IMG/VR virus record: IMGVR_UViG_3300045988_020221
Coordinates: 1-44,422 of that record
Strand: one strand, 5' to 3'
Length of the DNA stretch: 44,422 nt
Source: a virus
Below, in pieces: positions 1 through 44,422 of this stretch; the stretch's first letter is position 1; the number at the start of each line of letters is the position of its first letter. The notes beneath the pieces were generated by a model that was given only the letters and a program-made list of their open reading frames with translations, made no database searches and was not told the DNA's origin. The position numbers and the translations under genes are program-made.

Positions 1-55
1 TTTTTGGAGCTGGTGACAGGAGTTGAACCTGCAACCCACTGATTACAAATCAGTT
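1..55 (-). repeat. attL core: displaced 3' fragment of tRNA-Thr(UGU)
   Basis: Bases 1-55 are identical to 44368-44422. The reverse complement reads anticodon arm ACTGA-TTTGTAA-TCAGT, T arm and CCA. AT-rich phage DNA with no D arm follows after base 55. Confidence 0.9.
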
Positions 56-175
56 TAATTTTACGTTTTATCTAGAATAAAATTAAACTTGTTAGTCACA
101 CGTTAGCTTATCAAGTTTAAAAATTTAGCTTTTCGAGATTTGGCTGTATGTAAAAATAATACATTATGCGTCGTT

Positions 176-508
176 TTACAATGCGGTTATCTTCCGCATG
201 ACCAGCTCATACTCTTTCGGGTATGCAAGCCTTATGGCGCTCATGTGCTCATCAAGCACTTCCATCAAGCCGCCAAAGGGTGCGGCGCTGGCCGCTTCCA
301 CGAACTCGCTTTGCGGCTTTTCTTTTGTGGAGTATGCCTCCGGGTAAGACGCGAGAGGCAGCGCTTGAGTCTGCATTTCTGCCGGTGTTTGCTTTTCTTC
401 CAGCTCATTTCTCACAGTGCAGAGGGCGGCAAGTTTTTCCACACTTTGCCAGTCCGTCGAACCGTATTTCAGCTTGTGAATATGGGTGTTGATTTCGTCA
501 ATGTCCAT
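176..508 (-). CDS. hypothetical protein (110 aa), last gene of the left-arm cargo operon
   Basis: ORF track. Same strand and tight spacing with the upstream ORFs. Confidence 0.6.
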   Translation of the reverse strand: MDIDEINTHIHKLKYGSTDWQSVEKLAALCTVRNELEEKQTPAEMQTQALPLASYPEAYSTKEKPQSEFVEAASAAPFGGLMEVLDEHMSAIRLAYPKEYELVMRKITAL

Positions 509-526
509 GCCTGCCGCCCTCCTCCC

Positions 527-928
527 TTATGCGTTGCGCAAGATGTCAGCGGCCCGCTTATAAGCGTCTCGCTCTGCGCCGGTAGCTTCCTGCATCATGT
601 CCTCGATGTCGGAGATCATGCGCTCACGGCCATCCGTGCGGGAGTAGTGCCCGCGCACATAGTGACGGCCACGGTTGGCGTAGCTGCTGCCCCGGTTGTA
701 ACCGTTTCCGGATTCGCGGCCGAAGGATCCGCGCATGTCAGCTTCCCACTCGCCCGCACGGCTGTACTCGCCGCCCTCGCAGTAATCCTCGATGCGGTGG
801 ATGTCCAGAATGATGTCCACGATCTCGCCGATCATCTCAACATCGCCCGGGGATCTGTTCTTTTTGTCGGTCAGCTCCATGAGCTCGTCGCACATCTCAT
901 CCTTCAGATGATTCAGTTTATCCAGCAT
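527..928 (-). CDS. hypothetical protein, acidic helical N-terminus with a Gly/Arg/Tyr/Ser-rich centre
   Basis: ORF track. Low-complexity stretch GNGYNRGSSYANRGRHYVRGHYSR. Confidence 0.65.
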   Translation of the reverse strand: MLDKLNHLKDEMCDELMELTDKKNRSPGDVEMIGEIVDIILDIHRIEDYCEGGEYSRAGEWEADMRGSFGRESGNGYNRGSSYANRGRHYVRGHYSRTDGRERMISDIEDMMQEATGAERDAYKRAADILRNA

Positions 929-944
929 GACTTTATCTCCTTTC

Positions 945-1367
945 TTATGCTACCCGCTCAACGATCAGATTGCTGTTTGCAATGCTGACTGCCTGCGTAC
1001 TGGTGTTTTTAATTGCCACGGTCACACAACAGCCGCGCGGCACCTCGATGAAAGCGGCCACGAAAACATTGAAGTAATTTTCGACTGCCGCCGGAGTAAC
1101 AATGGCTGTCGCGCTGGTCAGCGACTCACCGCCGACAGCCAGCGCCACGGAAATGGGTCCAACAGTGCCGCCGGTGGGAATGGCGATATTGCTGCCAAAG
1201 CTTACCTTGAAGCGCGCTTTGCATTGATTGGTCAGACCCCGCAGGGTCACGAGGCCGCTGCCCTCACGATGCATGATGCAGGCAGGGGCTTTCACCGCGG
1301 TCTCGGTCAGGGGAAGGTTTTCACCCGCCGCCACGATGACGGTGCTGGAGTTGCTAAATTCAGCCAT
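945..1367 (-). CDS. beta-rich protein resembling a BclA C-terminal / C1q-TNF-like domain
   Basis: AAAGGAG RBS 8 nt before the ATG at 1367 (MAEFSNSS...). All-beta-looking sequence ending ...AVSIANSNLIVERVA, like the exosporium BclA C-terminal domain (from memory). Confidence 0.55.
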   Translation of the reverse strand: MAEFSNSSTVIVAAGENLPLTETAVKAPACIMHREGSGLVTLRGLTNQCKARFKVSFGSNIAIPTGGTVGPISVALAVGGESLTSATAIVTPAAVENYFNVFVAAFIEVPRGCCVTVAIKNTSTQAVSIANSNLIVERVA

Positions 1368-1481
1368 TTTATCGGCTCCTTTCATAGAAAAGCGCCAGGA
1401 CTTTTGCCCCGGCGCTCTGGTTTGCAAAATCAGCTCTGGGGCTGAACATTCGAGAAATCCTCGAAAGTTGCCGTTATTCGG

Positions 1482-2258
1482 TTATGCGCAGCCGTTGCAG
1501 CCGCAACCGGTGCCGCAGTTACCGTACTGGTAAGGTGCAGGAACCGGGAATGCGGGCACGGGGCGCGGATTGTAGTAGGCCAGCTGACCGCTCATGTAGG
1601 CCTTGAGCGTTTCGTTCTGGGCTGCCTGAGATGCCGCAAGCTGTGCTGCGAACAGCTGCTGACCCTGCTCAGCGATCTTTGCGTCCTTTGCCTCGATGCG
1701 CTGTGCGGTCAGGGCGTCAAGGATGGCACGGGCGTTCTGGTTCTGGTTGTCGATGATGTCCCGGGTCGTGTTCTGCACCGTGTTCCGGGTCTCGCAGGAC
1801 TGGGTGGCCAAATTGTAGTTGACGCCCTGAATGGCAGAGCGGTTCTCGCAGCAGCACTCCTGCTGCTGCATCTGCATGGCAAACAGCTGCTGCATGAACG
1901 CCGCCTGCTGGTTTGCGCGGCTGATCTCTGCGGACATAAAGCCGTTGTTCACGGTCTGCTGCACGCCGTTGACAAGCTGCGCTTGCTGGTAGAAGCCATC
2001 ACACATGCCGTTGTTGATACCATCCATCTTGCGCTCGACGTTGGCAAAATCGGAGGTCAGGACGTAGCCGTCCACGACACCGGCACCGGTGTTGCCATTG
2101 CCGCCCCAGTTGCCGCCCCAGCCGCCGCAGAAAGCAAACAGGAACAAGATGATGATCCACCATGCGCCATCATTGCCAAAGCCAAAGCCGTTGCCGCCGT
2201 TGGTGTTTGCGGGCTGAACAGGCATGGTCAGAACCGCAGAATCGGAAGAAAGAGACAT
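1482..2258 (-). CDS. membrane protein with Gly/Trp-rich TM region, Gln/Asn-rich coiled region and Cys-rich C-terminus
   Basis: AAGGAG RBS. GGNGFGFGNDGAWWIIILFLFAFCGGWGGNWGG (YjcZ-like look), ECCCENR, and C-terminal NCGTGCGCNGCA. Confidence 0.7.
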   Translation of the reverse strand: MSLSSDSAVLTMPVQPANTNGGNGFGFGNDGAWWIIILFLFAFCGGWGGNWGGNGNTGAGVVDGYVLTSDFANVERKMDGINNGMCDGFYQQAQLVNGVQQTVNNGFMSAEISRANQQAAFMQQLFAMQMQQQECCCENRSAIQGVNYNLATQSCETRNTVQNTTRDIIDNQNQNARAILDALTAQRIEAKDAKIAEQGQQLFAAQLAASQAAQNETLKAYMSGQLAYYNPRPVPAFPVPAPYQYGNCGTGCGCNGCA

Positions 2259-2321
2259 TTTTGTACTCCTTTCGTGTGTTTTGAATGATTTTTATGCTTG
2301 AACCGTGGCCACGGTTACGGC

Positions 2322-2546
2322 TTAATGAAGGAACTGCTGAAACTGCTGCGCCATCGCCTGCAGCTGGTTCAGCTGGTTTTGTGACATTTTGCCGGATTGC
2401 AGTAGCTTTTGCACCTCTGCTTTCGGGTCGCCTTGAAAGTTTGCACGGAACTGCTGGAACTGCTGCATCATCTGCCCGAACTGACCCATAGGGTTTGGCA
2501 TGGCGGGCATACCGCCGCCCAGTGCGTTAAAAAGAGGGTTTGCCAT
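2322..2546 (-). CDS. small Gln-rich protein (74 aa)
   Basis: GGAGG RBS. MMQQFQQF...QAMAQQFQQFLH. Confidence 0.65.
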   Translation of the reverse strand: MANPLFNALGGGMPAMPNPMGQFGQMMQQFQQFRANFQGDPKAEVQKLLQSGKMSQNQLNQLQAMAQQFQQFLH

Positions 2547-2548
2547 AC

Positions 2549-2998
2549 TTATTTGACCTCCGTTTCAGGTTTTGCAGGCTCTTGCTTCTCGAGCGCCGCA
2601 CAGCGGGCTGCCAGAGCGTCAAACTCTGCTCGGGTGACAAACTCCCCGCCGGGCTGCTGCGCTGTCTGAGGGGGCATTTTTGTCGCCGTGGTGCGTTCCT
2701 TGTAGTCAAAGACGCGGAGAGGCAGCGGCATCCCGCTGGCGTCGGTGCTCTTGATGTAAAAAGCGCTGTTTTCGCTATCCATCAGGAGCACACTGTTTCC
2801 TGCGGCGACCATATAGGCTTTTGCGCCCTCTTCTCCCTGCACCCAGATGATGGAGGGCGTAGCCTGTGCTGTCTGTGCTGTCGGCTGCTGCATCATGGGA
2901 GACTGATAGCCCACTCCCTGCCTGAGTTGAGTGAGGTTGTCTGGCATTGGCTGGCCGTAGTATGTCGGCATCTGATACGCATACGGATTGTAAGGCAT
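2549..2998 (-). CDS. hypothetical protein with a Pro/Gln/Tyr-rich N-terminus
   Basis: AGGAGG RBS. Only 2-3 nt gaps to the neighbouring ORFs, so probably an operon. Confidence 0.7.
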   Translation of the reverse strand: MPYNPYAYQMPTYYGQPMPDNLTQLRQGVGYQSPMMQQPTAQTAQATPSIIWVQGEEGAKAYMVAAGNSVLLMDSENSAFYIKSTDASGMPLPLRVFDYKERTTATKMPPQTAQQPGGEFVTRAEFDALAARCAALEKQEPAKPETEVK

Positions 2999-3001
2999 AG
3001 T

Positions 3002-3379
3002 TTACTCCTCCTTGTACCAGTAGTAGATCGGGCATTCCGCGCCACTGTCCCAGCTGTCCCACCACGCGCCGTCGATCACGGTCAGGACGTGCCCGGAGCA
3101 GCCCAGCACATACACGCCGCGCGGGTACTCCCGGGCAAAATCTGCCACGGTGTAACAGGTTGTGCAGTCCGCTTCCACCAAACGGCGCTTGAACCCTCGT
3201 TTTTGGAGGTATGCGCCCCATGTGCGGTTGGCGCTGGGCATATCGCCGAGGATAAAGCCAGTAAGCGCAAGGCCGATATACGCCCGCTCCCAGTTTTGGC
3301 CTGTAGCTGCCGCCACTGCCCGCACGGTGCAATCCCCCACGCCGTTTCCTTGGGGGTTTGGGTTGAACCTGTGCCACAT
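3002..3379 (-). CDS. putative papain-like cysteine peptidase-fold protein (125 aa)
   Basis: GGGAGGGGGAG RBS. GDCTVRA (candidate Cys nucleophile) and CSGHVLTV (candidate His). Confidence 0.5.
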   Translation of the reverse strand: MWHRFNPNPQGNGVGDCTVRAVAAATGQNWERAYIGLALTGFILGDMPSANRTWGAYLQKRGFKRRLVEADCTTCYTVADFAREYPRGVYVLGCSGHVLTVIDGAWWDSWDSGAECPIYYWYKEE

Positions 3380-3540
3380 GGCGCTCCCCCTCCCTTTGCG
3401 CCCATAGTACCTTTTCTACCAAATCCGTGCGTTAAACGAACGTCAAACGAAAGACAAAAAAGAAAAGCGCCCACACAGCACAGGGCTGTATGAACGCTCA
3501 AACATTTGCACGCAACGCGTATAAAATTTTCAAAAAAGTC

Positions 3541-3569
3541 TTGACAATTGCACGCAATGCGTGTATAAT
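3541..3569 (+). promoter_or_regulatory. consensus sigma-70-type promoter with a palindromic operator in its spacer
   Basis: TTGACA, 17-nt spacer, TATAAT. The spacer contains CACGCA-A-TGCGTG (3551-3563). A near-copy TTGCACGCAACGCGTATAAA lies at 3506-3525. Confidence 0.75.
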
Positions 3570-3648
3570 AAAGACAGTGAAAGACACCTCACACGGAGGT
3601 ATCTATACTATACAACAACACATATCAAAAATCCATAGGAGGCCGATT

Positions 3649-3969
3649 ATGTACACAGCTGAACTTTTTTCAATGGCAAATGATCCAAAGGCGGTAAAAG
3701 AGGTGTTCTTAAATAACGTCACCCTCAGCATCCCGGAAGATGCCGCCGGGTGCGTAGATCTGGACGCCGAGAAGGCAAGATTGTCCACAATCTGGGACGT
3801 GGCGCATTTGTCTATGAGAGAGCTGGTGGCCCGCACTGGTCTGTCGCAGACCGCTTTTGCAAAGCAAGTGGGCGTCCCACTTCGCACCGTGCAGGACTGG
3901 TGCGGCGAAAAGCGTGCGTGCCCCACATACGTCCGCTTTTTGTTGGCTGAGCATTATAAGCTGCTATAA
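3649..3969 (+). CDS. XRE-type HTH protein, possibly a controller-like regulator of the downstream methyltransferase
   Basis: AGGAGG 6 nt before the ATG at 3649. LSMRELVARTGLSQTAFAKQVGVPLRTVQDW. Confidence 0.75.
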   Translation: MYTAELFSMANDPKAVKEVFLNNVTLSIPEDAAGCVDLDAEKARLSTIWDVAHLSMRELVARTGLSQTAFAKQVGVPLRTVQDWCGEKRACPTYVRFLLAEHYKLL

Positions 3970-4008
3970 CCTTGGGATATATATGGATGAGCTGTACCAT
4001 TTGGAGGT

Positions 4009-4941
4009 ATGAAGATGTCTATAGACGTAATTCAAAACATTGAAAAAGGCGTTTTGCCAGATACCGCTACTACACAATTATTCTTGATGGATGTCGAGAA
4101 ATTTTTGGATGCGTTACCAATGCAACCAATTTTTGATCTGGTTGTTACATCACCGCCATACAACATTGGCAAAGAATATGAGAATCAGGTGCCACTTTCT
4201 GATTATTACGATTGGCAGAAAAGAATCATTGAAAAGATATACCCTCGGCTCAAAGATAACGGAAGCATCTGCTGGCAAGTAGGAAACTATGTTAAGAACG
4301 GCAGTATCACGCCACTCGATATTGAGCTCGCCCCTATTTTTAAAGCGCTGAATTTGCATTTGCGCAACCGAATTATCTGGCATTTTGGACACGGACTTCA
4401 TAACAAAAACAGATTTAGTGGACGTTACGAAGTGGTTATGTGGTACACAAAAACCGACGCCTACACATTCAATTTGGATGATGTGCGTGTCCCCGCAAAG
4501 TATCCCGGAAAACGAAGTTACCGTGGAGAAAATAAAGGGAAACTATCTGGAAACCCAAAGGGAAAAAATCCGGAAGATGTGTGGGAAATTCCGAATGTGA
4601 AAGGCAATCATATTGAAAAGACCAATCACCCCTGTCAATTTCCTGTAGGGCTAATTGAGCGGCTAGTTTTAGCCTTGACCAATGAGAATGATCTTGTTTT
4701 TGATCCATTTTCTGGAGTTGCATCATCTGGGGTTGCAGCACTTCTTCACAAGAGAATTTTCTGGGGATGCGAGCTAGTAGAGGAGTATGCCAACAAAGGC
4801 AAGGAACGGTTAGAGCAAACGGTTGCTGGAAGTATTAAATATCGTCCCTATGACAAGCCTATTTACGACCCCAAGACAAGTGCATTGTCAAAAATCCCAG
4901 ACGAATGGAGAAAAGCAAACAGTGAGAGCGCAAATATATAA
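4009..4941 (+). CDS. beta-class N4-cytosine/N6-adenine DNA methyltransferase
   Basis: Motif IV TSPPY precedes motif I FDPFSGVASSG. Region is AT-richer than the flanks. The ATG at 4015 has better RBS spacing than the one at 4009. Confidence 0.85.
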   Translation: MKMSIDVIQNIEKGVLPDTATTQLFLMDVEKFLDALPMQPIFDLVVTSPPYNIGKEYENQVPLSDYYDWQKRIIEKIYPRLKDNGSICWQVGNYVKNGSITPLDIELAPIFKALNLHLRNRIIWHFGHGLHNKNRFSGRYEVVMWYTKTDAYTFNLDDVRVPAKYPGKRSYRGENKGKLSGNPKGKNPEDVWEIPNVKGNHIEKTNHPCQFPVGLIERLVLALTNENDLVFDPFSGVASSGVAALLHKRIFWGCELVEEYANKGKERLEQTVAGSIKYRPYDKPIYDPKTSALSKIPDEWRKANSESANI

Positions 4942-5017
4942 GCGCTGAGCATTATAATCTGATAACCTTAACCAGATGAGATTCGTGGGCTATATATAAC
5001 TGAAAGGAAGGCTGATT

Positions 5018-5320
5018 ATGAATAGCAAAATCAAAAATCCAGACCTCATTACGGAAGACGGGATGAGCCACTACGACGAATTTTGCACTGTATTGAGCGG
5101 AGAGCTCACCTCCATCCCGTCTCCGTTTATGCCGAACAGGAAGCCGATGGTCAACAGTGACTTCCCCGAAGGCAGGGTATACTCTGTGACCCTGCGGGAA
5201 AAGGATGAAATCGGTGCAGACGCCACCGTTCGCTTTGTCACCTACGAAGAAGCGAGCCGGTTCATGCACAGCGTGTCCTGTCGTTGCAAGACGATAAAGG
5301 AGGCACTGGAACTGGCATAA
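5018..5320 (+). CDS. hypothetical protein (100 aa)
   Basis: GAAAGGAAGG RBS. Followed by a strong hairpin. Confidence 0.65.
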   Translation: MNSKIKNPDLITEDGMSHYDEFCTVLSGELTSIPSPFMPNRKPMVNSDFPEGRVYSVTLREKDEIGADATVRFVTYEEASRFMHSVSCRCKTIKEALELA

Positions 5321-5322
5321 AG

Positions 5323-5363
5323 AAACCCCCGATGCTCCAAACGGAACACCGGGGGTTTGCTTT
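5323..5363. terminator. bidirectional rho-independent terminator
   Basis: AAACCCCCG...CGGGGGTTT 9-bp stem, with T runs on both strands, between convergent genes. Confidence 0.7.
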
Positions 5364-5592
5364 ACTCAAAAATTTTTGTAATGCCTTTCAGCCGGTATCC
5401 TATCGCTGTCCGGCTGTAATGTGTCTGTGCTGCAATGTCCGGCAGCGGGAGCCGCTCAACGTATCGCAGTAAGGCTATCTTACGGTCTACCCTCCCAAGC
5501 GGTGCGTTTTTGATGGCAGCGGTCATCTGCTGTCGGTCAAGTCCTTGCAGCGCAGCGGGCAGCACTACGCGAGCCGCCGCCACAGGCAGCAC
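5362..5592 (-). CDS. sigma-70 region-4-like HTH segment, possibly the C-terminal half of a split regulator
   Basis: RKIALLRYVERLPLPDIAAQTHYSRTAIGYRLKGITKIF. Confidence 0.55.
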   Translation of the reverse strand: MLPVAAARVVLPAALQGLDRQQMTAAIKNAPLGRVDRKIALLRYVERLPLPDIAAQTHYSRTAIGYRLKGITKIFE

Positions 5593-5767
5593 CGAGCCAG
5601 AAAGGCTGCGGCAGCTGTCCGGCGTTGCGAACTCGAGCGGTCACGGCACGGAAATGTCCCATTTTGCCGCCGTTGGCAAAATTGTCACGCACTGCGGGCC
5701 ACAAAATCGGGTATGCGCGCTGGTCGTAGTAATAGCGCGGCAGTTGCTTGTATGTAGTACTTGCCAT
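5537..5767 (-). CDS. hypothetical protein, possibly the N-terminal half of a split regulator
   Basis: AGGAGG RBS. The first ~55 aa look protein-like and the tail ...WLGAACGGGSRSAARCAART looks out of frame. Overlaps 5362-5592 in another frame. Confidence 0.5.
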   Translation of the reverse strand: MASTTYKQLPRYYYDQRAYPILWPAVRDNFANGGKMGHFRAVTARVRNAGQLPQPFWLGAACGGGSRSAARCAART

Positions 5768-5777
5768 GATAACCTCC

Positions 5778-6059
5778 TTACTGCTGCGTGATGCGGCGAT
5801 TGGTCAGCTTGCCGTACACATCCTCGTATAGCTCCTGCTTGTCGCCGTTGTAGGTGTACTCGGCATAGATCCCGTCACCGCTTACGGTGGTAGACAACAG
5901 TGCCTTGTAGTTCTGGAGCGTCTTGCAAGCCCAGACCACAAAGATGTTTTCGAGGGTGATTTTGGTCTCGCGGTGCGCGTTGTACCACTCAACCAGTGCA
6001 TTCTTGCACACGCTTTCATATTCTTCCATACCGGTAATAATCATAGTATGTATCCTCAT
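5778..6059 (-). CDS. hypothetical phage protein (93 aa)
   Basis: ORF track. Its ATG overlaps the holin stop (TAATGA). Confidence 0.6.
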   Translation of the reverse strand: MRIHTMIITGMEEYESVCKNALVEWYNAHRETKITLENIFVVWACKTLQNYKALLSTTVSGDGIYAEYTYNGDKQELYEDVYGKLTNRRITQQ

Positions 6060-6397
6060 TACTGCTTTTGCAGTGCCGCCTTTGCACGGTCAAAGAAAAA
6101 CTGAATCACTTTGCTCATGGTCTCTTCTGTGATGGCCCACGAGACCAGCCTGCCCAGCTTGCTATTGTCCAGATAGAGACGCAACATCTTGACGCACCAC
6201 GCCTTGCGCTCTGCGCCGCGCTTGGTGCCCTGAATCTCCCGCTCTGCCTGAGTGATGAGGTTAAGCACCAGATTTTTGACTGCCGCGCCGTAGCCCAGAC
6301 GGATGCCGCCGATGGCGTAGAAGACGAGTCCACCCAGCATCAGGATGACGGCCACAGGAACAGGAATGATGCTCAAAATTTCATTGATTGCTTCCAT
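6059..6397 (-). CDS. holin, LL-H-like family
   Basis: N-terminal TM segment IIPVPVAVILMLGGLVFYAIGG, then AEREIQGTKRGAERKAW...ITEE. Sits in the lysis cassette. Confidence 0.7.
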   Translation of the reverse strand: MEAINEILSIIPVPVAVILMLGGLVFYAIGGIRLGYGAAVKNLVLNLITQAEREIQGTKRGAERKAWCVKMLRLYLDNSKLGRLVSWAITEETMSKVIQFFFDRAKAALQKQ

Positions 6398-6770
6398 GAT
6401 TGGTAACTCCTTTCAAAAGATAATTGTCGATGCTAGCCTTGCTTTTCTGCATCCCTTCGTGATTGTCCCCGGAGAGCTGAGCATCCAAAAGATTCCGCAC
6501 ACCATCAAGGGCCAAGCAAATCTCCTCGTCGATTGCGTCGAAGCGGGTGAGGTCGCGTTTTAAGGCCGCTGCGTGCTGAGACGAGATGCTTTCGACTGCG
6601 CCCAGCCGTTGCTCGATAGCGTCAAGCCGCTGGTTTTGCGCGGCGTCGGGAGCCTGCGCCTTTTTGATATACTTGTGGATGATGTCCAAGACTTTGTCCA
6701 GCGTGACCGCTCCTGCACACACGCTGCCAACAACGCCCAGCACCCACAAAAGAGCCTGCTCTTTAGTCAT
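6381..6770 (-). CDS. lysis-cassette membrane / coiled-coil protein
   Basis: N-terminal TM LLWVLGVVGSVCAGAV followed by a helical region. Lies between the endolysin and the holin. Confidence 0.6.
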   Translation of the reverse strand: MTKEQALLWVLGVVGSVCAGAVTLDKVLDIIHKYIKKAQAPDAAQNQRLDAIEQRLGAVESISSQHAAALKRDLTRFDAIDEEICLALDGVRNLLDAQLSGDNHEGMQKSKASIDNYLLKGVTNHGSNQ

Positions 6771-7561
6771 GCGCCCTCCCGGAGACGGGTCAGGCCCTTC
6801 TTTCTGATGATACGGGAGTAGTTGAGGGTAGTGACGTTGAGGTCTACGTTGCCGTTGATGCCCGGCACAGCGCCCTTGCTGGTATGCTGGTGAGCGTTGT
6901 ACTTAAAGCTCACTTTGGGGGCCTTTCCGGTGTAATCGGCCAGCCACACGTCCCATCGAGAGGACAGACGAGCCATATCCAGCTCGTACTTGTAGCCGGT
7001 GTAGGTGTACAGCTGGGCGTAAAAGCCCATCTTCTCCACCTGTTCCAGCGCGTAAGCGGTGAGGTTGGTGAGGTCGAGGGTGCTCATGGGCTTGAGCTTG
7101 TTTTCCTCCACGTCCACGCAAACGGGGAGAGAAAGCTCCTTGCCGTACACCGCCTGCCGCAGTAGGGCAAGCTCTGCATCGGCCATCGCCTCGCTGGTGG
7201 CGTAGGTGTAGTAGTAAACGCCCACGTCCAGCCCGGCAGCTTTGGCGTTGCGGTAGTTATCCTCAAAGGTCGGGTCAATGTAGAGGCCGTCCGCCCGGGA
7301 GCTGAGCTTTTTGTTGGTGGATACCGTCTTGAGCATGACACCTTTGTAGCCCGCCGCCTTGACTTTGCGCCAGCCGTCGAGGGTGATTTTGCCCTGATAA
7401 CGGCTCACGTCGATGTACCTGTAGGGCGGGTCGCCCTCCCAGCCGGGAGGAGCGGAGGCTTTGGTGTCCACAGCGGACACCTCGGGAGAGGCGTCTGCGG
7501 AGGGGTGGTAAGGGCCGAAAAGGCCCGCAAAGAGGCTGCTCAAAAACTCAAGAAAGCTCAT
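6767..7561 (-). CDS. GH25 muramidase endolysin
   Basis: YIDVSRYQG...GVYYYTYA...VCVDVEEN, typical glycoside hydrolase family 25 motifs. Confidence 0.85.
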   Translation of the reverse strand: MSFLEFLSSLFAGLFGPYHPSADASPEVSAVDTKASAPPGWEGDPPYRYIDVSRYQGKITLDGWRKVKAAGYKGVMLKTVSTNKKLSSRADGLYIDPTFEDNYRNAKAAGLDVGVYYYTYATSEAMADAELALLRQAVYGKELSLPVCVDVEENKLKPMSTLDLTNLTAYALEQVEKMGFYAQLYTYTGYKYELDMARLSSRWDVWLADYTGKAPKVSFKYNAHQHTSKGAVPGINGNVDLNVTTLNYSRIIRKKGLTRLREGA

Positions 7562-7577
7562 ACAACCACGTCCTTTC

Positions 7578-7775
7578 TCAGGCGTTGCTTTCGCCTACGA
7601 TTTCCTCAAAGCCGCTCTTGACGAGGATGTCCTTCACCTTCGGCTTCAGCAGACGAGGGCAGCGCTCATACAGAGCCTTTGCCTCCTCCACAGTCTCAGC
7701 AGACATAATTTCCTGTGCCCATAACATAGCCATCATAAGTACCATCCTTTCGATTTTTTGTGTGATTTTATGCAT
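7578..7775 (-). CDS. small hypothetical protein
   Basis: ORF track. GGAG 7 nt before the ATG at 7775. Confidence 0.5.
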   Translation of the reverse strand: MHKITQKIERMVLMMAMLWAQEIMSAETVEEAKALYERCPRLLKPKVKDILVKSGFEEIVGESNA

Positions 7776-8100
7776 AAACAATCTCCGACATTTCCATCAG
7801 ACATTGTGTGAGCATCTCGTTCTTCTCCTGAAGCTCTGCGATTTTTTCGGCGTCAGTCTTCTCGACAGGATCCGTCCAATCCAGATACTTTTCAGGAGCA
7901 GCCGTGACCTTCTCAAGGTCGATTTTGCTCTCATCAGCCACGATTTCCCGGTAGTCGCATTCCCACACCTGCTGTGCAGGCTGTGATTCGTCATACTGCT
8001 GCTCCGTCCACTGGCCGTTGACACAGATAAAGATATACAGCGTATGGCCGTCACGTACAGATCGGACGGCGGGCTGCTCTGCATCGAAGTTTGCTTTCAT
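7768..8100 (-). CDS. hypothetical protein downstream of the tail fibre
   Basis: AAAGGAG RBS. Confidence 0.65.
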   Translation of the reverse strand: MKANFDAEQPAVRSVRDGHTLYIFICVNGQWTEQQYDESQPAQQVWECDYREIVADESKIDLEKVTAAPEKYLDWTDPVEKTDAEKIAELQEKNEMLTQCLMEMSEIVYA

Positions 8101-8199
8101 GTGCTACAACTCCTTTCATTTATAGTTGTCTCATGCCGCATTGCTTTCAGTGGGATTTCCCCCTCTGCCGCAAGCGGCATTCACCCCCGGCGCAAAGTG

Positions 8200-10419
8200 T
8201 CAATCGGCGGCCAAGCAATGCCAGTACCCGCCCCCAAGCCAGCGCCAGCAATACACATGCGAAGCGCCCGCAGTCGACCACTGCCCGAGATCACCGCCTT
8301 GCAAGTATTCGCGCAGGGTGTTCTTGCTTGCGTTTCCACCACCATGGACGTAGTCGCCGACGCCTGTTTTATCTCCGGAGCCTTGCGTTGCAGGCCACGT
8401 TACGCAGGTTTCCGGGTCGAAGCCGATGTCTCCAATCCAGAAGTCACCCGCAGGAAAGTTGCCGACCTTTTTATACTTCGCCAGAATCTCCGCATCGGTC
8501 TTGGTATGCGCTACGCCAGCAGGACAGACATATATGTCCTTGCCGTTACTGTCGTCAAAGGCGAGTACCACATCACTGAGCACTTCATAGCCGCCCACAG
8601 CATACTCGATGCCCTGCACACGATAGGGGTGCTTAGCATCCGTATTGCTGCCGGGGCTGCCATCATGGTGGCCGATGACTGCGTCCGTTGTGCCGCTGCA
8701 CCAGTATATCGTAGACAGAGTGATAGGTGCGTTCAGGGTGTCAGACAGAGCGACAGGCATCGTGTCAAAAGCGTCGCAGTCCAGATACACAGCACTGGTC
8801 GTATCATCGAGGGCCTCGATTTTGAGGATTTTGGCGCCGGAGGCGTAGCTGTGCATGGTGGCGCCGCTGCGGTCGATATTGACAGTGCCATTGTTATTCG
8901 AGCCATATCCGATAGAGACGTAGCTTCCGACCAGCAAGTTCTTCGCCTGCGCCGCTGTGACAGGGAAGTAGGTCAGCTTCTCACTGCGCTGGATAGCTGC
9001 GGAATACTGCAAATTATAGCCCGTAGTGCCTGCATACTTTTCCTGACTGGATTTCACAGCGCACTTGATGGCGTTAAAAAGGATTTGCCACGCGACCCGT
9101 TCACCGCCTGCGCCCTTATAGCCAGCGCCCTTCTTGGCGTAGTCTGTAATCAGGCTGTAGTACGACTGGTTGCGTGCAGGAACGAGATCATATACGCTTC
9201 GCAGAAGCCCATCCTCACCCACGCCACTAAAGAACTTTGAGTGAACGACATAGGGGTATACGGTGTCGCCAGACTTGGCAGCGGCCCACGGGGTAAATCC
9301 GTCTCGCGGGGAGTCGGTGATAGACCACAGAATATAATCCGGGTCGCTGTCATCCCACCTGACGTAAGGAGTCATCTGGATAACGCCCACGTCCACAGTG
9401 CCAGTCTTGCGGTAATCGTCGCTCAGATGCTCGATAGCGGTGGGGTAGGCGTGGCCGGAGGAATCCCTCTTATAATTGCAGTTGTACCACTTGAAAAGAG
9501 GAATGTCGGCATAATCATCCCGCCCCTCGACAGTGTCGGTAGACGGCTCACACACAAGGCCCGCGTTGTCGTCCAGCTTCTCGCAGTTGACGGTGGGGTT
9601 CGACGCAAAGCGTGGGATTTTTACGGTGTAGACCTTTCCAGTGCGGGGGAGCTTAAAGAGCACGTCAACGGCAATGTCGATGGCGCTCGCGGTGGGGATG
9701 CCAAAGTCCAGCACAGCATTGTGCTCATCGCCGGAGTTTGTGACGGTCGGAGCAGCACCAGCGCCAAGGCCGGTCACGGTACCGACCGCGACAGTGGCGG
9801 CAGGGCCAGTCTCGCCAGTGTCTCCTTTTTCGCCCCTGTCGCCCTTTTCGCCTTTAAAATTACCGCTGGCGATGCCGTCTTTCAGCTCCTGCAAGCTGTC
9901 GGTGGCCTGCTGAGCGCTTGTAGACGCATTGCCCGCACTAGCGGCAGCTTCATTGGCTGCGGTCTTTGCAGCTTCTGTGGCGGCATTTACCTGCTCGACG
10001 GCTTTGTCCCGGGCAGCATCGACGGCCTGCGTGGCGGTAGATTGCGTATCCGTCACAGCCTTTACCGCTGCGTCCTTAGCCGCTTCCACGTCGTTGAGGG
10101 CACTGGTCTTGGCCGTATCCACCGCAGCGGTCGCGGACGTCTGCTTGGCTGCCACAGCCTCCAGCGCATCGGATTTTGCAGCGCCGATTTTGTCCAGCGC
10201 GTCAGTGCGGACTTCTTCGGTCTGCCGCTGGGCGATTTCAGCCCGGGTCGCTGCGGTTTCAGCTCCATCCCGAGCCTGTTCTGCCTGCTGTGCGGCCTGT
10301 TCCGAAGCGACGCGGTTCGCTTCCTGCTCCTTGACCCACTGCTCCTCCGTGCCGGTATACCCGTACTTGACCGCGATCGCGTAGGCGCTGTATGGGCCGA
10401 TTTTCATTTTCTTGCTCAT
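8200..10419 (-). CDS. tail fibre protein with Ala-rich coiled coil and a short collagen-like segment
   Basis: 739 aa. GEKGDRGEKGDTGETGP (nt 9802-9852). Large beta-rich C-terminal region. Confidence 0.8.
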   Translation of the reverse strand: MSKKMKIGPYSAYAIAVKYGYTGTEEQWVKEQEANRVASEQAAQQAEQARDGAETAATRAEIAQRQTEEVRTDALDKIGAAKSDALEAVAAKQTSATAAVDTAKTSALNDVEAAKDAAVKAVTDTQSTATQAVDAARDKAVEQVNAATEAAKTAANEAAASAGNASTSAQQATDSLQELKDGIASGNFKGEKGDRGEKGDTGETGPAATVAVGTVTGLGAGAAPTVTNSGDEHNAVLDFGIPTASAIDIAVDVLFKLPRTGKVYTVKIPRFASNPTVNCEKLDDNAGLVCEPSTDTVEGRDDYADIPLFKWYNCNYKRDSSGHAYPTAIEHLSDDYRKTGTVDVGVIQMTPYVRWDDSDPDYILWSITDSPRDGFTPWAAAKSGDTVYPYVVHSKFFSGVGEDGLLRSVYDLVPARNQSYYSLITDYAKKGAGYKGAGGERVAWQILFNAIKCAVKSSQEKYAGTTGYNLQYSAAIQRSEKLTYFPVTAAQAKNLLVGSYVSIGYGSNNNGTVNIDRSGATMHSYASGAKILKIEALDDTTSAVYLDCDAFDTMPVALSDTLNAPITLSTIYWCSGTTDAVIGHHDGSPGSNTDAKHPYRVQGIEYAVGGYEVLSDVVLAFDDSNGKDIYVCPAGVAHTKTDAEILAKYKKVGNFPAGDFWIGDIGFDPETCVTWPATQGSGDKTGVGDYVHGGGNASKNTLREYLQGGDLGQWSTAGASHVYCWRWLGGGYWHCLAAD

Positions 10420-11147
10420 TTATATACCGCCTCCAAATTGCCCTGACCGTCATCCTGCAAGGTGACGTCGTCGGTCAGATTGTCTGATACCACAAGCGAC
10501 AAAATACCGCTGTTGTCATCATCTTCCAGATACAAAAAACCTTTGCTCTCTGCTGCCTGTGCGGCAAGCTCTGCCTGACGAGTGGCTTCGGCGGCGCTGG
10601 TAGCGGAGGACAGGGCGTTTTTCTCGGCGCTCTCCGCGCTTTCCAGTGCCGATGCCGCGCTCGTTGCCGCTTCATCGGCAGATGCCCCGGCCCGCTCTGC
10701 CGCGTCCAGCGCTTCCGTTTTGGACTGCTCCGCAGATGCTGCCGATTCCTTCACGGCATCCACCAGCTGCTGCCATGCAGGCGTTCCCGGTTCCGGCTCT
10801 GTGCCGTCCTCCGTGCCGGAGTTTGCAGCCACCCGGTAGCGCAGGTCAGCGCTGGTCACGGTCTTGGTGCCGTCGCTGCCCTCAAAGGTGATACAGCCGT
10901 TGCCCGGCTGTGCGGTCACGCTGGCAGGCACGTCTACATAGCCGTCCGCCACCAGCGAGGAGGGCGGGTCTTTGCCGTCCGGCACGTGCCAGAAGCAGCG
11001 GACGGCCAGCCCTTCCCACTCACCGGAAGCGGTGACAGCAAGGCGGTACACGCCTCGGTTCTTAGTGTAGCCGAAGCGTAGCATCTGCTCATAGCCTGCC
11101 AGCTTTGCGGCGCCGTTGGAGGCAAGAGATACGTTAAGCTCAATCAT
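10416..11147 (-). CDS. tail/baseplate-associated protein
   Basis: Position between Tal-side genes and the fibre. Ala-rich helical segment. Confidence 0.6.
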   Translation of the reverse strand: MIELNVSLASNGAAKLAGYEQMLRFGYTKNRGVYRLAVTASGEWEGLAVRCFWHVPDGKDPPSSLVADGYVDVPASVTAQPGNGCITFEGSDGTKTVTSADLRYRVAANSGTEDGTEPEPGTPAWQQLVDAVKESAASAEQSKTEALDAAERAGASADEAATSAASALESAESAEKNALSSATSAAEATRQAELAAQAAESKGFLYLEDDDNSGILSLVVSDNLTDDVTLQDDGQGNLEAVYK

Positions 11148-11162
11148 AAGCGTGCTCCTCTC

Positions 11163-11507
11163 TTATGCGGTGTAAGGCTCGCCGGTGACATTTTCGTACT
11201 CCGCAGCAGTCAAGCGCTGACGCTCCACCAGCAGCTTGACCATGCCTTTGTTCCAGTGGCCAGCGGTGTATGCATCCTTGTGGGTGACGCTGCTTTCGAT
11301 GGGCACGCCATCAAGGAGACACAGATACTCCACCAGTGAGGCGGTTTTTGCGGTGTCAGTCTCGGCAGCAGCGGAGAGCGACGCAGTACTTTCCTGCGTG
11401 GACTGGCCGGTAAGGGTGTCGGCGATCCGCTTGAGATAGCCGTTCTGGATCACGCTCTGCTCGCGGTATGTCTCTTCGAGTAAAATCGGCTTAGATACTT
11501 TAGCCAT
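11163..11507 (-). CDS. hypothetical virion-module protein
   Basis: ORF track. Operon position. Confidence 0.6.
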   Translation of the reverse strand: MAKVSKPILLEETYREQSVIQNGYLKRIADTLTGQSTQESTASLSAAAETDTAKTASLVEYLCLLDGVPIESSVTHKDAYTAGHWNKGMVKLLVERQRLTAAEYENVTGEPYTA

Positions 11508-12486
11508 TGTCTTCCTCCTGAATCAGCTCGACCGTTCCGGCGAAGATGAGGGTGGTTTCCCCGTCGTAGTAGGCGTTGGCGTTGGCGATGTCGATAAAGT
11601 CGTTCTCCACCACCCACTCGGGTTTCACCGAGGGCGGATAGAAGTTGTTGACAGCGGACATATACAGCTGGTACTCCACGCCCTTTTCGAGCAGAAAGTC
11701 TCCCATGTCAAGGGTCACGTCGTTGTAACCCCGGATAAGCTCCAGTGAGAGATCCACCAGTGGGGTATTATTTCCTGCTTTACGCAGGATGGCCCGGCTT
11801 TTTCCAGCCACAAATCCCTTGATGCGGAAGGACATCGAGTGGAGCAGCAGGCCGGACTTTTTGGCAGTCAGCGGCACAAAGAACTCGGCGTGGGAGGGGT
11901 AGGCGTTCCACGCTGGGATCTCGCCGGTTTCCGTAGCAGCCGTTATGATGGCGTAGCGCCCGATAGATACCGTGACAGGGCAGCTGGTCGTTTTTTCTCC
12001 GGCTGTGGCGGTCAGGGTGCACTCGCCGTACTTCGTGGCTTTCAGCGCACCACCCTCGACCTTTGCGCACTCTTCCGGCGATACGCTCCACGTCACCGTC
12101 TTGTCTGTGGCATCTTCTGGGCTGACGATGGCGGAGACAGGCCGAGACTCGCCGACGGTCATTGCCATGCTGGGATAGCCCAGAGCGACGTGCTCCACGC
12201 TGACGTCTCCGCCTGTGCCGTCATCATAGACCGCGCAGAGCTTGCCGTTTTCGACCGTCAGGCCGCAGCTCTCAAGGTCTGCCACGCGATTTACAAGGGC
12301 AGTATAGTCGGGCGGAACGGAGGTGAGCGCCTCGTTCACAGCGTCCGGCAGGCGCTTGAAGATCTCCAGCACGTTTTCCATGCCGGAGGCGATATGCTCG
12401 CGCACTTCGACGCCAAGGGACGCTTCCCGGATACTTTTGATGTCCTCGGTCATCTGACTGACGATTTCATCGTAGGATTTTGCCAT
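11500..12486 (-). CDS. virion protein with a bacterial Ig-like (Big_2-type) domain
   Basis: SAIVSPEDATDKTVTWSVSPEECAKVEGGALKATKYGECTLTATAG. Confidence 0.65.
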   Translation of the reverse strand: MAKSYDEIVSQMTEDIKSIREASLGVEVREHIASGMENVLEIFKRLPDAVNEALTSVPPDYTALVNRVADLESCGLTVENGKLCAVYDDGTGGDVSVEHVALGYPSMAMTVGESRPVSAIVSPEDATDKTVTWSVSPEECAKVEGGALKATKYGECTLTATAGEKTTSCPVTVSIGRYAIITAATETGEIPAWNAYPSHAEFFVPLTAKKSGLLLHSMSFRIKGFVAGKSRAILRKAGNNTPLVDLSLELIRGYNDVTLDMGDFLLEKGVEYQLYMSAVNNFYPPSVKPEWVVENDFIDIANANAYYDGETTLIFAGTVELIQEEDNG

Positions 12487-12509
12487 AGTGTCACTCCTTT
12501 ACGATTTTG

Positions 12510-14135
12510 TTATTTTGCGCCGTTCAGATACCCCGCTGCGCTCAGGGACATACTGTAAGCCAGCGAGGCCTTGTGGCTGCTGAGGGCCTGCAAGTCCGAG
12601 ATGGAGTAGAAGCTTGTCCCGAAGGTAAAGCGCTTCTTTTGCGGCGCGTCCAGTGGCTCAACCACCTTAGAAAGCAGGAGCAGCGTATCAAGGCCGTGGG
12701 GCTTCGAGATAACGCGGGTCTTTTTCATCCAGCCCAGACGTTCTACGTTGATACCGGCATCATGCAGGTCAACAGCACTCACCTCGATGCCCTCGAGATA
12801 GCGCTGCTGGCATCTTCGAAGCTCCTCGTTCGCGGCGTCCAGCAGCTTTTGATTTGTGGACGCCTTGCCGTCGAGGACGATGACTTTGGTGATGACGCCG
12901 TAGACTTTTTGAGCTTCGTAGTCGTAGGCTGTCTGTCTGATAGTCTTCGTGCTCTTGAAGATCCACCAGCCCTTCGACTTGTAACCCACCGCGATGACCT
13001 GGGTGACAATGTCCTCGGCTTTGACGTAGTTGGTCAAATCAAGCATATTGACGCCAAACTCCACAGGCTGCGGGTTTGTCTCTGTGATGCCGTCATCGGC
13101 CAGATAGTCCAGATACCGGGTCTTTCCGTCTTCAGAGTAGCGGACGGCAAAGTAGCCGCCGTACACGTCCGTCAGTTCGGATTGCAGGATGTCCCACGTG
13201 GTGCCGAAGTTTTTGCCATCGCCAAAATCGAGGGCCTCGTTGGTCGAGGCGTCGAAGTCGTGCAGATAGTAGCCCGTGCAGGTCGACCAGCCTCCCGTGC
13301 TGGAGTCATAGAGCTGAATCGCTCCGTCATCGGTCAACCTCCAGCCTGTCAGCGGGGTGGTGTCGACGGTGTAAATGTATTTCGAGTCTTTCTGCGTAGC
13401 GCTCAGTGAGTAAAAATTGCCGTTTTTGTAGGCTATGTTTCGCTCCACCGTGTATAACTGGTAGCCTTGGTATATACCATCATAAGAGACAATGCGTATC
13501 GCATTACCTCTGTTAATGTACTCCCCAGCTGGAAAGGTGGCGCCGTTTGTATCGCATATCCACCTTTTATCAGCGTCCTCTAGCCAGTACTCGTTGTCTC
13601 CGTCACTATCTCTATGGTGCATCGGCCTGCAACCGCCCATGTAGACCGTCTGGAAAGACTCCTGTGGGCCATCCTCAAACACATTTACGGTGCCGAGAGC
13701 AAAGCGCTTGTACTGGTCTGTCTGGCCGTTGTGGTTGCTGATGACCTTGGCCAGAAATTCCTTGATGCTGATGTCCGTGTACTTGTATGGCACGAGGGAG
13801 CTGTCGTTGAAGTAGGCAAGCTCCCCTTCGCAGTACACCTTTTGCCGCAGATAAAAATCCATCTCGTGGCTCATGACCCGCCCGCGCCATAGGGTCTTGC
13901 CGTCCTGCTCTACCTCCACGATAGTCTTAAGCTTTTGCAGCGCAGAGTGGGCGATGTTGCCCAACGGGATGGTAAACTCAAGGCTGCCTGCTTTGCCCGC
14001 CTCTCGGGTAAGAGTGGGGGAGATGAGCATGGTGGCCGTGGTGCGCAGGTCTTCCGCTGTAGGGTCGTAGATGCACGCTTTGGTGTCCCACTCGCCTACG
14101 GCGGTCTGCGTACCGGCATAGATTTTGTAGCTCAT
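12510..14135 (-). CDS. tail-associated protein (Tal / prophage tail endopeptidase N-terminal type)
   Basis: 541 aa immediately after Dit. N-terminus resembles the minor-structural-protein N-terminal family. Confidence 0.7.
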   Translation of the reverse strand: MSYKIYAGTQTAVGEWDTKACIYDPTAEDLRTTATMLISPTLTREAGKAGSLEFTIPLGNIAHSALQKLKTIVEVEQDGKTLWRGRVMSHEMDFYLRQKVYCEGELAYFNDSSLVPYKYTDISIKEFLAKVISNHNGQTDQYKRFALGTVNVFEDGPQESFQTVYMGGCRPMHHRDSDGDNEYWLEDADKRWICDTNGATFPAGEYINRGNAIRIVSYDGIYQGYQLYTVERNIAYKNGNFYSLSATQKDSKYIYTVDTTPLTGWRLTDDGAIQLYDSSTGGWSTCTGYYLHDFDASTNEALDFGDGKNFGTTWDILQSELTDVYGGYFAVRYSEDGKTRYLDYLADDGITETNPQPVEFGVNMLDLTNYVKAEDIVTQVIAVGYKSKGWWIFKSTKTIRQTAYDYEAQKVYGVITKVIVLDGKASTNQKLLDAANEELRRCQQRYLEGIEVSAVDLHDAGINVERLGWMKKTRVISKPHGLDTLLLLSKVVEPLDAPQKKRFTFGTSFYSISDLQALSSHKASLAYSMSLSAAGYLNGAK

Positions 14136-14638
14136 AGGCTTTTTACCTCCGTCGGCGTGTCATAGATGGTGTCTTCTTCGAAGCTGAAGCTGTCCCACAG
14201 CCAGTCAGCGCCCGCCGCTGCGGTGGTGTTGGTCTTATAGGGGTTGCAGATGCCGGTGATGGTAAAGACATTCTCCCACCGGTCGCGGCTTTGGGGTGTG
14301 ACCGTCCAGAATCCCTCCCAGTACCATGCCGGGTCATCATCGAAAACGCATTTCAGCCATTGCCCTTGCAGCGCGTTCTCCAGCGTGCTCTGCACCTTGG
14401 GCCAAAGCCTTTTCGGCTTTACGCACTTGAGCGTGATGGTGATCTTGCGCTGGGTGTAGTGGACTTTGCCGTCCATCGACTTGGAAAGGTCTAAAATGCG
14501 GTCGCTGAAAGGCACTTTGACCAGAAGGCTTTCGTCCGGTTCTGCCGGGCCGACGGTCGTGCCGCCGACCACAAGGTAAAGACCCCAGTCCTTGAGGGTG
14601 TGGTGGTCTCCGATTTTGACGCCCTGTAATGCTGCCAT
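14132..14638 (-). CDS. distal tail protein (Dit)
   Basis: 168 aa directly after the tape measure. Sipho_tail-like sequence. Confidence 0.7.
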   Translation of the reverse strand: MAALQGVKIGDHHTLKDWGLYLVVGGTTVGPAEPDESLLVKVPFSDRILDLSKSMDGKVHYTQRKITITLKCVKPKRLWPKVQSTLENALQGQWLKCVFDDDPAWYWEGFWTVTPQSRDRWENVFTITGICNPYKTNTTAAAGADWLWDSFSFEEDTIYDTPTEVKSL

Positions 14639-17245
14639 TTAGCCTCCCCTCGCTTTCCGGGTCGAGCGGATACCCAAGTCTCCATCAATGCCGTCCACAA
14701 GTGTCGGCTGCATCGCACCGGCGAGAGCCTGCACGCCGTTGGCGTCGATGACCAGCGTGCCGGTGCCGATGGCGGGAAGATGCTCATCCAGCGAGTTGGA
14801 GATGCGCTGGAGCACACTGAGCTGCTGTCTGCCGGTGGTGTCCTGCTGGCCACTGCTGAAGGGCGACGCCGTGAGGCCCTTGTAGCGGTTGAACTGGTCG
14901 GCACGGTAAGAAAACTCCGCCAGCGAGTCGTACACAGGGGTCTTGCTGAAGGGGCTTTCGTAGTTGCTCGTGAGCTTCTCGTCCTTGTTCTTCGACCACG
15001 CAGACAGCGCAGCGCCGCCCACAAGGGCCGTCAGACCGAGGACGACCGCCACCACGGGGTTTGACGCGATGAAGCCCACAATGCCGCTCAGAGCCTTTGT
15101 GATGGTGCCTGCCGCATTGGTGAAGCTGCCAGCGATGCCCGCCAGCTTTGTGTCCACGCCTCCGGAGGCGTTCAGGCCGTCAAGGATCTGGGAAAAGCTC
15201 TTGACGGCTGTGCCTGCCTCGGTAGCACCCTCGGCGATGCCGTCGCCAAAAAGCGCCTTGATGGTGTCTTTCGCCGCACTCAGACCGCCTCCGGAATAGC
15301 TGTCGTTGATGACGTCCATAGCGTCATTGCACCAGTCCGAAATAATTTTGCGCTGCTCCTGCGTGACCTCGCCCCAAATCAGCTTTGCAAAGTCTGCGGC
15401 GAGGCCCGACCAGTTGCCGTTTTTGAGGTCAGAGATCGTGCTTTGCAGCGTCCCCATGATGCCGTTTTGCCATTTGGTCTTGGCCTCGCTGAGATTTTTG
15501 TCTATACGAGACTGCATCTCAGAGACAGACAAAACCACCTTATCACACGTCTGCGTGGTCGTGGTGGTGATTTTGCCATCGGCATCGGTCACGTTTTTTG
15601 TGATTTTCTTGATGGTCTTTTCTGTGCCGTCCACTACCTCAGTCCACGAGTCCGTGATGGTCTGCACCGTCTCTTTGGTGGTGCCTTTGAGCTGCTTAGT
15701 GGTGCCGTCATAGACGTTGTAGGTGTTGTCAGCGGTCTCGGTCACGCGCTGGATGCTGCCGACGATGTTGCCAGTACCGGCGAGGATCTCCTGTGAGGTC
15801 TCCTTGATGGTATCGGCCAGCTTTTTGGTATCAGCGGCGACGTGCTTTTGGGTTGGAGTCTCGGTCTCGGTCTTGGTTTTGGTCGGGGTGGGCGAAGCGG
15901 TAATAGAGCTTTTGCTTTTGCCAGAAGGCTTTGCAGGCACCCAGCCGTCATTCTCGTCCCACACCATCCCAGCGTGAGATTCATCCCAGTCCTTTTCCCC
16001 CTGTTTTGTTGTCTGGTCAGCGTTAAATGCATTCCAGTACACAGCATCCCAGTCGCCACTAAAAAGCGAAATTTCGCCTTTTCTAAAGGAATCGGCAACA
16101 GCTTTCAGGCCCACAAGTGAGGACTTTGCCTTGTCGATCACACCGGAAAGTCCGGTTATCTCCCCGATAAGGCCCGTCCATCCGTCGGTTTTGTAGGCTT
16201 CCTGCGCAGCCACCGTCATATCATTAAGATTTGAGATGACCATACCGATGCCGTTGGACAAATCGCCCGTCATGAGTCCGGCCAGCTGGCTCACGTTGTC
16301 TTTCAGGGTAGAAACGCGGCCGTTCATGGTCTGGCTCTGGGCATCCATGGCGTTGTAGTAGCGCCCGCCCTCTTCGCTGGCCGCGATAAGGGCCTCAGAA
16401 AGCAGGTCGTAGCTGACCGTCATGTTCTGGACATCCTGCACCGATTTGCCGGTGTAGTCCGCCAAGACCTGATAGATGTTGATGCCTGCGTAGGCAAACT
16501 GCTTGATGTCTACAGCCGTCGCTTTGCCCACGTTGGCGATCTGTTGCAAATTGCCCGCCATACGGGACAGCTCCACATTGCCGCCGCCGGTGGCCGAGAC
16601 AGCGTCGCCCAGTGCCATAATGAGCTTACGGGAATACCCGGCATTTTCACCGGCACTGATAAGCAACTGGTTTGCCTCGGTAAGCGATGCCACATCAAAA
16701 GGTGTGCGGGCTGCATCCTCCTGAATGGCTTTCATGGCCTCGTTCGCGGCCTCTGCGCTGCCCAGCATATTGGTAAAGCCGGTGGTGTATTTCTCGATCT
16801 GGGCGTTGTACTCGATGCCGGACTGTACAAAATTTTTAGCGGCGTCAAACGCCACACTGCCTGCCTTTAGAATGACGTTTGACAGCGTCATTCCTTTTGT
16901 TATAGAAGCGGTAAGCTCTTCGGCAAGGCTTTTATTCGCTTTAGATGCTTTTCCGGTGGCATCCCCGAAGCTGTTCATGTACCCTTCCGCAGTCCTTAGC
17001 CCCTGTGCCGTGGTATTGAGTTGGGCCTGAGCTTCTTTTAGCTTCTGGGCAAATTCCTTGGTTTCTTTGGAGGTTTCCCCGGTCTCTTTCCGTGATTTCT
17101 GGTAGGCTGCCGTAAGGTGAATGACCTCGCTGTACAGCCGGTTATAATCCTTCATCATGGTGGAGACAGCGGACTTAGTCTGAGACTTCGCCTCTTCCAC
17201 GCCCTGCCGGTAGGCGCTGTCGTCCAGCCCGAGGGTGGCGCTCAA
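14639..17245 (-). CDS. tail tape measure protein
   Basis: 868 aa, helical, Ala/Gly-rich, after the G/GT chaperones. Start codon uncertain (TTG in the track). Confidence 0.88.
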   Translation of the reverse strand: MSATLGLDDSAYRQGVEEAKSQTKSAVSTMMKDYNRLYSEVIHLTAAYQKSRKETGETSKETKEFAQKLKEAQAQLNTTAQGLRTAEGYMNSFGDATGKASKANKSLAEELTASITKGMTLSNVILKAGSVAFDAAKNFVQSGIEYNAQIEKYTTGFTNMLGSAEAANEAMKAIQEDAARTPFDVASLTEANQLLISAGENAGYSRKLIMALGDAVSATGGGNVELSRMAGNLQQIANVGKATAVDIKQFAYAGINIYQVLADYTGKSVQDVQNMTVSYDLLSEALIAASEEGGRYYNAMDAQSQTMNGRVSTLKDNVSQLAGLMTGDLSNGIGMVISNLNDMTVAAQEAYKTDGWTGLIGEITGLSGVIDKAKSSLVGLKAVADSFRKGEISLFSGDWDAVYWNAFNADQTTKQGEKDWDESHAGMVWDENDGWVPAKPSGKSKSSITASPTPTKTKTETETPTQKHVAADTKKLADTIKETSQEILAGTGNIVGSIQRVTETADNTYNVYDGTTKQLKGTTKETVQTITDSWTEVVDGTEKTIKKITKNVTDADGKITTTTTQTCDKVVLSVSEMQSRIDKNLSEAKTKWQNGIMGTLQSTISDLKNGNWSGLAADFAKLIWGEVTQEQRKIISDWCNDAMDVINDSYSGGGLSAAKDTIKALFGDGIAEGATEAGTAVKSFSQILDGLNASGGVDTKLAGIAGSFTNAAGTITKALSGIVGFIASNPVVAVVLGLTALVGGAALSAWSKNKDEKLTSNYESPFSKTPVYDSLAEFSYRADQFNRYKGLTASPFSSGQQDTTGRQQLSVLQRISNSLDEHLPAIGTGTLVIDANGVQALAGAMQPTLVDGIDGDLGIRSTRKARGG

Positions 17246-17256
17246 TTCAAAGAGCT

Positions 17257-17927
17257 TCAGGTTTCTTCACCTCCATTCAAGCCATTTTTGATTCTCTGTA
17301 TCACTTCTTCGGCGCTTTGCTGCGGCTCTAAGGGGCGGGGGTCGATGATTCCTGCCACCCGGTCAGCCCAGCGCTCTTCTACTCCTGCAAAGCTTGCCAG
17401 CGTGTCCGTCATGTATGCCCGGTAGCTCAAAGCAATAGCCTCTTGCCGACGGGTGTTCATGATGTGCTGGACGATGTAGGGCTTGCCGACGAGCCGCAGC
17501 ATATCGAGCCGAATGGACGAAGTCAGGCGTCGATACTCGTCTGGCCCAGCTTCGCCAACGATAACAAAAAATCCAGCACGTCCTTGTCCTCGATGGTGGC
17601 AGTGATAACGCGCAGGGTCTTGAACGGCGTCATAGTCTCTGGCTTGCCGTCCTTGTCCACGTCCGGCTCATAGAGCAGCGGAAGCAGCTTGGCGGTAGCC
17701 TCAGCGTTCTCAAAGAGCAGGCTTTTTGCCATTGCTTTGAGGTTTTTTCGGCTCTGCTCTTCCCTCTTCTGCTTCTTTTCTTCCTCGGTCTCACTGCCGT
17801 TGAAAACCGGCATAACCTTGCGCAGATCCATGACTTTGGTCTTGGTCAGCAGGTCCGACACCGCGTCAGCGATGAGCCAGCAGCGCCGCAGGAACTCGGT
17901 CTCGCCCATCTGGTTCAGAGTTTTCAT
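17257..17927 (-). CDS. tail assembly chaperone G-T fusion made by -1 frameshifting
   Basis: The -1 frame from T TTT TTG (17571-17565) is open and runs into the MLRLVGKPYIV... ORF ending at 17257. Confidence 0.75.
17523..17927 (-). CDS. tail assembly chaperone (gpG-like)
   Basis: 134 aa between the major tail and tape measure genes. Contains the slippery site near its 3' end. Confidence 0.8.
   Translation of the reverse strand: MKTLNQMGETEFLRRCWLIADAVSDLLTKTKVMDLRKVMPVFNGSETEEEKKQKREEQSRKNLKAMAKSLLFENAEATAKLLPLLYEPDVDKDGKPETMTPFKTLRVITATIEDKDVLDFLLSLAKLGQTSIDA
17565..17571 (-). promoter_or_regulatory. -1 programmed ribosomal frameshift heptamer U UUU UUG
   Basis: Zero frame reads GAT TTT TTG. 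This is X XXY YYZ geometry, 14 codons before the G stop. Confidence 0.75.
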
Positions 17928-17939
17928 GTTGTAACCTCC

Positions 17940-18515
17940 TTATGCTGCGGCCTTGGGGCTGTAGTACCACTCCATAGGCACCACGTCACTGCCCAGACGG
18001 GGGCAGCCGGTCAGGGTGACTGCAATGTTGCCCTTGCCCTTGTCGGTCGTCTTCAGGGTCAAACCGCCGGTGGAGAGCGCGTTCATCAGCCGGACTGCAA
18101 CCATACCGCCATCCAGCGTGTCTCCAACCCACCAGATGTCCTTGAAGTCGCCGGTGCTGGCGGTGGGATCCAGCGTCATGCGGGGCGTGACCTTCTTGTC
18201 GCTCACATCCGCAGCGCCCAGCGCCAGCTTGATAACGTCAGTTGTGACGTTCAGGGCCGTAAAGGCCAGCGTGCAGTCGTAGTCCTCGATCTGCATCAGC
18301 TCTGCGGTGTTCTTCTGGGCGTTGTCCACGTCTTCGCCAAGATCGGTGAAGTTCGCCTTGCAGGTCGCGGTGATGCCGCCGGTCGTGGCAGTAATAATGT
18401 CTGCGTCCTGAACTTCGGTCTCGCCGGTTACATCAAACTTGTTGACCACGATGCCTGCGTTGAACTGCATGGATTCGAACGCTTTCTGCGAAATTTTGGA
18501 AAATTTTCTTGCCAT
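17940..18515 (-). CDS. major tail protein
   Basis: TAAGGAG RBS before the ATG at 18515. Position and beta-rich sequence fit. Confidence 0.75.
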   Translation of the reverse strand: MARKFSKISQKAFESMQFNAGIVVNKFDVTGETEVQDADIITATTGGITATCKANFTDLGEDVDNAQKNTAELMQIEDYDCTLAFTALNVTTDVIKLALGAADVSDKKVTPRMTLDPTASTGDFKDIWWVGDTLDGGMVAVRLMNALSTGGLTLKTTDKGKGNIAVTLTGCPRLGSDVVPMEWYYSPKAAA

Positions 18516-18523
18516 ATTGCTCC

Positions 18524-18901
18524 TTACTCGCAAAATTGCGTGATTTCAAAATTGAGATATTCGCACAGATACCCTTCAGGCGGGTTGTCGAGGGGCTGTG
18601 CCCATGGGGTGCCTTTTTGCAAAAGAATAGCGCCGCCCTCGCAGGAAAGCGTTATGCTGTCCTCGAGGGCCGCGCTGATCGTATCTTCTGTTTGCAGAAT
18701 GGGGGTTCTGCCGCCCTTGCTGGGGTACCACAGTCGGGCGTGGAAGGATGCCGTTTCGTTCCACCCGCCGGGAATTGTCGGCTGATAGGTCAGATACGGC
18801 AGTTCTGCGCCGGGAGGGATATTATCTTCCAGATAGCCGGGGATTCCGAAGCTATTAAAAAAGGCGTTCAGCGCCCGGTTGATGCTCTCAGACGGTCCCA
18901 T
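18524..18901 (-). CDS. tail terminator / tail completion protein
   Basis: ATG overlaps the upstream stop (TAATG). Lies just before the major tail gene. Confidence 0.6.
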   Translation of the reverse strand: MGPSESINRALNAFFNSFGIPGYLEDNIPPGAELPYLTYQPTIPGGWNETASFHARLWYPSKGGRTPILQTEDTISAALEDSITLSCEGGAILLQKGTPWAQPLDNPPEGYLCEYLNFEITQFCE

Positions 18902-19269
18902 TACGGCAGCACCGCCTTTTTGCACTTCACGGCCCGCAGGCCCATGCCGGATTCTTCCGGAGCGCTGCCCTCATCGGCTGCGCTCGTCACCTGAAAGGTC
19001 TGCCCGTCGCTCACCCGCTTGATGTAGTCTGGGAAAGCCAGCGGCACACCGGTGTTGACCAGCAGCGTATAGGTGGACGCTGTAGCCGCCTGCTCTGCGA
19101 CCTGAGCCTCCACGGTGGTGTCGTGGCGCTCTACGGCCTCAAATTCCGGGCCGTCCTTCCAGCCGGACACAAAGCCGCCGACGCCATCCGGCTCATAGCT
19201 GCGGGTCTGAAAACGGTATTTTTTGGTGAAGCTCTGCATCACGGTGGATGCAGCGAACGAATTGACCAT
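18901..19269 (-). CDS. head closure / head-tail adaptor protein
   Basis: Start MVNSF... at 19269. Sequence pattern resembles the head-tail adaptor family. Confidence 0.6.
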   Translation of the reverse strand: MVNSFAASTVMQSFTKKYRFQTRSYEPDGVGGFVSGWKDGPEFEAVERHDTTVEAQVAEQAATASTYTLLVNTGVPLAFPDYIKRVSDGQTFQVTSAADEGSAPEESGMGLRAVKCKKAVLP

Positions 19270-19270
19270 G

Positions 19271-19681
19271 TCACATCTTCCTCCACTGATTGATCTCGGA
19301 TTTATAGCGGGTCTTTCCGTCTGCGGGCAGGCCGTCCGCACCTGTAGCCATCGTGCCGGACCAGCCGCCAAAGGACTGGGACACATACACGCCGCCGGAA
19401 GGCAGCGCCTTGTCGTATGCGTCGATTTTTTCAGCCAGTGCCACAAAATCAGGCGGCACGCGCATAGGCTGCACCGTGCCGTTAAAGGTCTCGGCAGTCA
19501 GATCGCCGTCCCCGGCCTTGTGCACGCCGTCATTGAAGATGGATCCGCACACGAGGAAATACTGCCCCGGGGCTACCCCAGCGGGAACGGTGTCCGGCTC
19601 AAAGGCAAACTCCCCGGCAATAGGGTCGTCCGCCCGGTCAAAAAAATTGTGCGTGTAAACGCACAGCTCGGGGACGGTCAT
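19271..19681 (-). CDS. head-tail connector-region protein
   Basis: AGGAGG 6 nt before the ATG at 19681. Lies directly after the major capsid gene. Confidence 0.6.
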   Translation of the reverse strand: MTVPELCVYTHNFFDRADDPIAGEFAFEPDTVPAGVAPGQYFLVCGSIFNDGVHKAGDGDLTAETFNGTVQPMRVPPDFVALAEKIDAYDKALPSGGVYVSQSFGGWSGTMATGADGLPADGKTRYKSEINQWRKM

Positions 19682-19708
19682 TGGATGCCTCCTACTCAAA
19701 AGGGGCGA

Positions 19709-20602
19709 TTACTCGCCCGGGGTAATAGTCTGGACAGAGATGCCGTCCAGATACTCAGCGAACAGGGTCATGCCCATGACGGCGAAGCTCTCAGAGACCG
19801 CGGTGTGGTAGTTGCCCTGAGTGTGGAAGCCGATGAGGTTGCTTGCCTCGCCCGCAGTGGTGTAGACCAGACCGGCCTTGGAAAAGTCGCTGTCGGCGGG
19901 GTCAACATAGTACAGGACGATGTTGTCCACCGGGGTTGCGATGACCTTCCCACGCGCGATTTCGCCGCTGGAAAGCAGGAAGATGGTGTTGTAGCCCATG
20001 AAGTCCTTGATGTACTGGAATCCGAACTGGTTCTGGACGGTGATGTTGGCCGCGCCCAGATACTCGTACACATCCAGAATGTTGGCGAAGCCCACGACGC
20101 CGGTGACGGTGCGGTGCATGTTCTTGAACTTGTCCTCAACGCTGCCCTTGGCCATTGCCAGAGCCATCTGGAAGGTCTTGGGGGTGCCTTTCAGGGTGCC
20201 GGTGTTCAGGTACTTATAGAAGCGGTCGGTGACGTTCGCGGTCAGCTGGTACAGGAACTCGTCATCGGTCTTCTGAACTGCGACATCGTAGCCGTACTTC
20301 TTGATGGCTTCCAGAGAGACGGCTTTGGCGAACTTTTCGACAGTAATGTCAGCATAGGTCTTTTCCTTGACGGTGAACTTGCTGTAGGGGATCTCCTCGC
20401 CCTCAGCAACAGTGCCGCTCTGGAGCGTACCCTCGGCGTACTTGCTCTTGAGGGTAGTGCCGGGCTGCATCCGGATGGGGCGCATGATGCCCATGATGTC
20501 GCGCAGATGCTGCCAGTTGCGCTGGAAACGGGTGACGAAGTCGATTTCGCGGGGGTTGACGGTAATGTCGGTAGTTACGATAAGGTTTTCTTTTGCTGCC
20601 AT
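19709..20602 (-). CDS. major capsid protein
   Basis: 297 aa directly after the scaffold gene. Sequence resembles SPP1-type capsid proteins. Confidence 0.8.
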   Translation of the reverse strand: MAAKENLIVTTDITVNPREIDFVTRFQRNWQHLRDIMGIMRPIRMQPGTTLKSKYAEGTLQSGTVAEGEEIPYSKFTVKEKTYADITVEKFAKAVSLEAIKKYGYDVAVQKTDDEFLYQLTANVTDRFYKYLNTGTLKGTPKTFQMALAMAKGSVEDKFKNMHRTVTGVVGFANILDVYEYLGAANITVQNQFGFQYIKDFMGYNTIFLLSSGEIARGKVIATPVDNIVLYYVDPADSDFSKAGLVYTTAGEASNLIGFHTQGNYHTAVSESFAVMGMTLFAEYLDGISVQTITPGE

Positions 20603-20605
20603 GTG

Positions 20606-21193
20606 TTATTCCTTTCCGCCGCCCGTGAAAAGGTCGGCATTTGCAGCAATCGCGGCCTGGCGTTCGCCAGCGTCCTTGATTGCAAAAATTTGGTCTTTGG
20701 TCATTTTGGAGCCGGTGTTGGTGGGCGGGGTGTCCACCTTTGCGCCGGTGGTGGTCGTAGTGCCTACGAAGTCGCTCCAATCAGCTTTCAGGCTGTCGGC
20801 GTGCTTCTTGGCGTCCTTGACCTCGCCTTTATCGTCCAGCTCCAGCTTGTCGATGTCCTCGCCGGACAGCCGCACAACGCGGTCTGCGTACTTATCCAGC
20901 ACCCCGGCGGACTTGAGCAGCTCCCGGAACTTGGCTTCCTTGGCTGCGTGGGTGTTCTTCTTGGTCTGCTGGGCTTTGTAGTCGGTCAGCGCCTGTTCAG
21001 CGGCCTGCTTGCCGCCGTTGGCTGCATCACGGTCTTTTTCGGCCTGTGTGCGGGCTGTTTTTTCTGCATCCAGCTGGTCTTTGAGTTCGTCTGTCTCCTT
21101 GTGCAGGGCGTCCAGAATGGCCTTGGCCTTGTCATCGTTGGAGGTTTCGGGGTTCTCCAGAATCGTGCGGATGTCAGCTCTTTTGAGTGCCAT
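20606..21193 (-). CDS. scaffolding protein
   Basis: Highly charged coiled-coil, 195 aa, upstream of the capsid gene. Confidence 0.8.
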   Translation of the reverse strand: MALKRADIRTILENPETSNDDKAKAILDALHKETDELKDQLDAEKTARTQAEKDRDAANGGKQAAEQALTDYKAQQTKKNTHAAKEAKFRELLKSAGVLDKYADRVVRLSGEDIDKLELDDKGEVKDAKKHADSLKADWSDFVGTTTTTGAKVDTPPTNTGSKMTKDQIFAIKDAGERQAAIAANADLFTGGGKE

Positions 21194-21268
21194 GTGATAG
21201 TCCTTTCCGCCCTTGCTCGGGCTGCCATGCTTGGCAATAAGGTTTATTTGCCGGACGTGCTGCCGGTG

Positions 21269-21345
21269 TGGTGCCGCCTGTGGGGCTTGAACCCACGGCC
21301 CCCGGATTACAAATCCGGCGCTCTGCCAACCTGAGCTAAAACGGC
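21269..21345 (-). tRNA. phage-encoded tRNA-Thr (anticodon UGU), CCA encoded
   Basis: GCCGTTT/AGGCGGC acceptor, GCTC/GAGC D stem, CCGGA-TTTGTAA-TCCGG anticodon arm, GTGGG-TTCAAGC-CCCAC T arm, ACCA end. 77 nt. Confidence 0.9.
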
Positions 21346-21346
21346 A

Positions 21347-21379
21347 TAAAAAAGCGGCTGACGCCGTGCGCCAACCGCT
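21347..21379 (-). terminator. rho-independent terminator abutting the tRNA-Thr 5' end
   Basis: 11-bp stem (AGCGGTTGGCG/CGTCAGCCGCT with two G-U pairs) followed by TTTTTT. Confidence 0.75.
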
Positions 21380-21391
21380 AGGTATTTAGTT

Positions 21392-21709
21392 TTAGAGCGA
21401 GAATTCACAGTCTGTGTCTGTCGGATAGTCCTGCGCTTCGGCCGGAACATAGACCAAAACAGAAATTTTGGCTCTACCCTCGCCGTATGCGTTATCGCAC
21501 ATCTCCTGAAGTGCTTTGCGTGCCTGAACACCAGCCGCAAACAGCTCTTCGACTTTTGCAGCCTTGGACTTGTTCTTTTCCTTTACCTCAAGCATCTGCT
21601 TTTTGATTTCTTCAATTCTTTCGGCAGACTTATGATAAAGTCTTTCTGCGTTTGCCTGCATTTTCACAGCAGCTTCAAGCTGCGCGCTCAAGCTTTCAAG
21701 CTCTGTCAT
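21392..21709 (-). CDS. coiled-coil hypothetical protein
   Basis: ORF track, 105 aa. Confidence 0.6.
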   Translation of the reverse strand: MTELESLSAQLEAAVKMQANAERLYHKSAERIEEIKKQMLEVKEKNKSKAAKVEELFAAGVQARKALQEMCDNAYGEGRAKISVLVYVPAEAQDYPTDTDCEFSL

Positions 21710-21711
21710 CC

Positions 21712-22164
21712 TTATACCTCCTTGTTTCCTTCTTCCACCGCGATCTCTCGCAGCTCGTCAACGTGTTCTTCCACCGCCGGGCGGAGGAACGGTCGTGGGG
21801 CCATGCCCCGGGTAAAGTGCCATTTGCCGTTGAAGTCCTTCCAGACCCACGGCGTTTTGCGTCCGTTGCCTTTCTCGGCAAAGATGCCCGTGCCCAGCTC
21901 CACATACACGCTGTAAAAGAGATTTGACCCGATGGTCACGGTCTTTTTTGCGAGGTCGAGGGCATAGGTCAGGCTCTGCTTGAGCGCTCCGCCCACGTAA
22001 CCCTCAATGCCTGTGCTGTCTTCCGTGCCTGTGGGCACAAGCAGCTGGGCGTAGTCCTGCACCTTCATGCCCCATAGGGTCATCACCCGCTCCGCCCACG
22101 AGTCCAGCGCCTCATGCAACTGCGGGGTGTTGTCGGTGAATTTGATGTCGTAGTTAAACTCCAT
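21712..22164 (-). CDS. HK97 gp10-family virion protein
   Basis: YSVYVELGTG...APRPFLRPAVEEH pattern. Confidence 0.65.
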   Translation of the reverse strand: MEFNYDIKFTDNTPQLHEALDSWAERVMTLWGMKVQDYAQLLVPTGTEDSTGIEGYVGGALKQSLTYALDLAKKTVTIGSNLFYSVYVELGTGIFAEKGNGRKTPWVWKDFNGKWHFTRGMAPRPFLRPAVEEHVDELREIAVEEGNKEV

Positions 22165-22180
22165 GTTTTACTCCATGTAT

Positions 22181-22210
22181 AACAAAACCCCGCCCCGGTG
22201 TGGGGCAGGG
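22181..22210 (-). terminator. rho-independent terminator ending the antirepressor unit
   Basis: CCCTGCCCC/GGGGCGGGG stem followed by TTTTGTT. Confidence 0.7.
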
Positions 22211-22282
22211 TCGGTTATTGGGTTTTACTGATAGGGGTGCGGTAAAACGCCGCCCCCCTTGTGTTTTGCGATGAGGTTTCAG

Positions 22283-23077
22283 TTACAGGTACAGCAGCCG
22301 GAACGTCTCTCGGCCTTTGGGAGTGATAAGCGTCTGCACGCCGCTCCACTGGGTCTTGTCGTTCTTGGCTTCCTTGACCTCGAACAGGCCGCTGTTCTTG
22401 TCCTCTCGGGGCAGCAGCTTGCCTTTCTGGTCACGGTAAAGGAATTTCTTTTCCAGCAGCCACGCCACAAAGGCTTTGGGCTTGATGCCAAGCTCCTTGG
22501 CCGTCTCCCGGAAATTAGTCAGCAGATTGCGGTCAACCAGTTCGTCGAAGTATTCGGCCTTGGGCTGCATGATCTGCTTCTCCACGGTGAGCTGGCTGTT
22601 CTGTGCGGTCAGCTCACAAATGCGGGCTTCCCGGTCTGCAAGGGTCTTGTTTGCCACAAGCAGAGCCTTTGCCATCAGCTCCTCCGGGGTGAGCTGCTCC
22701 TGTCCGGCGATGTAACCGCCATTCTTGCGGATGGAGGGCAGCACCTCGGACGTGACCCACTTGCGGAAGCGCTTAAGCTGTTCCTGACGCTTTGCAATAT
22801 AGCTTTCGTCAACACCTCTTGCCTTTTCAGGTTGCATTGCGAACAGAGTGGAATACAGTCCTGCCTCGCTCACAACAGTCATGTTTTGCATCCCGCCGGG
22901 GGTAGCAATTTGCGACACACCCTTCTCTTCTTCATCCAGACGGGCAGAAACACGTCTGTAATTCTGCTCACCAAAAGATTCACACACATCCTTGAGGACG
23001 AACCACGGCTCGCCGTTCTGGTCGATGGTGCGAATTTCACCAAACTCGGGGTTGTTGAAAATCTGAATGTTACTCAT
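22283..23077 (-). CDS. antirepressor, Bro-N domain plus KilAC domain
   Basis: N-terminus IQIFNNPEFGEIRTIDQNGEPWFVLKDVC (Bro-N). C-terminus AEYFDELV...TAKELGIKPKAFVAWLLEKKFLY (KilAC-type). Confidence 0.8.
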   Translation of the reverse strand: MSNIQIFNNPEFGEIRTIDQNGEPWFVLKDVCESFGEQNYRRVSARLDEEEKGVSQIATPGGMQNMTVVSEAGLYSTLFAMQPEKARGVDESYIAKRQEQLKRFRKWVTSEVLPSIRKNGGYIAGQEQLTPEELMAKALLVANKTLADREARICELTAQNSQLTVEKQIMQPKAEYFDELVDRNLLTNFRETAKELGIKPKAFVAWLLEKKFLYRDQKGKLLPREDKNSGLFEVKEAKNDKTQWSGVQTLITPKGRETFRLLYL

Positions 23078-23361
23078 GCGTTTACCTCTTGTTCTGCAAT
23101 TTGATAGTTAAGTACTTCGTCAACTTCCTTTTCCAACCCGGTAAGGGATGCGAACAGAGCCGTCAGCATAGAGCTGTACATCGGGGCTTCGTTCCAAATC
23201 TGGCTCACAAGCTCGCTGGTGCGCTCCCGCTTGATCATATCGGTCTTGTGCGTTTCATCAAACCAGTTGGCAAAGATGTTCAACAGGTCGTGCATTACTC
23301 GGAGTTCGCCAGAAACAGCATCCAGTTCAAGCTCCACCTTCGTGATTTTTGGTGTTTCCAT
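23074..23361 (-). CDS. hypothetical protein (95 aa)
   Basis: TGAGGT RBS. Overlaps the antirepressor start. Confidence 0.6.
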   Translation of the reverse strand: METPKITKVELELDAVSGELRVMHDLLNIFANWFDETHKTDMIKRERTSELVSQIWNEAPMYSSMLTALFASLTGLEKEVDEVLNYQIAEQEVNA

Positions 23362-23382
23362 TGCTAAAACCTCACATTTTAC

Positions 23383-23411
23383 TTGACAAATCGCTTATAA
23401 AAAAATAAAAT
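23383..23411 (+). promoter_or_regulatory. sigma-70-type promoter for a short plus-strand transcript
   Basis: TTGACA, 17-nt spacer, TAAAAT. Confidence 0.6.
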
Positions 23412-23455
23412 GTGAGTAAGAGGAGCTTTTTGTGGATGGCTTTTCTTGTTTACGA

Positions 23456-23492
23456 GTGGTTAGCTATGGCGAGTAGCTAACCACTCTTTTTT
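23456..23492 (+). terminator. rho-independent terminator (plus strand only)
   Basis: Perfect 11-bp stem GTGGTTAGCTA/TAGCTAACCAC followed by TCTTTTTT. There is no U tract on the minus strand. Confidence 0.8.
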
Positions 23493-23555
23493 GTACTGTT
23501 CAAACTTCTTGCGCTGTTCTTCACGGTTCAGCTTCTTGAAATCCTTGAACTTCAT
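23460..23555 (-). CDS. 31-aa Lys-rich micro-protein (MKFKDFKKLNREEQRKKFEQYKKEWLATRHS)
   Basis: GAAAGGAGG RBS 5 nt before the ATG. First ORF after the minus-strand consensus promoter. Below the track length cut-off. Confidence 0.45.
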   Translation of the reverse strand: MKFKDFKKLNREEQRKKFEQYKKEWLATRHS

Positions 23556-23593
23556 GGGCGTCCTCCTTTCCGCCCCTCTTGCTCACAAAATAT

Positions 23594-23622
23594 ATTATAC
23601 ACTAATTCGTGTCGTATGTCAA
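23594..23622 (-). promoter_or_regulatory. perfect-consensus sigma-70 promoter driving the antirepressor unit
   Basis: Minus strand reads TTGACA, 17-nt spacer, TATAAT. Confidence 0.75.
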
Positions 23623-23662
23623 CGCTTATTTTACATTTTATTATGAAAAATGCAAATAGAGA

Positions 23663-23691
23663 TTGACTGAATACACGTTTTAGTTTATACT
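23663..23691 (+). promoter_or_regulatory. sigma-70-type promoter for the HTH gene
   Basis: TTGACT, 17-nt spacer, TATACT. Confidence 0.65.
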
Positions 23692-23714
23692 ATAAATGAA
23701 CGGAGGTGAAAGAT

Positions 23715-23930
23715 ATGACACTTACTGTTGCTGAAAAAATCCGCCTGATAATGAAGCGTAAAGGGATGACGATGGGCGAGCTTGCCGAAGCCACTGGGCA
23801 AACCCGGCAGAATCTTTCCAACAAGATGGCAAGGGGAAACTTTACCGAAAAGGATATTCAAGAGCTTTCTTTGGCTCTCGGATGCACCGCCGAGATTCTT
23901 TTCCGTCTCCCTGATGGCACAACCGTATAA
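23715..23930 (+). CDS. XRE-type HTH regulator (71 aa)
   Basis: GGAGGTG RBS. MTMGELAEATGQTRQNLSNKMARGNFT. Confidence 0.8.
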   Translation: MTLTVAEKIRLIMKRKGMTMGELAEATGQTRQNLSNKMARGNFTEKDIQELSLALGCTAEILFRLPDGTTV

Positions 23931-23938
23931 CCCCTACA

Positions 23939-23966
23939 CCCTGCCGGGCGGCAGGGCTTTATTTTT
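23939..23966 (+). terminator. rho-independent terminator
   Basis: CCCTGCC/GGCAGGG stem followed by CTTTATTTTT. Confidence 0.7.
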
Positions 23967-23971
23967 ATGCT

Positions 23972-24994
23972 TCATTTTCGCTCCTTCTTTCTCTTGCGCT
24001 CTTCCGCCCACCACATTTGCTCTTTTTCTGTGCCGCCCTTGGATTTATACCACTCGGTGTAATCCATGACGGGGGTGGTCTCTTTGGTCACATTGTCCCG
24101 CTGCATGGCGTTCTGCCGTGGATACTTGCCCAGCGCAGAGGACAGCACGCAGCGGCAGTGGTAGACCATCTCCGGGGCCGCGCTGGGGTCGCCGGGGCGC
24201 TGAATCTCGTAGCCCATGACCTTGAACGGCTCGTCAAGCTCTGCCGTCTGCTGGTCAAGCAAGCGGTGCATTTCACGGGTGCGGTAGTCGTGGGTAGAGT
24301 TCCAGCGCTTTTTGACCTCGATGCCCAAAGCCTGGGCGTTGCGCATCTGCTGCAAAGCCCCGGCGTTCTGGGCACTGGTAAGGGCTGTGATGGCGTTGTT
24401 CATGGCCCAGTGGATCTCCGTGTCTGCCATGCCATTCACGGCCTGCACGGCGATGTCGTGGACGCTCTTGCCTTGCACGATGCCCTGCATGACGTAGCGA
24501 TTGAACACCCGGGCGTCATAGGTGCGGTTGCTCTCGCTCTTGATGCGCTTGTTTGGCACCATGCGGGGGTTCTCCTTCAGCAGCAGCTTGACCGCTTCGG
24601 TGTTGTACAGGGTCAGCCCGAACGTCACACCTGCGTCCTGCTCCAGCTCGTAGAAAGCCCAGTTTGCGCCAAAGGAAAAGATGTTGTATTGCTCGTCCCG
24701 GGCCAGCTTGTAGGCCGTCTCTTGGGCTGTGGTGCAGGTCTGCGTGATGCCGTCCAGCTTGGCGCGCATCAAATCGGACTGAAAGACCTGATTTTGCAGC
24801 CAGATGCGGTAATCATCCTCGGTGATCTCGCCTGCATCCAGCTGCGCCCGCTTGCGCTCGTCCAGCGCTTTGTACTTTACCAGAAACTCGGTCAGCTGCT
24901 CCTGCATCTCCCGGCGGGCAGTGCCGTACACCCGGAGGATTCGGCGGCGAAGGCGGTTCAACTGGCGGGTAGAGATGCGGTCACGGTCAATCAT
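23972..24994 (-). CDS. minor head protein, Mu F / SPP1 gp7-like
   Basis: 340 aa after the portal gene. ...WNSTHDYRTREMHRLLDQQ...PGDPSAAPEMVYHCRC. Confidence 0.8.
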   Translation of the reverse strand: MIDRDRISTRQLNRLRRRILRVYGTARREMQEQLTEFLVKYKALDERKRAQLDAGEITEDDYRIWLQNQVFQSDLMRAKLDGITQTCTTAQETAYKLARDEQYNIFSFGANWAFYELEQDAGVTFGLTLYNTEAVKLLLKENPRMVPNKRIKSESNRTYDARVFNRYVMQGIVQGKSVHDIAVQAVNGMADTEIHWAMNNAITALTSAQNAGALQQMRNAQALGIEVKKRWNSTHDYRTREMHRLLDQQTAELDEPFKVMGYEIQRPGDPSAAPEMVYHCRCVLSSALGKYPRQNAMQRDNVTKETTPVMDYTEWYKSKGGTEKEQMWWAEERKRKKERK

Positions 24995-25190
24995 TTATTT
25001 CTTCGCTCTTTTCAAACTGCGGTCGTCCAAACGCATCAATGCCGACCATCCGCACGTTTGGCCTTGTGATATCAATAGTCGTTCCCTGCAGCAGCTCAAC
25101 AGCGGAAATGAACCGTTGCATAACATTTTTTGCTTCTTCTGAAAGCTCGATTTCGATTTTCCCCTCCATCGGAATTTTAAGATTCGCCAT
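24987..25190 (-). CDS. hypothetical protein (67 aa)
   Basis: ORF track. Overlaps both neighbours. Confidence 0.5.
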   Translation of the reverse strand: MANLKIPMEGKIEIELSEEAKNVMQRFISAVELLQGTTIDITRPNVRMVGIDAFGRPQFEKSEEIND

Positions 25191-26565
25191 CGTCTTCCTC
25201 CTCCTCGTCCACGTTCTCCCGTGTTGCGCTCTCAGCCATCATCGCGGCCTTGGCCTGTTCCTTTTGTTCCGGGGTCAGGTTGGGCAGCAGGTCAATGGCC
25301 ACGTCCTGCCCGATGATCGGCGCCTCAGAAATCACCGTTGCGACCTGTTCAGCGGTGTTGGTGATCTTGCTGCGGTTGAATGTCGACATAGCGTTGTCAA
25401 AGCCAGCCAGTGCGCAGATCTGCCGGATGAACGGCTTGACCTGAGCCTCGAAGTCGTCCGCGTTCTGGTTCAGCGGCTCATAGGCTGCATCCAGATGGTC
25501 GTTGGTGCTGTCCACGCTGACACAATGCACGTCCAGCCCGCCGAAGTCCTCATACACCCGTGCGTGGAGCAGCTCCAACAGAGCCTGCCGGGCCGTCACA
25601 GGAATCTCGGTGGTGTAGGGGGTGATCTTTCCGCCCTCGCTGGTGTCTGCGCCTGCAATGTGGTACAGATTCAGCTTGACGAGGAACTCCTGTAGCTCGT
25701 CATCGGTCATGCCGTTGAAGTTCTCGCACAGCCAGTAGATCTGCGAAAAGTCCTGCAAGTCATTGCAGAAGCCGGACATCACCAGATCGGTGTTGTCAAT
25801 GTAGGCTTTCAGCCCCACAAGGGTGCTCTGGTGCAGGTCGGAGCCCCACAGCGGCACAATGGGAAGAGCACTGTAGTTTTCGCCCTCTACGCTTTCCAGC
25901 CCGCCGCCGGGTGTGGTGACGGTCACGCTCTTGTATGCCTGCTTCGGCGTTGTCTCCTGCATCACATTGCCGATTTTGCTTTCCGTGTACTCAGTGAAGC
26001 CGTCCAGCTCGTACAGGATATAGTGCATATCCGTGTCCGGGTTCAGCCGCCAGAAGCGCACACCCGCCTGCAAAAGGCCTGTCTTTTCATCGTACAGGGG
26101 CGCGAACTCGGTCAGCTTGAAAACCACCAGATGGTCGTTGTTCCAGAATCCGAAGCTCTCACCGTGGATCAGGGCGAAATATCCGGCCTTCTGGATCTGC
26201 TCGTCAAAGTTCTGCCCCAGCCTGTCCTTGTCCACGCCATCGTCCGCAAAGACTACGCCGTTGCCGAGGGAGTAGGTTGCCCGCTGCTTGTTGAGCCGCC
26301 GGAAAAGATTGCTCTTGACCATATCGGGGTGTGGGGTGTCCTGCTTGGTGTTTTTGGACAGGCGCTTCAGCATCAAAGCGTAAGCCTGTGCGAAGCGTTC
26401 AGCCCCCGGGTTTTTCTGGGCATCGTACAGGTCGGCGTCCAGCGCCATCTTGTACGGCCCGGAAGCGCAGTGCTGCTGCACGAATCGCCGGATGAAATCA
26501 GGTTGTTCCCCGGCGGCTTGCGCCTGCTGGAAGGTCTGGAATGTGTATACAGTGCTCAAAATCAA
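25177..26565 (-). CDS. portal protein (SPP1 gp6-like)
   Basis: 462 aa directly after terL. Acidic C-terminus. Confidence 0.85.
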   Translation of the reverse strand: MILSTVYTFQTFQQAQAAGEQPDFIRRFVQQHCASGPYKMALDADLYDAQKNPGAERFAQAYALMLKRLSKNTKQDTPHPDMVKSNLFRRLNKQRATYSLGNGVVFADDGVDKDRLGQNFDEQIQKAGYFALIHGESFGFWNNDHLVVFKLTEFAPLYDEKTGLLQAGVRFWRLNPDTDMHYILYELDGFTEYTESKIGNVMQETTPKQAYKSVTVTTPGGGLESVEGENYSALPIVPLWGSDLHQSTLVGLKAYIDNTDLVMSGFCNDLQDFSQIYWLCENFNGMTDDELQEFLVKLNLYHIAGADTSEGGKITPYTTEIPVTARQALLELLHARVYEDFGGLDVHCVSVDSTNDHLDAAYEPLNQNADDFEAQVKPFIRQICALAGFDNAMSTFNRSKITNTAEQVATVISEAPIIGQDVAIDLLPNLTPEQKEQAKAAMMAESATRENVDEEEEDDGES

Positions 26566-27809
26566 TCCCTCAGTTTCACAAGGCGCTTTGTGCGCACGAA
26601 ATAGCGGATAGCGTCCATGCAGTGGTCGTTGACCTTCAGCACGGTGTCGTCTTTATCTGGATCCCAAGCGTACACGCCGAATTCTTCCAGCGTGTGCTTG
26701 CAGTCTTTGTAGATCTTCAGCCGCCCGGTCTGCAGCATGGTCTGCACGTCCAGAATGCCGCTCAGAACGTCGTTGTTTGCGGGGGTCTGCGTGAATCCGT
26801 TCTTGCGCAGCTCTGTAATCAGGGGCAGGGCAGAGGGGTCCACAATGATCCTCTCTGGCTTGAGGCCATTCAGCCACGCCTTGAGGTCTGTGACGTACTC
26901 GCCCACGGTCTTTTGCCGCTTCTGTTCGCGGCCGCTGTAGTAGTACTCTCGGGTGCCGATCCAGCAGTCCGTATCTGCCTGCTTCTGGAACAGCAGAAAG
27001 GTCGTTGCGTTCTGTGTGCCGAAGTCGCAAGCCACATAAGCGCTCTTTGGAGACAGCGCCGGCAGCACATCAACGACGTGCTTCTTGCGGTCAAACATGT
27101 CATATACAAGGCCCTCGGCCACTGTCCACAGGCCCAGAATGTAGCGCTGGTAGAAAACGCCGCTGTACTGGCTGCGGTAGCGCTCTTTGATGTCCTCGGC
27201 AAGTGACAGGTTATCGTCCATCGTGAAATGGAGATACATCATCTTGCGAGAACGGCACTTGCGCACCCACTCGAGATAAAACCAGTGCTGCGGGCTGCCC
27301 GGGTTGCAGTTGAACCAGAATTTTGACCCGGTGACAGAGCAACGGGCTGTGGCCTGATTGACGAAGCTTTGCGGCATCAGGGCCACCTCGTCGAAGAACG
27401 CGCCCGCAAGGGTGATGCCCTGGATCAGGTCTTGGCTGCTCTCGTCCTTGCCGCCAAAAAAGTAAAACTCGTTGGCTTTGCCGCCCTTGCTGACGGTCAT
27501 GCAGTTTTCCGCCCGATGCTCCTTGACGTTGTAGCCACGGGCCGCAAGCTGCTGCTTGAGCGTCCCCATCACGTTGCGCCGGAAACTGGCGATGGTCTTG
27601 CCGCACATGGCAAACTGCTGGCCGCTGTAACAGGTCATAGCCCACTGGACAAAAGAAAAGCTCATGGCAAAGGTCTTGCCCGAGCGGATAGCCCCGTCTG
27701 CAATGATGCCGTTGTAGCCGCTGTATGCGCTCTGCGGTGTCCACCAGCTCAAGACCTGCTTTTGCCGCTGGCTGAGGGCTTTCCAGCGAAAACCGTTACT
27801 TTTCCGCAT
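26562..27809 (-). CDS. terL: terminase large subunit
   Basis: Walker A-like DGAIRSGKT. GGAGGAAGAGG RBS before the ATG at 27809. Confidence 0.88.
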   Translation of the reverse strand: MRKSNGFRWKALSQRQKQVLSWWTPQSAYSGYNGIIADGAIRSGKTFAMSFSFVQWAMTCYSGQQFAMCGKTIASFRRNVMGTLKQQLAARGYNVKEHRAENCMTVSKGGKANEFYFFGGKDESSQDLIQGITLAGAFFDEVALMPQSFVNQATARCSVTGSKFWFNCNPGSPQHWFYLEWVRKCRSRKMMYLHFTMDDNLSLAEDIKERYRSQYSGVFYQRYILGLWTVAEGLVYDMFDRKKHVVDVLPALSPKSAYVACDFGTQNATTFLLFQKQADTDCWIGTREYYYSGREQKRQKTVGEYVTDLKAWLNGLKPERIIVDPSALPLITELRKNGFTQTPANNDVLSGILDVQTMLQTGRLKIYKDCKHTLEEFGVYAWDPDKDDTVLKVNDHCMDAIRYFVRTKRLVKLRD

Positions 27810-28260
27810 GGTCGTCCTCTTCCTCCGGCAGCATGTCCACGTCATCCGGCGGGCTGAGGTCTGCGGCAGCGCTCAGAGCCTCAAGCAGGCCATCGTCCGG
27901 GGCCTCTATGCCGCTCTGGTCTCCCAGCATAGCAAACTTGTCCACGATGGTGCCGAACGCCGTGGACAGCTGCGGCAGCGTTGCTTCTGCAATTTTGTCT
28001 GGGTCTGCCATCGCTTTCAGGTACAGCTCGAGAAGATCCTGCGCTTCCTCGCGCTTGCTGCCCAAGTATGAAAGCATGTCCTGCGTGTTCTGCTCTTTTT
28101 TCTTGGCGCACAAATCTGCACATACTGGATTTTCGCTCACAACCTTGCGCACAGTGCTTTCGGCGACGTTGTTCAGCTTGGCAGTTTTGCGGTAATTGTG
28201 GAGCTGCACATAGTCCGCAATGATTTTCTTTTTCTGTCGGTCTGTCAGTTTTGCCCCCAC
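27796..28260 (-). CDS. terS: terminase small subunit
   Basis: GAGAGG RBS 8 nt before the GTG at 28260. HTH KLTDRQKKKIIADYVQLHNYRKTAKLNNVAESTVRKV. The longer track ORF would overlap a tRNA-like gene. Confidence 0.7.
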   Translation of the reverse strand: MGAKLTDRQKKKIIADYVQLHNYRKTAKLNNVAESTVRKVVSENPVCADLCAKKKEQNTQDMLSYLGSKREEAQDLLELYLKAMADPDKIAEATLPQLSTAFGTIVDKFAMLGDQSGIEAPDDGLLEALSAAADLSPPDDVDMLPEEEDDHAEK

Positions 28261-28330
28261 AGCCACCACCTCTCTAAACTCGTGCAAAAGAAAAACCGCC
28301 CGGAAATCCGAACGGTCAAAATATCGAATG

Positions 28331-28466
28331 TGCCGCCAGCCGGATTTGAACCGGCACCCACGGAATGGATGTGCGCAGTGGTTGGCTGTGCAGTGATGTT
28401 TCCGTGGTATCACCAATGTTGTCCCGCCTTAAATGGGCGGCGCTCTGCCAGTTGAGCTATGACGGC
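28331..28466 (-). tRNA. tRNA-Lys(UUU)-like gene with a 68-nt insertion in the variable region
   Basis: GCCGTCA/TGGCGGC acceptor, GCTC-AACTGGCA-GAGC D arm, CCGCC-CATTTAA-GGCGG anticodon arm, GCCGG-TTCAAAT-CCGGC T arm. 28356-28423 lies between the anticodon and T arms. Position 33 is A. Confidence 0.6.
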
Positions 28467-28571
28467 ATATAATAAGAGGCTTTGCTTGTCGGGTGCAAGG
28501 CCTCTGCATCCAGAACTTTCGCGGCTGGATGCCCCGCTATTGCACTCCCCGCTCTCGTCAGATCATGCAAG

Positions 28572-28644
28572 CACTCCCGGCAGGACTCGAACCTGCAACA
28601 TGCGGTTTTGGAGACCGCTGCTCTACCACTTGAGCTACCGGAGC
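28572..28644 (-). tRNA. tRNA-Trp (anticodon CCA)
   Basis: GCGGT-CTCCAAA-ACCGC anticodon arm, GCAGG-TTCGAGT-CCTGC T arm, GCTC/GAGC D stem. Acceptor stem has one G-G mismatch. No encoded CCA. Confidence 0.8.
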
Positions 28645-28650
28645 ATAAAA

Positions 28651-28720
28651 CGCCGCCCTTGGACTCGAACCAGCCAGCAATATCTCAGCTGACACGCACT
28701 CCGTACTGCGCTCAGGCGGC
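28651..28720 (-). other. degenerate tRNA-like element (70 nt)
   Basis: Acceptor GCCGCCT/GGGCGGC, D arm GCGC-AGTACGGA-GTGC and a TTCGAGT loop are present. The T stem has only 3 bp. The anticodon region folds as a 6-bp stem with the 9-nt loop TGAGATATT. Confidence 0.45.
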
Positions 28721-28754
28721 CATATAAAACAGCCCCGGTTCTCCGCCGGGGCTG
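28721..28754 (-). terminator. terminator-like hairpin abutting the tRNA-like 5' end
   Basis: CAGCCCCGG/CCGGGGCTG 9-bp stem followed by TTTTAT on the minus strand. Confidence 0.6.
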
Positions 28755-28874
28755 TTGTTTGACGCACATCCCGTCGGGAAGCCTACCCACACCCTCGGGG
28801 ATTCAAAGCTTTCTCTCGTGGCACGGGAGGTTAAGCGTGCAGCTTTGTGGGGGATGAGTCCATGCGCCATACGG

Positions 28875-28945
28875 TGCGATACGGCGGAATCGAACCGTCT
28901 CCTGTCTCTTATGAGCGACAGGCTGCCTTTATGTCAGTGTATCGC
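28875..28945 (-). other. degenerate tRNA-like element with a CTCATAA (Met/Ile2-type) loop motif
   Basis: Acceptor GCGATAC/GTATCGC is perfect and the T arm is GACGG-TTCGATT-CCGCC. The anticodon stem CTGTC/GACAG encloses 10 nt (GCTCATAAGA). The D stem has only 3 bp. Confidence 0.45.
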
Positions 28946-29117
28946 ATAGAAGCAGCCCGCAAAACGGTGAAGGAGAACAGGAAAGCATGAAAACCTGTCA
29001 CAAGGAAGGGACCGTTCTGGAAGCTGCGTGGCAAGCGGCCACCGCTTAGCGCTGAACCGCTTATTAAAATTTTACATCTAAGCTTGCAGACTTGAAAAGG
29101 GCCGCCCCCTGCCAAAA

Positions 29118-29639
29118 TCACGCTGTGTTTTCTTGTGCATGTTGTACACTTTGCACGTCAGAAAACTCTTCCCATATTTCAGCCAGAGCCATGCATCCGC
29201 GTTTGATTCGCCGGTAGACCACCTCTGCCCCACATACGCTGACTTCTCTTGCGATTTCCTTGTGAGACTTGCCCATGATATAGTGTTCGCAAATCGCTTC
29301 GGCGCATTCCGGCTCGGCTATCAGGCAGTATGCCCGCCGGGTGGCCTCGACACGCAGATTGCACAGGTCCGTCTCCATCCTCTGAAGCTGTCGGCGCTCG
29401 GTGTCCAGCTGCTCTACAGCGAAGCCCACCTTGTCCCCATTGCCACCACCCGCAGGCATCCCGCTCAGGCTCTGGGTGCATTTTTCTGCCACGTCCCGGA
29501 TACGCTGTATTTTTTGCTTCTGGATTTCGATAGCTGCTGCAAGGTCGCGGCACTGCTGGAACCACGTTTTGACGGTGCGGTAGTCCGCGCCGCTGTCAGG
29601 CTTTGGTGTGTCGGCGTCAGGTGTCCGCGTGCGAATCAT
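29118..29639 (-). CDS. late-gene transcriptional regulator with a sigma-70 region-4-like HTH (RinA/ArpU/DUF1492-like position)
   Basis: C-terminus EHYIMGKSHKEIAREVSVCGAEVVYRRIKRGCMALAE. Located upstream of the packaging genes. Confidence 0.65.
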   Translation of the reverse strand: MIRTRTPDADTPKPDSGADYRTVKTWFQQCRDLAAAIEIQKQKIQRIRDVAEKCTQSLSGMPAGGGNGDKVGFAVEQLDTERRQLQRMETDLCNLRVEATRRAYCLIAEPECAEAICEHYIMGKSHKEIAREVSVCGAEVVYRRIKRGCMALAEIWEEFSDVQSVQHAQENTA

Positions 29640-30009
29640 TGGCATGCCTCCTGTAGTAATCCATATCGACAGCTTGCCCGCAGCAGCGGCAATATGCAAC
29701 CGGTTTGCTTTCGCTGGCGTATCGGTTCGGCGCGTTGCATTCTGGGCAGTTCCACCACCCGAAAGATGCATCGTCCGTGTTCGGCCGCCGAATGCGTTGC
29801 TTTTCAAGTGCTGCTTCAATGTCTTTTTTATTCTGGGCAAAGTATGAAACATCGCCCGGCGCAATTTGGAATCGAACACAAATCTGTCTAAAATTACTGT
29901 CCCAGGTTTCGATACACAGTTCGGTTAGGACGCCCAAAAGACAAATCATTATGCCGAATCCGCCGACGTAGCAAAGCGTTGCGCCGATGACAAGAAAAAT
30001 TTGGTTCAT
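29617..30009 (-). CDS. membrane protein with a C-terminal zinc ribbon
   Basis: TM IFLVIGATLCYVGGFGIMICLLGVL. CPECN...CRCCG. Confidence 0.6.
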   Translation of the reverse strand: MNQIFLVIGATLCYVGGFGIMICLLGVLTELCIETWDSNFRQICVRFQIAPGDVSYFAQNKKDIEAALEKQRIRRPNTDDASFGWWNCPECNAPNRYASESKPVAYCRCCGQAVDMDYYRRHANDSHADT

Positions 30010-30398
30010 TTTTCGTCCTCCATTTCTTCAATCTCAATTTCCACCCTCGGGTTCTTCCGATCAAGCTCCACCCGGCTGCCATCGTGGGCGGCGACGATCT
30101 TGCTGTTGTCGTCCTCCAGCACGTGGGCTTTTACCAGAATGTCCGTTGTCGCCTCGATGAGGTTTGCCAGATCGACCCGGCGGGCGGTCTTCATGTAGTA
30201 AACGCACTTCACGTTCACGCGGGCAGAAACAGGGCTGCGCGGCCTTTTGATTTGCCGCAGGCAGTCCGTCTCATAATCCACGTAGGCCTTGCTAGGGGCC
30301 ACAAAGCGCCCGCCTGAGCGGCTTTTGAGGATGCGGGCAGAGTTTTTCTTGGTGCGCGGGTCGCCGTAGAGGGTTAAATGTATGCGTTTTTCGCCCAT
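30006..30398 (-). CDS. rusA: RusA-family Holliday junction resolvase
   Basis: LTLYGDPRTKKNS...RVDLANLIEATTDILVKAHVLEDDNSKIV. Confidence 0.8.
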   Translation of the reverse strand: MGEKRIHLTLYGDPRTKKNSARILKSRSGGRFVAPSKAYVDYETDCLRQIKRPRSPVSARVNVKCVYYMKTARRVDLANLIEATTDILVKAHVLEDDNSKIVAAHDGSRVELDRKNPRVEIEIEEMEDEK

Positions 30399-30402
30399 CT
30401 GC

Positions 30403-31100
30403 TTACCCCCATTGTTCAGCCATTGCTTTTGCAATGCCTGGCGCGGTTTTGCTTCTGGCTTTTGCCCGGCCCTCTTGGCCGTTTTGCGTTCCGCGTATGC
30501 CTTCGCACCAGCTGATTTTCTTGGGATTTTTCCCGTTTGAGACGTAAACAGGCTCTGGCGGCGGAAAGTTGTTTTTCCGTTCCAGAGGCGGCAGGTTTTT
30601 CAACCAAAGGCAAGTGCGCTTTGTGTGATAGTTTTCCGTGTCTGCTTCGTTTTCGGCAAAGTAGTACGGATGAATGACCTGGTCGGCTTTTCTGTACGCC
30701 GTGTTCATGATGCCCACAGGGTTCTCGACTGCAATTTTGGGGACATCAGCCAGCATAAACTGCATAAAGAAAATTGCGGCTTTTACACGCTCTGCCCACC
30801 GGGCAACAACCTTTTCCGCCGGGGTGACACGCAAGCTGAATGAGCGTGTTGCTGCATTGCTCAGGTAGGTGCAGGGCGGGTGTGCAATGAGCAAGTCCCA
30901 CTTGCCAACGTCATGCGTTACGCCGTCCATTGTCACGACTTGCCCCCCCCCTCAACAGCCTTGAGCGCATCTCCAAGAATATGCCACTCGGGATGCCCGC
31001 CGGACGGCTCCTGAATATCGCAGGAGTAGGCTTCGTGACCTTTTGCCCGAAACGCCTTGCATACTTCCTGCGATTCCTCACAGGCGATAAGTACTTTCAT
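30403..31100 (-). pseudogene. C5 DNA-cytosine methyltransferase-like gene split by a G9 homopolymer (frame OFF as sequenced)
   Basis: The N-terminal ORF MKVLIACEESQEV...AVEGGGKS stops at 30933. The downstream frame carries HPPCTYLS (PC motif) and AVENPVG (ENV motif). 10 or 7 G would fuse them into about 232 aa. Confidence 0.75.
30943..30951 (-). repeat. poly-G (G9) tract at the frame break
   Basis: Nine consecutive C on the + strand. Confidence 0.95.
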
Positions 31101-31315
31101 CTGTCCGCTCCTCCGTTCGCTCCCATGTACTTCTTGCGGCCCCGCTCCCGGTGGCGGTCCTCGTGGTCGTAGTGGTAGACTTTGCCTGTGTCCAGCATCT
31201 CTCGGGTGTAAGCGGCTTCTGCGCCGCGCTGGCGCTTAAACTCAGCGTACTTGGGGCAGGTGTCGTGGCAGATCGGGTGCCGGTCGGGGCAGTCTTTACA
31301 CGGCGTCATCGTCAT
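31097..31315 (-). CDS. small Cys-rich protein
   Basis: CKDCPDRHPICHDTCP. Confidence 0.6.
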   Translation of the reverse strand: MTMTPCKDCPDRHPICHDTCPKYAEFKRQRGAEAAYTREMLDTGKVYHYDHEDRHRERGRKKYMGANGGADR

Positions 31316-31778
31316 TTCTCAGCACCTCCGGCGGCATCGGCATCCAACCCACCACGGGGCGGTCTATCTTGTTGTCGTAAACGTCGTCCGGGTTGAAGTG
31401 GCGGTATTCCCACCAGCCTTCCGGGATTCGGTAGTCGTCCCGTTCCTCGTCGTATGTTCCCCAATCAGGGAGATCTTCCCAATTCCATTCGCTGTCCTCG
31501 GAGAAAACATTGCCGTCTTCATAGTGCGCTGTCGTAATCCCGTATCCGTCAATTTCGTTGCGGTACAAAACCAGCACTTCGGTTTCGATCTTCGGCGGGT
31601 CCGTTTCAGGGTTGCGCCATGCGGGAAAGAGGTCTTTTTCCTGCAAAGCAGGAAGTTTTTCAACCTTTTCTCGTGCTGCACGAAGGGTCAGCGAGATAAT
31701 GTTCTCTGCTTCTGCCTCCCATATCGTGGTATATTCCAAACTCTTTAACACAGCCTCGCGCCGGATGTATTCAGTCAT
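31296..31778 (-). CDS. hypothetical early protein
   Basis: ATG at 31778 overlaps the upstream stop (ATGACTGA). Trp/Asp-rich C-terminus. Confidence 0.6.
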   Translation of the reverse strand: MTEYIRREAVLKSLEYTTIWEAEAENIISLTLRAAREKVEKLPALQEKDLFPAWRNPETDPPKIETEVLVLYRNEIDGYGITTAHYEDGNVFSEDSEWNWEDLPDWGTYDEERDDYRIPEGWWEYRHFNPDDVYDNKIDRPVVGWMPMPPEVLRNDDDAV

Positions 31779-32115
31779 TACAAAAGCCCTCCATTTTGTG
31801 CCCGCAGCGACAGCAATAGGCATGTTCCGTGTGCCGGTCAAATGTTGTAAAAACCTCTTTGCGTCCACAGTTCCCGCACTTGCACTCCGCACCATCTGCC
31901 ATGCGCCGCACAATAATCCACTTTGCCGTCGGTCGCAAGCTCTCCGGGTCAATAGTGGGCGTATCGTTAATGACATCCAGCACTTGGCACAGCACCTCGT
32001 ATATTATCATGTGATACATGCCAACGCTGTGCCTGTGCAGCCCCTGGCATCTGGTTTTCCAGTCTTGGATATGCCTGCAAAGCGCATTTGCGTTAATTAA
32101 CCTCACTTCATCCAT
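31771..32115 (-). CDS. hypothetical protein with a zinc ribbon
   Basis: CKCGNCG...CCRCGH. Confidence 0.6.
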   Translation of the reverse strand: MDEVRLINANALCRHIQDWKTRCQGLHRHSVGMYHMIIYEVLCQVLDVINDTPTIDPESLRPTAKWIIVRRMADGAECKCGNCGRKEVFTTFDRHTEHAYCCRCGHKMEGFCND

Positions 32116-32290
32116 TTTCCAGCACCTCCGTTCTCACTGGCTTGATGTCCCGATACTCGTGGCAATGGTCGCCCGCCAGCTGGCAGGCCCGGAACTCTGC
32201 CGCAAACTGACTCGCGGTATTGATCCGGTATGTAAGCGCCGCGTTCCCGTGCGGGCCGCTGCACTCTACGATGACTTTGTATCTAGGCAT
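32108..32290 (-). CDS. small hypothetical protein (60 aa)
   Basis: GGAGG RBS before the ATG at 32290. Confidence 0.55.
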   Translation of the reverse strand: MPRYKVIVECSGPHGNAALTYRINTASQFAAEFRACQLAGDHCHEYRDIKPVRTEVLENG

Positions 32291-32621
32291 TTCGTCCTCC
32301 GTTCTGGTTTTCCTGCCCAAGAAGCTTTCTTTCTGCTCTGGACTTGAGCATCCGGGTGCGGGCAGCAAGGCAGCGCTTTACCAGAATCTGCTCGCCCTGG
32401 GCCTTTTCGATGGCCTTTTTCCACGCCGGGAGAAGCTGGCTCTGCCAGCTGCACTCCGAAATCACCTCGTGGAATGTCTTATAGGCCATATCATCCGGCA
32501 CATCCTTGAGCGATGAGTTCGCCCAGATCTCCGCGATACTTGCGCGGTTCTCTGCGGTCTGAGGCCGTCCAAAATAGGCCTCAGCGTCCGCAAGAAGCTT
32601 TGTCATCATCTCCACTGTCAC
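32283..32621 (-). CDS. hypothetical early protein
   Basis: ORF track. Operon context. Confidence 0.6.
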   Translation of the reverse strand: MTVEMMTKLLADAEAYFGRPQTAENRASIAEIWANSSLKDVPDDMAYKTFHEVISECSWQSQLLPAWKKAIEKAQGEQILVKRCLAARTRMLKSRAERKLLGQENQNGGRNA

Positions 32622-33352
32622 GCTTTCACCCCCTTGAAAATATTCGCGTATGCTTCTACGGTGCTTTCTGTGGCTTGTTTCCCACGAGGCTGTTCTTGTC
32701 GGCGCTGCTCATTCGCTGCCACGTCCCCCGGGGTGCGTATCCCGTCCCGCTGCCAGCCAGACAGGATGCCGTTGATGTAGTTCCACGAGCGCTTTCCGGC
32801 CTCTGCAGCCTTGTCAATCGCCAGCAAAATCATCTCCGTGCTGTACTCCTGCCGCCATTTTTGCAGTTTTTCCAGTGCCGAACGCGGGAAGTCGCCGATA
32901 GCCCGCTGGTAATGCTGGACGATTTTTGATAACTCCATATCAACGGCGGCGGTGTTATCGCGCTTTACAACATCTACATCTACATCTCCATTTACATCTA
33001 CATCTCCATTTACATCTACAGTTATTTTTGTTATGTCGTTATTAACATTGTTATCGTTTGTTATTTTTGTTATGTCGTCAGGCTTTCCCCAGCGCTTTGC
33101 CATGCCGCGTTTTCCGGCGTTGCTGCGTTTCTTGCGTGTTTCATCCCATTTTTCAGACGCCCGTTTTACGTCGCTGCACATAAATTTCCAGTTGCCACGC
33201 ATCCCACGGTCTGAAAATTCGGGTTCTTCTCCGGTTTTGGCATACCGTGCAAGAGCTCGCATCAACTGCCCAACCTCTGCGTCGGAGTATTCTTCCAGCG
33301 CGTCGAACCAGCTCAGATACGCCACAAATGACTTTTTATCGTCCTGTGCCAC
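32618..33352 (-). CDS. replisome organizer with a C-terminal DnaD-type domain
   Basis: C-terminus EMILLAIDKAAEAGKRSWNYINGILSGWQRDGI. Internal AT-rich repeat region. Confidence 0.75.
   Translation of the reverse strand: MAQDDKKSFVAYLSWFDALEEYSDAEVGQLMRALARYAKTGEEPEFSDRGMRGNWKFMCSDVKRASEKWDETRKKRSNAGKRGMAKRWGKPDDITKITNDNNVNNDITKITVDVNGDVDVNGDVDVDVVKRDNTAAVDMELSKIVQHYQRAIGDFPRSALEKLQKWRQEYSTEMILLAIDKAAEAGKRSWNYINGILSGWQRDGIRTPGDVAANEQRRQEQPRGKQATESTVEAYANIFKGVKA
32971..33078. repeat. iteron cluster (putative phage replication origin) inside the organizer gene
   Basis: 18-bp CATCTCCATTTACATCTA in tandem twice (32983-33018). 19-bp GTTATTTTTGTTATGTCGT at 33021-33039 and 33060-33078. Confidence 0.65.
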
Positions 33353-33402
33353 TCAATCACCTCCTTTGCGCGCCCGTATAGCCAGATAGCGCAGCTTTCG
33401 TT

Positions 33403-33891
33403 TTAGAACGGGAGGTCTTCGCTGTCATCAATGACTGAAAAGTCGTCTGCGCTGCCCTGCGAATACTCCGGCACGCTCTGAGGCTTCTGCGGGGCGCTGT
33501 GAGCGGCGTTTGCTTCGCGCACATGATTTTCCGTCTGCTGGTCGAAATCGCGCACAGTGGGCTTCTCTGCGGCCTTTCCGCCGCAAAAGCTCACCTGCGA
33601 CGCAAGAACCTCGGTAGCTGTGCGGTTGTTGCCGTTCTTGTCCTGGTACTGACGGGTCTGCAAGCTGCCTTCGATGGCAATCATGCTGCCCTTCTGGAAA
33701 TACTTGGAGACGAACTCGGCGGTCTGCCGCCACGCGGTGATGTCGATAAAATCGGCCTTGCGCTCTTCGCCCTGCCGGGTAAAGCTGCGGTCAACCGCGA
33801 TGCGAAAGCTGCACACGTTGGTGCCGTTCTGGGTGGTCTTGAGCTCCGGGTCGTAGACCAGACGGCCCATCAGCGCAACAACATTAAGCAT
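33403..33891 (-). CDS. ssb: single-stranded DNA-binding protein
   Basis: OB-fold N-terminus MLNVVALMGRLVYDPELK... Acidic tail DDSEDLPF. Confidence 0.9.
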   Translation of the reverse strand: MLNVVALMGRLVYDPELKTTQNGTNVCSFRIAVDRSFTRQGEERKADFIDITAWRQTAEFVSKYFQKGSMIAIEGSLQTRQYQDKNGNNRTATEVLASQVSFCGGKAAEKPTVRDFDQQTENHVREANAAHSAPQKPQSVPEYSQGSADDFSVIDDSEDLPF

Positions 33892-34510
33892 GAGACATTC
33901 CTCCATCTTCTTTCGGCTGCTTCTTTGCACACTCTACGCAGAGTATGCGGCCATATTTTGCTTTGCTGCGTTCCGCTGCCTGCTCAGCGGTCAATTTTTT
34001 CCCGTCCTTGGTTTTGATGCCGATGATTTTCTTTCCGCAGCAGGCGCACACCGGAACGGGGATGGCCGGAAGCGGGGTGTACTTGGTGGAGTCATCCTTC
34101 CAGTACACGTTCGCGCCAATCCCAAGCGCCTTGCAGGCCACGCTCTGGGCATCCGTATACGCCTTTTTGTAAGCGTCATCATCCGTTCGGAGCCCGCCGG
34201 ATTCCATCGCAATCAGCATAGAACCGCCGATTCCGGGGATGGGGGCGCTCCACGCTTCCCCACCATCCTGCATGACGTACAGATTCGTAAAACACTGCAC
34301 GACAACTTCGCCCTTTGCTCCGGTCTTTTCCTCGAACACCGGCGGGTCGAACTTCCAGCCCGTACCAGCCGGGCCAAAAAGCTCAGTCAGCTTCTTGATG
34401 CGCCACATGGGGTTAATATCGGTCTTGCCCTTCAGGCGGCCCGCTGCGATAGACTTCTGGGCGTCTTTGGGGACTTCCCGGCACTGCTCGTAAATGGTCA
34501 TTTTATCCAT
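33884..34510 (-). CDS. Rad52/Sak-like single-strand annealing protein with a C-terminal zinc ribbon
   Basis: GRLKGKTDINPMWRIKKLTELFGPAGTGW. CACCGK...CVEC. Lies next to ssb. Confidence 0.6.
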   Translation of the reverse strand: MDKMTIYEQCREVPKDAQKSIAAGRLKGKTDINPMWRIKKLTELFGPAGTGWKFDPPVFEEKTGAKGEVVVQCFTNLYVMQDGGEAWSAPIPGIGGSMLIAMESGGLRTDDDAYKKAYTDAQSVACKALGIGANVYWKDDSTKYTPLPAIPVPVCACCGKKIIGIKTKDGKKLTAEQAAERSKAKYGRILCVECAKKQPKEDGGMSHA

Positions 34511-34958
34511 GATTGTATGTCACCTCATCCATCCCGTGTACCCGGCACAGATCTACCAGCCACCCAAGACCAGAATTGTATGCCGCCTCAATGTTGCCCA
34601 TCGCGTCATCTAACCCGCCGGTCTGGGCGGAGCTGATAAGCGGGAAGGCGTTTGACTCATCTGCTAAAGCAACTACGGTTTCCAGCGCCGAAGCGGCTGT
34701 GCCGATGCTGTACTCTGCATCCGAAATGGCTTTTGCATATCCCGTCGGAGACATCCCGTAATCTAACCTGCCCGGATAAAAACGGTCTTCTGCGTCGGTC
34801 GCAAGCATCATCTGGCTTACGCTCATCAAGAGGCTTGCGCATTTCGTAAGCTCTGCTGCTGCCCGATGCTTGAGCGCAAGATTCCATTCGGGGACGCTGA
34901 CTGCATACCGCAGAACCGCTTTGCGGCGTTCCTTTTGCTCTAGGGCCATGTATGTCAC
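34503..34958 (-). CDS. hypothetical early protein
   Basis: ORF track. Confidence 0.6.
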   Translation of the reverse strand: MTYMALEQKERRKAVLRYAVSVPEWNLALKHRAAAELTKCASLLMSVSQMMLATDAEDRFYPGRLDYGMSPTGYAKAISDAEYSIGTAASALETVVALADESNAFPLISSAQTGGLDDAMGNIEAAYNSGLGWLVDLCRVHGMDEVTYNHG

Positions 34959-35482
34959 CTCTGGTAAACCTTCTGCCGGTGCTCGTCCATAACAACGTAC
35001 AGACGGCCCGGCTTTTCTGCTGCCAGCTGGTCGGCGTACTGGATGCCCGCCAGCGTGTTCGGCATGGGGATTTCGTTGACAAAACGCAAATCCCCGTCAA
35101 AAATCTGTACCGTGCTCACCTTTTTCTTCTCCTTCTTCTGGTGGATGTGCCGCAGCCGCTCCGGCTGACGATCATGCCAGCGAATCTCTGCGGCTCGCAT
35201 ATATCTACCGTTCATATTTCTGTTCCCTTTTCGTCTTTTTGCAGTAACGGCGAAGCGGGGGGAGACAGTCGACCTCCGCACGATCAATGCGCTCCTGCTC
35301 AAAAATGTACTTGCGCGGACGCTTTTTTTATGGCGTCGGTGTCCAACGGAAGACACAAAGCTGTTGGCGGTCTTGTATCCAAGCTTTGCAGCGCACATGG
35401 AAGACGTTCCCGCTGCCACTATCTCACCGGTCTTGGCGCTGTACACGGTGTACCATGTGATATAGTGGATGTTATCAGCCAT
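34955..35482 (-). CDS. hypothetical early protein, possibly two fused small ORFs
   Basis: GGAGG RBS before the ATG at 35482. Basic, low-complexity centre. Confidence 0.45.
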   Translation of the reverse strand: MADNIHYITWYTVYSAKTGEIVAAGTSSMCAAKLGYKTANSFVSSVGHRRHKKSVRASTFLSRSALIVRRSTVSPRFAVTAKRRKGNRNMNGRYMRAAEIRWHDRQPERLRHIHQKKEKKKVSTVQIFDGDLRFVNEIPMPNTLAGIQYADQLAAEKPGRLYVVMDEHRQKVYQR

Positions 35483-35669
35483 GTGCAACGTCCTCCGCAT
35501 CGTGGAGGGCTGTGAGTAGCCCATCTGCTGCCGCGCTATAGACCTCTGATTTTTCCCGGCAGATGACCCGCAGCCAGATGTCTCCCGTGAGTGCGGACTC
35601 CGTTGCAAGTCGCGTGGCTGTTTTCAGGTACTCTTCGGCCTGCTGCCGAACCAACTCGTCCAGCTTCAT
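35475..35669 (-). CDS. small helical hypothetical protein
   Basis: ORF track. Confidence 0.55.
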   Translation of the reverse strand: MKLDELVRQQAEEYLKTATRLATESALTGDIWLRVICREKSEVYSAAADGLLTALHDAEDVAHG

Positions 35670-35986
35670 GCGCCCTTCTCCTCATCCTGCGGATACTCCG
35701 AGTTCCGGGCATGGTTGCGGACGATTTTGCCGTAGCCGGTGCGCTTATACCGTTTATTGTCCTCATGCATCCCATAAAGCGACATTGCCAGCCCGGCAGT
35801 GGATGCAACAATAATCCAAGGCGCGGCATGCGCAGCCTCGGCGATGTCCCAGCCGCCCCAGCAAGCCAGTGCAACGGCCATCAAAGAGCAGGCCCAGCGC
35901 ACCACCTGCACCGCGCCGATGATTGCCAGCAAAGCCAGCCCGTCCAGCGCTAAGATGAGCCGAAAATTCATCGGTTTCTTTCTCAT
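35666..35986 (-). CDS. small multi-TM membrane protein
   Basis: Start MRKKPMNF... overlaps the upstream stop. Three hydrophobic segments. Confidence 0.6.
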   Translation of the reverse strand: MRKKPMNFRLILALDGLALLAIIGAVQVVRWACSLMAVALACWGGWDIAEAAHAAPWIIVASTAGLAMSLYGMHEDNKRYKRTGYGKIVRNHARNSEYPQDEEKGA

Positions 35987-36222
35987 TCTCTCGGTTCCTC
36001 CTTTGTATAAACCTTTTCGAGATTGTAAAAGTCCTTCACCCACGCCATAAAACCGGCGCGGGAGATGTCCGGGCAGGGTTCTTTTGTTCCTACGGACGGA
36101 ATCGCCCAGCTGGTAAACAACCCCGCCTGGATCTGTGCTCCCAAGACCTTTTCGGTCTTTGAGATGTTGTTGTCCCGAAGGATCTGGACGCATTCGCCTA
36201 TCGTAAGACTCGGCTTCTGCAT
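35983..36222 (-). CDS. hypothetical protein (79 aa)
   Basis: ORF track. Confidence 0.55.
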   Translation of the reverse strand: MQKPSLTIGECVQILRDNNISKTEKVLGAQIQAGLFTSWAIPSVGTKEPCPDISRAGFMAWVKDFYNLEKVYTKEEPRE

Positions 36223-36262
36223 GGCCTGCTCCTTTCTTTCGATTTAGTTTTGCAGTGCTTTT

Positions 36263-36913
36263 TCACGGCTCGGCCTCCACGAACTCGCCGTTTTTGAGCG
36301 TGTACCAGACGTTTTCCTTGACAGAAGCACCGTCTACTTTTTCCATCTTTGCCCACAGCATATTGCCGTCATCGTCGTACTCAGTCAGCGCCAGATAGCA
36401 GCCCAGAACGCCCCGTACCTTACTGTGTGCGCCGTTTGCGACGGCGATATTGCCTTTTCCGTCTGCTTTTGCTCTGCAATAAGCCCCAGTAGCTGCCGCC
36501 GTGCTGTAATTGCCGCTAGAACCCGCCGTGCTGTAATTGCCGCTAGAACCTGCCGTGCTGTAATCGCCGCTGGAAAAGGGCCCTTTGCCCTTCACCCGAT
36601 TAAAAACGGCGTTCACCGCAGCTTTTACCAGCCCTGCAAAATTCACCTCACCTTTCACCGTCAGCTCAGTGCAGGCTAGCTTACTGTCCCCTATGCTTTT
36701 ATCCACGTTCCCGCCGCACTCGACCTCAAAAAAGCGCGGGCTGTCCTTCAACGGGTAGTAGTGCAGCACATCCAGCGGGTTCTCGCAGGCGTGCATACCA
36801 GCGTGGCAGCAGTCGGCCTCCGGCTCTGTGTAGGTCTTGCCCACGTCATACTGCTTGCCACGGCACATCATGTTTTTGTCCATGGCCTTGTAGGCGATGA
36901 TTTTTTCACTCAT
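36263..36913 (-). CDS. conserved-looking phage protein with GxYSTAGSS repeats
   Basis: Cys/His-rich N-terminus (CRGKQY...CCHAGMHAC). GDYSTAGSSGNYSTAGSSGNYSTAAATG. Confidence 0.65.
   Translation of the reverse strand: MSEKIIAYKAMDKNMMCRGKQYDVGKTYTEPEADCCHAGMHACENPLDVLHYYPLKDSPRFFEVECGGNVDKSIGDSKLACTELTVKGEVNFAGLVKAAVNAVFNRVKGKGPFSSGDYSTAGSSGNYSTAGSSGNYSTAAATGAYCRAKADGKGNIAVANGAHSKVRGVLGCYLALTEYDDDGNMLWAKMEKVDGASVKENVWYTLKNGEFVEAEP
36498..36578. repeat. 27-bp tandem repeat, three copies, in frame
   Basis: GCCGTGCTGTAATTGCCGCTAGAACC(C/T) twice, plus a diverged third copy. Confidence 0.85.
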
Positions 36914-36967
36914 GCTCATAACCTTCCTTTATTGGTGTGTTTCTTCTGTGCAGGCATGGTCAACGCC

Positions 36968-37150
36968 TCACTTCTTAGAGCTGCCAAAGCTGCCAATGAG
37001 CCAGAGCGCGATCCACGTCGCCGTTCCGGCGGCCCAGGTGAACGTCCAGTGCATCAATGCGCAGATGGCCCACACGGCGGCGCAGGTAACGCCCCACGAG
37101 ATGCCCAGAAGGGCGGCAAACGCGATGATAATCGCCAGTGCTTCACCCAT
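36968..37150 (-). CDS. small two-TM membrane protein
   Basis: 60 aa, almost entirely hydrophobic. Confidence 0.55.
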   Translation of the reverse strand: MGEALAIIIAFAALLGISWGVTCAAVWAICALMHWTFTWAAGTATWIALWLIGSFGSSKK

Positions 37151-37439
37151 TGTTCCGCGCCTCCTTTGCGGTGCTCTCAGCTGCCTGTGCCGCTGAGTTC
37201 GCGCACCACTTGCCCGCCGGGGCGGTCTTGCGGGGGTCTTCCTGGGCTGCTGCGGCTTCGTCCTCTTCCAGCAGCTTGTTCAAATCGGCCAAGAACTGGC
37301 CGCACATATCCGCCTGCGCAGGCTCTGCAGGCCGGATGATAAAGCTTGTGTAGATGGCCGCTTTCGTTTTGTAATAGTCTTCGAGATACTGATACTTGCC
37401 AATCAGCTGGCAAACCTTATCGCGCATCGTGGTTTTCAT
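37143..37439 (-). CDS. hypothetical protein
   Basis: AAGGAGG RBS before the ATG at 37439. Confidence 0.6.
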   Translation of the reverse strand: MKTTMRDKVCQLIGKYQYLEDYYKTKAAIYTSFIIRPAEPAQADMCGQFLADLNKLLEEDEAAAAQEDPRKTAPAGKWCANSAAQAAESTAKEARNNG

Positions 37440-37455
37440 AAAGGTCCTCCTTGCA

Positions 37456-37698
37456 TCAATGACGCATAACAATGTTGGACGAATGAACCAGATAGGTCAC
37501 ACCGTCAATCACAACCTGAAGCTGGTCGCCTTCATAGTCGCGCCAGCTTTCGACATTGCCCTCGATAATCGTTCCATCAGGCATTTTCAGCTGTGCCCAG
37601 CTGTATTCATAGGTCAGATCAATAACCTGCTTATTGCATCCGGCCATCAGCAAAGCGCTTGCCAATACGGACGCTACACCAACAATAATTTTTTTCAT
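37456..37698 (-). CDS. small lipoprotein
   Basis: AAAGGAG RBS. Signal peptide with lipobox MKKIIVGVASVLASALLMAGC. Confidence 0.75.
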   Translation of the reverse strand: MKKIIVGVASVLASALLMAGCNKQVIDLTYEYSWAQLKMPDGTIIEGNVESWRDYEGDQLQVVIDGVTYLVHSSNIVMRH

Positions 37699-37719
37699 GC
37701 TCGTTTCTCCTTTTAATAA

Positions 37720-38254
37720 AATGTCTTCTCTTTGCTGTGCTGTCGCAGTTCTCTGCGTTTCCTAGCCTCACTCTTCTCTGCCTTTGCTAAACATCGCTTC
37801 TCAAAGCCATTGCGCTACTTGACTAAGCTGGTCCTTGCCAAGCCGTTCCATTGCAAATCACGGCATTTCTTCTCTCTTCCATGCCAATGCATCCGAAGCA
37901 AAACCTTGCCGCAGCGAATCGTTACGGTGTACCGCTTTTCCTTCGCAAATCACATCAGCGCTTTTCTCTGCCATTCCTTCGCATTTCTTCGCTTCGTCAT
38001 TCCATTGCCAGACTAATCAACGCCTTACCTTTGCTTCTCGGTGCCGTGCCATGCCTTGCTCAGCCTCTCCATGCTCTGCCTTCGCTTCGCAAAACGTCGC
38101 TCTGCCCCGCCCTGCCCTGCCTTCGCCTTGCCTGTCTGTGCTTCTCCGTGCCGCTGCGATGCTCTGTGCATTGCCACTGCACAGCAGTTCACCTCATAGC
38201 CTTTGCCAAGCGACTCCTCCGCGAATCAGGGCCGTCAATGCCATGCCCTTGCTC
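37720..38254 (-). other. ORF-free, purine-skewed (on the transcribed strand) tract with degenerate short-word recurrences
   Basis: No minus-strand ORF of 60 aa or more. My hand count gives about 178 purines in 530 nt on the + strand. All three + frames are open only as shadow ORFs. Confidence 0.7.
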
Positions 38255-38887
38255 TCAGGCCTTCACCTCATAAGCGGTGTAGGTAAAGCGTCCCTTTCCG
38301 CTGTTGCGCCACTGGCCGATGCCGCGCAGAATGCCATAATCCAGCCACTCACGCACAACCTTTTCGTGGCTGTCGTCAAGGAGGATTACGTCAAACTCGC
38401 AGGTGCTGCCCGTCGGGACTTCCTCACTGTTGACCAGACTCACGCGCTCGCCCTGTGCGGTCTGTGCGCGGAGTGGACGCTGGCACTCGGTAATCTCACC
38501 GTTCGTGTGAATGGGAATCATGCGGGGCTGAATAAAGATCAGGCCGTCAATGACCTTCTTGTAAGCAGCCAGCTTGCCGCTTTCGTTCACGGCCTTCTTC
38601 TTGCCCGTCTCGGTCTTGCCGCCGATGCGGGAAAGCATACCGCAAGCATCCTTAAACATGCCTTTGATTTGGTAATCGTAAAAAATCGGATTGCCGTCCG
38701 GGTCACGCGGGAAAACGGTCATGCCCTTGTCAGCTACCGCATCAGGGCCAAGAGCCGCCACTTCATCCTCGATGGTTGCGGCATCCGGCGACTTGCTGGC
38801 GATAAGCTCGCGGGCCACATTGGGGTTTGCGGGCCATGTGCCCAGCACCGGCTCAATAAACGTAGCTTTCACATGCAGTTTTTTCAT
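38255..38887 (-). CDS. early protein with a RAMP-like motif pattern
   Basis: GGAGG RBS before the ATG at 38887. ...YQIKGMFKDA... and C-terminal GIGQWRNSGKGRF (GhGxxxxxGhG pattern). Confidence 0.7.
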   Translation of the reverse strand: MKKLHVKATFIEPVLGTWPANPNVARELIASKSPDAATIEDEVAALGPDAVADKGMTVFPRDPDGNPIFYDYQIKGMFKDACGMLSRIGGKTETGKKKAVNESGKLAAYKKVIDGLIFIQPRMIPIHTNGEITECQRPLRAQTAQGERVSLVNSEEVPTGSTCEFDVILLDDSHEKVVREWLDYGILRGIGQWRNSGKGRFTYTAYEVKA

Positions 38888-38912
38888 AATAGTAACCTCC
38901 AAAATATATTGC

Positions 38913-39728
38913 TTACGCCACGCCGTCCTGGTTGTGCTGCCGGGCGGCAAGCTCCATCTGCTCCACGCTCTGCCTGCGCTCCACGCTGGGCAGCATTCCC
39001 ACGGCCTTGAGTTGCTCATAGATAAAGCGCTGTCCGGCTTCCGTCCATACGGTGGTGTTCTTGGTGTCCCACTCGCCGGTGCTCTTGTGCTGGAACGGCG
39101 TGGATTTGCGGTTTTTGGTGTAGCCCTTGCCGCAATACTTGGCGTATAGCACCCACTGGCCGTCGCTGGTCTTGTACTGGATCTTCAGGCCGTGGAGGAC
39201 GCTGTTGAGCTTCTCGGCACTCAGGCCGTAATCCTTGGCAAGGCTGGTAGTGGTGCGGCAGTTCTTGCCCACGCACACCGCCCGGGCATACTCTGCATCC
39301 GGCTTCAGGTCGTTGTTCTCGGCCAGCAGGCTGCGGTTCACGCTTTGCAGCTCTTTCACTTTGCGGTCAGCAATGAGCACTGCACGGCGCATTACCGCTT
39401 CCGGGCTGTTCCACTGGGCTTCTACCGTCAAGAAATACTGCCGGGCCTGCTTGCCGCGCTCGTTGCGCTGTATCATGCACAGCTCCTTCGCCATCGGGAT
39501 GGTAAGCTGGTGGTCGTCCACCGTGCGCGTGACCTTGCGCCCGCCCTCATTTTGAACTCGGTCAATTTTGACCGGGTTGAAATCCTCGCCCTCGGTAAAG
39601 CCGTACTCACACATACGAGGGAACCAATGCCGGTAATCTGCGCCAACCTGCAAAAACTCGTGCAGTTCCCGGCCGCTCACGGTGGGGCGCTCCGGGTTGT
39701 CGTAGTTGATGGGTATAAGGTTGTTCAT
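38913..39728 (-). CDS. antirepressor, AntA-type N-terminus plus KilAC domain
   Basis: VSGRELHEFLQVGADYRHWFPRMCEYGFTEGEDF. C-terminus TTSLAKDYGLSAEKLNSVLHGLKIQYK. Confidence 0.8.
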   Translation of the reverse strand: MNNLIPINYDNPERPTVSGRELHEFLQVGADYRHWFPRMCEYGFTEGEDFNPVKIDRVQNEGGRKVTRTVDDHQLTIPMAKELCMIQRNERGKQARQYFLTVEAQWNSPEAVMRRAVLIADRKVKELQSVNRSLLAENNDLKPDAEYARAVCVGKNCRTTTSLAKDYGLSAEKLNSVLHGLKIQYKTSDGQWVLYAKYCGKGYTKNRKSTPFQHKSTGEWDTKNTTVWTEAGQRFIYEQLKAVGMLPSVERRQSVEQMELAARQHNQDGVA

Positions 39729-39937
39729 GCAGTCTTACCTCCTTCATCATCTGCCAGCAGCGCCGTGACCGGCACCCGGAAATACTTCGCAACCTTGAGC
39801 AGCTGCGAAATGCTGGGGCCGTAAATGCTGCGCTCCCACTTGCCGATTGCGCCGTTGCTCAGGCCTGCCGCCGCTTCCAGATCGGTGCGGCTCAGTCCGT
39901 GCAGCTTGCAAAACTGGTCAATTTTTGAAACATTCAC
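39725..39937 (-). CDS. Cro-like XRE HTH protein, first gene of the early operon
   Basis: AAGGAG 8 nt before the GTG at 39937. LSRTDLEAAAGLSNGAIGKWER. Confidence 0.75.
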   Translation of the reverse strand: MNVSKIDQFCKLHGLSRTDLEAAAGLSNGAIGKWERSIYGPSISQLLKVAKYFRVPVTALLADDEGGKTA

Positions 39938-39958
39938 TAGCAATTCTCCTTTCCGGGC

Positions 39959-39987
39959 TTGAAAATCACTAGAAAATATGCTACTAT
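39959..39987 (+). promoter_or_regulatory. sigma-70-type promoter toward the repressor-like gene
   Basis: TTGAAA, 17-nt spacer, TACTAT. Confidence 0.5.
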
Positions 39988-40091
39988 GTAGTTGCAAGGT
40001 ACAAAGTGAATAAAATCTAGCGTCTGCCCGATATAATATTGTCAGGGTCCTTGGTTTTGTTTGCCCTGTGCTTAGTATTATACTAGCCAAG

Positions 40092-40153
40092 TGGCTATTT
40101 TGCAATAGCCAATATGCAATTTAGTGAACATTTGGCTATTTTCACAGAATAGC
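40092..40153. promoter_or_regulatory. operator-like inverted repeats in the switch region
   Basis: TGGCTATT-TTGC-AATAGCCA (40092-40111) and GCTATT-N7-AATAGC (40135-40153). Confidence 0.6.
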
Positions 40154-40165
40154 GAGGTCTTTTCT

Positions 40166-40489
40166 ATGCGAAATGTGGAGAGAGCTAAAAAAATCGCTAC
40201 TGAAAAAGGGATCAATGTTTCTTTTGTATGCCGAGAGATTGGAAAGAGCCGCGGCTATATTTCGCAAATGATAGTAAGCGGACGTGACTTCCCGAATGAA
40301 ATGCTAGTGCCAGTAGCCAATGCGCTAGGCGTCACGGTTGAAGAGTTGACCGGCGAAGAGCAAAAAGAAAAGCCCAGCACCCCGGAGACGGTAAGCCTGA
40401 GTGGCCTGTCTCCTGAAGATGCTGAGCTTGTACAAAAGATTCTGAACGCTTCGGAAGCGAAAAAGAACGCGATCCGGGAGCTGCTCTGA
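40166..40489 (+). CDS. CI-like XRE HTH repressor candidate (107 aa)
   Basis: Divergent from the cro-like gene. INVSFVCREIGKSRGYISQMIVSGRDF. Confidence 0.7.
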   Translation: MRNVERAKKIATEKGINVSFVCREIGKSRGYISQMIVSGRDFPNEMLVPVANALGVTVEELTGEEQKEKPSTPETVSLSGLSPEDAELVQKILNASEAKKNAIRELL

Positions 40490-40490
40490 A

Positions 40491-40595
40491 TCAGCTGTTT
40501 AGAATATCGAGGACTTTCTGACGAAATGCAGGGTCACTCTTAAGCTTTTCGATGATTCTTTTGATTTCGTCCTGGCTGAAAGATGTATCCTGCAT
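40491..40595 (-). CDS. 34-aa micro-ORF (MQDTSFSQDEIKRIIEKLKSDPAFRQKVLDILNS)
   Basis: AGGAGG 10 nt before the ATG. Convergent with the repressor gene. Below the track cut-off. Confidence 0.35.
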   Translation of the reverse strand: MQDTSFSQDEIKRIIEKLKSDPAFRQKVLDILNS

Positions 40596-40623
40596 TTTGT
40601 TTTGTCCTCCTTATATAATTGTT

Positions 40624-41235
40624 ATGTGTGAGGTGTTTCCCGTGATATGGAATGTTGGATTTCGGAAAAATATCACGCGGGTTATCAATGCGGTCTTCAA
40701 GAAAAAAGACGATCCTGAAGTCCAAGAGCCGTTGCGTTTTGTGCGCCCGAACGCTAAGTGGAGCAAATCACCAGAGCCCGTTGTTTTAATCGATCCTGAC
40801 ACCGGGGAGGAATTTGTGGATTTTCCAGAAGAAGCAATCCCAGAACGGATACGGAGGGTTTTGGACTCTTTTCTAGTGATAGAGAGGACTTCAGATGTCG
40901 ATATTCTATTTTCAAGATATGATATGATTCTTGATACGCTCGATGAGCTCAAGAAGTATGAGAGGATGGGGTTCAAATTTGATTTTAGCCCTACTGAGCT
41001 TTACGACATGATGAAGTTTTCTCTCTTTGACCTTTTTGAGGTTGTTGTCGAAAATTCTTATATCAAGCAGCTGGAAAAACTCCTGACTTTGAAAACTCAA
41101 AAGGGAAAAGCAAACTCTATTCAAAAGTGGAAAGATTCTTTTTCGGATGAACGAATTACAAATTCAATGATGGGTTGTGTGGTTTTGCGTTTTGACAAAA
41201 TGCAGAATTTTATAAAATCAAAAGATGAGGCGTAA
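40624..41235 (+). CDS. hypothetical protein in the AT-rich lysogeny island
   Basis: ORF track. Start is uncertain: ATG at 40624, or GTG at 40642 with a GAGGTG RBS. Confidence 0.6.
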   Translation: MCEVFPVIWNVGFRKNITRVINAVFKKKDDPEVQEPLRFVRPNAKWSKSPEPVVLIDPDTGEEFVDFPEEAIPERIRRVLDSFLVIERTSDVDILFSRYDMILDTLDELKKYERMGFKFDFSPTELYDMMKFSLFDLFEVVVENSYIKQLEKLLTLKTQKGKANSIQKWKDSFSDERITNSMMGCVVLRFDKMQNFIKSKDEA

Positions 41236-41310
41236 TCATGGCAAATGCCTGTCCGATCTGCGGCGGCAAGCTGGTTGGCTGCCTATTTTTGTATATGTGA
41301 GGTGCGTTTT

Positions 41311-41880
41311 ATGAAATGTCCAAAATGCGGAGCTGAAATTGAGAACGTAAAGTTCTGCCCTGAATGTGGAGCACCTGTTGCTTCGGGTTCCGTGACAGCA
41401 GCTATCGAATCAGACGAAAAGCCTGAAACGAAGAAAAAAAGTCACGGATGCGGATGCGCGGTCGCTGTTAGTGTTGCACTGATCATGTTCGTTCTTATGC
41501 TTACTCCTTCTTCCAGCACGACAAGTTCAACGTACGGAACAAAGAGCAGCACGTCCGTAAAATCGTCAATTTCTGCCGATGATAGCCTTACAATGGGGCA
41601 GAGAAACGCTTTGCGGGCTGCTAAAAACTACCTGAGTGCTGGTATGGGATTCTCTTACAGCGGCCTTGAAAGTCAGCTTGAGTTTGAAGGATATTCCACG
41701 GAAGATGCTACTTATGCCGTAGATCATTGTGGCGCCGACTGGAACGAACAGGCTGCAATAAGAGCAAAAAATTATATCAATTCCATGTCTTTCTCTCGCT
41801 CCGGTCTGATTGAACAGCTGGAGTTTGAGGGATTTAGCCAAGGCCAAGCGGAATACGGAGCCACTGCTGTGGGATATTGA
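41311..41880 (+). CDS. Ltp-family superinfection-exclusion-type protein (zinc ribbon, TM, two Ltp repeats)
   Basis: MKCPKCGAEIENVKFCPECG. TM VAVSVALIMFVLML. Two copies of QRNALRAAKNYL...FSYSGLESQLEFEGYS..DATYAV. Confidence 0.75.
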   Translation: MKCPKCGAEIENVKFCPECGAPVASGSVTAAIESDEKPETKKKSHGCGCAVAVSVALIMFVLMLTPSSSTTSSTYGTKSSTSVKSSISADDSLTMGQRNALRAAKNYLSAGMGFSYSGLESQLEFEGYSTEDATYAVDHCGADWNEQAAIRAKNYINSMSFSRSGLIEQLEFEGFSQGQAEYGATAVGY

Positions 41881-41944
41881 TGTGCGACCCTGTTCACAAC
41901 CGCATTATACAACTGTTGATTGTATCGCGTCAAGCGCATTTAAT

Positions 41945-42053
41945 CGCGCAAAAATGCGCGAAAAATTTAGCATTTGCGCTGAATCGCTGAAATTTACGCT
42001 GACTTTTTACTAAATACGCGCGTTTCGCGCTGAATCCGCGCAAAATATGCGCG
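41945..42053. promoter_or_regulatory. cluster of GC palindromes in an AT-rich spacer between convergent genes
   Basis: CGCGCA-AAAA-TGCGCG (41945-41960), GCGCG-TTT-CGCGC (42018-42030), CGCGCA-AAATA-TGCGCG (42037-42053). GCGCTGAATC occurs twice. Confidence 0.5.
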
Positions 42054-42056
42054 TTA

Positions 42057-42266
42057 TTATCCGTGGTTGCAAGGTTGTTGCAATTTTTGCAACAGCTGCC
42101 CGGCAAGCTCCCCGCCGGGGGCGGATGCTGCGGCGTGGAGAGCCTGAATAGACTTTGCCTTGCGGGTTACATAAAGGCAGGCCCAGTCCTTACCCTCCGG
42201 CGGCATATCCTCATAGCAGGCCAGCGCGGCGCGAATGTGGGTGCAAAACAGCTGCATCTTGTCCAT
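42057..42266 (-). CDS. hypothetical protein (69 aa)
   Basis: GGGAGGA RBS before the ATG at 42266. Confidence 0.55.
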   Translation of the reverse strand: MDKMQLFCTHIRAALACYEDMPPEGKDWACLYVTRKAKSIQALHAAASAPGGELAGQLLQKLQQPCNHG

Positions 42267-42268
42267 CT

Positions 42269-42379
42269 TTAGTCCTCCCAAGGTTCAGGTGTTCGGGTCG
42301 TGCCGGTCAAAATGGTGGCGGGCATCCCGTCAATGATGGTCATTTCGTTTTCTTTACCGTTTCTTTGCTCGAAATCCAT
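42269..42379 (-). CDS. 36-aa micro-ORF (MDFEQRNGKENEMTIIDGMPATILTGTTRTPEPWED)
   Basis: AGAGGTG RBS. Its stop sits 2 nt before the next start. Confidence 0.4.
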   Translation of the reverse strand: MDFEQRNGKENEMTIIDGMPATILTGTTRTPEPWED

Positions 42380-42536
42380 TTTATTTCACCTCTGTTTTTG
42401 TTCAATTCGTCCAACTTGTTTTAGATTTTACCATTTTATGGGAAAACTTGAAGGATTTATGCTCTGTCGAGTGGCATGGGTTTTCCCCATGTCACTTTTT
42501 GTTTTTATGGCATGGAAATTTGTGAGGTTGTAATTG

Positions 42537-43130
42537 ATGAGCTACTTTACTGCGGAAAAGCTTGGTGTCGCATTGGCGCGGGCCAGAGTCGCGGCAGGCT
42601 TGAGCCAAGTCGAGATGGCCCGCCGTATCAACAAGGGAAAGGCTACGGTCCAGAGCTGGGAGTGCGGGGCGTCCAGCCCACCAGCCGACAAGATAATGGA
42701 CTGGTTCGAGGCTTGCGGGACTTCTCCGCTCCCCGCCATGCAAGAAATGCTGCACCCGGAGCTTTACAAAGAACCCATACAGCGCAAATCAGACGAAGAG
42801 CTGGATGAGGTACTTACAGAATACTTTCGCACAGCGCCGCGAATTGTAAAAGAGATGGTGCTGTTTATTCTTTTGGGGCGACATGGCAGCTATCCGCCGG
42901 CGGTGTTTGCTGAGGTGTGTGCAAATCTGCATACTCCCTTGCAAAACAAAGTGTCTGTCTGCGGCCAGATACTGGACAACTACGGGTTCGCCGTGGCTAC
43001 AGGGACGGACCCGATTCCGTGGGAAGTCCAGCCGCCAGTGAATCTGCTGAGGTCGGCGTATCAGGCAGGCAAAGAGGCCGCGAAGAGCGGCGAGGCCGAC
43101 TATACCGCAAAGCGAGGTGAAGAGCCTTGA
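42537..43130 (+). CDS. XRE HTH protein with a C-terminal domain, co-oriented with the integrase
   Basis: AGLSQVEMARRINKGKATVQSWECG. Confidence 0.75.
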   Translation: MSYFTAEKLGVALARARVAAGLSQVEMARRINKGKATVQSWECGASSPPADKIMDWFEACGTSPLPAMQEMLHPELYKEPIQRKSDEELDEVLTEYFRTAPRIVKEMVLFILLGRHGSYPPAVFAEVCANLHTPLQNKVSVCGQILDNYGFAVATGTDPIPWEVQPPVNLLRSAYQAGKEAAKSGEADYTAKRGEEP

Positions 43131-44260
43131 AGTGCATCCGCGCCTGCTGCCGTCGGGAAATACCGGATGATGCATCTTTTTGCCCCTACTGCGGCAAGAA
43201 GCAGCCCGAATCCGCCCCGCAGCAAAGAAAAAAGCGCCGCCGCCCAAAGGGCAGCGGCAGTGTATATAAGTTGAGCGGGACGAGGTCAAAGCCGTATGTG
43301 GCCCTGACAGCCAAGCGAGACGTTCTGGGGACGTTTGCGACGCCGGGCGAAGCAGTACAAGCACTGGACGCTTACAACGCCCAGAATACCCCCGCAGCGC
43401 GTCTGAAATGCACTTTTGCGGATGCCTACGCCCAATGGAAAGCGCAGCCCAAATTTGACAAGCTCAGCACTGACATGAAAAAGGGTTATGAGCTGGCCTA
43501 TGCAAAGGCTGCGCCGCTGTATGACCGACAGCTCCGGGACTTAAAAGCCGCAGACTATCAACAGGTGATTGACCAGATGGTGGAAAAGGGCCTCTCCCGC
43601 AGCTCCTGCGAAAAGCAGCGCACACTTTTCAGCCAGATCTGCGAGTGGGCAATGGCTCAGGACATCATAAACAAAAACTATGCCATGCTCTTGCAGCTCC
43701 CAGCGGCTACAGGCAAGGCAGAGCGCACCTTGACCGCTCAAGAGATAGAGCAGATAAGCAGCCGACAAGACGACCCGAAGCTTGGGCAGACAGCCCAAAT
43801 CGCAATGGTGCTGCTCTACACCGGCATGCGTATCGATGAGCTGCTCTCCATGCGCTGCGACGATGTGCACCTGAAAGAGCGGTACATGCAGGGCGGTGAG
43901 AAGACCGAGGCTGGCAAAAACCGCATCATCCCTATTTTGGACCCCATTTACAAAATCATTGTCTTTTGGATGCTTGACAGCGGCTGTGAGTGGCTGATAC
44001 CGTCCAAAGCCGGTACAAAGCTGGACAAGCGCAACGTGGCTACAAAGTTTCGGGACTTGATGCAGGAATGCCACATAGAGGGGGTGCATCCGCATACGCT
44101 GCGCCACACGGCCAGCAGCAAGATGGTGGAGTGCGGGCTGGAAAAGACCGCCGTGCAGGCCATCTTGGGTCACAAAAATTTTTCCACCACGGCCAACAAG
44201 TACGTCTCCCACAATGACCCGGGATATCTGTTGCGGGAAATGCAAAAGATGAAGTATTGA
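43127..44260 (+). CDS. int: tyrosine integrase with an N-terminal zinc ribbon
   Basis: TTG start overlapping the upstream TGA. CCRREIPDDASFCPYCG. C-terminus HTLRHTASS...LGHKNFSTTANKYVSH. Confidence 0.9.
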   Translation: MKCIRACCRREIPDDASFCPYCGKKQPESAPQQRKKRRRPKGSGSVYKLSGTRSKPYVALTAKRDVLGTFATPGEAVQALDAYNAQNTPAARLKCTFADAYAQWKAQPKFDKLSTDMKKGYELAYAKAAPLYDRQLRDLKAADYQQVIDQMVEKGLSRSSCEKQRTLFSQICEWAMAQDIINKNYAMLLQLPAATGKAERTLTAQEIEQISSRQDDPKLGQTAQIAMVLLYTGMRIDELLSMRCDDVHLKERYMQGGEKTEAGKNRIIPILDPIYKIIVFWMLDSGCEWLIPSKAGTKLDKRNVATKFRDLMQECHIEGVHPHTLRHTASSKMVECGLEKTAVQAILGHKNFSTTANKYVSHNDPGYLLREMQKMKY

Positions 44261-44284
44261 TTTGTTAGATTGTTTGTTAGATTG
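44261..44284. repeat. 12-bp tandem repeat, two copies (candidate integrase arm-type sites)
   Basis: TTTGTTAGATTG twice. A related CTTGTTAGTCACACGTTAGC lies at 88-107 near attL. Confidence 0.5.
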
Positions 44285-44330
44285 TCACGTTCATTCAGGA
44301 GATTTTAAGGTATTTCAAGCAAAAAGAAAA

Positions 44331-44372
44331 ACGCACGGACGATTTGTTTTTATCGTTCGTGCGTTTATTTTT
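44331..44372 (+). terminator. rho-independent terminator after int
   Basis: ACGCACGGACGAT/ATCGTTCGTGCGT stem followed by TTATTTTT. Confidence 0.7.
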
Positions 44373-44422
44373 GGAGCTGGTGACAGGAGTTGAACCTGCA
44401 ACCCACTGATTACAAATCAGTT
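44368..44422 (-). tRNA. attR core = 3' part of host tRNA-Thr(UGU), truncated by the window edge
   Basis: Reverse complement reads anticodon arm ACTGA-TTTGTAA-TCAGT, T arm GCAGG-TTCAACT-CCTGT, acceptor CACCAGC and TCCA. The 5' half lies beyond 44422. Confidence 0.8.

What the first reader, a model, noticed from the sequence alone, without database searches (positions are those of the whole stretch)
37720..38254. A 0.53-kb ORF-free, purine-skewed tract sits in an otherwise tightly packed early operon
Every other gene junction in this operon is a few nt or an overlap, but here about 535 nt carry no minus-strand ORF of 60 aa or more. I translated all three minus frames and each is broken repeatedly. 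One frame has a G-first-codon look but carries in-frame TGA stops at four separated positions before a terminal TGA-GGC-TAG. By my hand count the + strand has about 178 purines in 530 nt, so the transcript would be about two-thirds G+A and could not fold extensively on itself. Short words recur on the minus strand without a fixed period: GCGAAGG four times, GGCAGAG four times, TTTG(C/A)GAAG three times, GTGATTTGC(G/A)A(A/T)GG twice about 92 nt apart, and GAAGAAATGC twice. This is neither a CRISPR array nor a simple tandem repeat. Candidate explanations are a long unstructured ncRNA or sponge, an array of protein-binding words, or a decayed gene.
Basis: seen in the sequence. Interest (0 to 1): 0.72.

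Follow-up and report, generated by a model that had tools for sequence, protein, structure and literature searches.

The report
Prophage VIPR guide-RNA pentamer array
The "empty" purine-rich tract is most likely an array of pentamer-repeat guide RNAs (vrRNAs) for the Cas7-like Vipr protein encoded just upstream, making it a Faecalibacterium-prophage member of the VIPR RNA-guided DNA-silencing systems first described in 2026 preprints.

Summary
GC-to-GC spacings are 5, 10, 15 and 20, or those plus 1. Spacings of 4, 7, 8 and 12 are almost absent, both here and in 40 relatives.

In homologous blocks the G-C anchor is about 10 times more conserved than the three bases between anchors. The tract always follows the same 210-aa gene (38255-38887), whatever gene comes next. 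This holds even in relatives whose array shares no detectable sequence.

That protein models confidently (pLDDT 92) as a Cas7-type RAMP with a thumb hairpin and a glycine-rich loop. It aligns end to end with the experimentally characterised Vipr protein of phage SUSP1.

This matches VIPR systems: Vipr plus vrRNAs of GGY/NN pentamers (bioRxiv 10.64898/2026.04.26.720920). Here the repeat is the relaxed "YNNNG" form, and no conserved accessory gene is present.

I found no natural targets, and mature RNA boundaries need RNA-seq. Decayed-gene, TGA-recoding and replication-origin readings are rejected or disfavoured. Verdict: new member of a just-described kind.

The parts
38255..38887 (-). vipr gene: 210-aa Cas7-like RAMP protein. 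The true start is the ATG at 38887, after a GGAGG ribosome-binding site. The 254-aa ORF listed from 39019 overlaps the Ant gene and is not the real start.
   Evidence: start codon. AF2 pLDDT 91.9, thumb hairpin 133-157, G-loop 189-200; the top 50 PDB matches are all Cas7/Csm3/Cmr4/Cas7-11/Csf2, best E 2e-8; hhalign to SUSP1 Vipr, probability 82.5%, E 9.8e-6, 175 columns; a 67%-identical BFVD protein is annotated as a RAMP superfamily protein.
37699..38254 (-). vrRNA array: 556-nt non-coding, purine-rich, degenerate pentamer repeat with unit (x)G-C-N-N, i.e. the YNNNG form.
   Evidence: Present directly after vipr in 80 of 80 IMG/VR loci and 5 of 5 genome loci.
38216..38254 (-). Conserved 39-nt leader of the array (GAGCAAGGGCATGGCATTGACGGCCCTGATTCGCGGAGG).
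   Evidence: 95-100% identical in most relatives.
38172..38201 (-). Invariant element E1 (GGCTATGAGGTGAACTGCTGTGCAGTGGCA). It can pair with E2. It is a possible handle, tail or processing signal.
   Evidence: Found once per array at varying offsets in about 70 loci. Local hairpin prediction.
38132..38151 (-). Invariant element E2 (GCAC[T/G]GAGAAGCACAGACAG). In relatives 0-8 variable pentamers are inserted between E1 and E2.
38081..38120 (-). In-phase run of 8 pentamers (GCAGG GCAGG GCGGG GCAGA GCGAC GTTTT GCGAA GCGAA); candidate guide segment.
38030..38079 (-). In-phase run of 10 pentamers; candidate guide segment. A one-base phase shift (the hexamer GCGAAG) separates it from the previous run.
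37879..37959 (-). Conserved, less periodic block E3 with small predicted hairpins. It is 90-98% identical across most relatives. Role unknown: a shared guide or a structural module.
37742..37843 (-). Three further in-phase runs of 7, 5 and 8 pentamers, each separated by a one-base shift.
37707..37740 (-). Conserved 3' end of the array (GCACAGCAAAGAGAAGACATTTTATTAAAAGGAG). It includes the ribosome-binding site used by whatever gene follows.
   Evidence: The same block precedes different downstream genes in L012, L024 and L062.
40077..40105 (-). Candidate early promoter (TTGCAA-17-TATAAT, 10/12). It would drive the HTH gene, Ant, vipr, the array and the downstream genes.
   Evidence: No minus-strand promoter-like or terminator-like site lies inside the tract.
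38913..39728 (-). Context: AntA/KilAC antirepressor gene immediately upstream of vipr. It is not conserved next to vipr in relatives.
37456..37698 (-). Context: 80-aa lipoprotein-like gene immediately downstream of the array. This position is variable in relatives.

Best explanation
The tract is the guide-RNA (vrRNA) array of a VIPR system, and the gene immediately upstream (38255-38887) is its Vipr protein.

**Shown here**
- A Cas7-like RAMP gene is invariably followed by a purine-rich pentamer array.
- The G-Y anchor of that array is conserved, while the bases between anchors are hypervariable.

**Inferred from the SUSP1 and P. fulva work in the two preprints**
- The array is co-transcribed with the early operon and processed into short RNAs.
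- Vipr protomers polymerise along each RNA, one protomer per pentamer. They sequester the G-Y anchor through the G-loop Trp/Arg and the thumb.
- The intervening bases are presented to pair with double-stranded DNA in a gapped register (two paired, one skipped).
- This silences transcription of a competing phage or prophage.

**Features specific to this clade**
- The first G of GGY is relaxed (G in only 42% of units). This coincides with replacement of the two SUSP1 residues that read that base (H17 to T/S, D177 to Q).
- Runs of 5-10 in-phase units are separated by GCAANG hexamers, each of which shifts the phase by one base.
- No accessory (vap) gene is conserved beside vipr.
For: **Periodicity**
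- GC spacings of 5, 10, 15 and 20 nt dominate. 27 spacings of 5-6 nt are seen against 11.1 +/- 3.0 in shuffles.
- Over 40 unique relatives, spacing 5 occurs 846 times and spacing 10 occurs 379 times, while spacing 4 occurs 8 times and spacing 12 occurs 6 times.
- Neighbouring coding sequences on the same strand show no such pattern.

**Anchor conserved, other positions variable**
- In ungapped homologous blocks the mismatch rate is 0.5% at G and 1.5% at C. It is 12.1%, 9.1% and 14.4% at the next three positions.

**Linkage to the protein**
- The array follows vipr in all 80 IMG/VR loci, although both the upstream and the downstream neighbours vary.
- L079 and L080 (85% protein identity) and MAGs at 55-59% identity carry arrays with no sequence similarity but the same period. 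These are L084 (Oscillospiraceae) and L085 and L086 (Bacteroidales).
- The anchor is GC in the Faecalibacterium (L082, L083) and Oscillospiraceae (L084) loci, and GT in the Bacteroidales loci.

**Protein fold**
- The AF2 model has pLDDT 91.9, with an RRM core, a 25-residue beta-hairpin thumb and a G-loop between helix 2 and strand 4.
- All top 50 Foldseek PDB matches are Cas7-type backbone subunits, best E 2e-8.

**Homology to a tested Vipr**
- I located the SUSP1 locus in KT454805. A 195-aa gene is flanked by GGTNN arrays.
- hhalign of the family profile against it gives probability 82.5%, E 9.8e-6, end to end. GVGDWRPRFGRF aligns with GIGQWRNSGKGRF.
- W193 and R194 are kept in 57 of 58 family members. 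Q192 is kept in 55 of 58, and position 17 is T or S.
- In SUSP1, W178 and R179 hold G2 and Y3, while H17 and D177 read G1 (10.64898/2026.04.26.720927).

**Published definition**
- VIPR is defined as Vipr plus GGY/NN pentamer vrRNAs. Systems are mostly prophage-encoded, and alternative YNNNG repeats and staggered arrays are described (10.64898/2026.04.26.720920).

**Context**
- The window is a complete tRNA-integrated prophage.
- The tract contains no internal minus-strand terminator.
Against: - The paper's strict operational criterion (at least 4 consecutive YNNGG units) is not met. Only the relaxed YNNNG form is, with 8 consecutive units.
- No repeated invariant 3' tail marks out individual vrRNAs of about 100 nt. 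In-phase runs are 5-10 units rather than 9-16.
- No conserved vap gene was found.
- No natural target was found. In a 1.3-Mb local database the xNN rule did no better overall than unit-shuffled controls.
- Three exact gapped scans of IMG/VR with 18-20 specified bases gave 0 hits. A 16-base scan gave 24 hits, all in low-GC contigs and consistent with chance.
- Similarity to SUSP1 Vipr is moderate (26% identity).
- There are no expression or binding data for this locus.
- The VIPR mechanism rests on two 2026 preprints and was tested only for type II systems in E. coli.
Confidence: 0.88

Rival explanations
1. Decayed or recoded gene: the tract is a pseudogene, or an ORF read with TGA as a sense codon.
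For: One frame has only TGA stops before its end. With TGA read as sense, most relatives show a frame open across almost the whole tract. One relative (L035) has a 137-codon frame with no stop at all.
Against: - TGA is about 4 times commoner than TAG or TAA in all three frames (420 vs 115 vs 111). The cause is TA depletion in a T-poor sequence, so the open frames are compositional.
- The frame with the fewest stops differs between relatives. Tract lengths mod 3 are 12/13/15.
- Flanking genes, including vipr in every relative, end at TGA.
- One stop-free frame among about 120 is the number expected by chance.
- The periodicity is 5 nt, not 3.
Confidence: 0.02
2. DNA-level element: a replication origin or R-loop primer zone, or iterons and bent DNA bound by a phage protein.
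For: - Strong GC and purine skew on the non-template strand.
- A/T tracts phased at 10-11 bp in the 3' half (segmentation).
- The tract sits in the early operon.
- Transcribed non-coding origins are known in other phages, such as lactococcal phage c2 (my own knowledge).
Against: - The feature travels with the RAMP-fold gene, not with the replication module. That module (DUF6291 + DnaB_2, 32618-33352) lies about 4.5 kb away.
- Only two bases per pentamer are conserved while the rest turn over rapidly, and array length ranges from 369 to 605 nt. That is atypical for iterons.
- Strand asymmetry and co-orientation with vipr are kept in all relatives, which points to an RNA-level function.
- The partner protein's structural matches in the PDB are RNA-binding Cas7 subunits.
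Confidence: 0.04
3. A structural or sponge RNA bound by Vipr or a host protein, with no guide function. Examples would be a titrating decoy or a spacer that resists Rho termination.
For: - The transcript would be G-rich and C-poor, and so a poor Rho substrate.
- No targets were found.
- Large blocks (E1, E2, E3) are conserved rather than hypervariable.
Against: - The variable positions diverge about 10 times faster than the anchors.
- 155 distinct in-phase runs of 6 or more units exist among 81 arrays (the window plus 80 loci). Such diversification is expected for programmable guides and unnecessary for a decoy.
- Homologous systems have been shown to guide DNA binding.
Confidence: 0.06

Closest known systems
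VIPR systems (Vipr + vrRNA). The type II examples are Escherichia phage SUSP1 and a Pseudomonas fulva prophage; bioRxiv 10.64898/2026.04.26.720920 and 10.64898/2026.04.26.720927.
   Same: - A small (about 20 kDa) stand-alone RAMP protein with thumb and G-loop.
- It is phage- or prophage-encoded and flanked by a long non-coding tract of pentamer repeats.
- The repeats have a conserved G-Y anchor and hypervariable bases between anchors.
- The array lies on the same strand as vipr.
- The G-loop Trp-Arg pair is conserved.
   Different: - The anchor is xGC (YNNNG form) rather than GGT or GGC.
- The residues that read G1 are replaced (T/S17 and Q192 instead of H17 and D177).
- There is no recognisable repeated 3' tail or pseudoknot.
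- Runs of 5-10 units are separated by one-base phase shifts, instead of discrete vrRNAs of 9-16 units.
- No conserved vap gene is present.
- The host is Faecalibacterium (Oscillospiraceae).
- The system is embedded in the early operon, after a Cro-like HTH gene and an antirepressor.
Class 1 CRISPR-Cas backbone (Cas7, Csm3, Cmr4 or Csf2 filaments on crRNA).
   Same: - The protein fold. All top PDB matches are Cas7-type subunits.
- One protomer binds per short RNA segment.
- A thumb interrupts base pairing periodically.
   Different: - The period is 5 nt rather than 6.
- There is no repeat-spacer array and there are no other cas genes.
- No Cas7 HMM is hit.
- The guide information is non-contiguous.
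TRAP (trp RNA-binding attenuation protein) sites: 9-11 (G/U)AG triplets spaced 2-3 nt apart.
   Same: A short conserved motif recurs every 5-6 nt on an otherwise unstructured RNA, so that an oligomeric protein can bind it.
   Different: This is an analogy only. The protein fold differs, the motif differs, TRAP has no guide function, and the array here is about 10 times longer.

Membership tests
VIPR system | Vipr protein with the RAMP fold: RRM core, thumb beta-hairpin, and a glycine-rich loop before the last strand. | tested here: met
   AF2 pLDDT 91.9, pTM 0.86. Hairpin at 133-157, G-loop at 189-200. Foldseek PDB top 50 are all Cas7-type RAMPs, best E 2e-8, TM about 0.55.
VIPR system | Sequence homology to an experimentally characterised Vipr (SUSP1). 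| tested here: met
   hhalign of the 58-sequence family profile against SUSP1 Vipr (L081:28474-29061): probability 82.5%, E 9.8e-6, 175 aligned columns, 26% identity. Moderate, not overwhelming.
VIPR system | G-loop Trp and Arg that hold G2 and Y3 of the repeat (SUSP1 W178 and R179). | tested here: met
   W193 and R194 align to W178 and R179. Each is kept in 57 of 58 family members.
VIPR system | Residues that read the first G of GGY (SUSP1 H17 and D177). | tested here: not met
   The aligned residues are T/S17 and Q192. This matches the weak first G in this clade's repeat, which is G in 42% of pentamers.
VIPR system | At least 4 tandem YNNGG units in an intergenic region flanking vipr (the paper's operational screen). 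| tested here: not met
   No run of 4 strict YNNGG units on either strand.
VIPR system | Alternative pentamer consensus accepted by the paper (YNNNG, NNNGG or NNNNG) in the flanking intergenic region. | tested here: met
   8 consecutive YNNNG units at 38080-38119 on the minus strand, the only such run in the window. The 5-nt periodicity is far above shuffles.
VIPR system | The anchor motif is conserved and the intervening bases are hypervariable across related loci. | tested here: met
   Mismatch rates are 0.5% at G and 1.5% at C, against 12.1%, 9.1% and 14.4% at the other three positions. 155 distinct in-phase runs of 6 or more units among 81 arrays (the window plus 80 loci).
VIPR system | Discrete vrRNAs of about 100 nt: 9-16 repeats followed by an invariant structured 3' tail. 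| tested here: inconclusive
   In-phase runs are 5-10 units. No tail recurs within an array. Invariant modules E1, E2 and E3 exist. Mature ends need small-RNA sequencing. The architecture may correspond to the paper's tail-less "staggered" arrays.
VIPR system | A vap accessory gene next to vipr. | tested here: not met
   Upstream neighbours fall into at least 5 unrelated groups, and downstream genes also vary. The paper also reports stand-alone vipr genes.
VIPR system | Encoded by a virus or provirus, without a CRISPR array or cas genes. | tested here: met
   The window is a prophage bounded by 55-bp att repeats, with integrase, terminase and portal genes. There are 428 IMG/VR relatives. No repeat-spacer array was found in or around the tract. 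The whole window was not scanned for cas genes.
VIPR system | Natural DNA targets that match the NN bases under the 1-nt skip rule. | tested here: inconclusive
   Local 1.3-Mb database: two related guides, differing in one unit, make the same perfect 14/14 match, against 0 of 198 controls. The overall distributions are equal. IMG/VR exact scans gave 0, 0 and 0 hits. A 16-base scan gave 24 chance-like hits in low-GC contigs.
VIPR system | Vipr-vrRNA ribonucleoprotein that binds dsDNA and represses transcription. | not testable with these tools
   Needs pull-down, EMSA or reporter assays.
CRISPR-Cas (class 1) | A repeat-spacer array (24-40-nt repeats) and a cas gene set; Cas7 family HMM membership. 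| tested here: not met
   No such repeats. No NCBIfam, Pfam, PADLOC or PHROG hit for the protein.
Known structured RNA families, including hammerhead ribozymes that intersperse some VIPR arrays | A covariance-model match. | tested here: not met
   Rfam at gathering threshold, and at E up to 10 on 37400-38500, gave nothing relevant.
Protein-coding gene (intact, decayed or TGA-recoded) | A reading frame conserved across relatives, with frame-preserving indels. | tested here: not met

The most novel reading that the evidence does not exclude
This very large gut-phage clade may use a variant VIPR code. Only two bases per pentamer (G-Y) would be fixed by the protein and three would be free. Short guides would be packed head to tail and delimited by GCAANG hexamers, each of which shifts the phase by one base, with no 3' tail. 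The matched protein changes (H17 to T/S, D177 to Q) would be the structural basis. If so, the pairing rule, guide length or processing differs from the 1-nt skip rule established for type II systems. Its placement in the early lytic operon would mean it is deployed on induction against co-resident Faecalibacterium prophages.
Probability: 0.3. Interest if true: 0.65.

Novelty: new member of a known kind. Interest (0 to 1): 0.5.

Why it matters
VIPR is a newly reported class of RNA-guided DNA recognition, proposed to be ancestral to CRISPR. This locus adds three things.

- **Abundance in the human gut.** The class is abundant in prophages of Faecalibacterium, a keystone human-gut genus, and its relatives. 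I found at least 7,966 homologous proteins, 1,683 clusters at 50% identity and 428 IMG/VR loci.
- **A natural protein-RNA co-variation.** The relaxed first G of the repeat goes with replaced G1-reading residues. This could be used to dissect or re-engineer repeat recognition.
- **Annotation.** Purine-rich "empty" intergenic tracts downstream of small unannotated phage genes should be screened for 5-nt periodicity before being called junk, pseudogenes or origins.

Tried and rejected
- **TGA-recoded ORF or suppressor reading.** Rejected because TGA is spread over all frames through TA depletion. The phage tRNA-Trp has a normal CCA anticodon.
- **Decayed gene.** No conserved frame.
- **Known RNA family.** Rfam found nothing.
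- **Simple tandem repeat.** TRF reports only 2-4-copy fragments. The repeat finder gives only weak 60-79% families.
- **CsrA-type GGA sponge.** By my hand estimate from base composition (not a tool result), GGA is not enriched (about 12 seen, about 21 expected).
- **Rho-utilisation, origin or bent-DNA ideas.** Considered and kept only as a low-probability rival.
- **Protein family searches for the upstream protein.** Pfam, PHROGs, NCBIfam, PADLOC and PDB sequence search all gave no hit. Only structure comparison and profile-profile comparison worked.
- **First structure model.** Built from 19 close homologues, it was poor (pLDDT 62) and was replaced by a 58-sequence model.
- **Target searches.**
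  - I tested five skip rules plus NNNx and NNNxx on a local 1.3-Mb database, against unit-shuffled controls. No rule stood out.
  - Four gapped exact scans of IMG/VR gave zero or chance-level hits.
  - A contiguous NNN pseudo-target BLAST against GenBank phages gave chance hits only.
- **Repeated tail.** A k-mer search for a tail recurring within arrays found none.
- **Run lengths.** The distribution of run lengths between phase shifts has no single sharp mode.

Full report
**1. The observation**

The non-coding stretch runs from the TGA stop of the upstream minus-strand gene (38255-38257) to the ATG of an 80-aa lipoprotein-like gene (37698). That is 37699-38254, 556 nt. No minus-strand ORF inside it exceeds 55 aa.

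The sense strand is 66.5% purine, the maximum for any 530-nt window; the window mean is 0.535 with sd 0.04. Tandem Repeats Finder and Rfam report nothing of substance.

**2.

Cutting the sense strand before every GC shows spacings of 5 (18x), 10 (15x), 6 (9x), 11 (5x), 15 and 20 nt.

- 27 spacings are 5 or 6 nt, against 11.1 +/- 3.0 (maximum 20) in 1000 dinucleotide-preserving shuffles.
- GC autocorrelation peaks at 5, 10, 15 and 20 nt, each with a shoulder one base longer.
- Neighbouring coding sequences on the same strand show no such pattern.

The unit is G-C-N-N-N.

- The base before GC is G in 42% of pentamers.
- Hexamers are almost always GC-A-A-N-G.
- "10-mers" are a GC unit followed by a degenerate G-A/T unit.

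In-phase runs of 5-10 units are separated by single-base phase shifts.

**3. Not a gene**

With TGA read as sense, most relatives have a frame open across the whole tract. This is compositional. TGA outnumbers TAG and TAA about 4 to 1 in all three frames (420, 115, 111), because TA is depleted. The frame with the fewest stops changes between relatives, and tract lengths mod 3 are 12/13/15. The flanking genes terminate at TGA. The decayed-gene and recoding readings are therefore rejected.

**4. Relatives**

The upstream protein has 428 confirmed relatives in IMG/VR, at least 7,966 homologous proteins in the 5.8-billion set, and 1,683 clusters at 50% identity.

- In all 80 loci fetched, a purine-rich tract (61-67% purine, 369-605 nt) starts right after its stop codon. 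These arrays are a mosaic of conserved blocks and indels.
- The gene downstream of the tract varies: a lipoprotein, Ant-like proteins and others. So does the gene upstream of the protein, which falls into at least 5 unrelated groups. The tract is thus linked to this one gene.
- L079 and L080 (85% protein identity) have arrays with no BLAST similarity but the same period.
- Genome-collection hits name the host as Faecalibacterium (81% identity).
- More distant homologues (55-59% identity) occur in Oscillospiraceae, Cryptobacteroides and Muribaculaceae MAGs. They also carry pentamer arrays, and those in the Bacteroidales (Cryptobacteroides, Muribaculaceae) are anchored on GT instead of GC.
- In ungapped homologous blocks the anchor G and C mismatch at 0.5% and 1.5%. 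The three positions between anchors mismatch at 12.1%, 9.1% and 14.4%.

**5. The protein**

- **Start.** The real start is the ATG at 38887 after GGAGG, giving 210 aa.
- **Family searches.** Pfam, PHROGs, NCBIfam, PADLOC and PDB sequence search give nothing.
- **Model.** With a 58-sequence alignment, AlphaFold2 gives pLDDT 91.9 and pTM 0.86. The model has an RRM-like core, a helical insertion, a long beta-hairpin (133-157) and a glycine-rich loop (189-200, GIGQWRNSGKGRF) before the last strand.
- **PDB comparison.** All top 50 Foldseek matches are Cas7-type backbone subunits: type VII Cas7, Csm3, Cmr4, Cas7-11 and Csf2. The best E is 2e-8.
- **Viral structures.** In BFVD a 67%-identical viral protein is already labelled "Cas system-associated RAMP superfamily protein".

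**6. Identification**

A literature search on pentanucleotide repeats in prophages returned bioRxiv 10.64898/2026.04.26.720920. It describes VIPR systems:

- a small ancestral RAMP protein (Vipr);
- vrRNAs made of 9-16 YNNGG pentamers, with GGY conserved and NN hypervariable, plus a 3' tail;
- mostly prophage- or phage-encoded, in seven types;
- alternative YNNNG, NNNGG and NNNNG repeats;
- staggered, ribozyme-interspersed or single-guide arrays;
- optional vap genes.

The companion structure paper (10.64898/2026.04.26.720927) shows how the complex is built:

- One Vipr protomer binds per repeat.
- G1 is read by H17 and D177, G2 by R138 and W178, and Y3 by R179.
- The NN bases pair with DNA, skipping every third target base.

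I located the SUSP1 locus in KT454805. A 195-aa gene and a 146-aa gene are flanked by GGTNN arrays. The profile of the window's family aligns end to end with SUSP1 Vipr: probability 82.5%, E 9.8e-6, with G-loop on G-loop.

W193 and R194 (the equivalents of W178 and R179) are near-invariant in the family. The G1-reading residues are replaced by T/S17 and Q192. This fits the weak first G of this clade's repeat. That link is an inference, not a test.

**7. Mechanism proposed**

- The array has no internal promoter-like or terminator-like site on the minus strand. It lies downstream of a strong promoter-like site at 40077-40105. It is therefore probably co-transcribed with the early operon: HTH gene, Ant, vipr, array.
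- By homology, Vipr would polymerise on the pentamers. It would hide the G-C anchors and expose the variable bases for gapped pairing with dsDNA of a competing phage, blocking its transcription.
- The gene-array linkage, the periodicity, the conservation pattern, the fold and the homology are shown here. Processing, binding, targeting and repression are inferred.

**8. What does not fit or remains open**

- The strict YNNGG x4 screen is not met. Only YNNNG is, with 8 consecutive units.
- No tail recurs within an array. Instead there are invariant modules:
  - a 39-nt leader;
  - E1 and E2, which can pair and which bracket 0-8 variable pentamers in relatives;
  - an 81-nt conserved block, E3;
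  - a conserved 3' end.
- No vap gene is conserved.
- Target searches were inconclusive:
  - In a 1.3-Mb local database no skip rule beat shuffled controls overall.
  - One guide shared by 8 loci does match 14/14 in the divergent regulatory intergenic region of L079/L080.
  - Exact gapped IMG/VR scans gave nothing, or chance-level hits in low-GC contigs.
  - A contiguous three-base rule found only chance matches.

**9. Rivals**

- An origin, R-loop or bent-DNA element is disfavoured. The tract travels with the RAMP gene rather than with the replication module (DnaB_2 at 32618-33352). Only two bases per five are conserved.
- A non-guide sponge is disfavoured by the rapid diversification of the variable positions: 155 distinct in-phase runs of 6 or more units among 81 arrays, the window plus 80 loci.

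**10. Verdict**

The finding is real and its structure is far from chance. It is best explained as the vrRNA array of a VIPR system, a kind described in 2026 preprints. It is therefore a new member of that kind, with clade-specific features, and not a new kind. Interest is moderate. The class is new and important, and this clade is very abundant in gut phages, but the principle has already been reported.

Noticed in passing
window 1-55 and 44368-44422; integrase 43127-44260 (+): The first and last 55 bases are identical and form the 3' part of a tRNA gene. The window is therefore a complete 44.4-kb prophage from attL to attR, integrated in a tRNA gene, with a tyrosine integrase next to attR.
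   Followed up: partly
window 28331-28466 (-): A tRNA-like gene with an insertion of about 65 nt after the anticodon stem. It scores 48 bits with Rfam tRNA but ARAGORN does not call it. The anticodon loop reads CAUUUAA. It could be an intron-containing or unusual tRNA.
   Followed up: no
window 21269-21345 (-) and 28571-28644 (-): The phage carries tRNA-Thr(UGU) and tRNA-Trp(CCA) genes.
   Followed up: no
window 38262-38272 and 38188-38198 (-): The Shine-Dalgarno-like 11-mer TATGAGGTGAA occurs at the very end of the vipr coding sequence and again inside the invariant array element E1. It may be a shared processing or binding signal, or a relic of duplication.
   Followed up: partly
L079:2637-2657 (+), also L080: A 7-unit guide is shared by L001, L012, L013 and four other loci, with a one-unit variant in L004. 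It matches 14/14 NN positions under the xNN rule. The match lies in the divergent intergenic (lysis-lysogeny switch-like) region of a different VIPR-carrying phage. Alone this is not statistically significant.
   Followed up: partly
L085 and L086 (Bacteroidales MAGs), L084 (Oscillospiraceae MAG), downstream of position about 3570: Vipr homologues at 55-59% identity carry pentamer arrays of 500 nt or more. The anchor is GT in the Bacteroidales and GC in the Oscillospiraceae. L086 also has pentamers upstream of vipr.
   Followed up: partly
array 3' end, window about 37712-37723; relatives: Most relatives carry a 12-nt tandem duplication (CATTTTATTAAA x2) just before the downstream ribosome-binding site. 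The window has a single copy.
   Followed up: no
window 41245-41880 (+): An Ltp-type surface lipoprotein (PF07553, a superinfection-exclusion family) with a zinc ribbon lies in the lysogeny module. It may be a second inter-phage defence function in the same prophage.
   Followed up: no
window 37835-39010 (+) and 37851-38273 (+): Long plus-strand ORFs (391 and 140 aa) run antisense to vipr and the array. They arise because the pyrimidine-rich strand has few stop codons. Variable tract lengths in relatives would break them.
   Followed up: partly
relatives L004, L030, L009 and others, between E1 and E2: Many relatives insert an unusually C-rich segment (GCGACCTACCGCATCGC, with small complementary arms) between E1 and E2. 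The window lacks it. It could be a structured tail-like module.
   Followed up: no
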